Shown here: positions 1 through 43,538 of the stretch, piece by piece
How the letters are laid out: every line of letters begins with the position of its first letter
How positions within the stretch are numbered: the first letter of the stretch is position 1
Virus record (IMG/VR): IMGVR_UViG_2687453364_000004
DNA length: 43,538 nt
Strand: one strand, 5' to 3'
Source of the DNA: a virus
Lineage: Duplodnaviria > Heunggongvirae > Uroviricota > Caudoviricetes
Made by a program: the position numbers and the translations under genes
The notes under the pieces: model-generated
Told to the model about the DNA's origin: nothing
What the model saw: the letters and a program-made list of their open reading frames with translations, nothing else
Database searches by the model: none

Positions 1-91
1 CACAACATCCGAGGACAGCAACACCCGATACTTTTTCCTGGCTTCCAGCAACGGGGTTTCTTCCTCCGTTGCATATACAGCTCACCTTTTT

Positions 92-385
92 TCACCCACG
101 ATTAACCAACAGCCAGACCAGCAGACACGCCACCACCGGCACAGCAAAATCCATCAGGCTTGCCACATCCCAAGCTCGCGGATCAAAACCGCCCCACCAC
201 GGCATATTCATTCGCTTGCCATGCCCGAACATTTCAATCCAGCGATATTCTGCCTGGGTATGTTCACGCGCAATGAAGAACGTACAACCGGCTATCGCTC
301 CGTAAGCCCAGTTTCCGGTAAAAAGACCAACCAGTATCTGCGCAGCCACAGCACAAAGTGCATGAAGTAAGGGGCTTATATCCAT
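92..385 (-). CDS. hypothetical small membrane protein, last gene of the tail-fibre operon
   Basis: 97-aa ORF in track; ATG preceded by a GGAGG-type Shine-Dalgarno; two hydrophobic stretches (LLHALCAVAAQILVGLF, FAVPVVACLLVWLLV); no family recognised. Confidence 0.4.
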   Translation of the reverse strand: MDISPLLHALCAVAAQILVGLFTGNWAYGAIAGCTFFIAREHTQAEYRWIEMFGHGKRMNMPWWGGFDPRAWDVASLMDFAVPVVACLLVWLLVNRG

Positions 386-397
386 TATTTCCTCCTT

Positions 398-676
398 TCA
401 GCTCCATTCCCGAAGCGGTGTTTCCAGCTCCACGACATAATCAGAGAATACAGAAACATCAAACAAGTCATCAAGAATGCGAATGTTGACAAAATAACCG
501 TCATTCCGGACACAGACAGGTTCTCCCTCTTCTGTTACCCCTGTTTCTGTGTAGGTGAAACCAATTTCATCGACTAACAGTTTATTCTGGAGGTCTTCAT
601 CCTCCTCCCAGTCAAGAGATGACAGGAAGGATTTAAACTCTCTGTTACCAGGAAATTTCAAAGTTAAATCTTTCAT
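398..676 (-). CDS. hypothetical acidic protein, translationally coupled to stf (possible tail-fibre chaperone)
   Basis: 92-aa ORF; its ATG overlaps the stf stop (ATGA) and follows an AGGAGG Shine-Dalgarno; acidic composition; no similarity to lambda Tfa recognised. Confidence 0.4.
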   Translation of the reverse strand: MKDLTLKFPGNREFKSFLSSLDWEEDEDLQNKLLVDEIGFTYTETGVTEEGEPVCVRNDGYFVNIRILDDLFDVSVFSDYVVELETPLREWS

Positions 677-2694
677 ACTGCCTCCTTGATTTGCCTGTCA
701 TTTAATTCTTTAAACCAGACTCTGAAATTTCTGATGTGTCCAAACAAATGACGCGTTCCTGCTGCGGTCTGCCCACCAAACCGGTACGATGTTGCTGTAA
801 CTCCAAATATTTTACCATTAAGGTTTGTTGTATAATTACCATTGCATATTGCATTTACTGATAAATCAGATTTAGCTCTCACACCCACAATGAACCTTTC
901 TCCATCTGAGGCAATTTGTGGCTGAACCATTCCTACGTTGGCGCTTATCTTTCCTGTTGCAACAAACCCCAGCGATAAATAATTATCATCAATACTGTGC
1001 CCTCCAACATCAAATATCCTTGGCGCAACATTGGGCGGTGTACTCCAGTTCCTGCTTACTTCGCACAATACCGTAAAAGGCCGTGTTGACAGGTTATTCT
1101 GCGATGGGATAGTAACTACATCACTTGCGCGTGTTGTTGGCATTGTAGTTACAATAAATGACGATGCCGTATTGCCCAGTTCAATTTGCGGCGTCGTCAT
1201 GGTTAATGTTGAGTCATCATAGAATGTCTCATTACTTATTTTATTTGTCATATAAAAAGCACAGTTAACGGTATCAATGTCCGTATTAGCTGTATAAGTG
1301 GCCTCATAGTAGGTCCACTCGCCCTGTTGTTCAGCTTTGGCTGTTATAAGGGATGTATTACCGCTTACTGTTGCGATCCGGGTATCCAGATCAAGATAAG
1401 AGTCAGCAGAGAAGGTATCTGTTCCACCAATAATAACTGAAACTCTTAACCTGCATCGTGCTTTAGCGCCTTTAACCCGGCACGAAAAAGTGAAACATTC
1501 ACCACTTGCCAGCGGGAATCTGTCTGCTGCAACCACACCATGCACAGTATAGCCACCTGTTGTTCCCACTATACTTTCCGTGGGTGTCACCGTGGCATAA
1601 TTGAACCCCTGTTTATCAGTGCCAAATGTTTTATTCAGTGCGGAATGAACAGTCCATGAGTCTGGTTTATTTGAGTTCCTCAGATAATTTGTCCTCTGTC
1701 CTTCAATCAATAAGCCATCGCGCTCAAATCGCGGTTCGTCAACTTCAGCAAGCTTGAGTTGGCCGGACTTATTAATATACGTTGCTGTTGAAGCACGTTT
1801 AAACTTAACAATCTTGTCGCCTGGCATTGTTATTTCATCGTCACCAATAACTATCTTTTTATAAGATGGCGAAAAACCCGTAATCATATCCAGTGAATCG
1901 TTAAACGGTATCCACACATCAGGCAGCGGCGGCACTATATTCGCACAGGGCTCTGCAGTCACTTCCGCTGCGGCTTCTGCGCGGTCTGCCGCCTTTTCAG
2001 CTCGTGTCGCTGCCGACAGAGCCTCATCCTTTTTCTGCCCGGCCTTTGTTGCGTCTGCTGCGGCCTCCCGCGCTTTTGTGGTGGCGACTCCGGCATTTTC
2101 AGCGGCTGACTCTGCATTACGGCGGGAAGCCTCTTCACTGTCTGCGGAGGCTTCTTCTGACGCACGGGCATTTGTCTCTGAACGTTCTGCCGCTGTTGCT
2201 GCGTTTTGTGCGGCTGTTTTTGAAGAAGCTGCCGCTTTCGCGCTGTTACCTGCATTCGTCTCTGATGTTTTCGCCGCGTTCCTGGACGATGCCGCTGCTG
2301 TTTCTGATTTCTTTGCTGCCGCTGCGCTCTGAGAGGCGGCTTCAGCGTTGCGTGCCGCCTCTTCCACCATCTTTTCAAAACGATACAGTGCCTCCGGACA
2401 AACATCATCTTCTGTTGCAGCGCCCAGAAAATCATTCAATGTCCCCGGCTTAGAATCCTCATACACGGTGATGGTCCCGGCATGTGAAGGCGGAAAACCT
2501 TCAACCAGCAGGGCGACGCTGTACTGGCCATACTCAACATCCATGCTGTAACGTCCGGCTTCATCCGGATTTTCTGAGGCCACCGTGTTCACCACAACTG
2601 TGGTGCTGTTACGTTTTGCTTTGAGCTGAATGGTGCAGTTCTGTATCGGTTTTCCTGCACCGTCTTTCAGCACACCTGAAATCTGTACTGCCAT
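673..2694 (-). CDS. stf: side tail fibre protein (Stf-like)
   Basis: N-terminus MAVQISGVLKDGAGKPIQNCTIQLKA... matches the lambda Stf N-terminal domain from memory, followed by an Ala/Ser-rich helical repeat region and a divergent C-terminal domain; the track ORF starts at an upstream GTG (2700), the ATG at 2694 matches the lambda start. Confidence 0.85.
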   Translation of the reverse strand: MAVQISGVLKDGAGKPIQNCTIQLKAKRNSTTVVVNTVASENPDEAGRYSMDVEYGQYSVALLVEGFPPSHAGTITVYEDSKPGTLNDFLGAATEDDVCPEALYRFEKMVEEAARNAEAASQSAAAAKKSETAAASSRNAAKTSETNAGNSAKAAASSKTAAQNAATAAERSETNARASEEASADSEEASRRNAESAAENAGVATTKAREAAADATKAGQKKDEALSAATRAEKAADRAEAAAEVTAEPCANIVPPLPDVWIPFNDSLDMITGFSPSYKKIVIGDDEITMPGDKIVKFKRASTATYINKSGQLKLAEVDEPRFERDGLLIEGQRTNYLRNSNKPDSWTVHSALNKTFGTDKQGFNYATVTPTESIVGTTGGYTVHGVVAADRFPLASGECFTFSCRVKGAKARCRLRVSVIIGGTDTFSADSYLDLDTRIATVSGNTSLITAKAEQQGEWTYYEATYTANTDIDTVNCAFYMTNKISNETFYDDSTLTMTTPQIELGNTASSFIVTTMPTTRASDVVTIPSQNNLSTRPFTVLCEVSRNWSTPPNVAPRIFDVGGHSIDDNYLSLGFVATGKISANVGMVQPQIASDGERFIVGVRAKSDLSVNAICNGNYTTNLNGKIFGVTATSYRFGGQTAAGTRHLFGHIRNFRVWFKELNDRQIKEAV

Positions 2695-2752
2695 ATTCAC
2701 TCCACAAATAAAAAAGGCACCATTTCTGGTGCCCGAATTTGGGTTTTAAAAT

Positions 2753-5700
2753 TCAACTGATACTGATGCCGGCTGTTGATTTCTTCATCACGACAACAAG
2801 AAGGTCGCTGATACTGGTCGTTGGCGTCCAGTTATTTGCACCATATGAAGAAACATTGAAAGTCAGGGTGACATGGCCGTGTCCGGCAGGCATATCAATG
2901 ACTGATGAAAATACCCTGCTGACATCCGTCGCGGGTTGCTGAAAGATTTCCTGTCCGTTCTTCAGCACCTGCAGCTTACAGGTTGAATACCAGTATGACT
3001 GTTGGTTGTTGCTGTTGAAGTTTTCATGCTTACCACCGCGAAACAGAACGGGGGGGACGACTATCTGACGGTCAAAAGCCTGGTCATCGTACACAGTGAC
3101 CGTTATTGTACCGCTGGCATAACTGCCATTTCTCGGAAAGGCTTTTCCCACCGTTTTGACAATATCACCTTCAATCTGGTTAGCTGACAGTTTTCCCAGA
3201 ATCCGACAGTTCTGGTTAATCGTGACATTATTGAGCGTCCCGGAGTTCGCATTCACGTTACCGCTGATATCCGCATTTCTCGCAGAAAGTCGACCATCAG
3301 GTGTCAGTGAAAACGTTGGGGGATTGCCACCGCTGGTAATGGTGGGAGCCGTCAGATATTTCAGGAACACTTCGTTCATGAATATCTGATCGCCCTGCCC
3401 AACAAACATCGGCTTTGTATTGCCATTCGCAGGATTAATCATCGCAATCCTGTCCGCCGCCAGCAGCACCTGACTCTGCATACCGTCAGGGGTATTCTCA
3501 ATACCGGCACCAATACCCGCGATATAAAGGCGTCCGTCCTGCATCTGCTGCAGCTTCACAGCCCACATGCTGTTCAGGTTATTATTTGTATCAACCTGAA
3601 CCTTCTGTATCTGCTGGATCGCTGCACTCTGGTCTTCCAGTTTCTTATTGACGGTCTGCGTGATTTCATTGCTGACATCCGTAATGGACGTCCTGATTTC
3701 AGCCAGGTCAGGCGCAAGCTGACCGTTATCAATCTGCGTCCACAACTCCTGAGCCAGATGGGTTTTCCCTATCTCTCCTTTGAAAAAATCCAGATAGCCG
3801 GATGCATCATCACTCGGCTGGCCAACAGCCTCCACAAATGCCGATTTGCCAACGGTGTTCACACTGCGAATGTAAAAATAATAATCATGGCCCGGTTTGA
3901 TATTGATACTGGCGGCTATCCAGTACAGCGCCGTACCAAGATAACGCGCGCTGGCTTCAACCTGCCTGATATCCGCAATCCGCTTTTCCGAGAACCAGAA
4001 CTCAAACTGTACCGTCGGATCATAAACGGCAAGATGCGGCGTTGCGGTTATCTGAAAATAGCCCGGCGTCAGCTCAATCCGCGATGGCGCTGCCGGTGCG
4101 GCAATCCGGAACGATACCGACGCCGGATCCCCCTGCTGCCCCCACGCATTTACCGCCCGGACTGTCAGCCTGTAGTTCCCCAGCGCCAGTTGCCTGAAGC
4201 GGTATGTGGTTTCCGTCGTCCTGGCCGTGCTGACCAGCCGCTCACTGCCGTCATCCGCTGCCACGGTCAGGCGAAGCATAAAGCTCACCCCCTTCACCAC
4301 CTTCGGTGTGTCCCATCGCGCCAGCACCTGATATTCCCCGCTGTCTGCGGTGACTTCTGCGGTCAGGTGCTGCACCGCGGGCGGCGTGACACCATTCACC
4401 GTGCCACTCTGTTCGCCGTCAAAGTGCGCCCCGTTATCCACGATGGTCTCTTTTTCCGGCACATGCTGCACGGCGGTGATGGCATACGTGCCGTCGTCGT
4501 TTTCACGGATACTCACGCAGCGGAACAGTCGCTGGCGCAGCGTCGGCAGCTTCAGCCCCCATACGCTGTATTCAGCAACACCGTCAGGAACACGGCTCAC
4601 TTTCACCTTCACGCCGTCGGTGACGGACTGAACCTCCACGCTGACCGGATTGCCACTTCCGTCAACCAGGCTTATCAGCGTGGTACCGGAGGATGGCAGC
4701 GTGATTTCACGGTCGAGCGTCAGCGTCCGGGTCTGGCTGTTCACCGCCAGCACACGACCACCGGTGCTGATACCGGCATAGTCATCATCGCAGATTTCAA
4801 TGACATCCCCCGGTACATGGCGAAGCCCTTCAGCACCCACGCTGAAGTCCACGGTCTGCGTTTCCAGCAGCTCCGTTTTAATCAGCCACAGCCCGGCGCG
4901 GTGTGCCTGCCCCCGGCTGGTACAGCCAAAGGCATCCATCTTCGTGACGTTACGGCCGTAACGGGCAATGGCCTGCGTATCCTCCACGAGCTCTGTCGCC
5001 GTCTCCCAGCCGTTATCCGGGTCAATCCAGTTCACCTCAACGGCATTATGGCGGTCCTTCAGGGCGCTGAAGCTGTAGCGGAACGGCGCGCCATCATCCG
5101 GCATCACCACATTACTGCGGTTATAGGTCCACACCTTATCTGATGGTCGGTCCTGCACGAACGTCAGCGTCTGCCCGTTCCATACCGGCATACAGCGCAT
5201 CGCCGAGCAGAAATCACTGAGCACATCCCACGCCTTGCGCTGTGTGGTCAGGTACGCATTACAGGTAATGCGCGGCTCCGTGCCGCCAAAGCCGTCCGGC
5301 ACCGACTGGTCGCAGTACTGGCCGATGACATACAGCGCCCATTTATCCACATCCGCCGCACCAAGACGTTTCCCCATGCCGTAGCGCGGATGGGTCAGCA
5401 TATCCCACAGACACCAGGCCATGTTGTTGCTGTATGCCGGTTTTAACGTTCCGTCCCAGATACCGCTGTATTGCCGCGTCTGCGGGTTATAGTTCGACGG
5501 CACCTGCAGAATGCGCCCGCGAAGATGATAATTACGGCTCACCTGCTGGCTGCCGAACTGCTCCGAGTCCACCTGCACGCCAACCAGTGCCGTGTTCGGG
5601 TAGCACTGTTTCACATCGATGATTTCGGTGTATGACGACCAGAGCGTTTTGTTCAGCAGCTGGTCTGTGGTGCTGTCCGGCGTCATCCTGCGCATCCGGA

Positions 5701-6235
5701 TATTAAACGGGCGCGGCGGCAGGTTATCCACCACCACCGAGGCCAGATACTGCGAGGTGGTTTTGCCCTTAATGGTGATGTCTTTTTCCGTCACCCAGCC
5801 ACCGTTACGCTGTATCTGAACCAGCAGGCGAACTTCCGACGGATTCCTGTCTCCCTTTGAGGTGGTTTCCACCAGTGCCTGTACACCGAAGGTAAAGCGC
5901 AGACGGTCGATGTTTGCCGACGTGATGGTCCGGGTGATCGGCGTGTCATATTTCACTTCCGTACCCAGCACCGTCTCGGAGCCGGAGGATTCAAATCCCT
6001 CCGGCGGTGACTGCTCCTGCTCACCGGCCCGGAACACCACCGTGACGCCGGATATATTGGTATTCCCCTCACTGTCCAGCACCGGCGTACTGTTCAGCAG
6101 CACGCTTTTTAATCCATCCACCGGACCTTCAACCGGCCCTTCGCTGATGGCATCGATCACACTCAGCAGCTGCGTGGACTTCAGGTTGTCCTTCGCTTCG
6201 CGCGGGGTATGCCCCTTACTGCTGCCTTTACCCAT
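2753..6235 (-). CDS. J: central tail fibre / host specificity protein J
   Basis: 1160 aa; near-identical to lambda J over the N-terminal ~800 aa ([34 protein letters not shown]...), C-terminal receptor-binding part more divergent. Confidence 0.95.
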
Positions 6236-6295
6236 TCGTCATGCTCCATAAACGATAAAACCGCCCGGAGGCGGTTTCACATAAAACGTTTTTCA

Positions 6296-6937
6296 TCAGC
6301 GACCAATCACCACAACCTGACCACCATCACCTTCATCTGCTGTGCTGATCTCCTGAGATACCACACGTGATCCCACGCGCATTTCACCGTACAGAACGGG
6401 CAGAACATTGCCCTGGGCAACCATATTATCCAGTGAAGAAAAATAGGTGTTCTGTTTGCCGTTATCCGTTGTCTGTGTGCGGGGGGTTCTGGGTTTAGGG
6501 GCCAGCATCTGTGCAACACCGCCAAGCGTCATACTGGCACCGAGAGAAAACAGCAGATTACTCGCCATAATTCCTACCCCCGGCATCCATATAGCAACCG
6601 CCATAACAGCCGCCCCCAGCACAGCCTGAAACACACCGCCACTTTTGGCTCCTGCCAGACGCGGCACGATATGGATCACAGCACCATTTGCCAGCGGTTC
6701 ATTAAGACGGGCTGATAATTCCGTTTCACCTGTATCACGCCCGGCAATCCGTACCTGATACCAGCCGTCGCTCAGTTTCTGACGAAACGCCGGGAGCTGT
6801 GTGGCCAGCGCCCGGATGGCTTCAGCCCCCGTTTTCACACGAAGGTCGATGCGGCGGCCAAATCGTTGTAAATCCCCGTAAAGGCAGATGCGCGCCATGC
6901 CCGGTGACGCCAGAGGGAGTGTGTGCGTCGCTGCCAT
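6296..6937 (-). CDS. I: tail tip assembly protein I
   Basis: MAATHTLPLASPGMARICLYGDLQRFGRRIDLRVKTGAEAIRALATQLPAFRQ... matches lambda gpI. Confidence 0.9.
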   Translation of the reverse strand: MAATHTLPLASPGMARICLYGDLQRFGRRIDLRVKTGAEAIRALATQLPAFRQKLSDGWYQVRIAGRDTGETELSARLNEPLANGAVIHIVPRLAGAKSGGVFQAVLGAAVMAVAIWMPGVGIMASNLLFSLGASMTLGGVAQMLAPKPRTPRTQTTDNGKQNTYFSSLDNMVAQGNVLPVLYGEMRVGSRVVSQEISTADEGDGGQVVVIGR

Positions 6938-7578
6938 TTGTCGGTATACCTCTCTCGTTTGCTCAGTTGTTCAGGAATATGGTGCAGCAGCTCGCCATCA
7001 CCACAGTAAATGGCGGCATGATTCGGCACCGATGAACCAAAACAGCACAGCAGCACATCGCCCGGTTGTGCTGATGACAACGGCACCTGATACAGCCCTG
7101 TGGCCTCCAGATTATCCAGATAGAGATTCTGACCGTGACGCCACCAGTCATCCCCGCGATGAAAATCCGGCATCTCAATCCCCGCCAGATGATAAGCATC
7201 CCGGAACAGCGTGTAACAGTCCGTCACCCCGTGCTCAAAGCACCGCCCGGTAAGATGCGGCACACAGCGGAATTTATGAATCTCACCCCGGCAGACCAGC
7301 CACCACGGCAAATCGCTCTGCACCTGCAGCCGCCTGTCAGCCTCACTCAGCCAGGGCAGACCACCGGGGTGGCTGTGGACCAGCGCCACAATCTCACCCT
7401 GCATCTCTGCCCGCAGCCAGTCCTCCGGCGACATCCGGAAATACGCCTCCGGCTCACCGGAGATATTCACGCAGGGAAAATATCTTTCCCCCTTCGGCGT
7501 TCTCACCACGAAGCCACACGACTCCGCTGGCGCACATCGCCGGGCGTGCGCCAGAATCGCTGATTCTGTCTGTGTCAT
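6835..7578 (-). CDS. K: tail tip assembly protein K (MPN/JAMM plus NlpC/P60-like domains)
   Basis: starts MTQTESAILAHARRCAPAESCGFVV as in lambda gpK; HSHPGG metal-binding motif; start placed at the internal ATG of the track ORF; 3' end overlaps I by ~100 nt as read from the track. Confidence 0.85.
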   Translation of the reverse strand: MTQTESAILAHARRCAPAESCGFVVRTPKGERYFPCVNISGEPEAYFRMSPEDWLRAEMQGEIVALVHSHPGGLPWLSEADRRLQVQSDLPWWLVCRGEIHKFRCVPHLTGRCFEHGVTDCYTLFRDAYHLAGIEMPDFHRGDDWWRHGQNLYLDNLEATGLYQVPLSSAQPGDVLLCCFGSSVPNHAAIYCGDGELLHHIPEQLSKRERYTDKWQRRTHSLWRHRAWRASAFTGIYNDLAAASTFV

Positions 7579-7582
7579 GGGA

Positions 7583-8281
7583 TTACTGCGAAAGTTTGTT
7601 AATGGAAAGGAAGCCGCCAAAGTTGCCGACGTTATTGCGGAACTTACAACCGCTCAGGCATTTGCTGCATTTATCCTTCGTGATATCGGACGTTGGCTGG
7701 TCATATTCATCCGCGACAGCCGGACCGCTATAACCGCACTCGTCACCGCGATAGGTCCAGGTGCAGGTGTTGGCCAGCATGATACGTCCCGGAAAAACAG
7801 CGCCATCCGTTTCCGTCGGCGTGGACAGTACAAAGGAGGCACTCACCGCGCTCAGTTCGCTGCACTGCTCAATGCGCCAGCGGCTGATCACCTCCTGCTC
7901 CGGATCGGCATAACTGTTTCCGTTGACGAAGTTCACCGCATCCAGAAAACGGGCGTAAACCTTACGCCGGACCACCGTTCCGCCGACCAGACTCTGCAGA
8001 TCTTCCGCCATCCCGGTGACCATACCGTACAGGTTAGAAACCGTCAGCGTGGGGCGCGTACTGGTGCCTTTGCCATTCAGTTCAAAACCGCTCCCCTGAA
8101 TGGGATACGGCTGATACTGTCGCCCCTGCCAGGTGACCGGCTCACCTTTTTCGTTCTGCTCATTACAGAAAAAATAACGTTCTCCACCGACCTCTGTCAG
8201 GTCGATTTCCCAGAGCACCACGCTGGCCGACTGCTCCGCACGGGTGCATTCATTCAGTGTTTCCTGCCGGATATCCTGCAT
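7583..8281 (-). CDS. L: tail tip protein L
   Basis: 232 aa, MQDIRQETLNECTRAEQSASVVLWEIDLTEVGGERYFFC... matches lambda gpL. Confidence 0.95.
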   Translation of the reverse strand: MQDIRQETLNECTRAEQSASVVLWEIDLTEVGGERYFFCNEQNEKGEPVTWQGRQYQPYPIQGSGFELNGKGTSTRPTLTVSNLYGMVTGMAEDLQSLVGGTVVRRKVYARFLDAVNFVNGNSYADPEQEVISRWRIEQCSELSAVSASFVLSTPTETDGAVFPGRIMLANTCTWTYRGDECGYSGPAVADEYDQPTSDITKDKCSKCLSGCKFRNNVGNFGGFLSINKLSQ

Positions 8282-8610
8282 CAGTTCACCACCTGTTCAA
8301 ACTCTGCGCTGAACTCAACACGCAGCATACTGACCCGCGACGACCATTTTGCGCAGGTCACCTTTATCTGCTGCCACTCATAAGGCGGCGTCCACAGAAA
8401 GGATTTCCAGCCCCCGTGCTCTTCCAGAAACGACTCCAGTACCGTGGCCTCCTCACGGGGGACAGAAAGCGTCACGCTGTACGTTTTCAGGTTGGCATTC
8501 AGCCCGGCAGGCGCTCGCTGAGAATAGCCATCACCAAAGCGCACCTTTCTTACAGAAGGGACCGAAGCCACATCCATACCGGGTTTCACTTTCCAGCGGA
8601 AGGTCTTCAT
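8281..8610 (-). CDS. M: tail tip protein M
   Basis: 109 aa, MKTFRWKVKPGMDVASVPSVRKVRFGDGYSQRAPAG... matches lambda gpM; ATGA overlap with L. Confidence 0.95.
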   Translation of the reverse strand: MKTFRWKVKPGMDVASVPSVRKVRFGDGYSQRAPAGLNANLKTYSVTLSVPREEATVLESFLEEHGGWKSFLWTPPYEWQQIKVTCAKWSSRVSMLRVEFSAEFEQVVN

Positions 8611-11168
8611 CGTCCACCTCCGGAGAACAGGCCACCATCACGCATCTGTGTCTGAATTTCATCACGGGCACCCTTGCGGGCCATGTCATACACCGCCTTC
8701 AGAGCAGCCGGACCTATCTGCCCGTTCGTGCCGTCGTTGTTAATCACCACATGGTTATTCTGCTCAAACGTCCCGGACGCCTGCGACCGGCTGTCTGCCA
8801 TGCTGCCCGGTGTACCGACATAACCGCCGGTGGCATAGCCGCGCATCAGCCGGTAAAGATTCCCCACGCCAATCCGGCTGGTTGCCTCCTTCGTGAAGAC
8901 AAACTCACCACGGTGAACAATCCCCGCTGGCTCATATTTGCCGCCGGTTCCCGTAAATCCTCCGGTTGCAAAATGGAATTTCGCCGCAGCGGCCTGAATG
9001 GCTGTACCGCCTGACGCGGATGCGCCGCCACCAACAGCCCCGCCAATGGCGCTGCCGATACTCCCGACAATCCCCACCATTGCCTGCTTAAGCAGAATTT
9101 CTGTCATCATGGACAGCACGGAACGGGTGAAGCTGCGCCAGTTCTGCTCACTGCCGGTCAGCATCGCCGCCATATTCTGTGCAATACCATCAAAGGTCTG
9201 CGTGGCTGCACTTTTTACCTGCGACATACTGTCCGTGGCGCTCTCTTCCCACTCACTCCAGCCGGACTTCAGGCCTGCCATCCAGTTCCCGCGAAGCTGG
9301 TCTTCAGCCGCCCAGGTCTTTTTCTGCTCTGACATGACGTTATTCAGCGCCAGCGGATTATCGCCATACTGTTCCTTCAGGCGCTGTTCCGTGGCTTCCC
9401 GTTCTGCCTGCCGGTCAGTCAGCCCCCGGCTTTTCGCATCAATGGCGGCCCGTTTTGCCCGTTGCTGCTGTGCGAATTTATCCGCCTGCTGCGCCAGCGC
9501 GTTCAGGCGCTCCTGATACGTAACCTTGTCGCCAAGTGCAGCCAGCTGGCGTTTGTACTCCAGCGTCTCATCTTTATGCGCCAGCAGGGATTTCTCCTGT
9601 ACAGACAGCTGGCGACGTTGCGCCGCCTCCTCCAGTACCGCGAACTGACTCTCCGCCTTCCACAAATCCCGGCGCTGCTGGCTGATTTTCTCATTTGCTC
9701 CGGCATGCTTCTCCAGCGTCCGGAGTTCAGCCTGAAGCGTCAGCAGGGCAGCATGAGCACTGTCTTCCTGACGATCGCCCGCAGACACCTTCACGCCGGA
9801 CTGCTTCGGCTTTTTCAGTGTCGTTTCATAGTCCTTTTTCGCTGCCGCCATCAGCGTGTTGTAATCTGCCTGCAGGATTTTTCCGTCTTTCAGGGCCTTA
9901 TTCAGTTCTTCCTGACGGGCGGCATATTTCTCCAGCGGCGTCTGCAGCCGTTCGTAAGCCTTCTGCGCCTCTTCGGTATATTTCAGCCGTGACGCTTCGG
10001 TATCGCTCTGCTGCTGCGCATTTTTGTCCTGTTGACTCTGCTGTTCAGCCTTCTTTCGGGCGGCTTCAAGCGCAAGACGGGCCTTTTCACGATCATCCCA
10101 GTAACGCGCCCGCGCTTCATCGTTAACAAAATAATCATCCTTGCGCAGATTCCAGATGTCGTCTGCTTTCTTAAACGCAGCCTCTGCCTTAATCAGCATC
10201 TCCTGCGCGGTATCAGGACGACCAATATCCAGCACCGCATCCCACATGGATTTGAATGCCCGCGCAGTCCTGTCTGCCCAGGTCTCCAGCGTGCCCATGT
10301 TCTCTTTCAGGCGGCGGGTCTGGTCATCAAACCCTTTCGTTGCGGCCTCGTTCGCCGCCTGCAATGCCCCGGCTTCATCGCCGGAACGCTGCAACTGAGC
10401 AACATACGCAATCTGCTCCGCCGTCACGTTATGGAACTGGCGTGCCATCGCCGTCAGCCCCGACGTCGGGTCTGTGGTCAGCTTCCCGAAGGCTTCAGCG
10501 ACCTTGTCCACCTCCACGCCGGATGCAGAGGAGAAACGCGCCACACTCTGGCTGATGGACGCAATCTGAGCCTCACCGCTTACCCCCGCCTTAACCAGTG
10601 CGCTGAGTGACTCGCTGGTCTGGTTAAACGTCAGCCCTGCCGCCTGCCCGGCTCTGGACAGGACCAGCATACGATCTGCCGTCAGACCCGCCTGATTGCC
10701 GGAAAGGACCAGCGTTTTGTTGAAATCGGACAGGGTTGAGTTGCCCTGATACCAGGCATACGCCAGCGCACCGGTCGCCACCGCCAGCGAGGTGGCCCCC
10801 ACCATCGGCAGGGTGATCGCACCGGCAAGCCCCCTGAACATGGGGATCATCCCGCCGAAGGAGTCCTTCACCTGCCCCCCCTGTTGCAGCAGGATCAGCC
10901 ACGGACTTTGCCCGCCTGCAAGCTGCGTGGCCACGTCGGTGAACTGTGCAGGCAGCATACGCATGGCGGCTTTATACTGCCCGACGGAAATCCCCGCTTT
11001 CTGTGCAGCCAGCGCCTGTCGGCTCAGCGACTGTTCAACGACTGCCGCTGTTTTTTTCGCATCACTTTCCGTACCGGAAAAATGACGCCTGACTCTGGCC
11101 ATCTGCTCGTCAAATCTGGCCGCATCCAGACTCAAATCAACGACCAGATCGCCTACCGGTTCAGCCAT
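8607..11168 (-). CDS. H: tail tape measure protein H
   Basis: 853 aa, matches lambda gpH along its length (MAEPVGDLVVDLSLDAARFDEQMARVRRHF...). Confidence 0.95.
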   Translation of the reverse strand: MAEPVGDLVVDLSLDAARFDEQMARVRRHFSGTESDAKKTAAVVEQSLSRQALAAQKAGISVGQYKAAMRMLPAQFTDVATQLAGGQSPWLILLQQGGQVKDSFGGMIPMFRGLAGAITLPMVGATSLAVATGALAYAWYQGNSTLSDFNKTLVLSGNQAGLTADRMLVLSRAGQAAGLTFNQTSESLSALVKAGVSGEAQIASISQSVARFSSASGVEVDKVAEAFGKLTTDPTSGLTAMARQFHNVTAEQIAYVAQLQRSGDEAGALQAANEAATKGFDDQTRRLKENMGTLETWADRTARAFKSMWDAVLDIGRPDTAQEMLIKAEAAFKKADDIWNLRKDDYFVNDEARARYWDDREKARLALEAARKKAEQQSQQDKNAQQQSDTEASRLKYTEEAQKAYERLQTPLEKYAARQEELNKALKDGKILQADYNTLMAAAKKDYETTLKKPKQSGVKVSAGDRQEDSAHAALLTLQAELRTLEKHAGANEKISQQRRDLWKAESQFAVLEEAAQRRQLSVQEKSLLAHKDETLEYKRQLAALGDKVTYQERLNALAQQADKFAQQQRAKRAAIDAKSRGLTDRQAEREATEQRLKEQYGDNPLALNNVMSEQKKTWAAEDQLRGNWMAGLKSGWSEWEESATDSMSQVKSAATQTFDGIAQNMAAMLTGSEQNWRSFTRSVLSMMTEILLKQAMVGIVGSIGSAIGGAVGGGASASGGTAIQAAAAKFHFATGGFTGTGGKYEPAGIVHRGEFVFTKEATSRIGVGNLYRLMRGYATGGYVGTPGSMADSRSQASGTFEQNNHVVINNDGTNGQIGPAALKAVYDMARKGARDEIQTQMRDGGLFSGGGR

Positions 11169-11999
11169 ACCGGACTCCTCCTGCGATCCCTTCTGATACT
11201 GTCATCAGCATTACGTCATCCTCCGTCATGTCCGCCACATCCGGGGAAGCGGGGATAACTTCATTCCCGTCCGGGCCAAAGCGGACACCTCCGGCAAGCC
11301 CTGCCGCTTTCTGCATCAGCACATCATCTTCAGGCTCTTCGTCAGCCTCGCGCCGGTTCAGCAGACTGAAATCCAGCGGATGCATATCCGGATCGCTGAA
11401 AAACAGGCTGAGCACGGTGTACGTCAGCCCGGAAAAGTGCATATCCAGCAGAACATCATGAAAATAATGGGTACTGTAAAAGCGGTGCCAGTCGGCATAC
11501 TCCGTGGATGACATCCCGGCAAGCATGGCACGCCAGTCGGGTCGCCCCATCTCACGCGCCAGTTTCAGGGCAAAACTCAGCTCACCGTCGAACACTTTCC
11601 CGCAGAAACAGGCTCTGCAGGCCCGGCGTCCTCTGCCTGTTCGGGGGCATTATTCACCACAAACTCATACATACCGGACAGCCGGTACACCACGTTTTCA
11701 GCATGAGAAATTGCCTCTGTGGGCCAGGTGGTAAGCACTTCCTGCTCAATCTGTTTAACGGCTTCATTCATGGACGGCATCTGCGTCTTCTTCGGATGGT
11801 TATGCCACAGGGACATCGCCACCAGAAACGCGCCGGTTCTGATGACGTCTTCCACAGTAACCTGCCGGTTGCTGTCGGATCCCGCCGGTTCTGCCTGCCG
11901 TTTCATCAGGGCAAGATGCTCAATACGCTGCAGGGCTGACAGTTCAGAAAGCGTGACGGTCACGCCGTTATATTCAAATGATTCGGTTTTCAGGAACAT
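11161..11999 (-). CDS. T: tail assembly chaperone G-T fusion made by programmed -1 frameshift
   Basis: the ORF 11161-11595 is in the -1 frame relative to G and matches lambda T; the slippery heptamer G GGA AAG sits at the end of G. Confidence 0.85.
11577..11999 (-). CDS. G: tail assembly chaperone G
   Basis: 140 aa, MFLKTESFEYNGVTVTLSELSALQRIEHLALMKRQAE... matches lambda gpG. Confidence 0.95.
   Translation of the reverse strand: MFLKTESFEYNGVTVTLSELSALQRIEHLALMKRQAEPAGSDSNRQVTVEDVIRTGAFLVAMSLWHNHPKKTQMPSMNEAVKQIEQEVLTTWPTEAISHAENVVYRLSGMYEFVVNNAPEQAEDAGPAEPVSAGKCSTVS
11595..11601 (-). promoter_or_regulatory. programmed -1 ribosomal frameshift slippery site (G GGA AAG) for G-T
   Basis: minus-strand GGGAAAG in the G frame just before the G stop, the same heptamer used in lambda G-T. 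Confidence 0.8.
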
Positions 12000-12014
12000 C
12001 GCTGACTCTCCGGA

Positions 12015-12755
12015 TTAACTGGCGGTGACGGTGATTTCTGCAACCGCAGCAAACTCACCATTACCGGATACAACCGGAATGTTGACCTTGCCTGCAGCAA
12101 CGCCGTTCACGGTGATGGTCATACCGCTGACCGACACGGTGGCTTTTGTTTTATCCGCAGACACCGCACGGAAGCTCTTGTCGGTTGCGCCCTCCGGCTG
12201 GAATGCCACGGTCAGCGTAGTGCTCTGCCCTTTCACTACGGAAGCACTGGCGGGTGTCACCGTCATGCCGGTTGTCGCCGTCACCGTGCTGCGATCTTCT
12301 GCCATCGACGGACGTCCCACGTTGGTGACTTTCACCGTGCGGGTGATCACTTCCTTCGCCGTCACCGCCTTACCGATACTGCTGACCCAGCCGCGGAACA
12401 CATCGACCGTGCCGTTCGGGAAGCGGATTTTATAGGCACGGGTATCCCCTTCATTAAACCACGCCAGCAGCGCCTGCTGCCCCTGCTCTCCGGGCATCCA
12501 CGCCAGCGTGAAGCTGGTATCTCCGGCAGATTTCTGCCCCTGCCCGGTCGCAGTCCAGTCCGCATCTTCATCATCGAGATAGCTGTCGTCATAGGACTCA
12601 GCGCTCAGTTCGCCGGGCGTCAGGTCTTTAACTTTAGCCAGACGCGACCAGTCAACGTCTGAAAGCGGGTTCGCATAAGGGTCACCGTTCCCCTTATAAA
12701 CCCACAGGGTGGTCCCGGCCCCTTTCACCGGCATTACTGGATTTGGTACAGGCAT
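12015..12755 (-). CDS. V: major tail protein V
   Basis: [36 protein letters not shown]... matches lambda gpV; start placed at the internal ATG of the track ORF. Confidence 0.95.
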
Positions 12756-12762
12756 ATCGTCC

Positions 12763-13158
12763 TCACATTTCATAGGTAATGACATAAGTCAGATCGGCTG
12801 AACTCCACAGGCCCGCATCATCGTCGCGCCGGTAGTCATAGCCACTGGCCACCATACTGGTGATCAAATCTGACAGTGCCGGGACATCGCTCATCACCGG
12901 ATAAATCCGGGACTCCATCCACGAATCCAGCTCTGAATCCGGCACCTGAGCAGGCAGGAAAACTTCAATATGCAGCTCCGCCTGCCAGGTATCGCTGTCC
13001 AGCTCTTCGCCCGTGTATTCAGCGCCGGTGAGATAAACGGCAACTGCCGGAAAATCCTCCTCATCAAAAACAGCGGGGCGACCATCAAAAAGCGTCGCCC
13101 CGGTGTCATGTTTTTCCAGTGCATCCAGTACGGCTGCACGGAGTTCTGTATGTTTCAT
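12763..13158 (-). CDS. U: tail terminator protein U
   Basis: 131 aa, [36 protein letters not shown]... matches lambda gpU. Confidence 0.95.
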
Positions 13159-13732
13159 CGCTTTATTACCATCCTCAGTTGATGCTGCAGCGCATAGCCC
13201 AGCTCTTTCGGAAGACGTTCACGCCGTATCCGCTCAATATTCTGTTTAAACGCCGTGGTCAGCGGCACTGCCATCGGGATTTTCACCACATCAATGGGGT
13301 AACGGTTTTTCCCGGCCACACGCTGCATGACATGCCATCGGCCATTTTTCAGTTGCTGAATAAACGCGCCGGGAATACGACGGTTTCCCACCACAAGCAC
13401 GCTGTCGCCACCTTTCAGGGATGAACGCTGCCCCTTTTTACGACGCCTGCGTCGGGACAGGACAACCCGCGCGTTACCCAGCCTGATTACGGGCAAATCC
13501 CCCGGTTAACCTTGATTCTGGCCTGCGGATTTTTGACCGTGGCCCTTTTCAGCCTGGCCCTTTCCTTTACCAGTTTCCGGCGTACCTTTGTCTCACGGGC
13601 AACCTGTGACGCCGACTGCGATATCGCGGATGAAGCAACGCGGTTAATGGCCATTGCGGCGGCACCGGGCACCGCCGTTCTGCTGATACGGCTGAGGTTT
13701 TCAACGGCCTGCTCAAGACCTTTTATGGCCAT
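13155..13732 (-). pseudogene. Z: tail completion protein Z, interrupted by a frameshift
   Basis: lambda Z (~192 aa) is split into two overlapping track ORFs (13487-13732 ending ...KVNRGICP*, and 13155-13496 starting at a TTG with PVIRLGNARVV...); the junction lies in a run of five G (minus strand) where, from memory of lambda gpZ (...NRGDLPVIKLG...), there should be six. Confidence 0.7.
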
Positions 13733-13743
13733 ACATCCCCCCT

Positions 13744-14097
13744 TCAGCGACGACGGTTAACGGCAGGCGGCACGCCACGCCCAAGCCAGAGATGACAGCT
13801 TCCGCCATCATCCGTCGAAATCCGGTCTATCCAGAAGTTTTCCTCACCGATGGTCAGCGTGTCGCCGCGCCGCAGCTGCCGCACATCATCAGTCCGGACA
13901 AACAGGGACGGGCTGGAGCCTTCAACGCGCACGCCCTGTCCGGCATAGCTGATATTTTCAGGGTCATCAAAAACACCACGTATTACTGCGCCGGACTGCT
14001 CACCGGATGTCATGGTGGCTGACGTTCCCATGTACCCGCGTATCGTTTCATCGGCGCGGACAATGGCAGCATCGAACAGGTTATCGAAATCAGCCAC
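13744..14097 (-). CDS. FII: head-tail joining protein FII
   Basis: 117 aa, MADFDNLFDAAIVRADETIRGYMGTSATMTSGEQSG... matches lambda gpFII. Confidence 0.95.
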   Translation of the reverse strand: MADFDNLFDAAIVRADETIRGYMGTSATMTSGEQSGAVIRGVFDDPENISYAGQGVRVEGSSPSLFVRTDDVRQLRRGDTLTIGEENFWIDRISTDDGGSCHLWLGRGVPPAVNRRR

Positions 14098-14108
14098 AGC
14101 GCCTCCCG

Positions 14109-14507
14109 TTATTGCATTCTGGCCAGGCCACGTTCTGTCATTTCGGCTGCCACACCGGCAGAGACACGGAACGCCGTTCCCGGAAGCACAAATGCCACAG
14201 GTTCATCCCGCGTGGCGTGAAGTGCATCAGTATGCAGCGTCACCAGTGCCACGACCGTGACCAGTTCAGACGTATCCAGAATCACGGTATCCGGCTGCGC
14301 TGATCCCACCTCATTTTCATGTCCGGTCAGCACATTTTCCCGGCTGAGAGGGGTGTCCTGACCGGCAGTTTCATCCGTGTCATCAAGCTCCTCTTCCAGC
14401 TCTGCCACACGGAGCGCCAGTTCTTCTTTCGTCCCCGTCAGGCTGACATCACGGTTCAGTTGTTCACCCAGCGAGCGGAGACGGGCAATCAGTTCATCTT
14501 TCGTCAT
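14109..14507 (-). CDS. FI: DNA packaging protein FI
   Basis: MTKDELIARLRSLGEQLNRDVSLTGTKEELALRVAEL... matches lambda gpFI; internal ATG with GGAGG Shine-Dalgarno. Confidence 0.9.
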   Translation of the reverse strand: MTKDELIARLRSLGEQLNRDVSLTGTKEELALRVAELEEELDDTDETAGQDTPLSRENVLTGHENEVGSAQPDTVILDTSELVTVVALVTLHTDALHATRDEPVAFVLPGTAFRVSAGVAAEMTERGLARMQ

Positions 14508-14548
14508 GGACTCCTCCACAGAGAAACAATGGCCCCGAAGGGCCATGA

Positions 14549-15574
14549 TTACGCCAGTTGTACGGACACGAACTCATCAGGGTCAGCCAGCAGCATCAGC
14601 GGTGCTGACTGAATCATGGTGAACTCACGCGCCGGATCGCCGGTGGTCACCCAGTTTTTCGGGTAACGGGCAGAGGCGTTAATGCCTTCGAGCTGTGCGT
14701 CCGCATCCTGAATGCAGCCATAGGTGCGCAGACCGCGTGCCTGAGTGTTCCCCAGCACCATCGTGTTGTCCGGCAGGAAGTTCTTTTTGACGCCGTTTTC
14801 CACGTACTGTCCGGAATACACGACGATGGCCACATCGCCATACATCCCCTTATAGGACACCGCTTTACCCAGGTCTTTCACCGCTGTCTCCAGCTCGGAA
14901 TTAGAACCACGACGGGTATCCAGCTTCTCCTTGACGGCTTTGAAGGAACGGAACAGCGCCCAGCCTTTCGGATCGAACACGATGATATTCACCACACCGC
15001 TGGCGTTCAGCGCGTAGGCTTCGATATCGTCGGTCGGGTCATACGTGGACTTGTCACGCTTGCTCCACTCCGTGCCGCCGGACTGCGTGATGTTATTCTC
15101 CTCACTGCGGCCCATATCCACCTCAACCGGATCGAAGGCTTCACCGGTCATGGTGTATTTGCCCTTAAGCACGGCAGAAACTGCCTGCATCTCTTCGACC
15201 TGAGCAATGGCCAGCTCTTCGTCACGCATGTTCTGCATGATGATGCGACGGCGGCGGTAAGCCGGGTCCACCAGATTCTGCGGATCTTCATCCGGCAGGC
15301 GACGCAGGGTCATCTGCGGATTCACTTCATGCTTCGGCTTGACATATCCCGGCGTAAATTCAGAGGTGGAGCCGCCACGGGAACGGATAACCTCACCGGA
15401 AACAATCGGCGAAACGTACAGCGCCATGTTTACCAGTCCCGGAATTTGTGAGAGATAGACTTTCTCCGTGGTGAAGGGATAGCTCTCACGGAAAAAGAGA
15501 CGCAGAAACAGCGGATCAAACTTAAATTTCTGCTCATTTGCCGCCAGCAGCTGGGCGGTTGTGTACATCGACAT
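14549..15574 (-). CDS. E: major capsid protein E
   Basis: MSMYTTAQLLAANEQKFKFDPLFLRLFFRESYPFTTEKVYLSQIPGLVNMALYVSP... matches lambda gpE. Confidence 0.95.
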   Translation of the reverse strand: MSMYTTAQLLAANEQKFKFDPLFLRLFFRESYPFTTEKVYLSQIPGLVNMALYVSPIVSGEVIRSRGGSTSEFTPGYVKPKHEVNPQMTLRRLPDEDPQNLVDPAYRRRRIIMQNMRDEELAIAQVEEMQAVSAVLKGKYTMTGEAFDPVEVDMGRSEENNITQSGGTEWSKRDKSTYDPTDDIEAYALNASGVVNIIVFDPKGWALFRSFKAVKEKLDTRRGSNSELETAVKDLGKAVSYKGMYGDVAIVVYSGQYVENGVKKNFLPDNTMVLGNTQARGLRTYGCIQDADAQLEGINASARYPKNWVTTGDPAREFTMIQSAPLMLLADPDEFVSVQLA

Positions 15575-15629
15575 AAAAAAATCCCGTAAAAAAAGCCGCA
15601 CAGGCGGCCTTTAGTGATGAAGGGTAAAG

Positions 15630-15962
15630 TTAAACGATGCTGATTGCCGTTCCGGCAAACGCGGTCCGTTTTTTCGTCTCGTCGCTGGCAGCCTCCGGCC
15701 AGAGCACATCCTCATAACGGAACGTGCCGGACTTGTAGAACGTCAGCGTGGTGCTGGTCTGGTCAGCAGCAACCGCAAGAATGCCAACGGCAGCACCGTC
15801 GGTGGTGCCATCCCACGCAACCAGCTTACGGCTGGAGGTGTCCAGCATCAGCGGGGTCATTGCAGGCGCTTTCGCACTCAATCCGCCGGGCGCGGTTGCG
15901 GTATGAGCCGGGTCACTGTTGCCCAGCGGCTGGTAATGGGTAAAGGTTTCTTTGCTCGTCAT
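15630..15962 (-). CDS. D: capsid decoration protein D
   Basis: [52 protein letters not shown]... matches lambda gpD. Confidence 0.95.
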
Positions 15963-15971
15963 AAACATCCC

Positions 15972-16577
15972 TTACACTGGTGTGTTCAGCAAATCGTTAA
16001 CGGCATCAGATGCCAGGTTACCTGCAGCCAGCGGTGCCGGTGCCCCCTGCATCAGACGATCCAGCGCAGTGTCACTGCGCGCCTGTGCACTCTGTGGTGC
16101 AACTGCCAGAATGCGGCGGGCCGTTTCCACGGTCATACCAGGGGTTTCGGCCAGCACGCGTGCCTGTTCTTCGCGTCCGTGAGCTTCCTCACAGTTGAGG
16201 ATCCCCATAATGCGACTGTTTTCTGCCGCAACCGCTGCGGTGATCTGCGCGTTCACGTCCGGCTGCGCAGCGCTGGCGTTCTCGCCCTCCGTCGCTGGCA
16301 CCACGCCAGTAACGTCAGCCTGCGAAGCAGTGGCTGAAACAGTTGTTGATTGAGTCTCTTTGGTCATTCGCCCTCCTGAGAGACGGGATTTACGTGCATC
16401 CAGTGCATCACGCATGACGGTGATCGCATCGGTACTGTTAACAAGTTCATCAGCCAGTCCGGCATCAATGGCCTCCTGACCGCTGTACACTGCAGCCTCG
16501 GTATCCAGCACAGCCTGCACGGACAGGCCGGTATATGCCGACACCTTCTGTGCAAACATCCGGCGGGTTGCATCCAT
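15972..16577 (-). CDS. nu3: capsid scaffolding protein Nu3 (in-frame internal start within C)
   Basis: in-frame ATG (MDATRRMFAQKVSAYTGL...) 606 nt before the C stop, the same arrangement as lambda Nu3. Confidence 0.55.
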   Translation of the reverse strand: MDATRRMFAQKVSAYTGLSVQAVLDTEAAVYSGQEAIDAGLADELVNSTDAITVMRDALDARKSRLSGGRMTKETQSTTVSATASQADVTGVVPATEGENASAAQPDVNAQITAAVAAENSRIMGILNCEEAHGREEQARVLAETPGMTVETARRILAVAPQSAQARSDTALDRLMQGAPAPLAAGNLASDAVNDLLNTPV

Positions 16578-17271
16578 CCGGGACTGCAGTGTTTCCCGGA
16601 CATCATCCGGTAGATGGCTGTAGGGGTTGCCATCCACCTTATGGCTGCCGCTGTAAATCAGCGTGATTTCCACGCCCTGTTTCTCCAGCGCAGCACCGTA
16701 ATTACTGTGAGCCATCATGACGCCGATGGAGCCTGTCCGGGCGGTCTGCGTGACCAGACGTCGGGAGGCGGCGCTGGCAAGCAACTGACCTGCACTGCAG
16801 TTCATGTCGTTGGCCAGCGCCCATACCGGCTTTATGTCACGCACACGGGCGATGATGTCAGCGCAGTCAAATGCCCCTGCCACCATCCCGCCTGGCGTAT
16901 CCATATCGAGCAGAATGCCGTCCACCATCGGGTCGCTGGCAGCCTGTTGCAGACGGGCGATAATGCCGTTGTAACCGGTCATCCCCGAATACGGCTGCAG
17001 CGCTCGCGTCCGACTGACCAGCGTGCCGGACACCGGCAGCACGGCGATGCCGTTCATGACCTGATAACTGCGGGCCTGTCGTGGTCCGTCATCATCAACG
17101 GATAACGCCAGCGCCGCGGGTGCCTCTCCGGCAGTCAGGCTGTCGCCGGATACCGCATCCGTCAGGCGGCTGATCCCAAGCTGGCCTGCAAGCGCACAAA
17201 AGAAAACCCGCGCATAGGCGGGTTCAAGCATCAGCGGCTCATTAAAGGCCATACTGGCAATATGCGGGAGA

Positions 17272-17291
<20 letters not shown>
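15972..17291 (-). CDS. C: capsid assembly protease C
   Basis: matches lambda gpC from TAELRNLPHIASMAFNEPLMLEPAYARVFF... onward; the codon corresponding to the lambda start reads GTG here; overlaps the end of B by 20 nt as in lambda. Confidence 0.85.
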
Positions 17292-20972
<3,681 letters not shown>

Positions 20973-20998
<26 letters not shown>

Positions 20999-21518
20999 TC
21001 AGCAACCCCGGTATCAGTTCATCCAGCGCGGCTGCTTTGTTCATGGCTTTGATGATATCCCGTTTCAGGAAATCAACATGTCGGTTTTCCAGTTCCGGAA
21101 AACGCCGCTGCACCGACAGGGGGATCCCGTCGAGAATACTGGCAATTTCACCTGCGATCCGCGACAGCACGAAAGTACAGAATGCGGTTTCCACCACTTC
21201 AGCGGAGTCTCTGGCATTTTTCAGCTCCTGTGCGTCGGCCTGCGCACGCGTAAGTCGATGGCGTTCGTACTCAATAGTCCCTGGCTGGAGATCTGTCTCG
21301 CTGGCCTGTCGCAGTTCTTCAACCTCCCGGCGCAGCTTTTCGTTCTCAATTTCAGCATCCCTTTCGGCATACCATTTTATGACGTCGGCAGAGTCATAAA
21401 GCACCTCATTACCCTTCCCACCGCCTCGCAGAACGGGCATTCCCTGCTCCTGCCAGTTCTGAATAGTACGGATACTCGCGCCGAAAATGTCAGCCAGCTG
21501 CTTTTTGTTGACTTCCAT
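20973..21518 (-). CDS. nu1: terminase small subunit Nu1
   Basis: 181 aa, MEVNKKQLADIFGASIRTIQNWQEQGMPVLRGGGKGNEVLYDS... matches lambda gpNu1. Confidence 0.95.
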
Positions 21519-21695
21519 TGTTCATTCCACGGACAAAAACAGAGAAAGGAAACGACAGAGGCCAAAAAGCCCGTTTTCAGCACCTGTCGTTTCCTTTCTT
21601 TTCAGGGAGTGTTTTAAATAAAAACATTAAGTTACGGCGAAGAAGAACGGAAACGCCTTAAACCGGAAAATTTTCATAAATAGCGAAAACCCGCG

Positions 21696-21708
21696 AGGTC
21701 GCCGCCCC
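21696..21708 (-). other. cos: cosN cohesive-end site (12-nt overhang), with cosB between it and nu1
   Basis: the plus strand reads ...CATAAATAGCGAAAACCCGCGAGGTCGCCGCCCCGTAACCTGTTGG..., the reverse complement of the lambda left end GGGCGGCGACCTCGCGGGTTTTCGCTATTTATG; it lies ~190 nt upstream of the nu1 ATG as in lambda; coordinates +/-1. Confidence 0.85.
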
Positions 21709-21855
21709 GTAACCTGTTGGATCGACGGAAAGGACCCGAAAACGAGAATAATTATCACTTACAGCAAGAATCGAATCTGATCTATTATGGTGCTTGCTAT
21801 TATGTGCCGGCACAAGTGCGTCGTTTACCGTCATTTCACACAGAGGCATCATCAA

Positions 21856-22107
21856 ATGAAAATCAGAAATATTCTCGCTATCTCCCTTGCGACATCATCC
21901 TTCAGTTGCCTGGCATTTAAATCCTCGCCCAATGTGCTACCAGGACCAACGAATCAACTAACTGCGGTAGAAAGTAAAATTATCGGACATTTTTATGCCC
22001 CACACAGTACATTACCCGGAACAACCATCACAGGGACATGTGACGCCTCCCCCGTCCCGGGATGCACCTGTCCGTTTTGTACTATGCTGCGTAGCCAAAA
22101 CCGATAA
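21856..22107 (+). CDS. hypothetical small secreted cysteine-rich protein (moron candidate)
   Basis: internal ATG of the track ORF 21787-22107 gives MKIRNILAISLATSSFSCLA..., a signal-peptide-like N-terminus, and a C-terminus with four Cys (GTCDASPVPGCTCPFC); weak GAGG Shine-Dalgarno; no family recognised. Confidence 0.3.
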   Translation: MKIRNILAISLATSSFSCLAFKSSPNVLPGPTNQLTAVESKIIGHFYAPHSTLPGTTITGTCDASPVPGCTCPFCTMLRSQNR

Positions 22108-22168
22108 CATCCGCATTTACCTGGTATTCCATGATGAGTTCACGCAGCGACTGATAGAGGAAGGAAAG

Positions 22169-22348
22169 ATGGTTAGTAAAAGCAAGGCGCATTGCCGCCG
22201 CATGCTGCAGGCATTGCAACAGACGAGAGCAGGTATTTTTGACCAGTTGGAAAACTGCCAGCATACTTTGCCCGAGTATATCGCCATCTCATCGGAAACC
22301 AGTGCAACTCTTATTCATCGGGTTCCACCAGAGAAAAAGAAGAAATGA
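22169..22348 (+). CDS. hypothetical small lysine-tailed protein
   Basis: internal ATG of the track ORF 21995-22348 with a good AGGAAGGA Shine-Dalgarno, giving MVSKSKAHCRRMLQALQQTRAGIF...EKKKK; unknown function; the longer form cannot be excluded. Confidence 0.25.
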   Translation: MVSKSKAHCRRMLQALQQTRAGIFDQLENCQHTLPEYIAISSETSATLIHRVPPEKKKK

Positions 22349-22470
22349 ACAGTGAGGCGTTGTGTGGCATACAACGCCTTCTTCCATCATTCCTCGTCAG
22401 CCATGACAAAAATATAACCGCTGGCTCTTTCATTTTTCTCCTGCTTCCAGCCCCTCTCTACCTGGAAGCA

Positions 22471-22797
22471 TCAAGGACGTGACGGCGTAAAGATAAATTG
22501 TCTCTTCACTCCCTGACAGGGGCGATTCTTTTCAAATCGCCATTTCGCCATGGCCTTCACCACTTCATCACGAAACAAATTATGAGGCTCTGAGCGGAGA
22601 AAAACGATCCGTGTCACAGTCCCATCAGCACCAATATCGAACTTAACCTCAACCAGCCCCTTGATATAATTTGCTGCAGCATATTCCGGATATCGTGGAT
22701 ACACCGTCACTAATTGCCGGGGCTCATCAGCTTTTTGCTGCGAGCATCCCACTGCCAGGACAGATAACAGAAAAAGTAGTAAAAGGCGTCTTTTCAT
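22471..22797 (-). CDS. lipoprotein with a TonB C-terminal-like domain (moron)
   Basis: internal ATG gives MKRRLLLLFLLSVLAVGCSQQ (lipobox LAVGC); the C-terminal region YPRYPEYAAANYIKGLVEVKFDIGADGTVTRIVFLRSEPHNLFRDEVVKAMAKWRFEKNRP fits the TonB_C pattern (YP..A....G.V.V.F.I...G.V..V.......F...........W.F) from memory. Confidence 0.5.
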   Translation of the reverse strand: MKRRLLLLFLLSVLAVGCSQQKADEPRQLVTVYPRYPEYAAANYIKGLVEVKFDIGADGTVTRIVFLRSEPHNLFRDEVVKAMAKWRFEKNRPCQGVKRQFIFTPSRP

Positions 22798-23277
22798 TTT
22801 TATTCCTACGGGTCTTATTCTGACAATATATCCTGTGTTCCAGACTGCCACATCACCACATCCTGTGCCATTATCTGACTCACATTACATACATCGCATC
22901 GGGATACAGTAGTAGCACTTTCTGTAATACAGCTTCCTGTTTCTTCCACCATCGCACCGGGATAAACCCGCGAATCATTAACGCGGTAAAAACCCGGTGT
23001 GCATCGTTTTTAATTATTCCCGCACACTCACGCAGAAGGAATTCCCCGTCGGGCTACGGTCATGGTTAATGCGGGAATACGGCGACGATACAGCGCAGCT
23101 AAAAGGGTAATGGACGGATAGACCGGTTTATTTCATTCCACAGGATTCTGAGTGTCCCCAACTTCCTCCAATAGTCTGAGCCCACCTGTGTAGTTTTAAT
23201 TTTCATCAATCCATTTAACTATCGTTTAATTGTTGTCACATAGGATTCTGCCGTTTTTAACAATGCAGGATAATAAG

Positions 23278-23571
23278 ATGAAAAAAATGTTGTTTTCTGC
23301 CGCTCTGGCAATGCTTATTACAGGATGTGCTCAACAGACGTTTACTGTTGGAAACAAACCTACAGCAGTAACACCAAAGGAAACCATCACCCATCATTTC
23401 TTCGTTTCGGGAATTGGGCAGAAGAAAACTGTCGATGCAGCAAAAATTTGTGGTGGTGCAGAAAATGTTGTTAAAACAGAAACCCAGCAAACATTCGTAA
23501 ATGGATTGCTCGGTTTTATTACTTTAGGCATTTATACTCCGCTGGAAGCGCGTGTGTATTGCTCACAATAA
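23278..23571 (+). CDS. bor: Bor outer-membrane lipoprotein (serum-resistance family)
   Basis: MKKMLFSAALAMLITGCAQQTFTVGNKPTAVTPKETITHHFFVSGIGQKKTVDAAKICGG... is near-identical to lambda Bor; opposite strand to the late genes as in lambda. Confidence 0.9.
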   Translation: MKKMLFSAALAMLITGCAQQTFTVGNKPTAVTPKETITHHFFVSGIGQKKTVDAAKICGGAENVVKTETQQTFVNGLLGFITLGIYTPLEARVYCSQ

Positions 23572-23602
23572 TTGCATGAGTTGCCCATCGATATGGGCAG
23601 CT

Positions 23603-24064
23603 CTATCTGCACTGCTCATTAATATACTTCTGGGTTCCTTCCAGTTGTTTTTGCATAGTGATCAGCCTCTCTCTGAGGGTGAAATAATCCCGTTCAGCGG
23701 TGTCTGCCAGTCGGGGGGAGGCTGCATTATCCACGCCGGAGGCGGTGGTGGCTTCACGCACTGACTGACAGACTGCTTTGATGTGCAACCGACGACGACC
23801 AGCGGCAACATCATCACGCAGAGCATCATTTTCAGCTTTCGCATCAGCTAACTCCTTCGTGTATTTTGCATCGAGCGCAGCAACATCACGCTGACGCATC
23901 TGTATGTCAGTAATTGCCGCGTTCGCCAGCGTCAGTTCTCTGGCATTTTTGTCGCGCTGGGCTTTGTAGGTAATCGCGTTATCGCGGTAATGATTAACCG
24001 CCCATGAAAGGCAGACGATGACGCAGATAACCAGAGCGGAGATAATCGCGGTTATTCTGCTCAT
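23603..24064 (-). CDS. Rz: inner-membrane spanin Rz
   Basis: 153 aa, [43 protein letters not shown]... matches lambda Rz. Confidence 0.95.
23662..23844 (-). CDS. Rz1: outer-membrane lipoprotein spanin Rz1 (embedded in Rz, +1 frame)
   Basis: 60 aa, [60 protein letters not shown] matches lambda Rz1. Confidence 0.9.
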
Positions 24065-24537
24065 ACCTCACTCTCTCTGAGCGTTCCGCCAGCTTCTTTG
24101 AATTTTGCAATCAGGCTGTCAGCCTTATGCTCGAACTGACCATAACCAGCGCCCGGCAGTGAAGCCCAGATATTGCTGCAACGGTCGATTGCCTGACGGA
24201 TATCACCGCGATCAATCATCGGTAAAGCACCACGCTCTTTAATCTGCTGTAATGCCACTGCGTCCTGGCTTTTGGGGGAGAAGTCTTTCAAACCAAGCTG
24301 TTTACGGTAAGCATCCCACCAGCGTGAAAGAAGCTGATAACGTCCGGCGGCTGTTGATTTGAGTTTGGGGTGTAGCGTGACAAGTTTGCGAGGGTGATCG
24401 GAGTAATCAGTAAACAGTTCGCCGCCAACAATAACATCATAACCGTGGTTACGTGTCGGTTGTCGCCCGTTATCCGTTCCTTCTGACCACGCCAACATAT
24501 CGAGGAAGGCTTTACGCTGAGGATTAAGATTTTGCAT
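24061..24537 (-). CDS. R: endolysin R (lambda-type lytic transglycosylase)
   Basis: 158 aa; ...[46 protein letters not shown]... matches lambda R. Confidence 0.95.
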
Positions 24538-24829
24538 TTTTCACCCCTGTCAGTCGTTCCCAGAAGTACGTCAGTGCAACCGAACCCATCGCACCACTAA
24601 TCCCCGCTGTCGCGAGAATCATGTAAATACTGAATCCACTTTCGATGCTGATCAGGCCACCAATAACACCGGTGAATCCTGATACCACTATTTGAGCCAG
24701 AGCATTTATCCAACTCCACGTTGCTTTACTCTGCTTCACATCTATCAGGTAGCGGACCAGACCGCCCCAACCTGCGATGATCAGCAAAACGAGCCAGAAC
24801 GCTCCGGCAAGGCTCTCTTTTTCGTGCAT
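24524..24829 (-). CDS. holin (three predicted TM helices, not lambda-S type)
   Basis: sits immediately upstream of R with a 14-nt overlap; three hydrophobic segments; possible dual start (TTG at 24841, ATG at 24829); no similarity to lambda S105 recognised. Confidence 0.6.
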   Translation of the reverse strand: MHEKESLAGAFWLVLLIIAGWGGLVRYLIDVKQSKATWSWINALAQIVVSGFTGVIGGLISIESGFSIYMILATAGISGAMGSVALTYFWERLTGVKNAKS

Positions 24830-24943
24830 ATGAATAGCCAATGTTTCGCCGCCGACAAAAGGCCGGGACGTTAAATGTCAGAAATCAGGCTCACGGGGTA
24901 ATTTAACGACAAAGCACGGAGTTGATGCTCCCCGCAAGCCTGG

Positions 24944-24969
24944 AATAAAAAAGCCAGCATGTAGCTGGC
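24944..24969 (-). terminator. rho-independent terminator in the Q-to-holin intergenic region (tR'-like)
   Basis: minus strand reads GCCAGC-TACAT-GCTGGC followed by TTTTTTATT; coordinates +/-2. Confidence 0.6.
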
Positions 24970-33985: not shown

Positions 33986-34911
33986 AGATCCACCCCGTAA
34001 ATCCAGTCTGTGTTTGTCAGGTCGAGTTTTGGTTTGCTAGCTGTCACGCCTGCCTGTTGCTTGTTACGGTTGATTTCGAGTTGGGTCCACTTGTCGCGGA
34101 GTTTGGCCGGACTTAGCACGTTACCGGACCAGAAGTTGTCCTGGCATGCCCAGCGGAACAGCACGCACATGTCGCGGTGGTTACGTCCGTCACGTTCACG
34201 CATCAGGCGGATATCGTTAGCCCACCCTGCAAAATTCGGTTTTCTGGCTGATGGCGCGATGGTCTTCACCATGTCAAACATCCACTCTGCGGCGGTCAGG
34301 TCTTCTGCTGTCCCCCACTTGCTGCCGCTCTGAATTGCAGCATCCGGTTTCACCACAGGAAGATCGTTTTCTGGTTGGTCAGAGGATTCGCCAGAATTCT
34401 CGGACGAAAAAGGTTTTATATTGTCTTTTGTTAGTTTGTCTTTTGTGTTTACCTGATTCGGGTAAACGCCTTTACCTGATTTGGGTAAACTTTTTTTACC
34501 TGATTCAGGTAAATTTACCTCTTTCAGGTAAACTTTATTTTTCTTACCTGATTCGGGTAATGTTGACCATTCACTGACCACATTATTAATGCCGGTATTC
34601 CGCCCGCTCTGAATAAAAATCCCACGCTTTACCAGAACACTTTTTGCAGCAGAACACTTGTGCGGCAATATCCCGGTTAATTCGGAAAGTTGCTCGTTGC
34701 TAACCCAATCCAGTTTTTTATTAAAGCCATATGTTTTGCGCATGACAGCCAGAAAGACCAGAAGCTGGTGCTGTGTTAATCCGGCCAGCATCACAGCTTC
34801 CAGCAACTCATTTGCAATGCGCGTATAACCATCATCGAGATCTGCCACGCGCGGCTCCTTTTGTGCCGCATCCGGCACTGGAAAATTGAATATCTCAGCA
34901 GTGTTTGCCAT
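33982..34911 (-). CDS. O: replication initiator O (chimeric: non-lambda N-terminal DNA-binding domain, lambda-identical C-terminal P-interaction domain)
   Basis: the C-terminal ~125 aa (SSENSGESSDQPENDL...TNTDWIYGVDL) match lambda O; the N-terminal half diverges; start placed at the internal ATG with GGAGG Shine-Dalgarno (MANTAEIFNFP...). Confidence 0.85.
   Translation of the reverse strand: MANTAEIFNFPVPDAAQKEPRVADLDDGYTRIANELLEAVMLAGLTQHQLLVFLAVMRKTYGFNKKLDWVSNEQLSELTGILPHKCSAAKSVLVKRGIFIQSGRNTGINNVVSEWSTLPESGKKNKVYLKEVNLPESGKKSLPKSGKGVYPNQVNTKDKLTKDNIKPFSSENSGESSDQPENDLPVVKPDAAIQSGSKWGTAEDLTAAEWMFDMVKTIAPSARKPNFAGWANDIRLMRERDGRNHRDMCVLFRWACQDNFWSGNVLSPAKLRDKWTQLEINRNKQQAGVTASKPKLDLTNTDWIYGVDL
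34449..34560. repeat. ori: origin iterons (about five copies of a ~18-bp TACCTGATTCGGGTAAAC-like repeat) with flanking AT-rich DNA, inside O
   Basis: TTACCTGATTCGGGTAAAC, TTACCTGATTTGGGTAAAC, TTACCTGATTCAGGTAAAT, TTACCTCTTTCAGGTAAAC and TTACCTGATTCGGGTAA read directly; located mid-O as orilambda is, but the sequence differs from lambda iterons; coordinates +/-2. Confidence 0.75.
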
Positions 34912-34997
34912 AATTCCTCCCGCAATGAGTGTGTTACGATTTGCACCTGAAAGTCGGTTCTGTTCCAGCAGACCGGCTTTCGCCATTTCTGAACCTG

Positions 34998-35537
34998 TCA
35001 TATCGCCCCCAGCATGGTAGTAACCATCGCCATCAATGGACCAGCCAGATCTGGGTCCACACGAAACATCGACACAATACCTTCACTAATTTCCTTCAGT
35101 TTCTGGTGGCGTGGTGCGTTGAGAATGACAGCCTGTTTTGCCTCACTGAGTTCCTTTTCCATTTCAGCCAACCTAGCCATGAAGCTATCCTGCTCAACCA
35201 GGTAACCGCGATATTCCAGCGGTAGTACCGCCAGAATTGCCGGGGTCAGTTCACGCACGTTATTTCGGTATTTTTCAGAATCGAATTTGTTATCGAGGAA
35301 GCGGAACAGCTTCTGGCGTGCACGGCTGACATCATCAGGGAAATCGATGGTGCCGCCGCCCTGCTCCAGATACTCATTCACAATGAGTGTGGCAACGACA
35401 TCCTGATTATCTACAGCCGACCAGGCGCGGACGGCATCACGGATTTTTTCGTGGCCTGGCACCTGTTTTGTTTGAGAACGATTTATCACCGCAGTCGGGC
35501 TAAATCCGCTAGTCTGTTGGTATGTAAGTGGTTGCAT
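34998..35537 (-). CDS. YdaT-family protein (CII functional analogue of Rac/CP-933P-type immunity regions)
   Basis: 179 aa in the cII position between cro and O; segments EYLEQGGG and LTPAILAVLPLEYR resemble E. coli YdaT from memory; AAAGGAG Shine-Dalgarno. Confidence 0.6.
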   Translation of the reverse strand: MQPLTYQQTSGFSPTAVINRSQTKQVPGHEKIRDAVRAWSAVDNQDVVATLIVNEYLEQGGGTIDFPDDVSRARQKLFRFLDNKFDSEKYRNNVRELTPAILAVLPLEYRGYLVEQDSFMARLAEMEKELSEAKQAVILNAPRHQKLKEISEGIVSMFRVDPDLAGPLMAMVTTMLGAI

Positions 35538-35580
35538 AATTGACTCCTTTAGTTTGAATTGACTGTTAAGTTGATTGCTT

Positions 35581-35594
35581 ATTGTTAAAGAGCG
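35581..35594 (-). promoter_or_regulatory. boxA element (nutR-like) just downstream of cro
   Basis: minus strand CGCTCTTTAACAAT matches the boxA consensus (G)CTCTTTAACAA; lies ~13 nt after the cro stop, the position of lambda nutR; no convincing boxB hairpin seen. Confidence 0.6.
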
Positions 35595-35606
35595 TGAAAT
35601 GGAAAT

Positions 35607-35837
35607 TTAAGCTGCGTTCTTTTCGGTGTGTGGAAACAACTTCGGAAGATCCGGGCGAATCTGGTATGCCTTCACTACTCCACCAGTAGCCGTAACAATG
35701 CTGCCGACATGTTCAGGGGATACCTTTGCTTTGTTGTGAAGCCACTTATAGACGGCCTGCTGTGAAACTTCGCAAGCAGCGCCCAGTTTCTTTTGTGAAC
35801 CAACGATATTGATCGCTGTTTTGATAGCTGGGTTCAT
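35607..35837 (-). CDS. Cro/YdaS-like HTH regulator
   Basis: 76 aa, divergent from cI across the operator region; GGAGG Shine-Dalgarno; helix-turn-helix-like segment QKKLGAACEVSQQAVYKWL. Confidence 0.7.
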   Translation of the reverse strand: MNPAIKTAINIVGSQKKLGAACEVSQQAVYKWLHNKAKVSPEHVGSIVTATGGVVKAYQIRPDLPKLFPHTEKNAA

Positions 35838-35941
35838 AACAACCTCCGTGGTTAATTTGAATCAAGATTAAAACTATGGTTGTTTTTAGTCAACAACCAT
35901 TTTCGTTTGATGGAATAAAACCTTGGTTGTACATTTGGACT
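35838..35941. promoter_or_regulatory. oR/pR/pRM divergent promoter-operator region
   Basis: inverted repeat ATGGTTGTT-7 nt-AACAACCAT (~35876-35900) plus further GGTTGT/ACAACC half-sites; candidate pR (minus strand TTGACT-17-TAATCT) and pRM (plus strand TTGATG-17-TACATT ending 7 nt before the cI ATG, implying a leaderless cI mRNA). Confidence 0.55.
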
Positions 35942-36631
35942 ATGAAAACAACACTCTCAGAAAGACTTAAAGAAGCCAGATTAGCGCGAGGCCTTACACA
36001 AAAGGCGCTTGGGGATTTGGTCGGGGTTAGCCAGGCTGCTATTCAGAAAATCGAAACAGGGAAAGCTAATCAAACAACTAAAATCGTGGAGATCGCGAAC
36101 GCTTTGGGTGTGCGCGCAGAATGGTTATCTTCTGGCGTTGGAAATATGTCAGACAGTACAGTGCAACCAATACAATCAACTGTCAGCCATTCCAAATACT
36201 TCAAGATTGACGTTCTTGATATAGAAGTCAGTGCTGGGCCGGGAGTCATCAACCGTGAGTTTGTAGAAGTTCTACGCTCGGTTGAGTACTCGTTTGACGA
36301 TGCTCGTCACATGTTCGATGGTAGGAAGGCGGAAAATATCCGCATCATTAACGTGCGTGGTGACAGCATGTCAGGAACGATCGAACCAGGTGATCTGCTG
36401 TTCGTTGATATCACAGTTAAATCTTTCGACGGTGATGGTATCTATGCGTTTCTGTACGACGACACAGCCCATGTAAAGCGCCTGCAAATGATGAAGGATA
36501 AGCTGCTGGTCATCTCTGATAACAAAAGCTACTCACCGTGGGACCCGATCGAGAAAGACGAGATGAACCGGGTGTTCATCTTCGGTAAGGTTATTGGGAG
36601 CATGCCGCAGACATATAGGAAGCATGGGTAG
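35942..36631 (+). CDS. CI-like repressor (N-terminal HTH, C-terminal LexA/S24-type autocleavage domain)
   Basis: MKTTLSERLKEARLARGLTQKALGDLVGVSQAAIQKIETGK... (HTH); C-terminal RGDSMSGTIEPGDLLFVD...HVKRL resembles the S24 Ser/Lys dyad region; internal ATG chosen. Confidence 0.85.
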   Translation: MKTTLSERLKEARLARGLTQKALGDLVGVSQAAIQKIETGKANQTTKIVEIANALGVRAEWLSSGVGNMSDSTVQPIQSTVSHSKYFKIDVLDIEVSAGPGVINREFVEVLRSVEYSFDDARHMFDGRKAENIRIINVRGDSMSGTIEPGDLLFVDITVKSFDGDGIYAFLYDDTAHVKRLQMMKDKLLVISDNKSYSPWDPIEKDEMNRVFIFGKVIGSMPQTYRKHG

Positions 36632-36752
36632 TACCAATTAAAAATTATCAACTGGGCATTGTGCTCATTCAGTAAAGAACTAATTCCTATCTTTGCTCTA
36701 GGTAGTAATATTAAGCCACCGCAATAATATCTTTACCTAACGGCGTAAGAAT

Positions 36753-36780
36753 CCCGGTCACCGTGCCGGGTTTTCTTTTG
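36753..36780 (+). terminator. rho-independent terminator downstream of cI
   Basis: CCCGG-tcaccgtg-CCGGG followed by TTTTCTTTT; coordinates +/-2. Confidence 0.5.
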
Positions 36781-36896
36781 CCCTCCCCTCATCACACACA
36801 CCGTTAAAAAAACCACCATAACCTCGCTTCAGTTATCGCTATGCGATTCAAGTCACAAAATAAATCCATCCTAAATACAACCAGTTATATCTAAAA

Positions 36897-36950
36897 CAAC
36901 CAATAAAACAACTTTTGTTGTTGACGATAAAACAACTATAGTTTTAAATA
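36897..36950 (+). promoter_or_regulatory. oL/pL candidate: early-left promoter with GTTGTT/AACAAC operator half-sites
   Basis: AACAAC-TTTT-GTTGTT and GTTGTT-8 nt-AACAAC repeats overlapping TTGACG-17 nt-TTAAAT; the same half-site as in oR. Confidence 0.5.
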
Positions 36951-37142
36951 AGTTCATCGCAACAACACAACGATACGGCAACTACCTGATTCACCGTTGC
37001 GATGACCGCTTAGATCCGCAGTTTGAATTTCAGCAGGCTTCGGGGAGTGCGAGGGGTGAAACGGACGCGTGAACGTCGGTGTGACCAGCTGAAATTAACT
37101 CAACATTTCATACCTTAGTCGCTTCAACGAGGCGGCTTAGTT

Positions 37143-37433
37143 ATGACAACCGGCGGCCATCCACCGCCTGAATACGCGCAGAAGTCTCTATATGTTCAGC
37201 AGCCCAGCTTACGGGCAGGAGTTTTTATGGTTCATCAACATTACGGAACGCAGACCGTTAATCGCGGTGCGGTCATGCCAGGAATGCTGGTCAAACACAA
37301 AGATGGTACCTGGACTGCATCAGCTAATTTACGCGGACGGCTTTATCTGCATCGCGGCATCGAGCGCACTTATACCCGTGATTTGCTCGTGGAAGTTTTT
37401 CTCGACGGACGCGGCAACGGCCTGAATCACTAA
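37143..37433 (+). CDS. hypothetical early-left protein (occupies the lambda N-to-kil position)
   Basis: 96-aa ORF with a GAGG ~11 nt upstream; no family recognised; an overlapping 77-aa alternative-frame ORF (37192-37425) cannot be excluded. Confidence 0.3.
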
Positions 37434-37508
37434 TCCCCTTTCCTGTTTACCTAATCAGCCCGGCATTTCGCAGGCGATATTTTCACAGCCATTTTCAGGA
37501 GTTCAGCC

Positions 37509-37805
37509 ATGAACGCTTATTACATTCAGGATCGTCTTGAGGCTCAAAGCTGGGCGCGTCACTACCAGCAGATCGCCCGTGAAGAGAAAGAGGCAGAACT
37601 GGCAGACGACATGGAAAAAGGTCTTCCACAGCACCTGTTTGAATCACTCTGCATCGATCATTTGCAACGCTGCGGGGCCAGCAAAAAAGCCATTACCCGT
37701 GCGTTTGATGACGATGTTGAGTTTCAGGAGCGCATGGCAGAACACATCCGGTACATGGTTGAAACCATTGCTCACCACCATGTTGATATTGATTCAGAGG
37801 TATAA
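37509..37805 (+). CDS. gam: Gam host-nuclease (RecBCD) inhibitor, short form
   Basis: 98 aa, [44 protein letters not shown]... matches the C-terminal 98 aa of lambda Gam; the upstream extension found in lambda is out of frame/stopped here. Confidence 0.9.
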
Positions 37806-37810
37806 AACGG

Positions 37811-38596
37811 ATGAGTACAGCACTCGCAACGCTGGCTGGGAAGCTGGCTGAACGTGTCGGCATGGATTCTGTCGACCCACAGGAACTGATCACCACTCTT
37901 CGTCAGACGGCATTTAAAGGTGATGCCAGCGATGCGCAGTTCATCGCATTGCTGATCGTCGCCAACCAGTACGGCCTTAATCCGTGGACGAAAGAAATTT
38001 ACGCCTTCCCTGATAAGCAGAACGGCATCGTTCCGGTGGTGGGCGTTGATGGCTGGTCCCGCATCATCAATGAAAACCAGCAGTTTGATGGCATGGACTT
38101 TGAGCAGGACAATGAATCATGTACGTGCCGGATTTACCGCAAAGACCGCAATCATCCGATCTGCGTTACCGAATGGATGGATGAATGCCGCCGCGAACCA
38201 TTCAAAACTCGCGAAGGCAGAGAAATCACGGGGCCGTGGCAGTCGCATCCCAAACGGATGTTACGGCATAAAGCCATGATTCAGTGTGCCCGTCTGGCCT
38301 TCGGATTTGCTGGTATCTATGACAAGGATGAAGCCGAGCGCATTGTCGAAAATACTGCATACACTGCGGAACGTCAGCCGGAACGCGACATCACTCCGGT
38401 TAACGATGAAACCATGCAGGAGATTAACACTCTGCTGATTGCCCTGGACAAAACATGGGATGACGACTTATTGCCGCTCTGTTCCCAGATATTTCGCCGC
38501 GACATTCGCGCATCGTCAGAACTGACACAGGCCGAAGCAGTGAAAGCTCTTGGATTCCTGAAACAGAAAGCCACTGAGCAGAAGGTGGCAGCATGA
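37811..38596 (+). CDS. bet: Bet (Red-beta) single-strand annealing protein
   Basis: 261 aa, [59 protein letters not shown]... near-identical to lambda Bet. Confidence 0.95.
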
Positions 38597-39273
38597 CACC
38601 GGACATTATCCTGCAGCGTACCGGGATCGACGTGAGAGCTGTCGAACAGGGGGATGATGCATGGCACAAATTACGGCTCGGCGTCATCACCGCTTCAGAA
38701 GTTCACAACGTGATAGCAAAGCCCCGCTCAGGAAAGAAGTGGCCTGACATGAAAATGTCCTACTTCCACACCCTGCTGGCTGAGGTTTGCACCGGTGTGG
38801 CTCCGGAAGTTAATGCTAAGGCGCTGGCGTGGGGAAAACAGTACGAGAACGACGCCAGAACCCTGTTTGAATTCACTTCCGGCGTGAATGTTACTGAATC
38901 CCCGATCATCTATCGCGACGAAAGTATGCGCACCGCCTGCTCTCCCGATGGTTTATGCAGTGACGGCAATGGCCTTGAGCTGAAATGCCCGTTTACCTCC
39001 CGGGATTTCATGAAGTTCCGGCTCGGTGGTTTCGAGGCCATAAAGTCGGCTTACATGGCCCAGGTGCAGTACAGCATGTGGGTGACACGAAAAGATGCCT
39101 GGTACTTTGCCAACTATGACCCACGAATGAAGCGTGAAGGCCTGCATTATGTCGTGGTTGAGCGGGATGAAAAGTACATGGCGAGTTTTGACGAGATGGT
39201 GCCGGAGTTCATCGAAAAAATGGACGAAGCACTGGCTGAAATTGGTTTTGTATTTGGAGAGCAATGGCGATGA
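38593..39273 (+). CDS. exo: lambda exonuclease (Red-alpha)
   Basis: 226 aa, [50 protein letters not shown]... near-identical to lambda Exo. Confidence 0.95.
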
Positions 39274-39452
39274 CCCATCCTCACGATAATATCCGGGTAG
39301 GCGCGATCACTTTCGTCTACTCCGTTACAAAGCGAGGCTGGGTATTTCACGGTCTTTCTGTTATCCGAAATCCGCTGAAAGCCCAGCGGCTGGCTGAGGA
39401 GATAAATAATAAACGGGGGGCGGTATGCACAAAGCATCTCCTGTTGAGTTAA
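39264..39452 (+). CDS. small conserved lambdoid protein (lambda orf60a-like)
   Basis: 62-aa ORF immediately after exo; the position and my recollection of the lambda sequence suggest orf60a. Confidence 0.6.
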
Positions 39453-39616
39453 GAACGAGTATTGATTTGGCACATAGCCTTGCTCAAATTGGAGTCAGGT
39501 TTGTGCCAATACCAGCAGAAACAGACGAAGAATTTCATACGTTAGCCACATCCCTTTCACAAAAGCTGGAAATGATGGTGGCGAAAGCAGAAGCAGATGA
39601 GAGAGACCAGGTATGA
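39425..39616 (+). CDS. small conserved lambdoid protein (lambda orf63-like)
   Basis: 63-aa ORF, the next gene after the orf60a-like gene as in lambda. Confidence 0.6.
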   Translation: MHKASPVELRTSIDLAHSLAQIGVRFVPIPAETDEEFHTLATSLSQKLEMMVAKAEADERDQV

Positions 39617-39696
39617 CAACCACTGAATGCATTTTTCTGGCAGCGGGCTTCATATTCTGTGTGCTTATGCTTGCCGACATGGGGCTTGTTCAGTGA
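39613..39696 (+). CDS. possible 27-aa single-TM peptide
   Basis: ATG...TGA reading MTTTECIFLAAGFIFCVLMLADMGLVQ; start overlaps the previous stop; below the track cutoff; speculative. Confidence 0.25.
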   Translation: MTTTECIFLAAGFIFCVLMLADMGLVQ

Positions 39697-39908
39697 CACC
39701 TCAGCAAGAAAATGCCCTTCGCAGCATTGCCCGTCAGGCTAATTCTGAAATCAAAAAAGTCAGACAGCAGTTTCCGGATAAAAACGTCAATGACATTTGC
39801 CGTAGCGTACTGAAGAAGCACCGCGAAACGGTAACGCTGAAGGGATTCACACCGACTCATTTAAGCCTGGCAATCGGCATGTTAAACGGCGTCTTTAAGG
39901 AACGATGA
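39627..39908 (+). CDS. small conserved lambdoid protein (lambda orf61-like)
   Basis: 93-aa track ORF; the conserved part (TPQQENALRSIARQANSEIKKVRQQFPDKNVNDICRSVLKKHRETVTL...) may start at the GTG near 39693. Confidence 0.55.
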   Translation: MHFSGSGLHILCAYACRHGACSVTPQQENALRSIARQANSEIKKVRQQFPDKNVNDICRSVLKKHRETVTLKGFTPTHLSLAIGMLNGVFKER

Positions 39909-39930
39909 ACATGAAAAGCAAAATTATCAG

Positions 39931-39954
39931 GGAGCTACAGGCTCCTTTTTTATT
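39931..39954 (+). terminator. rho-independent terminator in the early-left operon, just upstream of the IS
   Basis: GGAGC-tacag-GCTCC followed by TTTTTTATT; coordinates +/-2. Confidence 0.5.
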
Positions 39955-40043
39955 GTTCGCATTCACCCTCAAGCGTATTAACCAACAGTTCAGGGATTAA
40001 TGAAAGATGGCAGTGAAGTGGTCAACAAAAACTGGCCACCGAG

Positions 40044-41191
<1,148 letters not shown>

Positions 41192-41480
41192 TATGGCACC
41201 TGTGTTGTTCTGAGGTGAGCATATCACCTCTGTTCAGGTGGCCAAATTCAGTAAACCACTTCACAGACATCATTGATTCAGCATCAGAAATAGAAGAATT
41301 ACAGCGCAACACAGCAATAAAAATGCGCCGCCTGAACTACCTGGCTGTATCTGCCACTCATTGTTGTGAGTGTGGCGATCCGATAGATGAACGAAGACGC
41401 CTGGCCGTTCAGGGTTGTCGGACTTGCGCCAGTTGCCAGCAAGATCTGGAGCTTATCCGCAAACAAAGGGGGATTAAGTG

Positions 41481-41807
41481 ATGGCTAACCTGCAACTTGC
41501 TGTTAAAAGTGAATACTTCGATGCCATGATTCGCGGAGAGAAAACGGAAGAGTATCGCTTGTGTAATGACTACTGGAATAAGCGAATTATGTTCCGGGAA
41601 TATGACCGCCTGATTATCACAAAGGGATATCCGAAGCGCGACGATTCCAGTCGCAGAATTGATGTTCCGTATGACGGATATGAAGTGAAGACAATCACAC
41701 ATCCGCACTTTGGCGATAAACCGGTAAAGGTGTTCGCTATAAAGGTGAATATCAGCACTGAATATCAATCCGCACAACACAAGGTCAAGAATGTTCAGAG
41801 TGATTGA
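41481..41807 (+). CDS. ASCH-domain protein
   Basis: 108 aa; GxKxxExR motif (GEKTEEYR) typical of ASCH/PUA-like domains; start overlaps the traR-like stop (TGATG). Confidence 0.55.
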   Translation: MANLQLAVKSEYFDAMIRGEKTEEYRLCNDYWNKRIMFREYDRLIITKGYPKRDDSSRRIDVPYDGYEVKTITHPHFGDKPVKVFAIKVNISTEYQSAQHKVKNVQSD

Positions 41808-42030
41808 CCCTAACACCTGGTACGTCGACCACCACGGCACTCCCTGCAAAATCCTGCGTTCTACCCACAACAAAGTTCACTACATCCGAAAAGGCAGAAC
41901 ATGTATCGCCAGCATGTTCCGCTTTAATCATGACTTTGAACCTGTGAATAAAGCTGATGCAGATCGGATAGCAGAAGAGATCGAAACGGCAGAACACATT
42001 AAGAAGTTACGTGACATGCGCAGGAAATAG
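41791..42030 (+). CDS. hypothetical protein
   Basis: 79-aa ORF overlapping the end of the ASCH gene by 17 nt; basic C-terminus; no family recognised. Confidence 0.4.
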   Translation: MFRVIDPNTWYVDHHGTPCKILRSTHNKVHYIRKGRTCIASMFRFNHDFEPVNKADADRIAEEIETAEHIKKLRDMRRK

Positions 42031-42169
42031 AAAAATTGATAAATTCAATACTGCATTTCTCAGCATTAAATTTATCTCTATGACCAGTCAAGAGATGTAC
42101 CTGCCATGAGCTTAATATCATGTCAGATATATCGGTCACAAACTCCCTCAGCAGCTAAGAGGAGGACAA

Positions 42170-42406
42170 ATGTCTCGACTAATCACTTTACAGGACTGGG
42201 CTAAAGAAGAATTTGGGGACTTAGCACCAAGTGAGCGAGTTCTGAAAAAATACGCGCAAGGGAAAATGATGGCCCCACCCGCTATAAAAGTTGGTCGCTA
42301 CTGGATGATTGACCGAAATTCCCGTTTTGTAGGAACGCTTGCAGAACCGCAACTCCCAATAAACGCAAACCCAAAACTCCAAAGGATAATCGCTGATGGC
42401 TGCTAG
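42170..42406 (+). CDS. xis: excisionase Xis
   Basis: 78 aa, MSRLITLQDWAKEEFG...PPAIKVGRYWM resembles the lambda Xis winged-helix N-terminus (MYLTLQEW...PPPVKDGREYLF); strong AAGAGGAGG Shine-Dalgarno; overlaps int by 11 nt. Confidence 0.85.
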   Translation: MSRLITLQDWAKEEFGDLAPSERVLKKYAQGKMMAPPAIKVGRYWMIDRNSRFVGTLAEPQLPINANPKLQRIIADGC

Positions 42407-43538
42407 ACCCCGATCTCACAAAATCTCTATACCCAATTTATATTGCAAATTAGATAAGCGAACCGGAAAGGTATATTGGCAATACAAACATCCACTATCC
42501 GGTCGTTTTCATAGCTTAGGAACTGATGAGAATGAAGCAAAACAAGTTGCTACTGAAGCAAATACCATTATTGCTGAACAACGTACCAGACAAATATTAA
42601 GCGTCAATGAGCGTCTGGAAAGAATGAAAGGCAGGCGCTCAGACATTACGGTGACAGAATGGCTTGATAAATATATTTCTATCCAAGAGGACAGGCTGCA
42701 ACATAATGAACTAAGACCCAACTCCTATCGGCAAAAAGGCAAACCCATTCGTCTTTTCCGTGAGCATTGTGGAATGCAACACCTCAAGGATATTACCGCA
42801 CTTGATATTGCCGAAATAATTGATGCTGTAAAGGCTGAAGGTCATAACAGGATGGCGCAAGTCGTGAGAATGGTGTTGATCGACGTCTTCAAAGAAGCAC
42901 AACACGCAGGACATGTTCCGCCAGGATTTAACCCAGCGCAGGCAACAAAACAACCGCGAAATCGAGTAAACCGCCAAAGATTGTCACTGCCCGAATGGCA
43001 GGCAATATTTGACAGCGTAAGCAGACGGCAGCCCTATTTAAAATGCGGCATGCTACTTGCTCTTGTTACTGGACAACGTTTAGGCGATATCTGCAATTTG
43101 AAATTCTCTGATATATGGGACGACATGTTGCACATTACTCAGGAAAAAACCGGTTCAAAACTTGCTATTCCGCTTAACCTGAAATGCGATGCTCTGAATA
43201 TTACCCTTCGTGAAGTTATATCTCAGTGCAGGGATGCTGTTGTTAGTAAATATCTGGTCCATTACCGTCACACTACCTCTCAAGCAAACAGAGGAGACCA
43301 GGTTTCTGCAAATACTCTGACAACGGCTTTTAAAAAGGCCCGGGAAAAATGTGGCATAAAATGGGAGCAAGGAACTGCGCCCACATTTCATGAGCAGCGA
43401 TCTCTGTCAGAACGGTTATATCGGGAACAGGGTCTGGATACGCAAAAGTTGTTAGGCCATAAATCCAGAAAAATGACCGACCGATACAATGATGATCGTG
43501 GTAAAGACTGGATTATCGTAGATATCAAAACAGCATAG
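42396..43538 (+). CDS. int: lambda-family tyrosine integrase
   Basis: 380 aa; the N-terminus (RPRSHKISIPNLYCKLDKRTGKVYWQYKHPLSGRFHSLGTD) parallels lambda Int; catalytic region with TGQRLGDIC, HEQRSLSERLY and LLGHKS...Y as in lambda Int (~45% identity estimated by eye); the stop is the last codon of the window. Confidence 0.9.
   Translation: MAARPRSHKISIPNLYCKLDKRTGKVYWQYKHPLSGRFHSLGTDENEAKQVATEANTIIAEQRTRQILSVNERLERMKGRRSDITVTEWLDKYISIQEDRLQHNELRPNSYRQKGKPIRLFREHCGMQHLKDITALDIAEIIDAVKAEGHNRMAQVVRMVLIDVFKEAQHAGHVPPGFNPAQATKQPRNRVNRQRLSLPEWQAIFDSVSRRQPYLKCGMLLALVTGQRLGDICNLKFSDIWDDMLHITQEKTGSKLAIPLNLKCDALNITLREVISQCRDAVVSKYLVHYRHTTSQANRGDQVSANTLTTAFKKAREKCGIKWEQGTAPTFHEQRSLSERLYREQGLDTQKLLGHKSRKMTDRYNDDRGKDWIIVDIKTA

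What the first reader, a model, noticed from the sequence alone, without database searches (positions are those of the whole stretch)
92..676. Two small genes coupled to the tail-fibre gene: an acidic protein and a two-TM membrane protein
Both have strong Shine-Dalgarno sequences, and the first overlaps the stf stop, indicating co-expression. The regions downstream of tail fibres in lambdoid and P2-like phages are known hot spots for chaperones, superinfection-exclusion proteins and defence cargo. Neither protein resembles lambda Tfa.
Basis: inference. Interest (0 to 1): 0.4.

Follow-up and report, generated by a model that had tools for sequence, protein, structure and literature searches.

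The report
Fibre partner and membrane cargo genes
Two small, real genes follow the side tail-fibre gene of this phage-21-like prophage: one always accompanies this type of fibre tip in many unrelated phages, and the other is a very common, uncharacterised membrane protein that temperate phages carry behind their receptor-binding genes.

Summary
On the minus strand, stf (673-2694/2700) is followed by a 92-aa acidic ORF (398-676; ATGA overlap with the stf stop, AAGGAGG Shine-Dalgarno (SD) site). A 97-aa hydrophobic ORF follows 12 nt later (92-385, also AAGGAGG). Both are under purifying selection, and neither matches Tfa or any Pfam, NCBIfam or PADLOC family. They are two separate things.

The acidic protein (PHROG 1361) belongs to the fibre's distal module. 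Every fibre ending in this lectin-like domain (…RHLFGHIRNFRIW…) is followed directly by a homologue: 78 of 78 IMG/VR loci, plus T1-like, T5-like, Dhillonvirus, Nonagvirus and rV5-like phages. It does not co-vary with the receptor-binding domain. In many lineages a short second fibre with a Peptidase_S74 domain follows it. It is most likely a stoichiometric assembly factor or joint for the fibre's C-terminal end.

The membrane protein (PHROG 1443) has three predicted helices and an invariant REHxQAEYRW…PWWGGFD loop. It is independent cargo, found behind many unrelated receptor-binding genes in prophages of alpha-, beta-, gamma- and deltaproteobacteria. Stand-alone chromosomal copies exist, and 35% of complete E. 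coli genomes carry it. Superinfection exclusion or envelope modification is the best guess and is untested. Interest is moderate.

The parts
673..2700 (-). Side tail fibre gene stf. The mechanical ORF starts at GTG 2700; relatives annotate the ATG at 2694. It has an N-terminal prophage tail-fibre domain, an Ala-rich stalk, and a distal head-spike-fibre / lectin-like domain ending …RHLFGHIRNFRVWFKELNDRQIKEAV.
   Evidence: Pfam phage_tail_N 2.8e-67; NCBIfam GTA_spike_fiber 7.5e-18 over residues 331-525; phrog_1419 2e-294. Annotated as side tail fiber in phage 21. RefSeq names it 'phage head spike fiber domain-containing protein'. The equivalent C-terminal domain of IrisVonRoten Gp22 is described as galectin-like (PMC11990801).
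398..676 (-). 92-aa acidic protein (PHROG 1361), the constant companion of this fibre distal domain. The predicted fold is strand, two helices, then a long beta-hairpin.
   Evidence: phrog_1361 1.6e-39. AF2 pLDDT 89.5. A homologue follows the fibre stop in all 77 IMG/VR loci where both genes could be read, in all 78 loci with enough downstream sequence, and in 10 of 10 annotated phages from six lineages. dN/dS 0.1-0.4.
673..676 (-). ATGA overlap: the stf stop TGA (675-673) overlaps the acidic-gene start ATG (676-674). This is a translational-coupling signature.
   Evidence: Read directly from the sequence. The same 4-nt overlap is in all 77 IMG/VR loci where both genes could be read. Several virulent phages have a 1-nt overlap instead.
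681..687 (-). Shine-Dalgarno AAGGAGG for the acidic gene, 4 nt before its ATG, lying inside the end of stf.
   Evidence: Sequence.
92..385 (-). 97-aa integral membrane protein (PHROG 1443). It has three predicted helices (4-23, 26-53, 74-96) and an invariant loop R40 E41 H42 x Q44 A45 E46 Y47 R48 W49 … P62 W W G G F D68.
   Evidence: phrog_1443 2.4e-58. AF2 pLDDT 92.8. 577 clusters of homologues. Invariant columns from a 74-sequence alignment. dN/dS 0-0.18.
391..397 (-). Shine-Dalgarno AAGGAGG for the membrane gene. It lies in the 12-nt spacer, directly after the acidic gene's TGA (400-398).
   Evidence: Sequence. Annotated as an RBS in phage 21.
2715..2734 (-). Terminator-like hairpin with a T-run between J and stf. 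It marks the upstream edge of the stf / acidic / membrane transcription block, which is read through under Q antitermination (inferred).
   Evidence: Consensus scan. A terminator is annotated at the same place in phage 21.

Best explanation
The two ORFs are separate modules that share one late transcript with stf.

(1) The 92-aa acidic protein belongs to the fibre's distal cassette.
- It is made in step with the fibre through the ATGA overlap.
- I infer that it binds the conserved C-terminal end of the lectin-like distal domain (…RHLFGHIRNFRIW…LTDxQ…), not the variable sugar-binding surface.
- I infer that it supplies in trans what other fibres get from a built-in C-terminal chaperone domain (Peptidase_S74): it would nucleate or stabilise the fibre's C-terminal end.
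- In lineages with a short second fibre downstream, it probably also forms or prepares the joint where that fibre's conserved N-terminal peptide docks. This phage has no second fibre, so only the assembly or capping role would apply here.

(2) The 97-aa protein is autonomous cargo that temperate phages place at the very end of their receptor-binding gene cluster.
- It inserts in the cytoplasmic membrane.
- The positive-inside rule puts its invariant charged loop (REHxQAEYRW…PWWGGFD) on the cytoplasmic face.
- It most likely acts on a conserved envelope or membrane component, so that lysogens or infected cells resist entry of other phages or carry an altered envelope.

Shown: gene reality, coupling signals, linkage patterns, distribution, predicted folds. 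Inferred: binding partners, chaperone or joint activity, exclusion.
For: Acidic protein:
- It always sits directly after this fibre domain. This held in all 77 IMG/VR loci found through the small protein where both genes could be read. It held in all 78 loci found through the fibre motif that had enough downstream sequence.
- It also held in lambdoid, T1-like, T5-like, Dhillonvirus, Nonagvirus and rV5-like phages and in remote metagenomic members.
- A natural swap supports the chaperone analogy. rV5 gp41 and LL12 gp041 are 89.5% identical up to about residue 1049. After that, rV5 has an S74-type C-terminus (reported similarity to the K1F endosialidase, PMC3606486) and no small ORF. LL12 has the lectin-like C-terminus plus the small ORF.
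- The gene stays intact and under purifying selection in lineages without a second fibre.
- The second fibres carry Peptidase_S74 and a shared N-terminal peptide M[AV]TxTxIPxDITxLK. In the T5-like query tested, the first 26 residues matched only in records with this gene arrangement.
- BASEL authors model the distal fibre as attached to the proximal, galectin-like-tipped fibre (PMC11990801).

Membrane protein:
- It lies directly behind S74 fibres, tailspikes, a Laminin_G fibre, DUF4376 proteins, a J-like gene, and a probable DGR (diversity-generating retroelement) target gene upstream of bAvd. It also follows the tail-fibre assembly gene of phiHAP-1.
- It was absent from the eight virulent-phage loci examined that carry the same fibre cassette.
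- 1903 of 5426 complete E. coli genomes carry it, with up to 7 places per genome.
- Identity is about 60% between E. coli and Comamonas or Aeromonas, with 19 invariant columns.
- The 40-74 loop averages 5.6 K+R, against 0.7 or fewer on the other side.
Against: - No experiment or complex model shows that the acidic protein binds the fibre.
- It does not co-vary with the receptor-binding domain as Tfa- or gp38-type chaperones do.
- Its fold has no solved relative, so 'chaperone' rests on genomic logic only.
- Whether it is in the virion is unknown. The one proteome found, of phage SIA3lw, reports only gel bands of about 19-132 kDa (PMC12752171).
- For the membrane protein, no promoter-like site was found that would express it in a lysogen, and it is not a classic moron.
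- Stand-alone chromosomal copies exist in Aeromonas and sphingomonads. Partial copies exist in large Aeromonas phages. Both point to a general cellular function rather than dedicated exclusion.
- There is no PADLOC or Pfam hit.
Confidence: 0.5

Rival explanations
1. The acidic protein is mainly a structural virion subunit. It would be a small joint or cap on the tip of the proximal fibre that docks a second, short S74 fibre, giving a branched or serial fibre. In this phage, which lacks the second fibre, it would be just a cap or a retained docking site.
For: - It sits between two fibre genes in T1-like, T5-like and Nonagvirus phages and in some Escherichia prophages.
- The second fibres share an N-terminal peptide. 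For the T5-like query tested, that peptide matched only in records with this arrangement.
- Translational coupling suggests stoichiometric amounts.
- The distal fibre is modelled as attached to the proximal one (PMC11990801).
Against: - The protein is equally conserved where no second fibre exists: this window, phage 21, rolling and LL12.
- Its identity tracks the second fibre's N-terminus only weakly (Spearman 0.43).
- No virion proteomics detects it.
Confidence: 0.3
2. The membrane protein is a small membrane enzyme or housekeeping factor, for example acting on a lipid or lipid-linked envelope intermediate. Phages would have borrowed it, so it causes lysogenic conversion of the envelope rather than classical exclusion.
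For: - The invariant polar residues H8, Q16, R40, E41, Q44, E46, Y47 and R48 (with H42, D68 and D79 nearly invariant) look like an active or binding site.
- There are stand-alone chromosomal copies at a conserved Aeromonas locus, and others next to ligA or cyclopropane-fatty-acid synthase genes in sphingomonads.
- Conservation across four proteobacterial classes is unusually high for phage cargo.
Against: - There is no similarity to any known enzyme family or structure.
- The chromosomal neighbourhoods share no theme.
- At 97 aa it is very small for an enzyme.
Confidence: 0.3
3. The membrane protein serves the phage's own lytic cycle. It might protect progeny from being wasted on lysing cells or debris, or tune late-stage membrane events. 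It would be expressed only late, together with the fibres.
For: - It is co-transcribed with late tail genes, with no promoter of its own predicted.
- Its start overlaps the end of the tail-fibre assembly gene by 4 nt in phiHAP-1.
- The precedent is RBP-adjacent Llp in T5 and Cor in T1/phi80 (general knowledge; Cor is mentioned in PMC13164509).
Against: - Virulent phages with the same fibre cassette lack it.
- Its sequence stays constant while the neighbouring receptor-binding proteins are very diverse, so it cannot be receptor-specific.
- It has chromosomal copies.
Confidence: 0.15
4. Both ORFs are ordinary Tfa-type tail-fibre chaperone fragments, or non-coding chance ORFs.
For: They occupy the position downstream of stf where lambda has tfa.
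Against: - There is no Caudo_TAP/Tfa, DUF4376 or any other Pfam/NCBIfam hit.
- Homologues are full length and conserved, with dN/dS well below 1.
- AF2 gives confident, distinct folds.
Confidence: 0.02

Closest known systems
Lambda Tfa / T4 gp38 / Mu U / P2 G tail-fibre assembly chaperones (Caudo_TAP and relatives)
   Same: The gene lies immediately downstream of the fibre gene, is co-expressed with it, and is tied to the fibre's distal module.
   Different: There is no sequence or fold similarity. It is half the size. It does not co-vary with the receptor-binding domain, whereas Tfa- and gp38-type chaperones travel with their cognate tip (general knowledge).
C-terminal intramolecular chaperone of endosialidase-type fibres (Peptidase_S74, e.g. 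K1F endosialidase, T5 pb1)
   Same: It occupies the functionally equivalent place at the C-terminal end of the fibre. In rV5 versus LL12 the S74 C-terminus is replaced by the lectin-like domain plus the small ORF.
   Different: It is a separate polypeptide, not a cleaved domain. There is no homology. No protease motif was tested.
Two-protein lateral fibres of T5-like phages (DT57C LtfA/LtfB; IrisVonRoten Gp22/Gp24 'T-shaped' fibre)
   Same: The fibre module is the same. The Stf here corresponds to the proximal fibre with a galectin-like C-terminal domain (PMC11990801). The small ORF is bas32_0023, between the two fibre genes.
   Different: This phage has no second fibre. The published descriptions do not assign a role to the small protein.
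RBP-adjacent exclusion genes: Cor (T1/phi80/N15), Llp (T5), P2 fun(Z), HK97 gp15
   Same: It is a small envelope protein gene placed next to receptor-binding or tail genes. In phiHAP-1 the homologue sits after the fibre assembly gene, in the P2 fun(Z)-like slot.
   Different: There is no homology. Cor and Llp are lipoproteins that block one specific receptor, whereas this protein is invariant behind very different RBPs. It also has cellular stand-alone copies.
Small hydrophobic O-antigen-conversion proteins next to tailspike genes (epsilon15 gp22/gp28, D3 Iap)
   Same: They are small membrane proteins encoded by temperate phages near glycan-binding tail proteins.
   Different: This is a resemblance recalled from general knowledge only. 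The family also occurs in sphingomonads, which lack classical LPS.

Membership tests
Lambda Tfa-type tail fibre assembly proteins (Pfam Caudo_TAP and relatives, DUF4376) | Profile match to the family HMM | tested here: not met
   Neither ORF gave a Pfam hit to these families at E <= 1. NCBIfam gave none.
Lambda Tfa-type tail fibre assembly proteins | Chaperone co-varies with the fibre's receptor-binding tip | tested here: not met
   Window versus the phage-21 class: small protein 93%, fibre C-terminal 410 aa 41%. Window versus JenP2: 52% and 72%. Spearman about 0.5 over 78 pairs.
PHROG 1361 (unknown function) | Full-length profile match | tested here: met
   1.6e-39, residues 1-91 of 92. The LL12 and SelmaRatti small ORFs also match.
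PHROG 1443 (unknown function) | Full-length profile match | tested here: met
   2.4e-58, residues 1-96 of 97.
Peptidase_S74 intramolecular-chaperone fibres | S74 domain at the fibre C-terminus | tested here: not met
   The window Stf has no S74 hit. The S74 domain is found instead in the second fibres of other phages.
Moron (independent transcription unit in a late operon) | Own promoter upstream and terminator downstream | tested here: not met
   No promoter-like site on the minus strand lies within 1-1500 and no terminator lies after the membrane gene. The 3' spacer folds no better than shuffles, z = -1.03. These are simple consensus scans only, so the result is weak.
Known anti-phage defence / exclusion proteins (PADLOC-DB, Pfam Imm/Sie families) | Profile match | tested here: not met
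   0 PADLOC families at E <= 1. No Pfam hit.
Superinfection exclusion proteins (functional class) | Expression blocks infection by other phages at adsorption or DNA entry | not testable with these tools
   This needs plating, adsorption and entry assays.
Class I holins | About 100 aa, three TMDs, charged C-terminal tail, location in the lysis cassette | tested here: not met
   There are three helices, but the C-terminal tail is only about 3 residues with 0.5 K+R. The gene lies at the fibre cluster, about 23 kb from the ORF cluster near Q that I take to be the lysis genes (about 23.6-24.8 kb; position inferred, not annotated here). Chromosomal copies exist.
Virion structural protein | Detected in purified particles | not tested
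   Only one relevant proteome was found, for SIA3lw. It lists the fibre and the S74 protein but reports only gel bands of about 19-132 kDa (PMC12752171).

The most novel reading that the evidence does not exclude
Both genes found new functional families.

The acidic protein would be a previously unrecognised, trans-acting assembly factor and docking joint. All lectin-tipped lateral fibres of coliphages (lambdoid, T1-, T5- and rV5-like) would need it, which makes it a required part for engineering such fibres.

The membrane protein would be a new, very widespread inner-membrane effector with an enzyme-like invariant site. It would be carried behind receptor-binding genes by temperate phages across Proteobacteria and would block phage entry or remodel the envelope through a conserved host target.
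Probability: 0.3. Interest if true: 0.7.

Novelty: new variant of a known kind. Interest (0 to 1): 0.5.

Why it matters
Lectin-tipped lateral fibres decide which O-antigen types many coliphages can cross. They are also swapped between phages in host-range engineering. If the 92-aa protein is needed to build or join these fibres, it must travel with the fibre module in any chimera. That would also explain an ORF annotated as 'hypothetical' or 'tail fiber protein' in at least 143 deposited phage genomes.

The membrane protein is present in about a third of complete E. coli genomes, often in several copies, and in prophages from alpha- to deltaproteobacteria. Yet it has no Pfam family and no known role. 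It is a cheap, well-defined candidate for a new exclusion or conversion function, and its invariant residues can be mutated directly.

Tried and rejected
- **Profile libraries.** Pfam, NCBIfam and PADLOC gave nothing for either small protein.
- **Structure searches.** Foldseek against the PDB gave no significant match: best E 0.04 with TM about 0.4 for the acidic protein, and E > 3 for the membrane protein. BFVD returned only uncharacterised phage proteins. HMM searches against PDB sequences gave nothing for the membrane protein and only chance-level hits (E >= 0.3) for the acidic protein. The fibre distal domain likewise had no significant match.
- **PKD hits.** The exhaustive HMM search with the acidic family hit giant planctomycete proteins made of PKD-like repeats. 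I rejected these as compositional matches of the 'GxYxVxVxVxDDDG' hairpin to the acidic beta-hairpin, because the predicted fold contains helices and is not a PKD sandwich.
- **Strict chaperone co-variation.** Tested and not found.
- **Second fibre elsewhere in the window.** A motif search of all six frames found none.
- **Promoter or terminator for the membrane gene.** None found.
- **rV5 virion proteomics.** Not informative, because rV5 itself carries the S74 variant without the small ORF.
- **Tai/Ati tail-assembly-interference systems.** Considered for the locus, but they sit upstream of the packaging module and are unrelated.
- **Literature.** Searches on phage 21, DT57C LtfA/LtfB, BASEL, chimeric Stf and exclusion found no functional statement about either protein.
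- **Neighbourhoods of chromosomal copies.** No common functional theme.

Full report
**Setting.** The window is a phage-21-like lambdoid genome (Jouyvirus) read in reverse. Positions 1-2760 are 100% identical to Lambda_2E9, 1H12 and several 'Lambda_ev' isolates. About two thirds of that stretch is 94% identical to phage 21. On the minus strand the order is J (2753-6235), a terminator-like hairpin (2734-2715), stf (673-2694/2700), a 92-aa ORF (398-676) and a 97-aa ORF (92-385). In relatives the convergent sitABCD operon ends exactly where the window begins. Phage 21 annotates the two small genes as CPT_21_23 'hypothetical protein' and CPT_21_24 'putative membrane protein'.

**Observation check.**
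- The acidic gene's ATG (676-674) overlaps the stf TGA (675-673) as ATGA, and AAGGAGG lies 4 nt upstream.
- The membrane gene starts 12 nt after the acidic gene's stop, again behind AAGGAGG.
- The acidic protein has pI 4.05, with 22 D+E against 8 K+R.
- Both genes match PHROG families of unknown function full length: 1361 and 1443.
- Both are under purifying selection, with dN/dS of 0.1-0.4 and 0-0.18.
- No promoter-like site lies near them on the minus strand. The 91-nt 3' spacer does not fold better than shuffles. They are therefore most simply part of the stf late transcript.
AlphaFold2 (pLDDT 92.8) predicts three helices: 4-23, 26-53 and 74-96.

**The acidic protein belongs to the fibre's distal cassette.** The k-mer-limited protein search found it only in Escherichia and Shigella. 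tblastn against phage genomes found full-length homologues (40-55% identity) in 143 records. These include virulent T1-like, T5-like, Dhillonvirus and Nonagvirus phages, nearly always abutting a tail-fibre CDS.

The Stf distal 411 aa occurs in 217 phage records. The difference in counts reflects search sensitivity. An HMM of the small protein finds the 88-aa ORF after the SelmaRatti fibre (1.8e-13) and the 110-aa ORF after the fibre of the rV5-like myovirus LL12 (8e-17). Both also match phrog_1361.

The linkage held from both directions:
- Starting from the small protein, all 77 IMG/VR loci where both genes could be read have a fibre ORF ending 4 nt into it.
- Starting from the fibre's conserved C-terminal motif, all 78 loci with enough downstream sequence have the small ORF directly after the stop.
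- Remote metagenomic members (profile E 1e-8 to 1e-11) show the same arrangement. Their fibres end …RHLFGHIKNFRIW… or …YHLRNFRIWHRVLTEDQ….

A natural swap makes the same point. rV5 gp41 and LL12 gp041 are 89.5% identical up to about residue 1049. From there rV5 continues with an endosialidase-chaperone-type C-terminus (as reported in PMC3606486) and has no small ORF. LL12 continues with the lectin-like domain followed by the small ORF.

**What the acidic protein is not.**
- It is not Tfa-like, with no Pfam or NCBIfam hit.
- Its confident predicted fold is strand 2-8, helices 11-20 and 27-32, then a long hairpin 33-47/53-67 (pLDDT 89.5). This fold has no solved relative. Among viral models it matches only uncharacterised phage proteins.
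- It does not co-vary with the receptor-binding domain. Against the phage-21 class it is 93% identical while the fibre's last 410 aa are 41% identical. Against JenP2 the figures are 52% and 72%.
- So the small protein follows the phage lineage while the sugar-binding part is exchanged horizontally. This argues for contact with the conserved frame or C-terminal motif of the domain, not with its specificity surface.

**A second fibre often follows.** In tonn, KarlJaspers, JenP2, EC104, IrisVonRoten and SelmaRatti, the gene after the small ORF is a short fibre with a Peptidase_S74 domain, 224-582 aa long. All begin with M[AV]TxTxIPxDITxLK.

With the IrisVonRoten fibre as query, the first 26 residues matched only in records with this arrangement. 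Residues 27-100 also occur inside single-chain fibres such as DT571/2 LtfA.

The 2025 BASEL paper models IrisVonRoten's distal 'T-shaped' fibre Gp24 as attached to the proximal fibre Gp22. Its C-terminal 'galectin-like' domain is the homologue of the Stf distal domain here. The paper assigns no role to the 92-aa Gp23 (PMC11990801).

Some Escherichia prophages have the full order Stf, small protein, S74 fibre, membrane protein (L092, L094). This window has no second fibre, yet the small gene is intact and constrained.

My reading is that the small protein is a stoichiometric partner of the fibre's C-terminal end. It would be an assembly factor supplied in trans, analogous to the S74 domain supplied in cis. 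Where a second fibre exists, it may also make the joint. The purely structural 'joint or cap' reading is the main rival.

**The membrane protein is independent cargo.** It has 577 homologue clusters at 57-100% identity, including Comamonas, Aeromonas, Salmonella, Leclercia and Citrobacter. A genome scan extends the family to sphingomonads, Devosia, Chelativorans, Halomonas and Desulfovibrio.

A 74-sequence alignment has 19 invariant columns: D2, H8, Q16, G29, R40, E41, Q44, A45, E46, Y47, R48, W49, G56, R58, P62, G65, G66, W72 and P83. No Pfam, NCBIfam, PADLOC, PDB-sequence or PDB-fold relative exists.

Genes immediately upstream of it include:
- S74 fibres in Escherichia and Desulfovibrio, a tailspike in Leclercia, and a Laminin_G_3 fibre with an ATGA overlap in Chelativorans;
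- DUF4376 proteins in Pantoea and Halomonas;
- a small ORF after a 2520-aa J-like protein in Comamonas;
- the tail-fibre assembly gene of Halomonas phage phiHAP-1;
- a probable DGR target gene, with bAvd directly downstream, in Comamonas and Pigmentiphaga.

The eight virulent-phage loci examined that carry the same fibre cassette lack it.

There are also stand-alone chromosomal copies. Several Aeromonas species share a conserved locus. Sphingomonads have copies after ligA or before cfa.

In complete E. coli genomes, 1903 of 5426 carry a match. Of these, 1127 carry both genes, and the rest often have the membrane gene behind a different fibre. A genome can have up to 7 places.

By the positive-inside rule, the conserved 40-74 loop (5.6 K+R on average) and the N-terminus face the cytoplasm, and the C-terminus faces out.

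**Mechanism for the membrane protein.** It stays constant behind very different receptor-binding proteins, so it cannot be a receptor-specific blocker of the Cor or Llp kind. Its restriction to temperate contexts and its position at the end of the RBP cluster fit prophage cargo acting at the cytoplasmic membrane. That cargo could cause superinfection exclusion at DNA entry or modify a conserved envelope pathway.

The enzyme-like invariant residues and the cellular copies keep 'small membrane enzyme or housekeeping factor borrowed by phages' as a strong rival. The absence of a promoter of its own keeps 'late lytic function' alive. None of these can be decided with the tools available.

**Verdict.** Both proteins belong to uncharacterised families. 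The kinds of function proposed, fibre accessory and RBP-adjacent membrane cargo, are known, so I rate this a new variant of a known kind. Interest is moderate at 0.5. It rests on the exceptionless fibre/small-protein linkage across six phage lineages and on the breadth and conservation of the membrane family.

Noticed in passing
window 28772-33034 (-) and 27689-28729 (+): A 1421-aa inverse autotransporter (IAT_beta 5.6e-101, with Invasin_D3 and Big_1 repeats; intimin/invasin family) and a divergent 347-aa BD-FAE/alpha-beta-hydrolase esterase sit between the replication genes O/P and Q. They look like large virulence-type cargo inside the prophage.
   Followed up: partly
window 40047-40862 (-): A 272-aa ORF with rve integrase-core domains, of the kind found in IS transposases, lies in the early-left region near the RecT/YqaJ recombination genes.
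   Followed up: no
window 1 (left edge); L001 and L002: In phage 21 and Lambda_2E9 the convergent sitABCD iron/manganese transporter operon ends exactly one base before window position 1. The membrane gene and sitD therefore face each other across a 91-nt spacer with no clear terminator.
   Followed up: partly
L006:5292-5966, L088:4289-5335, L005:5289-7013, L161:4060-5808, L092:3918-4958, L094:4286-4990: Short second fibres with a Peptidase_S74 domain all start with a shared peptide M[AV]TxTxIPxDITxLK. With the IrisVonRoten fibre as query, the first 26 residues matched only in records where the gene follows the small acidic ORF. This is a likely docking peptide.
   Followed up: partly
L164 (rV5 gp41) versus L162 (LL12 gp041): Two near-identical myovirus fibres (89.5% identity up to about residue 1049) differ by a cassette swap at the tip. 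One has an S74-type C-terminus. The other has a lectin-like domain plus the 110-aa small ORF.
   Followed up: yes
L119:4947-5300 and L121:4947-5300: In Comamonas nitrativorans and Pigmentiphaga humi, the membrane-protein homologue sits 10 nt after a 370-383-aa ORF with no Pfam hit and 4 nt before a bAvd gene. That places it inside what looks like a diversity-generating retroelement cassette next to its target gene.
   Followed up: no
L090 (phage 4A7) 2917-5333: Three transposase ORFs (an IS element) are inserted between the stf remnant and the acidic gene. The acidic and membrane genes stay intact.
   Followed up: no
L166 (phage HC6) 3465-3620: An unannotated 51-aa remnant of the membrane-protein family lies directly after an 859-aa tailspike (Tail_spike_N plus Peptidase_S74) in HC6-like phages.
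   Followed up: partly
P0184, P0192, P0232, P0243: The profile of the acidic family hits multi-repeat PKD-like giant proteins (1400-2700 aa) at E down to 2e-12, through a 'YxVxVxVxDDDG' hairpin. I judged this compositional, but it was not examined structurally.
   Followed up: partly
L140:1527-2843 and L145:5328-6635: In two sphingomonad-type MAGs the chromosomal membrane-protein homologue is followed within 3-32 nt by a cyclopropane-fatty-acyl-phospholipid synthase gene. This is a faint hint of a lipid-related role.
   Followed up: no

Follow-up and report, generated by a model that had tools for sequence, protein, structure and literature searches.

Our analysis indicates that the lambda-type tail completion gene Z of this prophage is interrupted, as deposited, by a single-base contraction in which a run of six G has become a run of five. 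The lesion, the six G of the relatives and the distribution of the five-G form can all be read directly from the sequences, and from these we infer that the base is most likely missing from the assembly rather than from the DNA. Comparison of the deposited genomes points to an artefact, a long-read error that went uncorrected in the assembly of strain uk_P46212, as the very probable source of the missing G. The window (by which we mean the whole stretch of 43,538 nucleotides that was analysed) is 100% identical over all its bases to positions 300302-343839 of the Escherichia coli ST131 genome uk_P46212 (CP013658), in reverse orientation, and it holds a lambdoid prophage integrated next to icd, with sitABCD lying just past the far end.

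Gene Z and its lesion

The genes of the lambda-type morphogenesis cluster, all on the minus strand, are arranged as E, FI, FII, Z, U, V. Gene Z occupies 13155-13732 (minus strand) and was assigned from Pfam family PF06763, from the PGAP annotation and from the effect of restoring one G. Its neighbours on the same strand, delimited by the ORF listing and the annotation, are intact: the head-tail joining gene FII (13744-14097) upstream and the tail terminator gene U (12763-13158) downstream. The start of U overlaps the stop of Z, as it does in lambda. In the window and in the lambda annotation alike, Z sits between FII and U and upstream of the major tail gene V, which is the position expected of a gene for gpZ.

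As deposited, the gene is 578 nt long and is divided between two reading frames. The N-terminal ORF (13487-13732, minus strand, 81 aa) carries residues 1-78 of authentic Z, after which come ICP and a stop, so that its last residues read KVNRGICP, and the ORF listing and the sequence both place the premature TAA of the shifted frame at 13487-13489 (minus strand). The remainder, Z residues 80-192, is carried in another frame by a 113-aa ORF that starts from TTG (13155-13496, minus strand) and carries on as PVIRLGNARV. The two ORFs overlap, and their junction is the run of five G on the coding strand, which is read directly as CCCCC at 13499-13503 on the plus strand and is the site of the missing base, the relatives having six. 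Both pieces belong to the same family. Against the PF06763 profile (Minor_tail_Z) they match positions 1-76 and 79-190 of 190, with E-values of 1e-28 and 2e-46 and scores of 100.6 and 158.8 bits (cut-off 23.9). With six G, the protein matches the profile along its whole length (positions 1-190) at 271 bits (E = 6e-81). The preliminary description, which had two overlapping ORFs jointly covering lambda Z and meeting at a run of five G, is thus borne out by the ORFs, by the coverage of the profile and by the letters themselves.

Restoring the sixth G lengthens the gene to 579 nt and 192 aa, and when one G is inserted in silico the resulting protein is identical to the Z protein of E. coli EC958 (WP_000985120.1). 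Where a single ORF of about 192 codons would be expected for gpZ, the deposited sequence is split after codon 78, and in the source record CP013658 PGAP accordingly labels Z as 'phage tail protein, frameshifted', that is, as a pseudogene. The gene is a member of the PF06763 family, and this copy as written is either a pseudogene or a miscall. The alignment that had been proposed, to the DNA of lambda Z, settles the length of the run in the relatives: lambda (NC_001416) and EC958 both read CCGGGGGGAT, with six G, and the window reads CC-GGGGGAT. The six G that the preliminary description implied for lambda are therefore really there, and a lambda gene with five G at this site, which would have removed any reason to speak of a lesion, is not what the alignment gives.

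The rest of the prophage looks healthy. Outside an IS element, a single substitution and the missing G are all that separate the window from EC958, and the genes of the window other than Z are identical to those of EC958. We considered whether the prophage had already been defective before the lesion in Z and found this unsupported, since the other genes equal those of EC958 and the side tail fibre ORF is contiguous. That side-tail-fibre-like gene (673-2700, minus strand) forms one contiguous ORF of 675 codons. PGAP splits it into two 'incomplete' pseudogenes with a gap in uk_P46212, EC958 and Ecol_542, and annotates it differently again in Ecol_AZ161; the split seems to reflect the way a mosaic gene was annotated, not a break in the gene.

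Several further features of the region may be recorded here. The sitABCD iron/manganese transporter adjoins the tail-fibre end, in the flank that precedes window position 1. The G/T -1 frameshift heptamer GGGAAAG is found at 11595-11601 (minus strand), within the genes for the tail assembly chaperone. The cargo of the prophage (about 23280-23570 and 27690-33040) comprises iss, which encodes a bor-like serum survival lipoprotein, an alpha/beta hydrolase and an inverse autotransporter. The 4.3-kb gene of this autotransporter, which lies as cargo between the replication and nin regions, contains near-identical repeats at 30663-31725, offset by 357 bp and 98.6% identical over 706 bp. In the early region an IS3-family element, ISEc52 (40014-41263), interrupts a gene of the TraR/DksA family; this insertion is present in uk_P46212 and missing from EC958 and Ecol_542, and in Ecol_867 an ISEc52 is found elsewhere in the same prophage, near its right end.

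Distribution of the five-G form and the probable error signature of uk_P46212

Among complete E. coli records with identical flanks, 569 carry the six-G 66-mer and 4 the five-G 65-mer, a five-G share of 4/573 (0.7%); the count covers identical-flank copies only, a five-G copy with a flanking SNP not being separated from six-G copies. Six G are found in EC958, which is also ST131, and in several hundred other copies with the same flanks. The exact five-G 65-mer occurs in none of the 27 matching phage records, and all 40 of the lambda-family phage matches listed span 702 bases against the 701 bases of the query.

The four carriers of five G are instructive. The source strain uk_P46212 belongs to ST131 clade C2 (PMC6949217) and was assembled from PacBio RSII data. 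Ecol_542, an ST131 fimH30-R strain with CTX-M-27 from Viet Nam (2011), is represented by an HGAP3 assembly of PacBio RSII reads made with P5-C3 chemistry, as are related Ecol_ genomes. CREC-544, an ST457 strain from Korea, was built from PacBio RSII data only with SMRT Analysis 2.3.0. The fourth carrier, A22 from a possum, has 11 of the 29 genes around Z marked as frameshifted and is plainly an error-ridden assembly. The first three are separate lineages whose common feature is the sequencing platform. The five-G form occurs in long-read assemblies only and cuts across phylogeny, appearing in ST131 C2, ST131 H30-R, ST457 and the noisy A22. Since these three lineages are unrelated and six G stand in EC958 and hundreds of others, one inherited mutation cannot explain the pattern. 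Common ancestry of the five-G copies in the two ST131 strains, uk_P46212 and Ecol_542, was considered and rejected, the one being clade C2 and the other fimH30-R with CTX-M-27. A substitution that the two have in common against EC958 is uninformative in this respect, because it is the common allele, found in 352 records.

A comparison of uk_P46212 with EC958 speaks to the quality of the assembly. Over the 190 kb compared, besides the ISEc52 insertion, the two are set apart only by a pair of single-base indels and one substitution. At the sole substitution it is EC958 that has the rarer allele, and uk_P46212 thus shows no private SNP across the 190 kb. Both indels are contractions of G6 to G5, one in Z and the other intergenic, 17 kb away and outside the window (CP013658 about 347,644, beyond sitA), where, of 765 matching places in complete E. 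coli genomes, this is the only one with the shortened run. In repair-proficient E. coli, substitutions normally arise several-fold more often than single-base indels. Because of this, two homopolymer contractions with no private SNP are what leftover long-read error would produce and not the usual outcome of spontaneous mutation: like changes recur within one assembly and outnumber its substitutions. For the hypothetical protein gene downstream of the second contraction, the PGAP coordinates and accession in uk_P46212 differ from those in EC958 and Ecol_542.

The error rate is nonetheless low. Two further 50-kb stretches of uk_P46212 are identical to EC958, and the first 90 kb of the EC958 sequence alone offer 15 G/C runs of at least six. 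Ecol_AZ161 and Ecol_867, products of the same pipeline, show zero indels over 36.7 kb of the region. The residual rate of the pipeline thus comes to approximately 3 contractions in about 55 G/C runs of at least six, with 2 of the 3 at Z, which is easier to reconcile with a weakness specific to the site than with an assembly that is noisy throughout.

The wider public collections show the same run in trouble elsewhere. In a large public collection, many long-read assemblies with other homopolymer errors nearby give it as five or seven G. Five G also occur in CP121347, in an ENA metagenome scaffold and in the Logan contig SRR14710827, which are otherwise clean and belong to other lambdoid prophages, so real contractions of the run may occur. 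An 81-aa C-terminal fragment of Z, a gene-caller product of the broken gene, is found in 2,623 blocks of a large assembly collection, from which it follows that Z is often split in public assemblies. Among ten places listed, the lesions include a G6 run upstream of the start codon, the Z run as five or seven G, and A-runs. The places listed in these look-ups of Z fragments are 97.0-98.9% identical to the window, and exact-protein look-ups of the 81-aa N- and C-terminal fragments returned no prophage of the ST131 type among the matches listed.

Assembly artefact, real deletion or functional split

How could a single G be lost in this way? If the fault lies in the assembly, the true Z would be an ordinary tail-completion gene with a six-G run at codons 77-79 (CGG GGG GAT); writing six G as five would shift the frame after Gly78 and end the ORF three codons on; this homopolymer under-call would then have remained in the PacBio RSII assembly of uk_P46212; and the actual prophage would encode a normal 192-aa Z, with no biology left to explain. 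The preliminary description had offered an inactivating mutation and a homopolymer sequencing error as the two readings of the split. Both were sensible, and the evidence leans to the error, because the five-G form follows platform and not lineage and because both indels in 190 kb are contractions of G6 to G5. The identity of the window with uk_P46212, which extends to the strain-specific ISEc52, also counts towards an error, as does the PacBio origin of that assembly. Against this stands the method cited for P46212 (Sheppard et al. 2016, supplement), in which single-base homopolymer indels were corrected with an Illumina mapping consensus, as well as the paper on Ecol_542, which reports manual inspection of Illumina pile-ups. 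If the Illumina correction was thorough on chromosomes, the five G would be supported by reads; and as Ecol_AZ161 and Ecol_867 are clean, residual errors from the pipeline are not frequent, and a five-G run that survived it could be read-supported. Illumina reads are public for both strains (P46212, BioProject PRJNA297860; Ecol_542, run SRR3999060).

These same points are what a real deletion has in its favour. A slip of replication in the G6 run would have removed one G and left a strain-private Z-null allele, a reading that we regard as unlikely. Under it, induction of this prophage would still bring lysis and the release of normal-looking but mostly non-infectious particles, because Z is required to position the DNA end properly where head and tail join; the prophage would be newly defective and the lysogen unaffected. 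Several further points speak for it: G/C homopolymers are natural sites of slippage, a resident prophage's structural genes escape selection in the lysogen, a few other assemblies have five G as their sole frame-breaking change, the phenotype of Z-null phage is documented (PMC11099176), and a genuine frameshift is known in another lambda tail gene, stf (PMC10721106). A real deletion would, however, require independent and identical mutations in ST131 C2, ST131 H30-R and ST457, all of them sequenced on PacBio RSII, with 569 same-flank six-G records standing against these three lineages. It would also require a second private contraction of G6 to G5 17 kb off, in a genome without a private substitution in 190 kb. 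A bolder version, which we consider highly improbable, would have the run act as a recurrent slippage hot spot through which prophages lose infectious tails and keep lysis and cargo, with a trace of Z still made by slippage of tRNA-Gly. If true, this would be a small step in prophage domestication.

Could the five-G state itself be functional, either through a programmed -1 slip of tRNA-Gly on G GGG or as a phase-variable switch for infectious tails? Mechanically the idea would work: with five G, a tRNA that moved back by one base, from one GGG onto the GGG that overlaps it, would give ...NRG DLPV..., which is authentic Z, the -1 frame is open from two codons ahead of the G run, and genes G and T of the same cluster do use a programmed -1 shift at their GGGAAAG heptamer. 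We nevertheless give it next to no chance. The split state is not conserved: Z is a single ORF with six G in lambda, in all the phage matches listed and in 569 of the 573 same-flank records, where a programmed shift should show a conserved two-frame arrangement. Nor is the site an X XXY YYZ heptamer, as C CGG GGG would need a tRNA-Arg to re-pair on CCG, and in C CGG GGG A only tRNA-Gly could re-pair. Folding of the 111 nt that surround the site shows no gain in stability over shuffles (z = -0.11), which gives no indication of a stimulatory structure, and a weak AAGG is all that was found by way of an upstream Shine-Dalgarno-like element. On conservation, heptamer form and RNA fold, a programmed frameshift is rejected here, in agreement with the earlier judgement that it was improbable. 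For phase variation, both tract lengths should be common and independent of method; the off variants instead make up 0.7% of copies and track the sequencing platform, three being PacBio RSII assemblies and one the error-ridden A22. Known phase-variable tracts are usually longer than six. Reinitiation at the TTG (13494-13496) would be another way to obtain the C-terminal part, and it is unlikely as well, since the sole purine-rich stretch, GGGGGA, ends one base before it, which presumably leaves too little spacing for ribosome binding.

What follows depends on which of these readings holds. If the base is missing in the assembly only, Z is normal and the pseudogene flag in RefSeq is a casualty of sequencing error. 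If the deletion is real, we have one ST131 isolate whose prophage releases mostly non-infectious particles, a private and trivial matter, in which the Z-null allele is a recent, private and disabling mutation in an otherwise intact prophage and leaves the lysogen unaffected. For curation, the point is that the G6 run of Z is repeatedly miscalled in long-read assemblies, and therefore a split Z in prophage catalogues should not, without read support, be counted as decay.

Comparison with lambda and other known systems

The natural reference for this gene is lambda gpZ (UniProt P03731; PF06763). The order FII-Z-U-V and the overlap between the start of U and the stop of Z are the same in lambda and in the window, and the repaired Z of the window, like that of lambda, has 192 aa, with 3 differing residues (K18R, K84R and G109D). 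The difference that matters is that lambda Z is a single ORF with six G, whereas the Z of the window, as deposited, is split after residue 78. Lambda particles made without Z have normal morphology and are mostly non-infectious, which has been explained by DNA that is wrongly positioned where head and tail join (PMC11099176).

A parallel for a real lesion is the stf gene of laboratory lambda (lambda PaPa), in which a real one-base frameshift splits a tail gene into two ORFs (PMC10721106). Like the lesion in Z, it is a one-base split of a lambda tail gene, and it illustrates that such lesions arise and persist. However, stf is dispensable for plaques, whereas Z-defective particles are mostly non-infectious, and a laboratory lineage carries the lesion in stf as a fixed trait, whereas that in Z is sporadic and follows the sequencing platform. 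Programmed shifting is represented by lambda G/T, which belongs to the same tail cluster and moves in the same -1 direction as would be needed to rescue Z. But the G/T site has a conserved G GGA AAG heptamer and both of its frames are conserved in relatives, and the Z site has neither.

A further class that resembles the lesion is that of the residual homopolymer errors of PacBio RSII assemblies (HGAP/Quiver) and of Nanopore-only assemblies, which, like the lesion in Z, are single-base G/C contractions and turn up in unrelated strains. The one respect in which the present case departs from this class is that the cited pipeline claims Illumina correction, which an error in Z must have escaped. 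The split of Z in uk_P46212 is most likely not biology, and the finding is an ordinary one.

Follow-up and report, generated by a model that had tools for sequence, protein, structure and literature searches.

A prophage lipoprotein made up almost entirely of a TonB C-terminal domain: a possible decoy of TonB-dependent uptake

The lambdoid, phage 21-like prophage considered here (IMG/VR record IMGVR_UViG_2687453364_000004; the whole stretch of 43,538 nucleotides is called the window) encodes a 108-aa lipoprotein that resembles the part of TonB that binds outer-membrane transporters, which raises the question of what such a protein, detached from the remainder of TonB, might do for a phage. A first-pass annotation, made from the letters of the sequence, had read the ORF at this position as a 108-aa lipoprotein with the lipobox LAVGC and had placed it between Rz and cos, near bor. 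The ORF, its translation and the sequence bear out the former statement, and the ORF coordinates, the match to cosN and the annotation of phage 21 bear out the latter (Table 1). The product is identical to gp73 of phage 21 and to RefSeq WP_000830178.1, and six further phage records, like phage 21 itself, contain DNA 100% identical to the gene. 'TonB family protein' is the only database name of the lipoprotein, and older annotations of the gene, in ev017 and Perceval, read 'partial tonB-like membrane protein' or 'TonB fragment'. No functional study of the phage lipoprotein was found in full-text searches, including those on phage 21 and on the cargo genes that neighbour bor/iss.

Table 1. Features of the lipoprotein locus, with positions in the window.
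Feature	Position	Strand	Basis
108-aa TonB_C lipoprotein CDS	22471..22797	-	ORF call (108 codons; start ATG 22797, stop 22471-22473) and translation
Lipoprotein signal peptide, residues 1-18 (MKRRLLLLFLLSVLAVGC)	22744..22797	-	Read from sequence
TonB_C domain, residues 24-103 (= E. coli TonB 151-230)	22489..22728	-	Pfam/TIGRFAM, ungapped PDB alignment, AlphaFold, Foldseek
RBS AGGA	22804..22807	-	Sequence; annotated RBS in phage 21
G+C-rich hairpin (GGCGTTGT-loop-ACAACGCC)	22353..22385	.	Sequence
Conserved structured RNA-like element	22930..23099	-	Conservation, RNAalifold
bor/iss-type outer-membrane lipoprotein gene	23278..23571	+	ORF; Bor in phage 21, Iss in Nissle 1917
Rz	23603-24064	-	ORF
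Rz1	23662-23844	-	ORF embedded in Rz; proline-rich, lipobox VVGC
cosN, 12-nt cohesive end	21696..21707	-	Exact match to GGGCGGCGACCT; cosQ annotation in phage 21
Nu1	20973-21518	-	ORF

The TonB_C HMM search and the structure prediction that the first-pass annotation had proposed as checks were both positive. The protein scores 49.2 bits with Pfam PF03544 (TonB_C; cut-off 24.6, E 7.3e-13) and 47.4 bits with TIGR01352 (cut-off 27.1), and a phmmer search of the PDB retrieved the C-terminal domains of E. coli TonB at E 1e-14, with an ungapped alignment (entries 1u07, 2gsk_B and 2grx_C) in which 32 of the 80 aligned residues (40%) are identical. The AlphaFold model has a pLDDT of 87.6, which reaches ~97 over residues 31-100, and it lies ~1 A from solved TonB C-terminal domains: Foldseek aligns it with the same three entries at E 1e-8 to 1e-6, with an rmsd of 1.0-1.2 A and a target-normalised TM of 0.90-0.93. 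The significant structural matches are TonB domains without exception, and the nearest structures include TonB chains complexed with BtuB (2gsk_B) and FhuA (2grx_C). The earlier assignment of a C-terminal TonB_C domain therefore holds far beyond chance; its extent has to be enlarged, from 60 residues to ~80, which is nearly the whole mature protein.

The phage domain and the C-terminal domain of E. coli TonB (~150-239) are of the same family and fold and have the same order of elements (helix, two strands, helix, beta3). The YP motif is kept (P34-x-Y36-P37, corresponding to TonB P161, Y163 and P164), as are five conserved aromatics (F53, F75, W86, F88 and F103, corresponding to TonB F180, F202, W213, Y215 and F230), and the beta3 strand is full-length in the model (residues 94-103), with the phage chain ending 5 residues past it (TPSRP). 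P34, Y36, F75, W86 and P93 do not vary across 17 family members, and P37 and F103 hardly do. Of the TonB residues that have been implicated in contacts with the Ton box or the plug, three are replaced, namely Q160 by Y33 (L in a second allele of the gene, described below), R158 by T31 and R166 by Y39.

In place of the N-terminal membrane helix and the proline-rich spacer of E. coli TonB, the phage protein has a lipoprotein signal. Its N-terminus, MKRRLLLLFLLSVLAVGC followed by SQQ, contains the basic residues MKRR, an L-rich hydrophobic core and the lipobox L-A-V-G-C, and the signal peptide satisfies the PROSITE-type lipoprotein rule; lipidation is predicted at Cys18, with which the mature chain would begin. 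Asp at position +2 is the inner-membrane retention signal of the Lol pathway. The +2 residue here is Ser19, not Asp, and the protein is predicted from its sequence to be directed to the outer membrane. A lipobox is present in both alleles (VGC or MGC, with S, T or A at +2), in the homologue from a Klebsiella phage (LLGC followed by SS) and in 11 of 25 short homologues, and the +2 residue is S, T or A in all lipobox-bearing homologues examined. Only a tether of 7-9 residues (SQQKADEP) separates Cys18 from the TonB_C domain, and the mature protein of 91 residues is nearly all TonB C-terminal domain. The possibility that the gene encodes a functional TonB was rejected, because the protein has neither a transmembrane anchor helix contacting ExbB/ExbD nor a proline-rich spacer spanning the periplasm. 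Its sole hydrophobic segment is the cleavable signal peptide ending in LAVGC, and the NCBIfam TonB equivalogs score 45-69 bits against cut-offs of 265-448, matching only the C-terminal part of each profile.

The gene is common in E. coli. Its first allele occurs in 1226 of 5426 complete genomes and the second allele (~70% protein and 73% DNA identity) in 415 further genomes of this set, roughly 30% for both together, and the carriers include Nissle 1917, extraintestinal pathogens and O157:H7-type strains. The exact 108-aa protein is found on at least 1000 contigs, and 71 of the best 80 viral contigs encode it in a 100% conserved form. Both alleles are 108 codons long and share the start context GGAAT(A/G)AAAATG, and the AGGA ribosome-binding site is located 6 nt 5' of the ATG. 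The dN/dS between them is 0.12 (dS ~1.5), which argues for a working gene under purifying selection.

Related loci were sought with an alignment of 8 sequences as the query. Klebsiella phage ST13-OXA48phi12.4 carries a lipoprotein homologue, 39.5% identical, in the same post-lysis slot, whereas relatives of 39-45% identity in Raoultella and Erwinia lie in ordinary chromosomal contexts without phage or iron-uptake neighbours, next to envelope-type genes in Raoultella and ara genes in Erwinia; the family is therefore not intrinsically anti-phage. These short lipoproteins (~105-135 aa) all combine a lipobox with a single TonB_C domain, and they have 35-46% full-length identity to the phage protein and a common motif, SEPxHLFD...KWRFE.xKP. 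Several of those in Enterobacterales are chromosomal without phage context, and all are uncharacterised, so that membership of this group gives no mechanism. The short TonB_C proteins form a clade of 34 in a neighbour-joining tree, with E. coli TonB outside it. TonB_C domains are found in a variety of architectures, and the top matches include many proteins with 2-6 matched stretches.

The interval from Rz/bor to cos is a classical cargo-gene slot, which in lambda is occupied by the lysogenic-conversion gene bor, and the position of cosN puts the lipoprotein gene ~770 bp from the right end of the virion DNA. In phages of both E. coli and Klebsiella the gene invariably follows the lysis cassette directly, on the same strand. 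Bor/Iss is likewise an outer-membrane lipoprotein of ~100 aa encoded by prophages in the Rz-cos slot, but it has no sequence or fold relation to the TonB_C lipoprotein, is encoded on the opposite strand with its own annotated promoter and occurs independently, bor being found in only part of the surveyed loci with the TonB_C gene. The sitABCD genes are carried by all seven phage records with allele 1, whereas the TonB_C gene is missing from 20 other sit-positive phages, and sit from the phages with allele 2; functional coupling with sitABCD was therefore rejected, the co-occurrence being linkage within one lineage rather than independent. The C-terminus of the J protein is 99.3% identical to that of phage 21, whose receptor is LamB and thus TonB-independent. 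Self-exclusion was rejected on this ground, and any exclusion would target other phages.

No convincing sigma-70 promoter was found on the strand of the lipoprotein gene in a consensus scan of 21500-24100 or a relaxed scan of 22798-23300, the best candidates scoring 8/12; both alleles have a GATAAT box ~80 nt 5' of the gene, without a matching -35. Upstream of the gene no match to a Fur box exceeds 11/19. The best match in the window (15/19, at 21738-21756) adjoins cosQ, 5' of a convergent ORF, and was discounted, as ~0.1-0.3 such matches are expected by chance (rough binomial). The gene is co-oriented with the late operon, and its expression may be confined to the late phase of lytic growth. 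The hairpin located 86 nt 3' of the stop codon, which a consensus terminator scan did not call, may from its sequence be a two-way terminator between the lipoprotein gene and convergent plus-strand ORFs.

The RNA-like element lies ~130 nt 5' of the CDS, likewise on the late-transcript strand, and is ~90% identical between the loci of the two alleles, against 73% for the CDS. It occurs at 11733 places in 4583 of the 5426 E. coli genomes, whether or not the TonB_C gene follows it. RNAalifold predicts 44 pairs, of which 5 show compensatory changes, and 97.7% of cells paired, a structure matched by none of 500 shuffles; neither at the gathering threshold nor at relaxed E-values does any Rfam family correspond to the element. 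In HK630 the annotated bor promoter falls within the first third of the element, on the opposite strand. Any link between the element and the expression of the lipoprotein gene is hypothetical.

The best-supported mechanism, which the first-pass annotation had suggested and which we put forward tentatively, is that the lipoprotein acts as a decoy dampening TonB-dependent uptake. Anchored in the outer membrane beside the TonB-dependent transporters, it would capture their Ton boxes, and perhaps also those of incoming group B colicins, by beta-strand pairing in the manner of TonB, and without a link to ExbB/ExbD it would transmit no force and would compete with TonB. The irreversible adsorption of phages such as T1 and phi80 would then be dampened, as would the TonB-dependent uptake of colicins, microcins, siderophores and siderophore-drug conjugates, and the benefit to the prophage would be that its host, or the infected cell, is shielded from other phages and bacteriocins.

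Several lines of evidence support this idea. Domain and fold are those of the transporter-binding module of TonB, the Ton-box-binding elements are kept, the tether is short, and since the energy-coupling parts of TonB are all missing, the role of a competitor is the simple reading. The gene is maintained, as indicated by its low dN/dS, its frequency in E. coli and the homologue in the Klebsiella phage, and it is located beside bor/iss in a cargo-gene slot. [quoted passage not shown] These fragments are soluble, overexpressed laboratory constructs fused to a signal peptide, whereas the phage protein is the product of a natural gene, is shorter (~ TonB 146-235), is predicted to be lipid-anchored to the outer membrane and is a putative inhibitor. 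A phage precedent is also known, in that Llp of T5 and Cor of phi80, N15 and HK022 are outer-membrane lipoproteins that exclude phage at the periplasmic face of FhuA, to which Llp and TonB bind in competition (bioRxiv 10.64898/2026.03.26.714494). Llp and Cor, the latter also of mEp167, are likewise small and thought to act periplasmically on a TonB-dependent transporter, but they have a fold family of their own, unrelated to the TonB_C lipoprotein in fold and sequence, and no match of the lipoprotein to the Cor/Llp family was found in PHROG, Pfam or NCBIfam. Moreover, Llp and Cor are specific to FhuA and serve phages that use FhuA, whereas the TonB_C lipoprotein would act on Ton boxes generally and belongs to a phage that uses LamB.

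Other observations count against the decoy. The equivalents of Q160, R158 and R166 are changed, no match to the defence models of PADLOC-DB v2 was obtained at E up to 0.1 with either allele or the Klebsiella phage homologue, and the relatives in Raoultella and Erwinia are chromosomal. Expression only late in lytic growth would make an exclusion role less obviously useful, and a J protein of the phage 21 type with LamB as receptor leaves no logic of self-exclusion. A constant blockade of TonB should also be costly, yet siderophore-dependent strains, Nissle 1917 among them, carry the gene. A wider form of the proposal, which we consider rather unlikely, is that of a natural TonB decoy, anchored in the outer membrane, whose capture of Ton boxes would make the cell broadly tolerant of TonB-dependent phages and of group B colicins and microcins, and perhaps of siderophore-antibiotic conjugates as well; here the iron cost would be made good by SitABCD, a TonB-independent iron/manganese importer that is co-carried in the phage 21 lineage.

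The same domain might instead be a general strand-capturing module for a partner that is not a transporter, such as another periplasmic or outer-membrane protein of host or phage with a Ton-box-like strand, and so serve envelope physiology rather than exclusion. Outside E. coli prophages, the nearest relatives are short lipoproteins, or secreted proteins with a TonB_C domain, encoded at ordinary chromosomal sites, and this, together with the separate clade of short proteins, the variety of TonB_C architectures and the loss of the three TonB contact residues, is in keeping with such a role. We regard it as unlikely, because no candidate partner is at hand, because the conserved YP motif and aromatic core match genuine TonB and because, given the 40% identity to the E. 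coli domain, host Ton boxes are the target that needs the fewest assumptions. Less probable still is an envelope-stabilising or lysis-related lipoprotein, whose outer-membrane anchor and peptidoglycan-associated domain would tie the outer membrane to the cell wall and might modulate lysis or add serum or envelope resistance, as does its neighbour Bor/Iss. [quoted passage not shown] That label was probably carried over from neighbouring genes, and a spanin was rejected: a complete pair of Rz and embedded Rz1 is already encoded in the window, as a complete spanin pair is in the Klebsiella phage, and the globular body of the lipoprotein has neither the C-terminal hydrophobic membrane helix that a one-piece spanin needs nor a proline-rich Rz1-like part. 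The post-lysis slot, moreover, is a general insertion point for cargo genes.

By far the least probable explanation, to which the annotations in ev017 and Perceval point, is that a tonB gene was captured and has decayed into a non-functional remnant. Truncated or frameshifted variants do exist in the databases, for example P0003 and P0005, with C-terminal ends that diverge from the intact protein. Against decay stand the equal length and constrained divergence of the alleles, the lipoprotein signal peptide that was gained and conserved, the conserved ribosome-binding site and start context, the invariance of the protein in most of the best viral contigs and a high-confidence predicted fold that spans the complete domain.

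Even if the decoy proposal proved negative, the lipoprotein would still be a compact natural TonB_C module, of lesser importance. If the proposal is correct, exclusion by this protein would be independent of the receptor, because it would jam the energy coupling common to all TonB-dependent transporters instead of masking one receptor. A single protein of 108 aa could then alter the sensitivity of E. coli to many phages, to its commonest bacteriocins and to siderophore-linked antibiotics, as well as its iron uptake, and would bear on the host range of phages used in therapy, on the ecology of colicins and microcins and on drug susceptibility.

The TonB_C lipoprotein carries a signal that starts with basic residues and continues with a Leu-rich core and the lipobox L-A-V-G-C, in which the cysteine is Cys18. 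Because the residue at +2 is Ser and the Asp retention signal is absent, the protein is predicted to be sorted to the outer membrane. A longer reading from GTG 22851 is used neither by the phage 21 annotators nor by RefSeq. The lipoprotein is matched by Pfam TonB_C (49.2 bits, threshold 24.6, E 7e-13) and TIGR01352 (47.4 bits, threshold 27.1), and its top matches among PDB sequences are the C-terminal domains of E. coli TonB (E ~1e-14). Residues 24-103 align with the latter without gaps, so that the domain extends over about 80 residues, and not the C-terminal 60 proposed in the first-pass annotation, and fills nearly the whole mature lipoprotein. The 108-residue frame with lipobox LAVGC given there, which lies on the minus strand, and its site between Rz and cos near bor (see the table) are both borne out.

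A model computed with AlphaFold2 from 27 family sequences (mean pLDDT 87.6, ~97 across residues 31-100) has a short strand, a helix, two long strands, a helix and a long strand at 94-103. The top Foldseek matches of this model in the PDB are TonB domains only, among them 1u07 (E 1e-8, rmsd 1.1 Å, TM 0.90 normalized to the target), 2gsk chain B (TonB bound to BtuB) and 2grx chain C (TonB bound to FhuA); TolA domains come far lower (E 0.1 or worse). The first-pass annotation is confirmed in its observation; of the test suggested there, the bioinformatic part, an HMM search and structure prediction, was passed, with the TonB_C profile match and a predicted fold that corresponds to solved TonB domains.

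Identity to E. coli TonB, the numbering of which equals that of the lipoprotein +127, is 32 of 80 aligned residues. P161, Y163 and P164 of TonB are retained as P34, Y36 and P37, and all five aromatic positions are kept (F180, F202, W213, Y215 and F230 correspond to F53, F75, W86, F88 and F103). R158 and R166 are replaced by T31 and Y39, and Q160 by Y33, or by Leu in a second, diverged allele of the gene. Ton-box mutations are suppressed by TonB Q160L/K, so that a hydrophobic Tyr or Leu at the equivalent position deserves notice, yet it is not interpretable. The strand that pairs with the Ton box of the transporter in solved complexes, β3 (review PMC11658791), appears full-length in the model, and the chain ends five residues past it (TPSRP).

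In databases the protein stands under a generic name, and a full-text literature search found no functional study of it. A functional TonB is not encoded, since the lipoprotein has neither a membrane anchor helix nor a proline-rich rod, and TonB equivalog models, matched only in their C-terminal parts, score 45-69 bits against cut-offs of 265-448. The strong match to PHROG 1267, labeled 'Rz-like spanin', would make it a spanin; the protein, however, lacks an Rz1-like proline-rich body and a C-terminal membrane helix, and a complete Rz/Rz1 pair adjoins the gene. The label was probably inherited from neighboring genes. A search of PADLOC models with the lipoprotein gave no defense-protein match. 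Comparison of the two alleles gives dS ~1.46, dN 0.18 and dN/dS 0.12, with a dN/dS that is similar in signal peptide and mature protein, and length, lipobox, start context and ribosome-binding site are kept in both. This combination points to a working, maintained gene with its own architecture, and older labels such as 'partial tonB-like' or 'TonB fragment' thus mislead.

Over 701 bp around the gene, identity is 100% to phage 21, in which the counterpart is gp73 ('TonB C-terminal domain protein'), and 99.9-100% to six other phage records; the window is a lambdoid prophage that resembles phage 21 but differs in its lysis cassette. Genes are arranged in the order Q, S, R, Rz/Rz1, bor (opposite strand), the TonB_C gene, two convergent small ORFs, cosN, Nu1 and A, an order that recurs in the best 80 viral contigs, in which the endolysin type varies and bor is detected in part of the loci only. 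Among 5426 complete E. coli genomes, 1226 contain the gene, in every case annotated solely as 'TonB family protein', and the exact protein is present on at least 1000 contigs. The second allele (108 aa, 70-72% protein and 73% DNA identity) occurs in another 415 E. coli genomes, O157:H7 and O111 strains among them, as well as in Stx1a-converting phages; in these settings it lies between the lysis genes and an HNH/terminase module. In Klebsiella phage ST13-OXA48phi12.4, the same post-lysis slot holds a 39.5%-identical lipoprotein (LLGC followed by SS).

Features of the TonB_C lipoprotein locus, and chromosomal homologues of the lipoprotein
Feature	Position	Strand	Remarks
cosN	21696-21707		beyond the two convergent small ORFs, before Nu1
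83-aa ORF	21856-22107	+	signal peptide (MKIRNILAISLATSSFSCLA), Cys-rich C-terminus
59-aa ORF	22169-22348	+	PHROG 4843, function unknown
Strong G+C hairpin	22353-22385		3′ of both plus-strand ORFs
TonB_C lipoprotein ORF, 108 residues	ATG 22797, stop 22471-22473	-	translation MKRRLLLLFLLSVLAVGCSQQKADEPRQLVTVYPRYPEYAAANYIKGLVEVKFDIGADGTVTRIVFLRSEPHNLFRDEVVKAMAKWRFEKNRPCQGVKRQFIFTPSRP
AGGA ribosome-binding site	6 nt 5′ of the TonB_C lipoprotein ATG		read from sequence
Structured RNA-like element, ~170 nt	~22930-23099	- (late-transcript)	strand of the TonB_C gene; between bor and the TonB_C gene
Rz	23603-24064		member of the complete Rz/Rz1 pair
Rz1	23662-23844		member of the complete Rz/Rz1 pair
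Short TonB_C lipoprotein, Raoultella ornithinolytica	L003, 5998-6333		chromosomal
Short TonB_C lipoprotein, R. planticola	L004, 5932-6336		chromosomal
Short TonB_C lipoprotein, Erwinia sp.	L005, 557-913		chromosomal

Both small plus-strand ORFs run toward the TonB_C gene and are followed by the hairpin; phage 21 and RefSeq annotate instead overlapping minus-strand ORFs here (22082-22264, PHROG 3744). A Pfam search of the small ORFs between the TonB_C gene and cosN gave no match. Elsewhere, the interval from the replication genes (O, P) to Q holds two large cargo genes, which encode an inverse autotransporter of 1421 aa and intimin/invasin type (28769-33034, minus strand; IAT_beta E 6e-101, multiple Big_1/Invasin_D3 repeats) and a 347-aa alpha/beta hydrolase (27689-28732, plus strand; BD-FAE E 6e-45). 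Counting bor and the TonB_C lipoprotein, the prophage has several envelope-directed cargo genes. An IS3-type transposase gene (rve integrase core domain; 40044-40862, minus strand) is inserted in the early-left region.

The element between bor and the TonB_C gene is conserved and apparently structured as RNA, judging from comparison of its copies. Loci of the first and second alleles share ~90% identity across it, compared with 73% for the coding sequences. Of 5426 E. coli genomes, 4583 contain the element, with 11733 occurrences in all and as many as 11 in one genome; it is also present in 432 phage records, lambda-type phages among them. It always follows lysis genes or bor, with or without the TonB_C gene downstream. 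A consensus from 12 distinct copies has 44 base pairs in seven helices with 97.7% of cells paired, whereas pairing falls to 32-58% in slid controls, and five pairs show compensatory changes, a number that none of 500 shuffles reaches (1.2 ± 0.9 pairs). Many changes are from U-A or C-G to U-G, which keeps pairing on the late-transcript strand only. No Rfam family matched the element. Annotation of HK630 places the bor promoter within the first third of the element, on the opposite strand, and part of the conservation may therefore reflect promoter sequence.

The simplest reading of the anatomy of the lipoprotein is Ton-box capture. In its mature form the protein would be the domain with which TonB binds transporters, complete with the strand that pairs with Ton boxes but cut off from the energy source. 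Tethered at a distance of 7-9 residues from the inner face of the outer membrane, it could capture Ton boxes there and compete with TonB. Irreversible adsorption of T1 and phi80 requires TonB, and group B colicins have their own Ton boxes. Direct experimental precedent comes from periplasmic TonB 33-239, which abolished 55Fe-ferrichrome transport and led to iron-starved growth, with the same effect reported for the shorter fragments 103-239 and 122-239 (bioRxiv 10.1101/2020.01.05.895219). A phage precedent, although with a different fold, is provided by two kinds of outer-membrane lipoprotein, Llp of T5 and the Cor proteins, which act from the periplasmic side to inactivate FhuA; binding of Llp to FhuA is hindered by TonB binding (bioRxiv 10.64898/2026.03.26.714494). 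According to work cited in the same preprint, temperate coliphages that are Cor-positive and depend on FhuA have a high incidence; such phages would be natural competitors.

Several points count against Ton-box capture. Three contact residues differ from TonB, and no credible promoter or Fur box was found upstream on the strand of the gene, which is co-oriented with the late operon and the expression of which might thus be confined to the late lytic phase. At its C-terminus, J shares 99.3% identity with J of phage 21, a phage listed among those using LamB (PMC12803456), which leaves no self-exclusion logic. Where iron is scarce, blocking TonB constitutively would come at a cost, yet carriers of the gene include Nissle 1917. 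A separate iron theme was considered and largely discarded. In phage 21 and in the prophage at icd of Nissle 1917, the iron/manganese importer genes sitABCD lie beyond the tail-fiber genes; in both, the base aligned with window position 1 immediately precedes sitD, so that sitABCD is probably the next cargo just outside the left edge. That SitABCD offsets the iron cost is an idea only: sitABCD accompanies the first allele in seven of seven phage records, but 20 other sit-positive phages lack the TonB_C gene and phages with the second allele lack sit, so that the association is linkage within one lineage. The best Fur-box-like match in the window (21738-21756, plus strand, 15/19 to GATAATGATAATCATTATC), abutting cosQ upstream of the plus-strand ORFs, is near chance expectation in 43.5 kb and probably not meaningful. 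Overall, we give slightly less than an even chance to the proposal that the lipoprotein binds Ton boxes and antagonizes TonB-dependent processes; as a mechanism it is plausible, has precedents and is cheaply testable.

An exhaustive profile search returned 2795 proteins at E up to 0.001; 25 of the top 150 have at most 160 aa, and at least 11 of these 25 have a lipobox with S, T or A at +2. In a neighbor-joining tree of the domain, which is indicative only as it has no bootstrap, the phage and short proteins form a clade of 34 with E. coli TonB outside, and the next larger clade takes it in. The chromosomal lipoproteins of Raoultella and Erwinia (39-45% identity to the phage protein) have as neighbors ara genes, a toxin-antitoxin/IS island, or lacZ/lacI together with envelope-type genes, and no phage or iron-uptake genes were found at these three loci. 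Such relatives suggest a housekeeping envelope role for the family, a further point against Ton-box capture, and indicate that the lipobox-TonB_C combination is a family in its own right, wider than prophages. The most fitting description of the lipoprotein is a known domain in a new architectural variant; it belongs to an uncharacterized family that has been recruited by phages at least in E. coli and Klebsiella.

Follow-up and report, generated by a model that had tools for sequence, protein, structure and literature searches.

In phage phi80, cII was identified by genetics through its clear-plaque, lysogeny-establishment phenotype, and the operators of phage 434 are 14 bp long with the pattern ACAA-N6-TTGT. 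The CP-933P (PaaR2-YdaS-YdaT) and Rac (RacR-YdaS-YdaT) prophages encode YdaT, which experiments have shown to be an HTH protein that forms tetramers and switches on a pRE-like promoter (PMC8630535, PMC9986795, PMC11879457). The CP-933P protein is a homologue of phi80 CII and activates such a promoter (PMC8630535). Tetrameric DNA binding is common to the YdaT proteins, and Rac YdaT activates the pRE equivalent (PMC9986795, PMC11879457). CP-933P YdaT has no effect on the promoters of the CI analogue itself, and Rac YdaT has a further binding target between cI and cro, indicating that the roles of YdaT differ between phages (PMC11879457).

The window, a stretch of 43,538 nucleotides of viral DNA (IMGVR_UViG_2687453364_000004), contains at 34998-36950 what is very probably a phi80/HK639-type immunity region, the lysis/lysogeny control of a lambdoid prophage, with 14-bp operators of the form ACAAC-N4-GTTGT. 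The original prediction had described the region as a hybrid of lambda-type and Rac/CP-933P-type switch modules, a view not supported by the 179-aa protein in the CII slot, which is 65.6% identical to phi80 cII, or by phi80 itself, which shares the layout. On sequence comparison, the arrangement is a classical phi80-type immunity region, an old and widespread combination and no special mosaic.

The cI repressor gene (35942-36631, plus strand) encodes 229 residues with an N-terminal HTH domain (HTH_3, 6.5e-13) and an S24 autopeptidase domain (Peptidase_S24, PF00717, 1.5e-18), in line with the predicted LexA-type repressor. The RefSeq start at 35942 was adopted in place of the ATG of the longest ORF at 35876, which falls within oR. 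Among solved structures, the N-terminal domain is best matched by the 434 repressor N-terminal domain (E 4.5e-9), and the C-terminal part matches UmuD' (1e-4). The probable cleavage site is Ala98-Gly99 (SA98-G99P), with Ser142 (GDSM) and Lys179 (VKRL) as putative catalytic residues, roles that were assigned by motif rather than by an explicit alignment with LexA. By analogy to lambda and 434, RecA-stimulated self-cleavage at the Ala-Gly bond would lead to prophage induction.

Divergent from cI, the first gene of the pR operon is cro (35607-35837, minus strand), which follows the Shine-Dalgarno sequence GGAGG and encodes a YdaS-like HTH protein of 76 aa. It matches YdaS_toxin (PF15943, 4e-17) with 62.2 bits at a cut-off of 30, as expected for the YdaS-like regulator that had been proposed, and its nearest solved structures are the Cro proteins 3BD1 and 5W8Y. 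The gene for the 179-aa protein (34998-35537, minus strand) sits between cro and O, and O-like and P-like genes come next. HMM searches place this protein in the YdaT family as proposed (YdaT_toxin, PF06254, E 9e-30, 103.4 bits, gathering cut-off 21) and in PHROG 163, 'CII-like transcriptional activator' (6e-67). The 65.6% identity to phi80 cII extends over 180 aa, the full length; identity amounts to 67% with mEp237 CII and 51% with the cII proteins of HK639 and HK225. The match to the YdaT structures, in which a POU-like HTH domain is joined to a long helix, is far weaker (phmmer E 7e-4 for 8BT1 and 1.5e-3 for 3C4R, with residues 28-106/125 covered), and YdaT of the Rac-like phage Rac-SA53 shares 37.5% identity over about half of the length. 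By homology and position, the gene between cro and O is the orthologue of phi80 cII.

Mosaicism is nonetheless present in the usual lambdoid sense, since the cassette of CI N-terminal domain, oR and cro, together with the oL block, is swapped as a unit relative to the hetero-immune 4A7. According to blastn breakpoints, the immunity-specific core cassette (35539-36074) runs from the cro-cII spacer through cro and oR into cI, of which it takes in codons 1 to about 44. At the DNA level it shows no homology to 4A7, while the surrounding flanks are 90-96% identical. The oL block (36862-36957) is replaced as a unit in 4A7 between flanks of 94-100% identity. Thus, 4A7 differs in the CI N-terminal domain, cro, oR and the oL block, but keeps cII (96.6%), the pL leader and the CI C-terminal domain (100%), with full CI identity from residue ~85 on. 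The type of CII is exchanged independently, as ST160 combines the same CI/Cro type with P22 c1. Of 5426 complete E. coli genomes, 1524 contain the immunity-specific core, 1330 of them with at least 99% identity, and some genomes carry up to four copies. The isolated phage PhiR34_1 has a 99.9% identical core, and its genes are already annotated as cI, cro and cII.

Counting both strands, the window contains 39 copies of AACAAC, compared with 25.6 +/- 5.2 in shuffled sequences, and ten of them fall in 35838-35952 and 36895-36966. The repetition of GTTGTT/AACAAC in oR and oL, noted in the original prediction, is therefore a strong enrichment far above chance. The copy at 36961 is part of the pL leader and is not immunity-specific, because this leader is kept in the hetero-immune 4A7; the copy at 36895 (36895-36900) is polymorphic among homo-immune prophages. 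When at most one mismatch is allowed, ACAACNNNNGTTGT is matched six times in 43.5 kb, five times in oR or oL (shuffle mean 1.3).

Three operators can be assigned to oR, with centres 23 and 24 bp apart from OR1 through OR2 to OR3. OR1, AAAACTATGGTTGT (35870-35883), is centred at -65.5 from the cI ATG and extends within the pR spacer up to the -10 hexamer; its half-sites are invariant in 80 homo-immune loci, and the orthologous site is present in HK639 and in the Providencia phage PSTCR7lys. OR2, ACAACCATTTTCGT (35893-35906, centre -42.5), abuts the -35 hexamers of both pR and pRM, which is the activator position. Its right half is weak (TTCGT), and its orthologues are ACAACTATATTCGT at -43.5 in PSTCR7lys and the HK639 site at -42.5. 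OR3, AAAACCTTGGTTGT (35917-35930, centre -18.5), lies within the pRM spacer and has perfect counterparts in PSTCR7lys (ACAACTGAAGTTGT at -19.5) and HK639 (-18.5). In oL, OL2, ACAACTTTTGTTGT (36908-36921), has perfect arms, overlaps the pL -35 hexamer by 1 bp and is invariant in homo-immune loci, with ACAACTTTAGTTGT as its PSTCR7lys orthologue. OL1, ACAACTATAGTTTT (36932-36945), occupies the pL spacer at a distance of 24 bp from OL2 and is identical in PSTCR7lys; no OL3 was recognised.

The assignment is supported by variation among related loci. In 80 IMG/VR loci and two phage loci of the same immunity, variation affects only one of the 50 positions within operator half-sites but 36 of the 130 remaining positions of oR and oL (Fisher p = 2.7e-5); the changes are located in the N4 centres and in the stretches separating the operators. 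The CI of PSTCR7lys is only 50% identical yet has the same recognition helix, VSQAAIQKIETG, and its locus contains sites of the ACAAC-N4-GTTGT type at -19.5, -43.5 and -66.5 as well as the same OL1/OL2 pair. In HK639, perfect ATAAC-N4-GTTAT sites occur at -18.5, -42.5 and -67.5, with three more sites in oL, and 4A7 and ST160 have ATACG-N4-CGTAT at -19.5. The C found here at operator position 2, where HK639 has T, may be set by Ala instead of Pro at the position of 434 Gln29. In agreement with the original prediction, these features support an immunity specificity different from that of lambda.

The promoters were read from the sequence. The predicted pR (35865-35893, minus strand) consists of a -35 TTGACT (35893-35888), a 17-bp spacer and a -10 TAATCT (35870-35865), and PSTCR7lys has TTGATT-17-TATTAT in the same register. 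The predicted pL (36921-36949, plus strand) combines TTGACG (36921-26) and TTAAAT (36944-49) across a 17-bp spacer, with transcription starting near 36956; here, PSTCR7lys reads TTGACA-17-TTAAAT. The predicted pRM (35907-35942, plus strand) has TTGATG (35907-12), again a 17-bp spacer, and TACATT (35930-35), followed after 6 nt by the cI ATG. A simple promoter scanner called none of pR, pL and pRM, owing to their weak -10 hexamers. The only GGA upstream of cI (35937-39) is GAT in 18 of 80 homo-immune loci, and cI therefore has no conserved Shine-Dalgarno sequence. The distance from -10 to ATG is likewise 6 nt in HK639 (TATATT, 6 nt, ATG) and about 7 nt in PSTCR7lys and 4A7. The proposal of a leaderless cI mRNA is thus plausible rather than proven, as its -10 TACATT, 6 nt and ATG resemble lambda pRM; by analogy to lambda and 434, the pRM transcript would start at or adjoining the A of the cI ATG. 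Downstream of cI, an intrinsic terminator (36753-36780, plus strand), CCCGGTCACCGTGCCGGG followed by TTTTCTTTTG, is conserved in 4A7.

If the switch works as in lambda and 434, CI dimers at OR1 and OR2 would block pR, and CI at OR2 (-42.5), beside the pRM -35, would activate pRM. OR3 would serve to shut off pRM at high CI levels and would be the first site of Cro action, while occupied OL1 and OL2 would block pL. After infection, the YdaT-type CII made from pR would bind DNA, probably as a tetramer as in CP-933P and Rac, and would activate a pRE-like promoter reading antisense through cro into cI, thereby establishing repression. This proposal is based on the CP-933P and Rac YdaT experiments and on phi80 genetics. 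Near the cII start (35440-35612), no YdaT box of the TTGATT-N6-AATCAA type with up to two mismatches was detected; the sole nearby match at this stringency is GTGGTT-N6-AATCAA in the cro leader (35848-35865). A convincing pRE -10/-35 pair was not recognised, and comparison with the pI and paQ regions revealed no common dyads. The CII recognition helix, RARQKLFRF, differs from that of CP-933P YdaT, RNTQKIFRW, and is expected to read a different box, so that the missing CP-933P-type box does not argue against CII function.

In the original prediction, GTTGTT-N7/8-AACAAC was considered a single palindromic site, and a repressor dimer could bind it once in oR and once in oL (outer GGTTGTT on the left, AACAACC on the right), alongside scattered half-sites. 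A search of the whole window for GTTGTT-N6-9-AACAAC yields just two exact matches, 35879-35897 (N7) and 36917-36936 (N8), where 0.02 are expected, and the copy in oR forms a perfect 7-N7-7 inverted repeat that overlaps the pR -35. The search result itself stands, but single-site binding is very unlikely, as the spacing varies between N7 and N8, with single-base variants of T-run length inside, while the spacing within the 14-bp operators is constantly N4. The bases of the two copies are accounted for by the right half of OR1 with the left half of OR2, and by the right half of OL2 with the left half of OL1. A dimer bound there would leave the conserved AAAAC at 35870 and 35917 and GTTTT at 36941 unpredicted, and would require constraint at 36895-36900 and at 36961, of which the former is polymorphic and the latter is conserved even in 4A7. 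Moreover, the repressors of HK639, 4A7 and PSTCR7lys adjoin perfect 14-bp N4 palindromes at equal distances from the cI ATG, and the HTH of CI resembles that of 434 with its 14-bp operators. The motif is best read as the junction of two adjacent operators, that is, the right half of one and the left half of the next.

Pfam names (YdaS_toxin, YdaT_toxin) and the RefSeq label 'toxin YdaT domain-containing protein' would suggest a YdaS/YdaT toxin-antitoxin pair carried as cargo beside the repressor, which is extremely improbable, as YdaS and YdaT have been published as Cro and CII analogues and not as such a pair (PMC5917428, PMC8630535, PMC9986795, PMC11879457), and as these genes fill the cro and cII slots between oR and O, P, with the 179-aa protein 66% identical to the annotated phi80 cII. 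That a lambda-type cI/oR/oL was joined only recently, in an unusual recombination, to a ydaS-ydaT pair of the Rac/CP-933P type is highly improbable. Lambdoid immunity regions are indeed mosaic, and the CI-NTD/cro/operator cassette reassorts with the cII type in 4A7 and ST160; yet cII here is far from the YdaT of CP-933P (phmmer E 7e-4) and of the Rac type and close to that of phi80 (66%), an S24 cI accompanies a YdaT-type cII also in phi80, HK639, HK225, 4A7 and CobraSix, and the core is at least 99% identical across 1330 complete genomes. CI and Cro are co-related to the HK639 pair, and HK639 also has a YdaT-type cII, which indicates that the trio travels together within an old lineage. A YdaT-type protein that acts mainly as repressor or modulator at oR/pR or host promoters, instead of activating pRE, is unlikely. 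Rac YdaT has targets in the cI-cro intergenic region and at host promoters, and acts at the racR-ydaS region and rcsA (PMC11879457). Here, the vicinity of the cII start revealed neither box nor pRE, and the only nearby CP-933P-like box, with two mismatches, is that in the cro leader (35848-35865). This box is weak, however, since the window contains five matches under the same criterion, and its AATCAA half varies among homo-immune loci. In addition, the phi80 homologue bears the name cII, and the YdaT proteins of both CP-933P and Rac activate pRE-like promoters (PMC8630535, PMC11879457). Establishment of repression by a CII orthologue is the preferred reading.

Beyond cII, the O-like replication initiator gene (33982-34911, minus strand; Phage_rep_O, 1.1e-33) probably starts at the ATG at 34911, preceded by GGAGGAATT, rather than at the less likely longest-ORF ATG at 35001. 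The PHROG 277 match begins at residue 31, and the conserved GGGAGGAATTATGGCAAACAC aligns with the O starts of phi80, HK225 and mEp237. Five 18-bp ori iterons were read from the sequence within the gene, at about 34440-34560. The cII-O spacer (34912-34997), which contains a hairpin at about 34952-34976 followed by TTTCG, aligns with spacers annotated as M3 RNA, the oop homologue, in phi80 and as M3-like RNA in HK639, and is a candidate for encoding an antisense oop-like RNA on the plus strand.

The pR transcript contains a perfect rrn-type boxA, GCTCTTTAACAA, between cro and cII (35582-35593, minus strand), the only match in the window at up to two mismatches. No boxB hairpin follows, and the cro-cII spacer has no stable structure; PSTCR7lys has boxA and a hairpin at the corresponding place. 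The boxB hairpin appears cleanly deleted from nutR, with the perfect boxA remaining. No N ORF is located between pL and kil, and nutL and the tL1 terminator are absent downstream of pL. A covariance model of put RNA (HK022 putL, HK022 putR, HK639 putL) retrieved nothing in the window, and Rfam had no matches there. It is conceivable, though rather doubtful, that this very common E. coli prophage lineage runs its early operons without a dedicated phage antiterminator and that the lone boxA recruits host NusB/E-NusA-NusG-SuhB to shield the pR transcript from Rho, as in rRNA operons. If true, this would represent N-independent, boxA-only delayed-early expression in a lambdoid phage.

The phi80-type switch layout and YdaT as a CII analogue were already known, and the understanding of phage switches is unchanged. 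The practical value lies in correct annotation: in about 28% of complete E. coli genomes, ST131 strains among them, the labels 'toxin YdaT domain-containing protein' and 'S24 family peptidase' stand for the CII and CI of one widespread immunity type. With operator, promoter layout and cassette boundaries known, it becomes possible to predict homo-immunity among prophages, to design tools for induction or curing, and to interpret the frequent cargo insertions between cI and oL.

Compared with described systems, the region shares with phi80 the gene order and strands, in which an S24 cI diverges from a small HTH Cro (gp30), and the succession of cI, gp30 (gene 30/cro), cII, M3 RNA and the O-like and P-like genes (15 and 14). 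The phi80 region, too, has oR and oL, each tripartite and annotated as CI sites. In contrast, the CI proteins are just 24% identical, the Cro proteins are hardly alignable, and the phi80 operators are 19 bp long and unrelated in sequence. Furthermore, pL of phi80 is followed by N, nutL and the tL1 terminators, all three of which the window lacks, and phi80 has gene 40A between cI and oL, where the window has only a terminator. Among characterised genomes, HK639 has the closest relatives of CI and Cro (44%, 230 aa in both, and 62% identity; cII 51%) and the same type of 14-bp X-N4-X' operators at the same distances from the cI ATG (-18.5, -42.5). It differs in its ATAAC half-site (ACAAC here), in Pro instead of Ala at the position of 434 Gln29, and in a put-like antiterminator RNA and cargo genes between cI and pL. 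The same arrangement of S24 cI, cro and YdaT-type cII is found in HK639, HK225 and 4A7, and mEp237 shares the type of cII.

The CI N-terminal domain is about 45% identical to that of 434 over 64 residues and keeps the equivalent of 434 Gln28, and the operators fit the 14-bp ACAA-N6-TTGT, but the recognition helix is QAAIQK instead of QQSIEQ, and the half-sites are extended by a C as fifth base (ACAAC). Cro belongs to a YdaS/lambda-Cro-like family other than the 434 Cro type, and 434 has a lambda-type CII. CP-933P and Rac likewise fill the cro slot with a YdaS-family Cro analogue and the cII slot with a YdaT-family CII analogue. Their repressors PaaR2 and RacR, however, lack an S24 domain and SOS cleavage, their YdaT is distant from the CII described here (phmmer E 7e-4 to 8BT1), and the start of cII here lacks their TTGATT/ATGATT-N6-AATCAA box. 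Both are defective prophages, while the present module occurs in the plaque-forming PhiR34_1 and 4A7. As in lambda, three operators about 23-24 bp apart lie between divergent pR and pRM, the middle one centred near -42 of pRM, an oL pair covers pL, and cI begins 6 nt past the -10, a leaderless geometry. Unlike lambda, the operators are 14 bp instead of 17 bp long and serve a different HTH type, CII is YdaT-type, and the region has no cIII, N or rexAB.

The coding content of the immunity region (34998-36950) is as the original prediction described it: domain matches confirm a LexA-type CI, a YdaS-like regulator and a YdaT-family protein, and the HMM search proposed as a check recovers both the YdaT and the Peptidase_S24 domain. 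The 179-aa ORF in the CII slot (34998-35537, minus strand) matches the Pfam family YdaT_toxin (PF06254, E 9e-30) and PHROG 163, 'CII-like transcriptional activator' (6e-67), and is followed downstream by O-like and P-like replication genes. The 76-aa ORF (35607-35837, minus strand) matches YdaS_toxin (PF15943, 4e-17). The divergent cI on the plus strand starts at 35942 in RefSeq, ends at 36631 and encodes HTH_3 and Peptidase_S24 domains; Kil, gam, bet and exo lie downstream of oL. A longer cI ORF starting at 35876, present in one phage record, can be dismissed, as this start falls inside the operator region and the 22 extra residues occur in no homologue. CI, which is also similar to UmuD', contains a candidate cleavage site (Ala98-Gly99), Ser142 in a GDSM motif and Lys179 in VKRL, features that would fit RecA-stimulated autocleavage.

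Numerous complete chromosomes of E. coli contain the 1953-bp region with 100% identity, and the phage isolate PhiR34_1, in which cI, Cro and cII are already assigned as gene names, contains it with 99.9% identity. The 179-aa protein shares 65.6% identity with phi80 cII over its whole length, 67% with mEp237 CII and 51% with cII of HK639 and HK225, while HK639 is the nearest relative for both CI (44% identity) and Cro (62%). Matches in Pfam and the PDB, together with the identity to phi80 cII, settle that the 179-aa protein belongs to the YdaT family. The phi80 record displays the same layout, with an S24-type cI, gp30 as cro analogue, cII, an oop-like M3 RNA and O-like/P-like genes. Published work describes YdaS and YdaT as analogues of Cro and CII and reports homology between phi80 CII and the YdaT of CP-933P; it also shows YdaT proteins to be HTH-containing tetramers and activators of a pRE-like promoter (PMC5917428, PMC8630535, PMC9986795, PMC11879457). 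Taken together, the identity to phi80 cII, the phi80 layout and this literature indicate that a YdaT-type protein beside a LexA-type CI constitutes a classical phi80-type immunity region. The proposed hybrid between lambda-type and Rac/CP-933P-type switches is not supported; CP-933P YdaT (8BT1) is only distantly related to the protein of the window (phmmer E 7e-4). The module is an ordinary immunity region of the phi80/HK639 type, already annotated and extremely common; its initial description was correct, but the 'hybrid' framing and the operator geometry require correction. Of 5426 complete E. coli genomes, 1524 contain its immunity-specific core (35607-36190), made up of cro, oR and the N-terminal domain of cI, and in 1330 genomes the identity reaches 99% or more. 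Single genomes contain up to four copies, indicating that several homo-immune prophages or remnants are co-resident.

The hexamer AACAAC occurs 39 times in the 43.5-kb window, ten times within 35838-35952 and 36895-36966. A search of the window for the originally predicted palindrome GTTGTT-N7/8-AACAAC, with the spacer widened to N6-9, yields two exact matches, one in oR and one in oL, against 0.02 expected. The half-site GTTGTT/AACAAC is therefore real and enriched in oR/oL, but its assembly into this palindrome is a mis-parse. The N7 version combines the right half of OR1 with the left half of OR2, the N8 version the right half of OL2 with the left half of OL1, and the two differ because the centre-to-centre spacing is 23 bp in the former and 24 bp in the latter. 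The predicted operator unit is instead the 14-bp pseudo-palindrome ACAAC-N4-GTTGT, for which six matches with at most one mismatch are found in the window, five of them in oR or oL (shuffle mean 1.3). The predicted sites, with centres given relative to the cI ATG, are OR1 (35870-35883, AAAACTATGGTTGT; -65.5, in the pR spacer), OR2 (35893-35906, ACAACCATTTTCGT; -42.5, abutting the pRM -35), OR3 (35917-35930, AAAACCTTGGTTGT; -18.5, in the pRM spacer), OL2 (36908-36921, ACAACTTTTGTTGT) and OL1 (36932-36945, ACAACTATAGTTTT).

The 14-bp unit is favoured over the longer palindrome by the 434-like CI, the sites of homologous repressors, the pattern of polymorphism and the failure of two further half-site copies. 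The CI N-terminal domain shows its top similarity to the 434 repressor (E 4.5e-9), and 434 operators are 14 bp long (ACAA-N6-TTGT). Perfect 14-bp N4 palindromes adjoin the homologous repressors of HK639, 4A7, ST160 and PSTCR7lys, and their distances to the cI ATG are the same: ATAAC-N4-GTTAT in HK639 (-18.5, -42.5 and -67.5, plus three oL sites) and ATACG-N4-CGTAT in 4A7 and ST160 (-19.5). CI of the Providencia phage PSTCR7lys is 50% identical overall but has an identical recognition helix (VSQAAIQKIETG), and its ACAAC-N4-GTTGT-type sites are located at -19.5 (perfect), -43.5 and -66.5, with the same OL2/OL1 pair, 24 bp apart, in oL. Across 80 IMG/VR loci with identical CI, taken together with two phage loci, polymorphism affects just 1 of 50 half-site positions but 36 of 130 other oR/oL positions (Fisher p = 2.7e-5), and the substitutions in homo-immune loci fall into the N4 centres and between sites. 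Two AACAAC copies fail as operator half-sites: the one at 36895 is polymorphic in several haplotypes, and the one at 36961 is part of the pL leader and conserved in the hetero-immune 4A7. A fourth operator-like site with one mismatch (ACAACCTCCGTGGT, 35839-35852, centre -96.5) overlaps the cro Shine-Dalgarno sequence, and PSTCR7lys (L093 1898-1911) contains AAAACCTCCGTTGT, also at -96.5; constraint on the site in the window is doubtful, since two singleton haplotypes differ in its right half.

The promoters were assigned through their register with PSTCR7lys and HK639, and a generic promoter scanner called none of the three. All have 17-bp spacers: pR on the minus strand (-35 TTGACT, 35893-35888; -10 TAATCT, 35870-35865), pL on the plus strand (-35 TTGACG, 36921-36926; -10 TTAAAT, 36944-36949) and pRM on the plus strand (-35 TTGATG, 35907-35912; -10 TACATT, 35930-35935). 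The pR and pL registers of PSTCR7lys equal those of the window, pR reading TTGATT-17-TATTAT there. Six bases separate the pRM -10 from the A of the cI ATG, the same geometry as in lambda pRM and in HK639 (TATATT, 6 nt, ATG), while the distance is about 7 nt in PSTCR7lys and 4A7. The sole purine-rich triplet 5' of the ATG, GGA (35937-39), is GAT in 18 of the 80 homo-immune loci. OR2, at the pRM -35, occupies the position from which lambda CI activates. Geometry, comparisons and operator positions thus make a leaderless cI mRNA, as originally predicted, plausible and provide good support for a putative lambda-like switch logic.

The pR transcript carries a perfect rrn-type boxA (GCTCTTTAACAA, 35582-35593, minus strand) in the cro-cII spacer, and no other match with up to two mismatches occurs in the window. 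No boxB hairpin follows it, whereas in PSTCR7lys a GCACA...TGTGC hairpin accompanies the boxA found at this position, suggesting that boxB has been deleted from the site in the window. Comparison of cro 3' ends (loci L003, L004, L005, L009 and L010) revealed that in phi80, HK639, HK225, CobraSix and 4A7 the cro stop lies in the loop of a conserved GCCGCC-TAA-(C)GGCGGC hairpin, 30 bp before cII; cro of the window lacks this hairpin and is followed by a 69-bp boxA spacer in its place.

The pL leader (36956-37226, about 270 nt) leads directly into kil, which starts at 37227 in RefSeq, and is conserved in the hetero-immune 4A7. Between pL and kil no N gene, nutL boxA or cIII is present. Local alignment of the leader to HK022 and HK639 stayed at noise level, and a covariance model built from HK022 putL, HK022 putR and HK639 putL recovered only its own training sequences, with no match in the window. 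Rfam returned nothing real in the window, its sole match being a spurious sub-threshold Listeria rliD on the ori iterons. The leader fold is no more stable than shuffles (z-score 0.18), and the 23 leader haplotypes vary too little for covariation analysis. A block upstream of kil (37095-37175), consisting of CATACC, a hairpin and TTATGACAACCGGCGGCCATCCACCGCC, is shared with phi80 (L003 1237-1330) and HK639 (L004 252-360), and the hairpin pairing is kept through different sequences (GTCGCTTC/GAGGCGGC, GAGTCA/TGGCTC and GGCAGA/TCTGCC). Directly upstream of this block, phi80 has the intrinsic terminator tL1A and HK639 an equivalent, which are lacking in the window and in 4A7. A 31-aa Arg-rich leader ORF (37023-37118; ..RGVKRTRERRCDQLK..) was considered as a mini-N, but it has no SD, its stop at 37116 is TAG in the window and the major haplotype and CAG in others, and it shares its reading frame with the long Kil ORF (37143-37433); it is judged to be non-coding or an annotation artefact. 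In 4A7 and PhiR47_2 this frame is open, and 'Kil' is annotated with 128 aa.

A YdaT box of the form TTGATT-N4-9-AATCAA with up to two mismatches is absent near the cII start, with a weak two-mismatch match in the cro leader (35848-35865); a different box is expected, because the recognition helix is unlike that of CP-933P YdaT. No 5-N-5 dyads, sought without a predefined motif by analogy with pRE, pI and paQ, are common to the cII start, the Q gene and the sequence upstream of int (41950-42420). Two pRE candidates found by eye, TTGATT(35571)-18-TGAAAT and CATAAT (35535-40), are not convincing, TTGTTA as a pRE -10 is the complement of boxA, and GATTTA-N15-TAAATC in the cII 5' coding sequence (35480-35506) is not conserved in phi80/HK639/mEp237 beyond the constraint on the protein sequence.

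The probable start of O is 34911 (GGAGGAATT-ATG) rather than 35001, which leaves an 86-bp cII-O spacer (34912-34997). This spacer aligns with the phi80 and HK639 spacers that carry the annotations M3 (oop-like) RNA and M3-like RNA, respectively, and its plus strand contains a hairpin followed by TTTCG. Inside the O gene (34440-34560), five 18-bp TACCTGATTCGGGTAAAC-like iterons, each an inverted repeat, presumably constitute the replication origin.

Cargo can be inserted between cI and its terminator/oL (36673-36676), a position that is empty in the window and occupied by rexAB in lambda. 4A7 and PhiR47_2 contain a 1.4-kb two-gene cassette there (L005 4147-5522; L006 4180-5555), annotated in PhiR47_2 as the GevT/GevA toxin-antitoxin; where both landmarks were found in identical-CI IMG/VR loci, the short form accounts for 35, and about 26 carry an extra 0.75-1.6 kb. 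The nin region (P to Q) encodes a 1421-aa intimin/invasin-like inverse autotransporter (28769-33034, minus strand) whose sequence includes three internal repeats, nearly identical and each about 100 aa long; it is large virulence-type cargo in the delayed-early operon and adjoins an esterase gene on the opposite strand (27689-28732, plus strand).

Compared at the sequence level, 4A7 and the window represent a natural immunity swap. Both share cII (96.6%), CI from about residue 85 (100%), the pL leader and the terminator that follows cI. Replaced in 4A7 are the oL block (36862-36957) and a segment corresponding to 35539-36074, which runs from the cro-cII spacer through cro and oR to about codon 44 of cI. 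In ST160, a P22-like phage of Salmonella (L092 1777-3184), CI, Cro and operators of the 4A7 type are combined with P22 c1, a lambda-type CII, in the CII slot. This arrangement shows that the CII type can change while the CI-Cro cassette stays the same, and that YdaT-type and lambda-type CII genes are interchangeable beside one such cassette, an independent reassortment that is an example of ordinary lambdoid mosaicism.

Follow-up and report, generated by a model that had tools for sequence, protein, structure and literature searches.

The boxA element has so far been studied in two settings: as one half of the N-dependent nut site of phages, and in the leaders of the host rrn operons, suhB and the CRISPR arrays. 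The NusB-S10 heterodimer recognises the boxA core (PMC3177189; Nodwell and Greenblatt 1993, cited in PMC12360218). In the rrn and CRISPR leaders, boxA acts without any phage factor and promoter-proximal to a long transcript that has to escape Rho (PMC7665894, PMC12360218), and boxA alone was reported to give Nus-dependent protection from Rho to untranslated CRISPR and reporter RNA (Stringer et al. 2020, PMC7665894). The outcome is the opposite for suhB and a ParE-like toxin gene, where boxA represses translation and through this promotes Rho termination (PMC5725501; reviewed in PMC12360218), and both of the tested boxAs located within 50 nt of a start codon, those of suhB and CKO_00699, repress and give no antitermination (PMC5725501). 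Based on the rrn and suhB boxAs, GYTCTTTAANA was defined as the functional gamma-proteobacterial boxA consensus (Baniulyte et al. 2017, PMC5725501). In HK022, putR lies about 270 nt from PR, and the put RNA targets RNA polymerase itself, with no involvement of Nus factors (PMC9378689).

The DNA analysed in this study, a stretch of 43,538 nt (IMG/VR record IMGVR_UViG_2687453364_000004; hereafter the window), is a lambdoid prophage in reverse orientation. Over the 2.7 kb tested, the window is 100% identical to the prophage that ST131 strains of E. coli, e.g., JJ1886, carry at icd, and it shares 99.7% identity with the viable phage PhiR34_1. Its leftward genes exo, bet, gam and Kil (39273-37228, plus strand) are preceded by pL as read from the sequence (TTGACG, 17 nt, TTAAAT; 36921-36949, plus strand). 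Kil (37228-37433, plus strand; phrog_294) is the first pL gene, and the region from pL to Kil (36921-37433, plus strand) has a leader of about 190 nt, where N and nutL would belong. The S24 repressor gene (35942-36631, plus strand) is followed on the opposite strand by a putative pR (TTGACT, 17 nt, TAATCT; 35893-35865, minus strand), which was deduced from the sequence rather than mapped and would start transcription near 35858. Operator-like ACAAC/GTTGT palindromes flank pL as well as pR.

The pR operon, on the minus strand, begins with a cro analogue of the YdaS family (35837-35607; 76 aa; PF15943, 4e-17; P22_Cro, phrog_35), which is separated by a 69-nt intercistronic spacer (35606-35538) from ydaT (35537-34998). 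An earlier note on this DNA, made from the sequence alone, had called the gene after the spacer cII; its product is not a lambda-type CII but a CII analogue of the YdaT family with 179 aa (PF06254, 9e-30), which matches phrog_163, annotated as 'CII-like transcriptional activator', at 6e-67 and, distantly, the CP-933P YdaT structure 8bt1 (E = 7e-4). The operon continues with O (35001-33982), P (33985-33284) and a moron for an inverse autotransporter (adhesin) of 1,421 aa (33034-28769), and reaches Q (25840-25151) after nin-type genes. Along the path from pR to Q, which covers about 10.7 kb, there are a gap of 249 nt and, ahead of the nin genes, a stretch of about 1.4 kb of RNA that is not translated. 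This untranslated stretch, which is mostly antisense to a hydrolase gene (27689-28732, plus strand; annotated in the identical JJ1886 prophage), lies beyond a strong intrinsic terminator that a terminator scan located 3' of the adhesin moron on the strand of the pR operon (28737-28757, minus strand; a 9-bp stem with 7 GC pairs, followed by CTTTTT); both would be obstacles to polymerase heading for Q. The GC-skew profile of the pR operon, used as a proxy for rut sites, gave weak and uninformative signals.

Within the cro-ydaT spacer, the minus strand carries the boxA 13-mer CGCTCTTTAACAA(T) at 35594-35582, as the RNA element CGCUCUUUAACAA, a predicted loading site for NusB-NusE(S10), which agrees with the consensus at 13 of 13 positions. 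Its last 12 nt, GCUCUUUAACAA, are a complete match to the boxA consensus; as GCTCTTTAACA, the element satisfies GYTCTTTAANA, and the variant allele satisfies it as well with GTTCTTTAACA. The 19-mer of the boxA RNA reads UUCACGCUCUUUAACAAUA. The element is unique in the window even with 2 mismatches allowed, and the exact 13-mer did not occur in any of 100 dinucleotide-preserving shuffles. It lies 12 nt past the TAA of cro and 45 nt ahead of the ydaT ATG, at about +265 relative to the inferred start of pR, outside any ORF and in the sense orientation of the pR operon, i.e., on the coding strand of cro and ydaT. These data bear out the earlier note, which had described a near-consensus boxA on the minus strand, immediately downstream of cro and in the slot of lambda nutR. 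The TTAAC part at the 3' end of the element falls within a block common to sister alleles that have no boxA; given this shared part, the consensus still needs about 8 further bases, and a chance origin is therefore unlikely. The core also matches the boxA of the E. coli rrn operons, UGCUCUUUAACAAU. By its sequence, orientation and predicted accessibility, the motif qualifies as a genuine boxA, a stand-alone element of the rrn/CRISPR/suhB class.

With the lambda-type nutR, the element has in common the boxA core, the strand and the place before a CII analogue. The spacing is comparable too: in these sites, the window included, 7-12 nt separate boxA from the stop of cro, and pR is about 230-265 nt away. 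In lambda, PA28 and SH2026Stx1, a phage of the 933W type, the distance to the cro stop is 7 nt, and the cro gene of the window has 57-67% identity with those of PA28 and SH2026Stx1. The window boxA represents the full rrn-grade consensus, whereas that of lambda is the weaker CGCUCUUA. In contrast to the lambda-type nutR, the window has no boxB, no N protein and no nutL. The N gene is absent from the RefSeq and GenBank annotations of identical and near-identical copies, and tblastn with six N/Nun proteins (lambda, P22, PA28, SH2026, HK022) found nothing in the window, where the best score, E about 0.08, fell outside the pL region; the same six queries and a seventh N protein detected N in control loci. 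No candidate from the window matched the Pfam family N_peptide (PF25694), which did match the controls L089, L106 and PA28. With Kil as the first gene from pL, and with annotations, tblastn and Pfam all without an N, the absence of an N gene stated in the earlier note was confirmed, and no N remnant was found in the window either. As for nutL, there is no second boxA within 2 mismatches anywhere in the window, whereas the N-positive controls have one. The Rfam search returned no family in the window regions searched, the pL leader among them. Three of the four defining features of a nut site, namely boxB, N and nutL, are thus missing and only the boxA consensus is present, and the window boxA is not a nut site.

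An arginine-rich ORF of 31 aa in the pL leader (37023-37118, TTG start, ...RGVKRTRERRCDQ...) was considered as a candidate for N and rejected, as it has no Shine-Dalgarno sequence, no N_peptide match and no similarity to N. This ORF sits where N would be, and in about a quarter of the sister copies its frame continues into that of Kil, for a product of 133-136 aa. Its open or stub state showed no correlation with the type of sequence found in the slot after cro.

The phages HK022 and HK639 are of the same type as the window, i.e., lambdoid and without N, and the Cro protein of the window is 62% identical to that of HK639. In HK022, phiEt88, UPF_BP1 and PDP110P2, putR occupies the same genomic slot as the window boxA. 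A put site is a two-stem RNA of about 70 nt (CGAACGGC...GUCGG...UCAGGAUGA...CAAUG) located downstream of pL, of pR or of both, and the window contains no such RNA; no resemblance to put, in sequence or in structure, was found in either of its operons. The blastn searches of the window with HK022 putL, HK022 putR and HK639 putL were negative, and the same queries detected put in the loci L085, L087 and L090; the comparison with HK639 put was based on the GenBank features of HK639. A put-like RNA in the pL leader (about 36955-37142) was likewise considered and rejected, since it has only an 18-nt resemblance to the core of HK022 putL, blastn, the alignment with HK639 putL and Rfam were all negative, and its fold (z = -0.96) is not unusual. 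The window boxA is not a put site.

Compared with the boxA of the rrn and CRISPR leaders, the window element stands between two ORFs of a translated polycistronic mRNA in a phage early operon and not in front of untranslated RNA, without the boxB or boxC context of the rrn type, and a like role for it would be assigned by analogy. The suhB leader is similar in that both boxAs fit the consensus, lie less than 50 nt from a start codon and have unstructured surroundings (Baniulyte et al. 2017); in addition, the boxA of the variant E. coli allele is GUUCUUUAACA, as in suhB. It differs in that the window boxA is intercistronic and not in a 5' UTR, and in that the downstream gene encodes a phage regulator and not a Nus factor. 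The window boxA is absent from the E. coli entries examined in the supplementary list of Baniulyte et al. (PMC5725501).

The spacer (35538-35606) contains 15 C and 6 G residues and is unstructured and rut-like, and the Shine-Dalgarno sequence of ydaT, AAGGAG (35544-35549), lies 32 nt past boxA. In the predicted folds of the boxA region, the centroid was either empty or at -3.3 kcal/mol (z = +0.7 and -0.4), with boxA unpaired or, in the latter, weakly paired. Neither the stretch from boxA to ydaT nor the initial 60 nt of ydaT folded into a stable hairpin. Since the RNA around boxA is unstructured, there is no boxB in the window, and the earlier remark that no boxB is obvious holds for this allele, in which the sequence from the cro stop into ydaT folds to nothing stable.

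In two diverged alleles (L093 and L094), the spacer is 12 nt longer, and alignment places the extra AGACTGATTAAC at a deletion site after 35565 of the window. The 12 extra nt create a hairpin, GACUG-AUUAA-CAGUC, at the position of the hairpin of more distant relatives; this hairpin of the minor alleles is weak, with 5 bp and a loop that is not conserved, and the spacer between boxA and the hairpin aligns with that of the L102 type described below. Based on this alignment, the window allele is best read as the result of a 12-nt deletion between TTAAC repeats that took out the hairpin. What was recently lost, as judged from these alleles, is therefore the small hairpin at the boxB position and not N.

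The strand of the spacer that is sense for cI carries a series of hexamers, TTGACT-N6-TTGATT-N5-TTGTTA (35559-35587, plus strand), as a candidate YdaT operator or PRE; TTGTTA is the complement of the AACAA end in the 3' half of boxA, and the region contains the direct repeat AATTGACT. At the junction of ydaS and ydaT, the YdaT protein of CP-933P binds TTGATT-N6-AATCAA, with the half-site TTGATT, beside PRE; its footprint of about 95 bp spans the last part of ydaS and the first part of ydaT, and it activates PRE at this place (PMC9986795, PMC8630535). The spacer of the window lies at the corresponding junction and has TTGACT, TTGATT, TTGTTA and one AATCAA, with no TTGATT-N6-AATCAA palindrome, and its YdaT is distant from that of CP-933P. 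The block ATTGC(C)TTAT..GTTAA is common to the alleles of the 4A7 type, which encode the same YdaT.

The earlier note had offered two explanations for a boxA without N. The first, a recent loss of N, is not supported: no remnant of N is left, and being N-less is the normal condition of this immunity region, with about 1,500 representatives among 5,426 complete E. coli genomes. Two further diverged lineages likewise lack N and nutL and keep one boxA behind cro. The gam-to-ydaT query of 2.7 kb was matched over at least 80% of its length in 1,499 of the complete genomes, and the segment with the end of cro and boxA was found in 1,515 of the 5,426. Among these 1,515 copies, 1,466 are at least 99% identical and 47 are diverged alleles, of which two (L093 and L094) were retrieved; matching IMG/VR copies such as L123, L136 and L142 carry the same 12 extra nt. 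All 1,515 copies join the same ydaT-proximal sequence, so that no full-nutR ancestor is visible in E. coli. A distant blastn search of 50,697 phage records for a nutR donor of the spacer returned the same allele only. The N-less arrangement is also present in phages isolated on K-12 or E. coli C (among them PhiR34_1, PhiR26_1, PhiR5_1 and PhiR47_2), and PhiR34_1, a carrier of the allele, plates on K-12. Given this number of genomes and the viable phages, the boxA allele is not a decaying oddity. The allele that has diverged most (L094, L142) differs within boxA only by C to T at the Y position; the resulting CGTTCTTTAACAA is still within the consensus and has the same core as suhB. The element is intact in 65 of the 66 IMG/VR copies of the window type, the mutated one being L149 with a G-to-T change. 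Counting of SNPs in near-identical copies gave 3 variants among 57 loci, a number without statistical power.

The slot after cro was compared in about 25 distinct relatives of the YdaS-family Cro, with amino-acid identities of 47-100%, drawn from GenBank phages, NCBI genomes, metagenome assemblies and IMG/VR. A full nutR, i.e., boxA and boxB together with N and a nutL boxA, is present in PA28 (CGCTCTTTAACAT and a boxB of the phage-21 type), SH2026Stx1 (CGCTCTTTATCAA and boxB) and the Pantoea locus L106; in the Salmonella locus L108, N and boxB are present and boxA is degenerate. The second type of slot has a putR of the HK022 type (phiEt88, UPF_BP1, PDP110P2 and L111-L118, and likewise HK022 itself). 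The third has no boxA: the two genes are separated by a short spacer of 29-40 nt or overlap, and a hairpin spans the stop of cro, as in HK639, 4A7 and two Klebsiella phages; the slots of L101, L105 and L107 are also without boxA. In the fourth type, a single boxA is followed after about 19 nt by a hairpin, GGCUGA-N4-UCAGCC, and in the fifth, that of the window, boxA stands alone.

The fourth type is represented by Rac-like loci with YdaT (L102, L117 and L119-L122), which carry CGCTCTTTAAAAA or CGCTCTTTAACAA, and by loci with a lambda-type CII (L103, L109 and L110), all three of which have the same boxA 13-mer. Over their 12-18 kb, these loci contain exactly one consensus boxA, always after cro and on the pR strand, and within that length neither N/Nun tblastn nor N_peptide nor a search for nutL gave a match in any of the nine. 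L097 also has boxA with the GGCUGA hairpin, and L104 has boxA with a different hairpin. In boxA, in the spacer (T.AG.AATCAA..CTTAAC) and in the slot, the boxA-hairpin module (L097, L102, L103, L109, L110, L117-L122) is homologous to the window element, which differs in being without the hairpin, probably through the 12-nt deletion. The pL operators of L103 are the same as those of the window, and the 16-mer CACGCTCTTTAACAAT is identical in the window, L099, L100 and L103. In the relatives, boxA lies 94-119 nt before the next start codon, and the next gene encodes a lambda-type CII, YdaT or a 119-aa ORF. In a boxA-anchored comparison, the mean frequency of the top base was 0.92 over the 13-mer, of which 8 positions were preset by the search pattern and the remaining five are conserved too, versus 0.47-0.49 in the 25-nt flanks. 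Concerning conservation of the motif in related prophages, to which the earlier note had tied its proposal, the motif is retained in about half of the sampled Cro-family relatives, and the others have putR or nothing.

Antitermination by host Nus factors, the second explanation in the earlier note, is the favoured reading, on the basis of the sequence and of the analogy with the rrn and CRISPR boxA. We estimate a probability of roughly 45% that NusB/S10 really loads at this boxA without the help of N, most likely making transcription from pR resistant to Rho. In such a mechanism, RNA polymerase from pR would pass cro, the single-stranded boxA would bind the host NusB-NusE(S10) heterodimer, and, without N, a host-only Nus/SuhB complex would assemble on the elongating polymerase. 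Polymerases entering the ydaT-O-P-nin-Q operon would then turn Rho-resistant, and the early transcript of about 10 kb, including its untranslated stretches, would be protected, with boxA serving as a weaker, N-independent stand-in for nutR or putR. Since the 12-mer fully matches the consensus and the NusB-S10 heterodimer recognises the boxA core, pR transcripts are expected to bind NusB/E; we infer this binding from the match to boxA sequences for which binding is known, and likewise infer the assembly of the full complex and the anti-Rho outcome. The anti-Rho reading is favoured because relatives use the slot for processive antiterminators, because boxA tracks the position after cro and not one ribosome-binding site (45-119 nt to the start codon), because a singleton boxA has been kept in three N-less lineages, and because the operon is long and has untranslated stretches.

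Such an activity would not be essential and may not be sufficient to reach Q. The phages 4A7, Lambda_4C10, Perceval and HK639, with the same ydaT-O-P genes or a homologous cro and no boxA, are viable with an empty slot, which indicates that boxA is not essential; the phages of the 4A7 type have the same YdaT, O and P genes. Complexes of the rrn type reportedly read poorly through intrinsic terminators, a result attributed to Albrechtsen et al. in 1990. If this is so, boxA alone would not carry polymerase to Q here, as the strong intrinsic terminator lies between P and Q.

Several observations speak against antitermination. The hairpin that accompanies boxA in relatives is gone from the window allele, so that the module may be partly disabled, and one copy, L149, has its boxA mutated. 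The overlap of the 3' half of boxA with the 4A7-type block may reflect a constraint at the DNA level, and the two boxAs tested at less than 50 nt from a start codon repress (PMC5725501).

The last of these points leads to the main and serious rival, since a repressive role like that in suhB accords with the sequence equally well. The Nus complex at boxA would loop the RNA and block the 30S subunit at the Shine-Dalgarno sequence of ydaT, so that less YdaT would be synthesised and ydaT-O-P would be exposed to Rho-dependent polarity. The element would then take the part of tR1 in a phage without N, fixing how much Cro is made relative to YdaT, O and P and letting the availability of Nus factors bias the choice between lysis and lysogeny. 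With 45 nt to the ATG of ydaT, the window boxA falls inside the 50-nt class in which both tested cases repress, and repression was still seen when boxA and the Shine-Dalgarno sequence were up to 100 nt apart (PMC5725501). The C-rich, G-poor and unstructured spacer resembles a rut site, the lambda boxA lies inside rutA of tR1, and boxA-dependent enhancement of termination is listed as established in a 2025 review of Rho (PMC12360218). The AAGGAG of the window is also stronger than the AAGG of the boxA-less 4A7, which would fit a compensation for repression. On the other hand, boxA lies 94-119 nt before unrelated genes in the relatives, following the post-cro position and not a ribosome-binding site, the slot otherwise holds the processive antiterminators nutR and putR, and a constitutive attenuation without a relieving factor would be an odd design for replication genes. 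We regard attenuation of ydaT as rather unlikely on balance.

It is also unlikely, in our estimation, that the boxA is an evolutionary leftover of an ancestral module, either of the boxA-plus-hairpin or of the nutR type, whose hairpin was deleted and for which there is no user factor; such an element would persist because the allele is young and clonal, and NusB/E might bind it without consequence. The 12-nt deletion between the TTAAC repeats, which removed a hairpin kept by the minor alleles, the viability of sister alleles without boxA and the mutated copy L149 agree with this explanation, as does the near-identity of 1,466 of the 1,515 copies, which leaves little time depth. Against it, the hairpin-less allele is overwhelmingly successful, in those 1,466 genomes and in several plating phages, its boxA is intact in all but one of the window-type IMG/VR copies, and one diverged lineage switched to the other permitted base. 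A lone boxA was, moreover, kept in two other N-less lineages whose flanks cannot be aligned, and by biochemical reasoning NusB/E would be expected to bind a boxA of full consensus and so to change the elongation complex, whether selected or not.

Finally, it is improbable that the boxA match is a by-product of YdaT operator or PRE sequences at the ydaS-ydaT junction, as the hexamer series, the CP-933P footprint and the 4A7-type block might suggest, since the shared part is TTAAC only and the CGCTCT half is allele-specific, a 13/13 boxA needs about 8 bases beyond a fixed TTAAC (roughly 1.5e-5 by chance in our own arithmetic), lambda-type CII genes follow the same boxA in L097 and L103, which have no YdaT, and the YdaT of the window is no more than a distant relative of that of CP-933P.

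N-independent antitermination by host Nus factors thus remains the preferred reading. A broader proposal, which we advance as possible and still doubtful, is that the locus represents a third type of elongation control in early operons, beside N/nut and put, in which a lone rrn-grade boxA right behind cro, ancestrally with a hairpin, would bring the host Nus/SuhB complex to transcription from pR, with no factor encoded by the phage. The literature searched, with the HK639 put paper (King et al. 2011) outside its scope, gave no account of N-less lambdoid phages with a lone boxA in their early right operon, nor of the module of boxA and the GGCUGA hairpin. The boxA element itself is textbook knowledge; its context is unexpected, widespread and testable with available phages.

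If the lone boxA in the N-less nutR slot is functional, it would show that phages are able to make direct use of the host-only Nus complex. The pool of free Nus factors of the host would then govern delayed-early expression, and perhaps the choice between lysis and lysogeny, in a prophage family that more than a quarter of the complete E. coli genomes carry, those of ST131 among them. The locus also offers a natural system, within a translated operon, for understanding when boxA protects from Rho and when it promotes termination, a question currently answered by 'context' alone, and the 4A7-type phages (no boxA) and the L093 type (boxA with the hairpin) provide natural near-isogenic comparators. 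Because the allele is common and occurs in ST131 prophages that carry the adhesin moron in the same operon, control of this operon may bear on prophage induction and on the expression of its cargo.

Relatives of the prophage carry a hairpin approximately 17-19 nt 3' of boxA. Its sequence is GGCUGA-N4-UCAGCC, replaced by GACUG-N5-CAGUC in the minor E. coli alleles. The region containing this hairpin was located at 1555-1638 in both L093 and L094 (the loci of the minor alleles), at 9232-9328 in L102 and 9232-9330 in L103 (N-less relatives with a single boxA after cro), and at 2732-2821 in L097 (a further relative's locus); the site of its deletion in the window follows position 35565. The stem is preserved among the relatives, with one register shift and one G-C to G-U change (in L119, also N-less), and the loop differs (AUUA, GAAA, GGAA, AUUAA, and AUGAA). 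Its presence in phages that lack N makes an identity as an N-type boxB unlikely.

A second, distinct hairpin, GCCGC-(C)TAA..-GCGGC, is conserved across the cro stop codon in HK639, the viable boxA-less sister phage 4A7, two Klebsiella phages, and UPF_BP1. It was found at the cro stop codon at ~3715-3740 in L084 (the HK639 record) and ~7365-7390 in the locus L002, as well as in L086, L091, and L087, and is absent from the window allele.

The pL leader is a conserved module of ~190 nt (36955-37142, +) common to the window and 4A7-type phages, whose immunity differs, and the homology with these phages begins approximately at the transcription start. Inside the leader lies a putative Arg-rich ORF of 31 aa with a TTG start (37023-37118, +), containing MNFSRLRGVRGVKRTRERRCDQLK. 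The amino acids of its Arg-rich segment are almost invariant over 27 DNA variants, some of which have apparently synonymous changes. The TAG stop is changed to CAG in 16 of 60 copies, in which the reading frame continues into Kil, the first pL gene, giving 133-136 aa. The putative ORF has no Shine-Dalgarno sequence, does not resemble N, and gave no match in Pfam or PHROG; the stretch may be a coding sequence or an RNA structure.

In L103 (6100-7025, -), whose pL operators are those of the window, the pL leader opens as in HK639 and continues as ~800 nt of RNA that is rich in GC and seems not to encode protein, up to the first pL gene, which encodes an 81-aa zinc-ribbon-like protein. The HK639 GenBank record itself annotates an 'M3-like RNA' (L084 4319-4378) directly 3' of the YdaT-type cII gene.

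Between P and the nin genes, the window contains a cargo insertion (27689-33120) encoding an intimin/invasin-like inverse autotransporter, which is 1,421 aa long and has three near-identical Ig-domain repeats. The autotransporter gene is preceded by AT-rich DNA with promoter-like sites (33056-33120) and followed by a convergent alpha/beta hydrolase gene (27689-28732, +); a strong bidirectional terminator (28737-28757) is part of the insertion. Viable relatives such as PhiR34_1 have ren, an SMR-type gene, and a recombinase in place of the cargo.

At the cro-ydaT junction, there are several repeat elements (35538-35587, +, and 35634-35642): AATTGACT is directly repeated with copies 19 nt apart, the cI-sense strand of the 35538-35587 region shows a TTGACT / TTGATT / TTGTTA series with a period of 11-12 nt, and an imperfect inverted copy of AAGTTGATT lies within the 3' end of cro. 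These sequences, which overlap boxA, may represent YdaT operator and PRE elements. Further, the 5' half of boxA, GCUCUUU (35587-35593, -), and the Shine-Dalgarno region of ydaT, AAAGGAGU (35544-35550), have complementary sequences. Given this weak pairing (centroid -3.3 kcal/mol), Shine-Dalgarno accessibility and the predicted binding of host NusB/E could in principle be coupled.

Follow-up and report, generated by a model that had tools for sequence, protein, structure and literature searches.

Comparative analysis of the early-left leader of a lambda-like prophage that has no N gene identifies a conserved, structured, non-coding RNA of about 96 nt, here called W. Because W lies exactly in the slot that related phages use for a put RNA or a boxA/nut element, it is probably a new kind of antitermination signal; its position and structure make it a moderately probable candidate for a new family of signals acting in cis, and for this N-less prophage an RNA-based mechanism is the best-supported reading. 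A preliminary description of the region had proposed an RNA-based (put-like) or otherwise N-independent mechanism of antitermination, and of this proposal the RNA-based part stands, whereas a likeness to put in sequence or model score was not found.

Organisation of the early-left region

The window (the whole stretch of DNA analysed, 43,538 nt; IMG/VR record IMGVR_UViG_2687453364_000004) is a lambda-like prophage in which cI, a terminator, OL/pL, a transcribed leader and kil-gam-bet-exo follow one another on the + strand, while a YdaS-type Cro, a YdaT-type CII, O and P (Pfam and ORF list) are encoded on the opposite strand to the leader (-), and a Q-like gene (PHROGs) is located at 25151-25840. 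The closest deposited relative is the complete phage genome PhiR34_1, for which E. coli MG1655 is listed as host; it is 99.2% identical to the window over 36632-37508. The CI-like repressor gene (35942-36631, +; Peptidase_S24 and HTH domains in Pfam) is followed, 5' of pL, by an intrinsic terminator that closes its transcript (36753-36780, +; CCCGGTCACCGTGCCGGG then TTTTCTTTTG, a hairpin with a T-run) and that is also kept in PhiR34_1. The OL operators and the putative pL occupy 36893-36956 (+): AACAAC/GTTGTT half-sites lie at 36895, 36907, 36917 and 36931, with a palindrome, AACAACTTTTGTTGTT, at 36907, and have counterparts at OR. The repressor, terminator and operator/promoter with such half-sites are as first described.

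The putative pL consists of TTGACG (36921-36926), a 17-nt spacer and TTAAAT (36944-36949), and the pL region shares a 19-nt match (I24) with the -10 region of pR. Transcription would start at about 36956, as judged by eye and from the onset of homology with phage 4A7, which has a different immunity region and operators and whose homology to the window starts at TCGCAAC, at about 36957. From the cI stop to the kil start there are 595 nt, but this distance includes the terminator and the promoter. The transcribed part of the leader extends for about 186 nt up to the first ATG (37143) and reaches the start codon of kil after about 270 nt.

Between cI and pL, the interval that holds rexAB in lambda (here 36632-36750) is empty in the window and in PhiR34_1; it is occupied by GevT/GevA in PhiR47_2 and by a 353-aa protein and an ASCH-domain protein in 4A7. 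A literature search on GevT/GevA returned nothing relevant.

Downstream of kil, gam (37509-37805, +; Pfam Gam, E 4e-63, in agreement with the annotations of relatives) is followed by bet (37811-38596, +) and exo (38593-39273, +). An intrinsic terminator within the early-left operon (39929-39957, +; AGGGAGCTACAGGCTCCTT then TTTTATTGTT) is a possible target of antitermination; PhiR34_1 has the same terminator and a second one 3' of exo. Further on, two overlapping minus-strand ORFs of 112 and 272 aa (40044-41227) interrupt the early-left operon, with the integrase end on one side and an orf61-like gene plus its terminator on the other. Judged from the ORF pair, this is a probable insertion sequence, and since it breaks the operon this copy of the prophage may be defective.

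The absence of an N gene was borne out. In the window and PhiR34_1, the best tblastn matches to lambda N, phi80 'N', HK022 Nun, and P22 and phi21 N (the last two as approximate sequences) were at noise level, with E values of 0.05-4, and none fell in the leader; Pfam and PHROGs returned no N-like domain for the ORFs of the interval, and PhiR34_1, PhiR47_2 and 4A7 carry no N annotation.

W is a conserved and structured RNA

The first part of the putative transcript is a C/A-rich segment of about 45 nt (36957-37000, +; C/G ratio 1.9) that lies outside the conserved element; it varies among relatives, with a different sequence in its place in one sub-group of E. coli and in the divergent types B and C. 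W itself (37001-37096, +), delimited with a covariance model (R2), BLAST and covariation, comprises hairpin I (37007-37051, +; loop AAUUUCAG), the CG-rich hairpin II (37055-37086, +) and a 3' segment, GCUGAAAUU (37088-37096, +), that is complementary to the loop of hairpin I and its 3' flank. Of 5426 complete E. coli genomes, 2033, about a third, contain a copy of the leader with at least 90% identity, which carries no annotation there; 16 deposited phages have the leader as well. Model R2 was built from 23 E. coli variants with hairpin I left out of the search model, and it matches divergent W copies at 64-78 bits in Trabulsiella guamensis, Enterobacter intestinihominis and about 17 viral contigs. 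Type-C W is 82% identical to E. coli W over 95 nt only, with flanks that are unrelated by BLAST.

RNAalifold on 21 homologues returns two adjacent hairpins. In this fold 20 of 20 pairs form in every sequence, with four double compensatory changes and two one-sided compatible ones, drawn from only three to four lineages; slid controls reach 30-42% pairing and zero or one compensatory pair. Because hairpin I was absent from the search model, its support is not biased by the alignment. Most polymorphisms within E. coli (37022, 37032, 37040, 37045 and 37061) fall in loops or bulges or keep the pairing (G.U); a common variant, 37056 G>A, disrupts a basal pair of hairpin II. When the 3' tail is omitted, the minimum-energy structure of the E. 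coli sequence is the two-hairpin fold.

Two near-isoenergetic folds compete in W. The preliminary description had called the leader potentially structured and given a pairing as an example. Complementarity does exist between GAATTTCAGC (37025-37034) and GCTGAAATT (37088-37096), and the fold of the 81-nt segment is more stable than that of shuffled sequences (z -2.36, with 3 of 200 shuffles as good), but the whole 276-nt leader shows no folding signal against shuffles (z -0.11), and the stem, kept in all types, varies only by a wobble and mismatches, with no compensatory change. The comparative data favour the two-hairpin fold with AAUUUCAG as a loop, and the GAATTTCAGC/GCTGAAATT stem may be a pseudoknot or an alternative conformer. 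A minimum-energy three-way junction with its hairpin 1 at 37038-37054 was rejected, being broken by common variants and not kept in types B and C.

Rfam 15 gave no match at gathering level in the window, and at E of 10 or less over 35300-37600 it gave only sub-threshold chance matches. W is annotated in none of the records examined, and full-text literature searches by sequence and topic returned nothing on it. A metagenome scan with GACCGCTTAGAVCCGC gave mostly chance matches, at least two of the 120 matches listed being true W; one locus with a 17-mer match (L115) was discarded as chance.

W takes the position of put and boxA elements

HK639, in which putL is annotated, is homologous on both sides of that element to three loci that carry W (L270, L233 and L222), with 85% identity over 1.1 kb in the case of L270; the common flanks, ...GCCAGCGGCGAAGTGGAG and TTTACCAGCAGCTCTTTGCGAGGGGCTGACGG, enclose either put (87 nt, HK639) or W (103 nt, L270, L233 and L222). 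A second background is provided by the viral contigs L142 and L143, in which put occupies the site of W in the window, about 55 nt 5' of the conserved ATGACAACCGGCGG start, and whose homology to the window restarts at TCAAC..TTCATACC..AGTCGCTTCA.CGAGGCGGCTTAGTTATG. As read from these alignments, W takes the place of putL precisely in two independent genetic backgrounds. Among 79 loci with the conserved 5' leader (phi80/HK639-like), the slot is filled by a boxA/phi80-type element in 37, by put in 22 and by W in 19, and a canonical intrinsic terminator (ACCCGCTCCGGCGGGTTTTTT or GCCGCCTAACCAGCGGCTTTTTT) follows in the operon in 28/37, 15/21 and 9/10 cases, respectively.

No gene is co-inherited with W: the first gene in L270 is that of HK639, and the window has none before kil. 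W is found behind many different immunity regions and operator sets, including the pL of phi80. In types B and C, a stretch of 0.6-1.9 kb that includes several genes and terminators separates it from kil, which lies downstream; in window-type phages the strong terminator seen 3' of W elsewhere is absent between W and kil, and the need for antitermination rests on weaker, more distal terminators. That the slot is common to antitermination signals suggests a function for W and falls short of proving it.

The 'N' gene of phi80 (L007, 2186-2482; also many IMG/VR loci) occupies a hypervariable one-gene slot, bounded by a conserved ...AAAGCATTTCTCCCGCATCAGCGGGTAACGACAGAGGGTAAGG.ATG upstream and a terminator downstream, in which relatives carry dozens of unrelated small genes; this hypervariability casts doubt on whether the phi80 gene is truly an antiterminator. 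HK639-like phages also have, within their early-left leader and just 5' of the variable slot, an odd ARAGORN prediction: a tRNA-Ile(gat)-like gene whose anticodon sits at an unusual position (L008, 1893-1962; L270, 5550-5619; L195, 6974-7053).

The downstream module and kil

Downstream of W, a conserved junction, TTCATACC, and a hairpin (37117-37139), which together span 37106-37139 (+), come just before the ATG of a short upstream ORF. Positions 37106-37170 have homologous counterparts in HK639 (the 'terminator' region) and in phi80 (the part past tL1A), and the hairpin is formed by at least seven different compensating stems among 65 sequence variants (fold z -2.94). The stretch 37143-37226 (+) holds the conserved start of this ORF, ATGACAACCGGCGGCCATCCACC (MTTGGHPPP..., polyproline), with a hairpin of GGCGG and CCGCC arms at 37152-37168, and in the window it reads in frame into kil. 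In phi80 and HK639, a separate short ORF begins at this start codon and has the same first eight codons. This start motif, with 194 occurrences in the collected loci, served as an anchor. The order CAUACC, hairpin, AGUUAUG, ORF is also seen in L007 (~2505-2560) and L008 (~2490-2550), and in phi80/HK639-like phages the module sits past tL1-type terminators. Being common to put-, boxA- and W-type phages, the module is separate from W. The GAG(G) on the 3' side of its hairpin could be the Shine-Dalgarno sequence of the ORF, and the module may be a translation-coupled attenuator, or may control either translation or Rho-dependent termination, ahead of kil.

The next gene is kil (37227-37433, +), which encodes a KilR-family FtsZ inhibitor of 68 aa and has a GGAG Shine-Dalgarno sequence 7 nt upstream. 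Its product matches phrog_294 (PHROGs, E about 1e-38 to 1e-37) and, from the ATG at 37227, positions 1-70 of the 73 in NCBIfam NF008465 (E 1.8e-17, under the NCBI equivalog cut-off of 92 bits), and Kil is annotated as such in 4A7 and other phages. The 96-aa ORF first described as unknown therefore resolves into Kil (residues 29-96, true start 37227) and the start of a separate ORF (the first 28 codons), and the statement that the leader replaces N through kil was mistaken, since kil is present. Annotations of this gene differ among relatives: 4A7 has Kil as 68 aa, PhiR34_1 has an overlapping wrong-frame ORF of 77 aa labelled hypothetical, and PhiR47_2, since its frame is opened by a TAG/CAG polymorphism at 37116, has a Kil annotation of 129 aa that extends across W.

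The right operon

Twelve nucleotides past the cro stop, in the classical nutR position, lies an rrn-type boxA, CGCTCTTTAACAA (35582-35594, -), that matches the rrn consensus. It is the sole match with zero mismatches in the window and the sole boxA at three or fewer mismatches in an early-operon leader, the left leader having none within three. No convincing boxB-type hairpin was found next to it. The boxA after cro is present in relatives with the same immunity region and was not found in the 4A7 locus. Model R2 and a repeat search detected neither a second W nor an inverted copy in the right operon or after pR, each genome (window and PhiR34_1) having one W.

Between P and the nin region, 28769-33034 (-) encodes a 1421-aa protein with three near-identical tandem repeats, whose N-terminus looks invasin/intimin-like. 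Beyond this gene come a strong bidirectional terminator (28737-28757) and an oppositely oriented esterase gene (27689-28732). In the right operon this strong terminator (28757-28737) sits between P and Q, and W cannot account for its being crossed; the cargo of 1421-aa gene, terminator and esterase gene breaks the transcription path from pR to Q.

Proposed function of W and alternative explanations

We propose that transcription from pL would begin at about 36956 with the variable C/A-rich stretch of some 45 nt, after which the transcript would fold W as two adjacent irregular hairpins with a 3' segment able to pair with the first loop. W would then modify, in cis, the very RNA polymerase that had just transcribed it, either directly, as a put RNA does, or through host factors, and the modified transcription from pL would read through downstream terminators into kil-gam-bet-exo and further; candidate targets would be the terminator at 39929-39957 and, in PhiR34_1, also the one after exo. 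Both the antitermination activity of W and its independence from phage proteins are what we infer. A more far-reaching version, which we offer as a tentative possibility, is that W, without sharing an evolutionary origin with put, forms a second class of RNA able by itself, in cis, to make E. coli RNA polymerase resistant to terminators; as such it would be swappable with put and boxA/nut cassettes and reside in prophages of about one third of complete E. coli genomes.

Given that phi80-like phages have a boxA/nutL-type element in the same slot, W might instead be a nut-like recruitment site for a protein antiterminator, be it an unrecognised phage protein or host Nus-type factors; the perfect boxA behind cro means that Nus factors are probably used. 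We think this unlikely, as W contains no boxA at up to three mismatches, no gene travels with it, the apical loop of hairpin II is not conserved in sequence, and the searches described above found no N/Nun homologue. It is also conceivable that no antitermination is needed and that W, the downstream hairpin and the upstream ORF form a 5'-UTR device that controls expression of the toxic Kil; it could act on mRNA stability or on translation, or by a Rho-dependent attenuation that is lifted when the upstream ORF is translated. In the window kil comes directly after these elements, with no strong terminator between W and kil; the hairpin ahead of the upstream-ORF ATG is strongly conserved, an annotated sRNA precedes kilR in K-12 Rac, and lowered NusG reportedly de-represses kilR, which would count for such a device. 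However, W is separated from kil by 0.6-1.9 kb, several genes and terminators in types B and C, the hairpin and upstream ORF also occur in put-type and boxA-type phages and hence form a separate module, and the precise exchange of W and put is left unexplained, all of which makes a leader devoted to Kil quite unlikely.

Membership of the leader in the put family, as a divergent representative, is very improbable. W does share with put its position, similar size and two adjacent hairpins, and there is a superficial likeness between E. coli hairpin II (GAAACGGACGCG..CGUCGG) and put stem I (GAACGGCGCG..GCGUCGG), but this likeness is gone in type-C W, and the invariant put core, GGCGGGYUCAGG..CGGCAAU, is missing from W. 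A put covariance model (R1) built from six putL sequences (HK022, HK639, CobraSix, S9-5, phiEt88 and UPF_BP1) recovers HK022 putR, which is outside the model, at 35.9 bits, yet even with filters off it does not match W: the best score over 33000-38000 is 7.8 bits, inside gene O, and the match closest to the leader (37142-37228, 3' of W) scores 3.3 bits. The covariance comparison with put RNAs that had been suggested thus came out negative for the leader, and model R1 found nothing in the window, PhiR34_1 or phi80.

We give next to no credence to the idea that the Arg-rich reading frame of the leader codes for a mini-N or a remnant of N, whose arginine-rich peptide would bind a boxB-like hairpin. 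The frame of about 31 codons in the preliminary description does exist (37023-37118, +; TTG start), its ...KRTRERR... is similar to the arginine-rich motifs of N, and a GTG at 37056 (ATG in some variants) lies 8 nt past GGGGAG. Against this, the frame itself has no Shine-Dalgarno sequence, Pfam, PHROGs and tblastn are without a match, and the frame is not conserved: types B and C read GUG AAG CGG ACG UGA, a stop after four codons, and its end varies among E. coli variants, in which the codon is TAG or CAG or a duplication of 5 nt causes a frameshift. Because of these stops and this variable end we judge that the frame is not a gene, and for the same reasons we rejected coding by it or by a long N-terminal extension of Kil. 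The frame is a by-product of the CG-rich hairpin, the Arg codons being the two arms of hairpin II.

To our knowledge, very few examples of processive antitermination by RNA only exist, chiefly put. If W does act as we propose, a second, unrelated RNA doing the job of put would reveal the essential features of the interaction with RNA polymerase, and would explain delayed-early gene expression in the very common N-less lambda-like prophages and phages (Bievrevirus, PhiR phages). The N-less lambdoids have so far merely been assumed to be 'put-like' (e.g. PMC12315714); W is a concrete candidate, which model R2 allows to be annotated, and bears on how E. coli lysogens control the toxic kil and the Red recombination genes.

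Comparison with known systems

The Rac prophage of K-12 has the same Cro and CII types as the window (YdaS_toxin and YdaT_toxin in Pfam) and a homologous Kil, but no W (best score 10.6 bits). An sRNA, KilS, is annotated there just 5' of kilR (L508, 4406-4503); its sequence is unrelated to W or the leader, and Rac was accordingly dismissed as a source of annotation for W.

The boxA antitermination of rrn operons and CRISPR leaders, which depends on Nus factors only (PMC7665894), resembles the proposed action of W in using a cis signal without a protein gene to protect long transcripts, and the boxA after cro in the window fits the rrn consensus; W differs in holding no boxA. The lambda N/nut system likewise employs an early-operon leader, and the right side of the window has its perfect boxA after cro, but N, a boxA in the left leader and a boxB-type hairpin beside the right boxA are all lacking in the window.

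In phi80 (M11919, JX871397), whose early-left region comprises nutL (boxA/core), 'N', tL1A and tL1B, a boxA, a 400-nt leader, the 98-aa 'N' and the tL1A hairpin stand where the window has W. Beyond this point the two phages agree: the window from 37106 onward is homologous to the region just past tL1A, including the hairpin and the ORF start, and kil lies downstream in both. W of types B and C is preceded by the 5' leader of phi80 and in some cases also by its pL.

A close parallel is with the put RNAs of HK022, HK639 and HK75, cis-acting antiterminators whose binding site on RNA polymerase is the beta' zinc-binding domain (PMC9378689). W differs from them in lacking similarity in sequence or to the covariance model, in having an additional 3' segment with complementarity to the hairpin I loop, and in standing alone, whereas HK022 has putR after pR. 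Like put, W belongs to a lambdoid without N and comes just after pL, about 50 nt past the putative start; it consists of two adjacent irregular stem-loops of about 70-80 nt, has no linked phage protein gene and is followed by strong terminators, and it occupies the same slot between identical flanks.

Follow-up and report, generated by a model that had tools for sequence, protein, structure and literature searches.

An ASCH-like gene and an overlapping DUF4222 gene beside xis in a phage-21-like prophage: most likely independent accessory genes

When two small phage genes overlap, do they form a functional pair, or are they neighbours that an accident of mutation has brought into contact? And what might their proteins do? 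These questions are raised by a locus in IMG/VR virus record IMGVR_UViG_2687453364_000004, a stretch of 43,538 nucleotides which we analysed and refer to as the window. The first-pass annotation described this locus as an ASCH-domain protein and an overlapping 79-aa partner, forming a two-gene unit upstream of xis and downstream of an IS911. An ORF scan finds an ASCH-like gene of 108 aa at 41481-41807 and a DUF4222 gene of 79 aa at 41791-42030, both on the plus strand and overlapping by 17 nt. RefSeq has coding sequences at 5482-5808 and 5792-6031 of the matching locus in the identical chromosome of E. coli uk_P46212, which correspond to exactly these positions, under the names ‘ASCH domain-containing protein’ (WP_000002139.1) and ‘DUF4222 domain-containing protein’ (WP_000490213.1). 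That is, both open reading frames are real and lie where they had been placed. The features of the region are as follows.

40014..41263, minus strand: IS3-family insertion sequence (ISEc52 in RefSeq, IS911-like), 1,250 bp; orfA/orfB on the minus strand, TGAAGTGG ends
41264..41481, plus strand: TraR/DksA-type zinc-finger gene, 3' part (codons 3-73); zf-dskA_traR, E=1e-8
41481..41807, plus strand: ASCH-like gene (predicted PUA fold), 108 aa from ATG; RefSeq, phrog_625, AlphaFold, Foldseek
41535..41558, plus strand: codons of the ASCH octapeptide G20-E-K22-T-E-E25-Y-R27 (GxKxxExR, ‘GKER’ type); ORF translation
41763..41807, plus strand: read-through C-terminal tail of the ASCH-like gene (Y96-D109 and TGA); TAA-to-TAT at codon 96, nt 41765
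41791..42030, plus strand: DUF4222 gene, 79 aa; PF13973, phrog_285, AlphaFold, RgdR similarity
42170..42406, plus strand: xis, excisionase of phage-21 type; profile and similarity searches
42396..43538, plus strand: int, tyrosine integrase of phage-21 type; prophage at icd

The prophage is lambdoid and phage-21-like, it is integrated at icd, and the two genes lie at its int end, with xis starting 139 nt downstream of the end of the DUF4222 gene. Three E. coli chromosomes match the final 5 kb of the window at 100% identity, and phage 21, ev207 and PhiR63_2 (genus Jouyvirus) match it at 98-100%; the phage 21 DNA of this locus is public as GenBank M61865. The gene order is exo, DUF1317, DUF1382, an orf61-like gene, the TraR/DksA zinc finger, ASCH, DUF4222, xis, int and then host icd. 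The first-pass annotation was right to put the pair in the accessory (exo-xis) region near int, ahead of xis. Small early genes in mosaic combinations make up the exo-xis region, which is reported to influence whether lambdoid and Shiga-toxin phages enter lysis or lysogeny. Like its known members (orf60a, orf63, orf61, the orf73/TraR-like gene, ea22 and ea8.5), the ASCH and DUF4222 genes occupy the slot between exo and xis and belong to a class that is small, non-essential, mosaic and early; in phage 21 they sit at the position held in lambda by ea22, ea8.5 and orf55. Unlike those genes, ASCH and DUF4222 are absent from the exo-xis proteins studied or modelled to date. An Rfam search (E≤0.1) of positions 39000-43538 returned no match, and a scan for promoters and terminators over 39600-42500 gave hits at chance level only and yielded no assignable internal promoter for the two genes.

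The insertion sequence upstream bears on the zinc-finger gene. The structural features looked for in an IS911 element are all there: the length of 1,250 bp, terminal repeats that read TGAAGTGG, a frameshifted orfA/orfB arrangement, and a target site duplicated over 3 bp, here CAG at 40011-40013 and again at 41264-41266. RefSeq, however, names it ISEc52, a member of the IS3 family, and this corrects the earlier call: the element is IS911-like rather than demonstrably IS911. Alignment to the corresponding junction in phage 21 shows that the element was inserted after nucleotide 7 of the zinc-finger gene, whose first 7 nt (ATGGCAG) lie on the far side of the element at 40007-40013. The start codon and ribosome-binding site are therefore cut off from the body of the gene at 41264-41481. 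An intact homologue of the zinc-finger protein is known (MADIIDSASEIEEL...), and the gene is a homologue of lambda Orf73/TraR (zf-dskA_traR profile; PMC9239242). The ASCH-like gene's own Shine-Dalgarno sequence is intact despite the insertion.

Is the first of the two genes an ASCH gene? Its ATG at 41481 overlaps the TGA of the zinc-finger gene and has GGGGGA, a Shine-Dalgarno sequence, just 5' of it; an in-frame GTG at 41478, one codon earlier, gives a form of 109 aa, from which residues in our alignments are numbered. The GxKxxExR octapeptide on which the ASCH call had been based is present, encoded at 41535-41558. Among the PHROGs the protein belongs to phrog_625 (E=2.5e-51), whose annotated function is unknown. 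A search with the Pfam ASCH model (PF04266), suggested earlier as a check, yielded a marginal match: E=0.068 and 14.3 bits against a gathering cutoff of 21.2 bits, covering residues 7-29 only, i.e., the motif region. Among 59 diverse members of the family, the Pfam ASCH model reaches E≤0.01 in 4 and the related DUF3850 in 3, and the sub-threshold matches of family members all fall in one clan, either ASCH or DUF3850. NCBIfam has no match for the ASCH-like protein, the DUF4222 protein or xis. When PDB chains were searched with the ASCH-like sequence and two family profiles, no ASCH protein was found, only chance matches with E of at least 0.04. Longer members of the family offered no usable domain fusion: they contained only read-through of a neighbouring gene (Ea22) and weak sub-threshold matches, such as RVT_1 (E=0.007), SH3_18 (E=0.0098) and DUF3850. 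One ASCH fusion, P0235, with a weak SH3-like match, was considered as having a DUF4222-like C-terminus, but hhalign found nothing there.

The structure prediction is more informative about the fold. The AlphaFold model of the ASCH-like protein (pLDDT 83, pTM 0.71) is a PUA-like beta-barrel in which beta1 (3-9) is followed by alpha1 (11-18), the GxK loop and beta2 (24-28), so that the motif falls at the alpha1-beta2 junction, its canonical place. When the model is compared with the PDB by Foldseek, the top match is the E. faecalis ASCH protein 3iuw (probability 0.99, E=0.013, TM 0.42/0.55), and the other leading matches are 1wk2, ZmASCH (5gus), YTH domains and TthASCH (2dp9); for this predicted model the TM-scores to solved ASCH structures are modest, at 0.42-0.55. 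In BFVD, once members of the same family are passed, names such as DUF3850, ASCH, ‘activating signal cointegrator’ and RNA-binding occur among the matches. The top structural matches have probabilities of 0.96-1.0 in these two independent libraries, and are of the ASCH, DUF3850 or PUA-like kind.

Conservation was assessed in an alignment of 41 family sequences with 37-76% identity. Within the octapeptide, K22 is found in 41/41 sequences and G20, E25 and R27 in 40/41 each; position 13, nine residues ahead of the lysine, is aromatic in 40/41. Beyond the motif, W33 and G67 are conserved in 41/41, Y51 in 40/41 and H75 in 38/41, and the residues W33, the G50-Y51-P52 motif, H75 and G67 are specific to this family. 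The near-invariant aromatic and histidine residues suggest a nucleobase pocket. From the predicted fold and the motif we take the protein, whose core is about 94 aa long, to be a ‘GKER’-type member of the ASCH/PUA-like superfamily that is both minimal and divergent; judged by its sequence, it lies outside the Pfam ASCH family as that model draws it. The original ASCH call thus stands at the level of the superfamily, where it is supported by the octapeptide, the predicted PUA-like fold and Foldseek, and is marginal, short of the cutoff, at the level of the Pfam profile.

It is useful to set the protein beside its closest known counterparts. With the GKER subgroup of ASCH proteins (TthASCH/2DP9, EF ASCH/3IUW, ZmASCH/5GUS, EOLA1 and the ASCH domain of TRIP4) it has in common the Lys, Glu and Arg of GxKxxExR, a single domain of about 90-120 aa, and a predicted PUA-like barrel with the motif between alpha1 and beta2. 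It also has an aromatic residue 9 positions ahead of the lysine, like Tyr14 relative to Lys23 in TthASCH. It differs in being shorter than most of them (a 94-aa core), in being phage-borne, in forming a family of its own, phrog_625, and in being too divergent for detection by the Pfam ASCH model, or for detection of the solved members by HMM or hhalign. E. coli YqfB, an N4-acetylcytidine amidohydrolase and a GKTR-type ASCH protein, is of similar size (103 aa) and has the motif in the same register (RFQDDILAGRKTITIR versus EYFDAMIRGEKTEEYR), but carries Thr where the phage protein has Glu in the octapeptide, and there is no significant similarity beyond the motif. An hhalign comparison of the family profile with YqfB aligned the 16-residue motif region alone, at a probability of 0.3%, which is not significant. 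By analogy, the phage protein is a candidate for YqfB-like chemistry.

The family is widespread. It comprises 1,312 representatives of 50%-identity clusters (E≤1e-3) and is present in 333 of 50,697 phage records, including HK022, Stx phages of the VT2-Sakai/933W type, ST104, BTP1 and Jersey-like Salmonella siphophages (vB_SenS-type, f18SE), along with phages of Klebsiella, Ralstonia, Brucella and Acidovorax. Among 5,426 complete E. coli genomes, 1,462 (~27%) carry an ASCH-like gene. Its start codon often overlaps the stop codon of the preceding gene, an arrangement typical of tightly packed early operons. Its neighbours vary: some are unknown genes, others DUF550/MazG-like, DUF551 or DUF4752. 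Several genomes have it in the replication/nin region, directly upstream of ninB (NinB).

The 79-aa partner turns out not to be anonymous: it is a confident member of the DUF4222 family. Pfam DUF4222 (PF13973) matches residues 4-53 with a score of 68.5 bits (cutoff 27, E=3.6e-19), PHROGs assigns the protein to phrog_285 (E=6e-37), and its gene has AAGG 7 nt upstream of the ATG. Homologues have 63-80% identity in Citrobacter and Enterobacter, and similar identity in Huaxiibacter. The AlphaFold model (pLDDT 87) consists of a small five-stranded SH3-like barrel (10-52) followed by a long helix (54-78); its nearest folds are PWWP, the TnsB C-terminal domain, KOW, Tudor and SH3-like barrels. As modelled, the barrel and basic helix are compatible with DNA binding.

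The one characterised DUF4222 protein that we found in the literature is RgdR (ECs1581), encoded in the cryptic prophage CP-933C / OI-51 (PMC3378721). RgdR activates LEE1 and type III secretion, represses motility, and binds DNA without sequence specificity; its RGD motif, at residues 20-22, is needed for the activation of type III secretion (PMC3378721). By BLASTP, the DUF4222 protein of the window has 24% identity over 68 aa to ECs1581 from the Sakai genome (pairwise E=7e-6), with residues 24-91 of RgdR aligned to 11-76 of the window protein. The RGD lies just N-terminal of the aligned segment, where the window protein reads PNTW, and the RGD motif that we looked for in the window protein is absent. 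Both proteins are small, basic, prophage-encoded and assigned to Pfam DUF4222; but RgdR has 99 aa and an RGD and adjoins a primase gene in a P4-like element, whereas the window protein has 79 aa and adjoins xis in a lambdoid phage. The two are family relatives and not orthologues, and the effects of RgdR on LEE and motility cannot be transferred to the DUF4222 protein of the window.

How did the two genes come to overlap? In relatives, the ASCH-like gene ends ...GGC ACT GAA TAA, giving a protein of 94 aa, whereas the window and phage 21 read ...AGC ACT GAA TAT. The TAA is kept at this site in ev017 and at two further loci (L129 and L123). Loss of the stop adds 14 codons, up to a TGA inside the DUF4222 gene, and the extension crosses the spacer and the Shine-Dalgarno sequence of that gene. 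In ev017, the downstream DNA is as in the window, and the ASCH gene stops 26 nt before the DUF4222 ATG. Over 94 loci, the mode of ASCH length is 94 aa (62 loci); lengths of 108 or 110 aa occur in 19 loci, all with the YQSAQHK tail. AlphaFold gives the tail low pLDDT values (62 and 46). The 17-nt overlap thus exists because of one TAA-to-TAT stop loss in the phage-21 lineage, and on the sequences compared it is an accident of lineage-specific stop-codon loss. Translational coupling of a functional pair, which might otherwise be read from the overlap, we rejected on the basis of the stop-loss analysis.

A conserved unit might also be recognised from co-occurrence, independent of the overlap. Among 80 IMG/VR loci gathered with DUF4222 as the seed, 13 have the ASCH gene between the zinc-finger gene and DUF4222, and in 65 the zinc-finger gene lies ~50 nt upstream without it. 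Starting instead from ASCH, DUF4222 accompanies it in 23 of 79 IMG/VR loci, all 89-100% identical to the window, and is missing from the other 56; these ASCH-seeded loci were gathered with the closer alignment (A1) and have a bias towards Enterobacterales. In species-dereplicated ASCH loci from genomes, which range from Escherichia to an alphaproteobacterial MAG, DUF4222 was present in 0/14. Of the 5,426 complete E. coli genomes, 1,462 contain ASCH and 2,324 contain DUF4222, while 689 have the two genes side by side. Each gene is commoner without its partner than with it. In Citrobacter and Enterobacter prophages, DUF4222 is still found near xis, with other neighbours; in Enterobacter, an unrelated gene of 227-232 aa fills the slot between the zinc-finger gene and DUF4222. 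Since the occupants of this slot differ, the ASCH gene is one of several alternative cassettes there. The neighbourhood survey, with the pair in 13/80, 23/79 and 0/14 loci, therefore does not support the ‘two-gene unit’, and ASCH and DUF4222 are most likely independent early accessory genes of the exo-xis region.

What might the two proteins do? According to a 2026 preprint, the ASCH motif is defined as GxKxx[E/T/S]xR; ac4C is removed from tRNA by every one of the 19 ASCH proteins assayed, GKTR and GKER types alike; the Lys and Glu of the octapeptide form a catalytic dyad essential for tRNA ac4C deacetylation in GKER-type ASCH; and Tyr14 of TthASCH, nine residues ahead of Lys23, contributes (bioRxiv 10.64898/2026.02.27.708502). 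Since the phage family conserves the Lys, the Glu and the upstream aromatic of the tested proteins, we infer an ASCH-type hydrolase. The substrate is uncertain, because some GKER ASCH proteins (ZmASCH, TRIP4) do not hydrolyse free ac4C (bioRxiv 10.64898/2026.02.27.708502) and ZmASCH has been reported as a ribonuclease.

Our preferred reading, to which we assign a probability of roughly 0.6, is that these are two independent accessory genes, encoding a putative ASCH-type amidohydrolase and a putative DUF4222 DNA-binding modulator, whose overlap is accidental. Both genes, tightly packed, would be expressed from pL, near the int end of the early leftward operon. The ASCH-like protein would be an ASCH-type amidohydrolase that the phage makes early. 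It would bind a base that is of cytidine type or modified in some other way, whether in RNA, in tRNA or as a free nucleoside, and would hydrolyse the N4-acyl group, so that ac4C is removed, with the Lys/Glu dyad performing the chemistry; by analogy, hydrolysis of an N4-acylcytidine-type substrate and binding of a nucleobase are both plausible roles. The DUF4222 protein, with its predicted SH3-like barrel and basic C-terminal helix, would bind DNA with low specificity and so modulate gene expression; from RgdR and the fold, it is plausibly a small regulator that binds DNA or another nucleic acid.

Three other readings must be weighed against this one. If the two genes formed a functional module, such as a complex, a translationally coupled enzyme and adaptor, or a toxin-antitoxin-like system, then one would look for it in just such a place, with a 17-nt overlap, a common strand and operon, and an adjacent pair shared by 689 complete E. 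coli genomes together with phage 21, ev207 and PhiR63_2. But the co-occurrence is limited to one close lineage of 89-100% identity; the pair is kept in none of the 14 dereplicated genome loci and in no more-divergent viral locus; DUF4222 usually follows the zinc-finger gene directly; an unrelated 227-232-aa gene takes the same slot in Enterobacter; and the overlap arose from a single stop-loss substitution. We regard a module as highly improbable. The count of 689 is what one would expect from the clonal spread of one prophage lineage, but an interaction specific to that lineage may exist. Even less credit is due to the notion that the ASCH label is a false positive, attached to an unrelated small beta-barrel with a chance GxKxxExR-like string. 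Such a reading accounts for a Pfam score below the gathering threshold over a match of just 23 residues, for the lack of a PDB match at the level of sequence, and for the mere 4/59 family members that reach E≤0.01. It does not account for a motif that falls, in the predicted fold, at its canonical place between alpha1 and beta2, for top matches to ASCH, DUF3850 or PUA-like proteins in two independent structure libraries, for sub-threshold matches of family members that are all to ASCH or DUF3850, or for the fact that the motif residues are the most conserved of the family, and we consider it extremely improbable.

The remaining alternative, and the main rival, accepts the ASCH-like fold and denies the catalysis: the protein would be a non-catalytic reader or sponge of a modified base (methylated or acylated, say), of a nucleotide such as one that triggers a defence, or of modified DNA/RNA, serving in anti-restriction or anti-defence or as an RNA-binding regulator. 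Domains of the PUA/ASCH clan often recognise nucleotides or modified bases through aromatic pockets, as exemplified by a defence-system PUA domain that binds m6-dAMP, and readers of the YTH and SRA type are among the fold matches. The accessory neighbourhoods are rich in DNA methylases and PAPS-reductase-like genes, and the presence of the gene in Jersey-like Salmonella siphophages suggests a role in lytic infection. One of the BFVD neighbours goes by the name ‘Restriction alleviation protein’ (E=1.3e-6, TM 0.66), but the name was assigned automatically to a longer protein from a metagenome, and a different domain may be what it describes. Near-invariant Lys, Glu and Arg, catalytic in the tested ASCH proteins, exceed what binding needs, and the protein matches no PADLOC or anti-defence family; the PADLOC defence models likewise have no match for DUF4222, the zinc finger or RgdR. 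A reader or sponge is possible, and we think it on the unlikely side.

RefSeq and the annotations of phage genomes already give both genes these domain names, and the locus is no new kind of system; since the genes are independent cassettes and not a conserved pair, the finding is an ordinary one. It is useful, nonetheless, to know that the ASCH assignment is a superfamily-level, sub-threshold one, backed by a very well conserved motif of catalytic type; that the partner belongs to the RgdR family, whose sole characterised member alters host virulence-gene expression and motility; and that both genes are part of the understudied exo-xis region.

E. coli elongator tRNA-Met carries ac4C at its wobble base. 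A bolder and distinctly doubtful reading is that the target of the widespread minimal ASCH proteins of phrog_625 is host RNA or else a nucleotide signal, and that the DUF4222 protein is an independent, RgdR-like modulator of host transcription; the ASCH protein would then erase ac4C from tRNA, or hydrolyse or sequester a modified nucleotide. If this were true, the phage would be using an early gene to reprogramme translation or to disarm a defence that senses nucleotides. A minimal ASCH protein that is so common among phages is a cheap target for study, and may, by analogy, prove to be an eraser of the RNA modification ac4C.

The association between the zinc-finger gene (a TraR/DksA-type homologue of lambda Orf73) and the DUF4222 gene is far steadier than that between the ASCH gene and the DUF4222 gene: the Orf73/TraR-like and DUF4222 genes are paired in 78 of 80 viral loci. 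The intervening slot occurs in three states, being empty, occupied by the ASCH gene, or occupied, in Enterobacter, by an unrelated gene of 227-232 aa, for which no Pfam match was found. At least two different xis/int modules are joined to the same DUF4222 gene. The features in question are as follows, with coordinates in the related loci L019, L182 and L183 being internal to each locus.

Window 40014-41263: ISEc52/IS911-like element, within the split zinc-finger gene region (40007-41481)
Window 41264-42030: zinc finger-DUF4222 region (+)
L019 3735-4279; L182 and L183 3110-4240: zinc finger-DUF4222 region
Window 42038-42076: AT-rich inverted repeat with a 16-bp stem, GATAAATT...AATTTATC

In the window, the first 7 nucleotides of the zinc-finger gene (ATGGCAG) precede the insertion sequence, which is accompanied by a CAG target duplication and separates the body of this gene from its own start codon and ribosome-binding site. 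RefSeq keeps the coding sequence by placing its start inside the end of the element. The element has the exo-side early genes upstream of it and, downstream and in this order, the zinc finger, ASCH, DUF4222, xis and int genes; its insertion may therefore exert a polar effect on excision functions. The inverted repeat, for its part, lies between the DUF4222 and xis genes, within the 139 nt that separate the stop codon of the former from the start codon of the latter. It was picked up on the minus strand by a terminator scan, and could serve as a protein-binding site or form a regulatory hairpin.

The closest structural neighbour of the ASCH protein's AlphaFold model in BFVD from outside the family is A0A8S5UN54 (E=1.3e-6, TM 0.66, 24% identity), a 168-aa protein of a metagenomic myovirus which carries the name 'Restriction alleviation protein', and which may be a fusion of the same fold with a Lar-like domain. 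The protein P0271 (364 aa) combines a weak reverse-transcriptase-like N-terminal region (sub-threshold against RVT_1, E=0.007) with an ASCH-family C-terminus that is without beta1; it is probably a chimera produced by gene calling or recombination.

Searching phage records, we find members of the ASCH family in Jersey-like Salmonella siphophages (72-78% identity) and in phages of Ralstonia, Brucella and Acidovorax (about 51%); examples are OP494211.1, KR270151.1 and NC_073188.1. The gene is therefore not confined to the lambdoid prophages of enterobacteria. In several prophages of Enterobacterales, moreover, it lies in the replication/nin region rather than between exo and xis (L086, L087 and L089, around 4001-4290), directly followed on its 3' side by a gene that we take, from its sequence, to be NinB-like. 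Thus, the same cassette moves between the two early operons.
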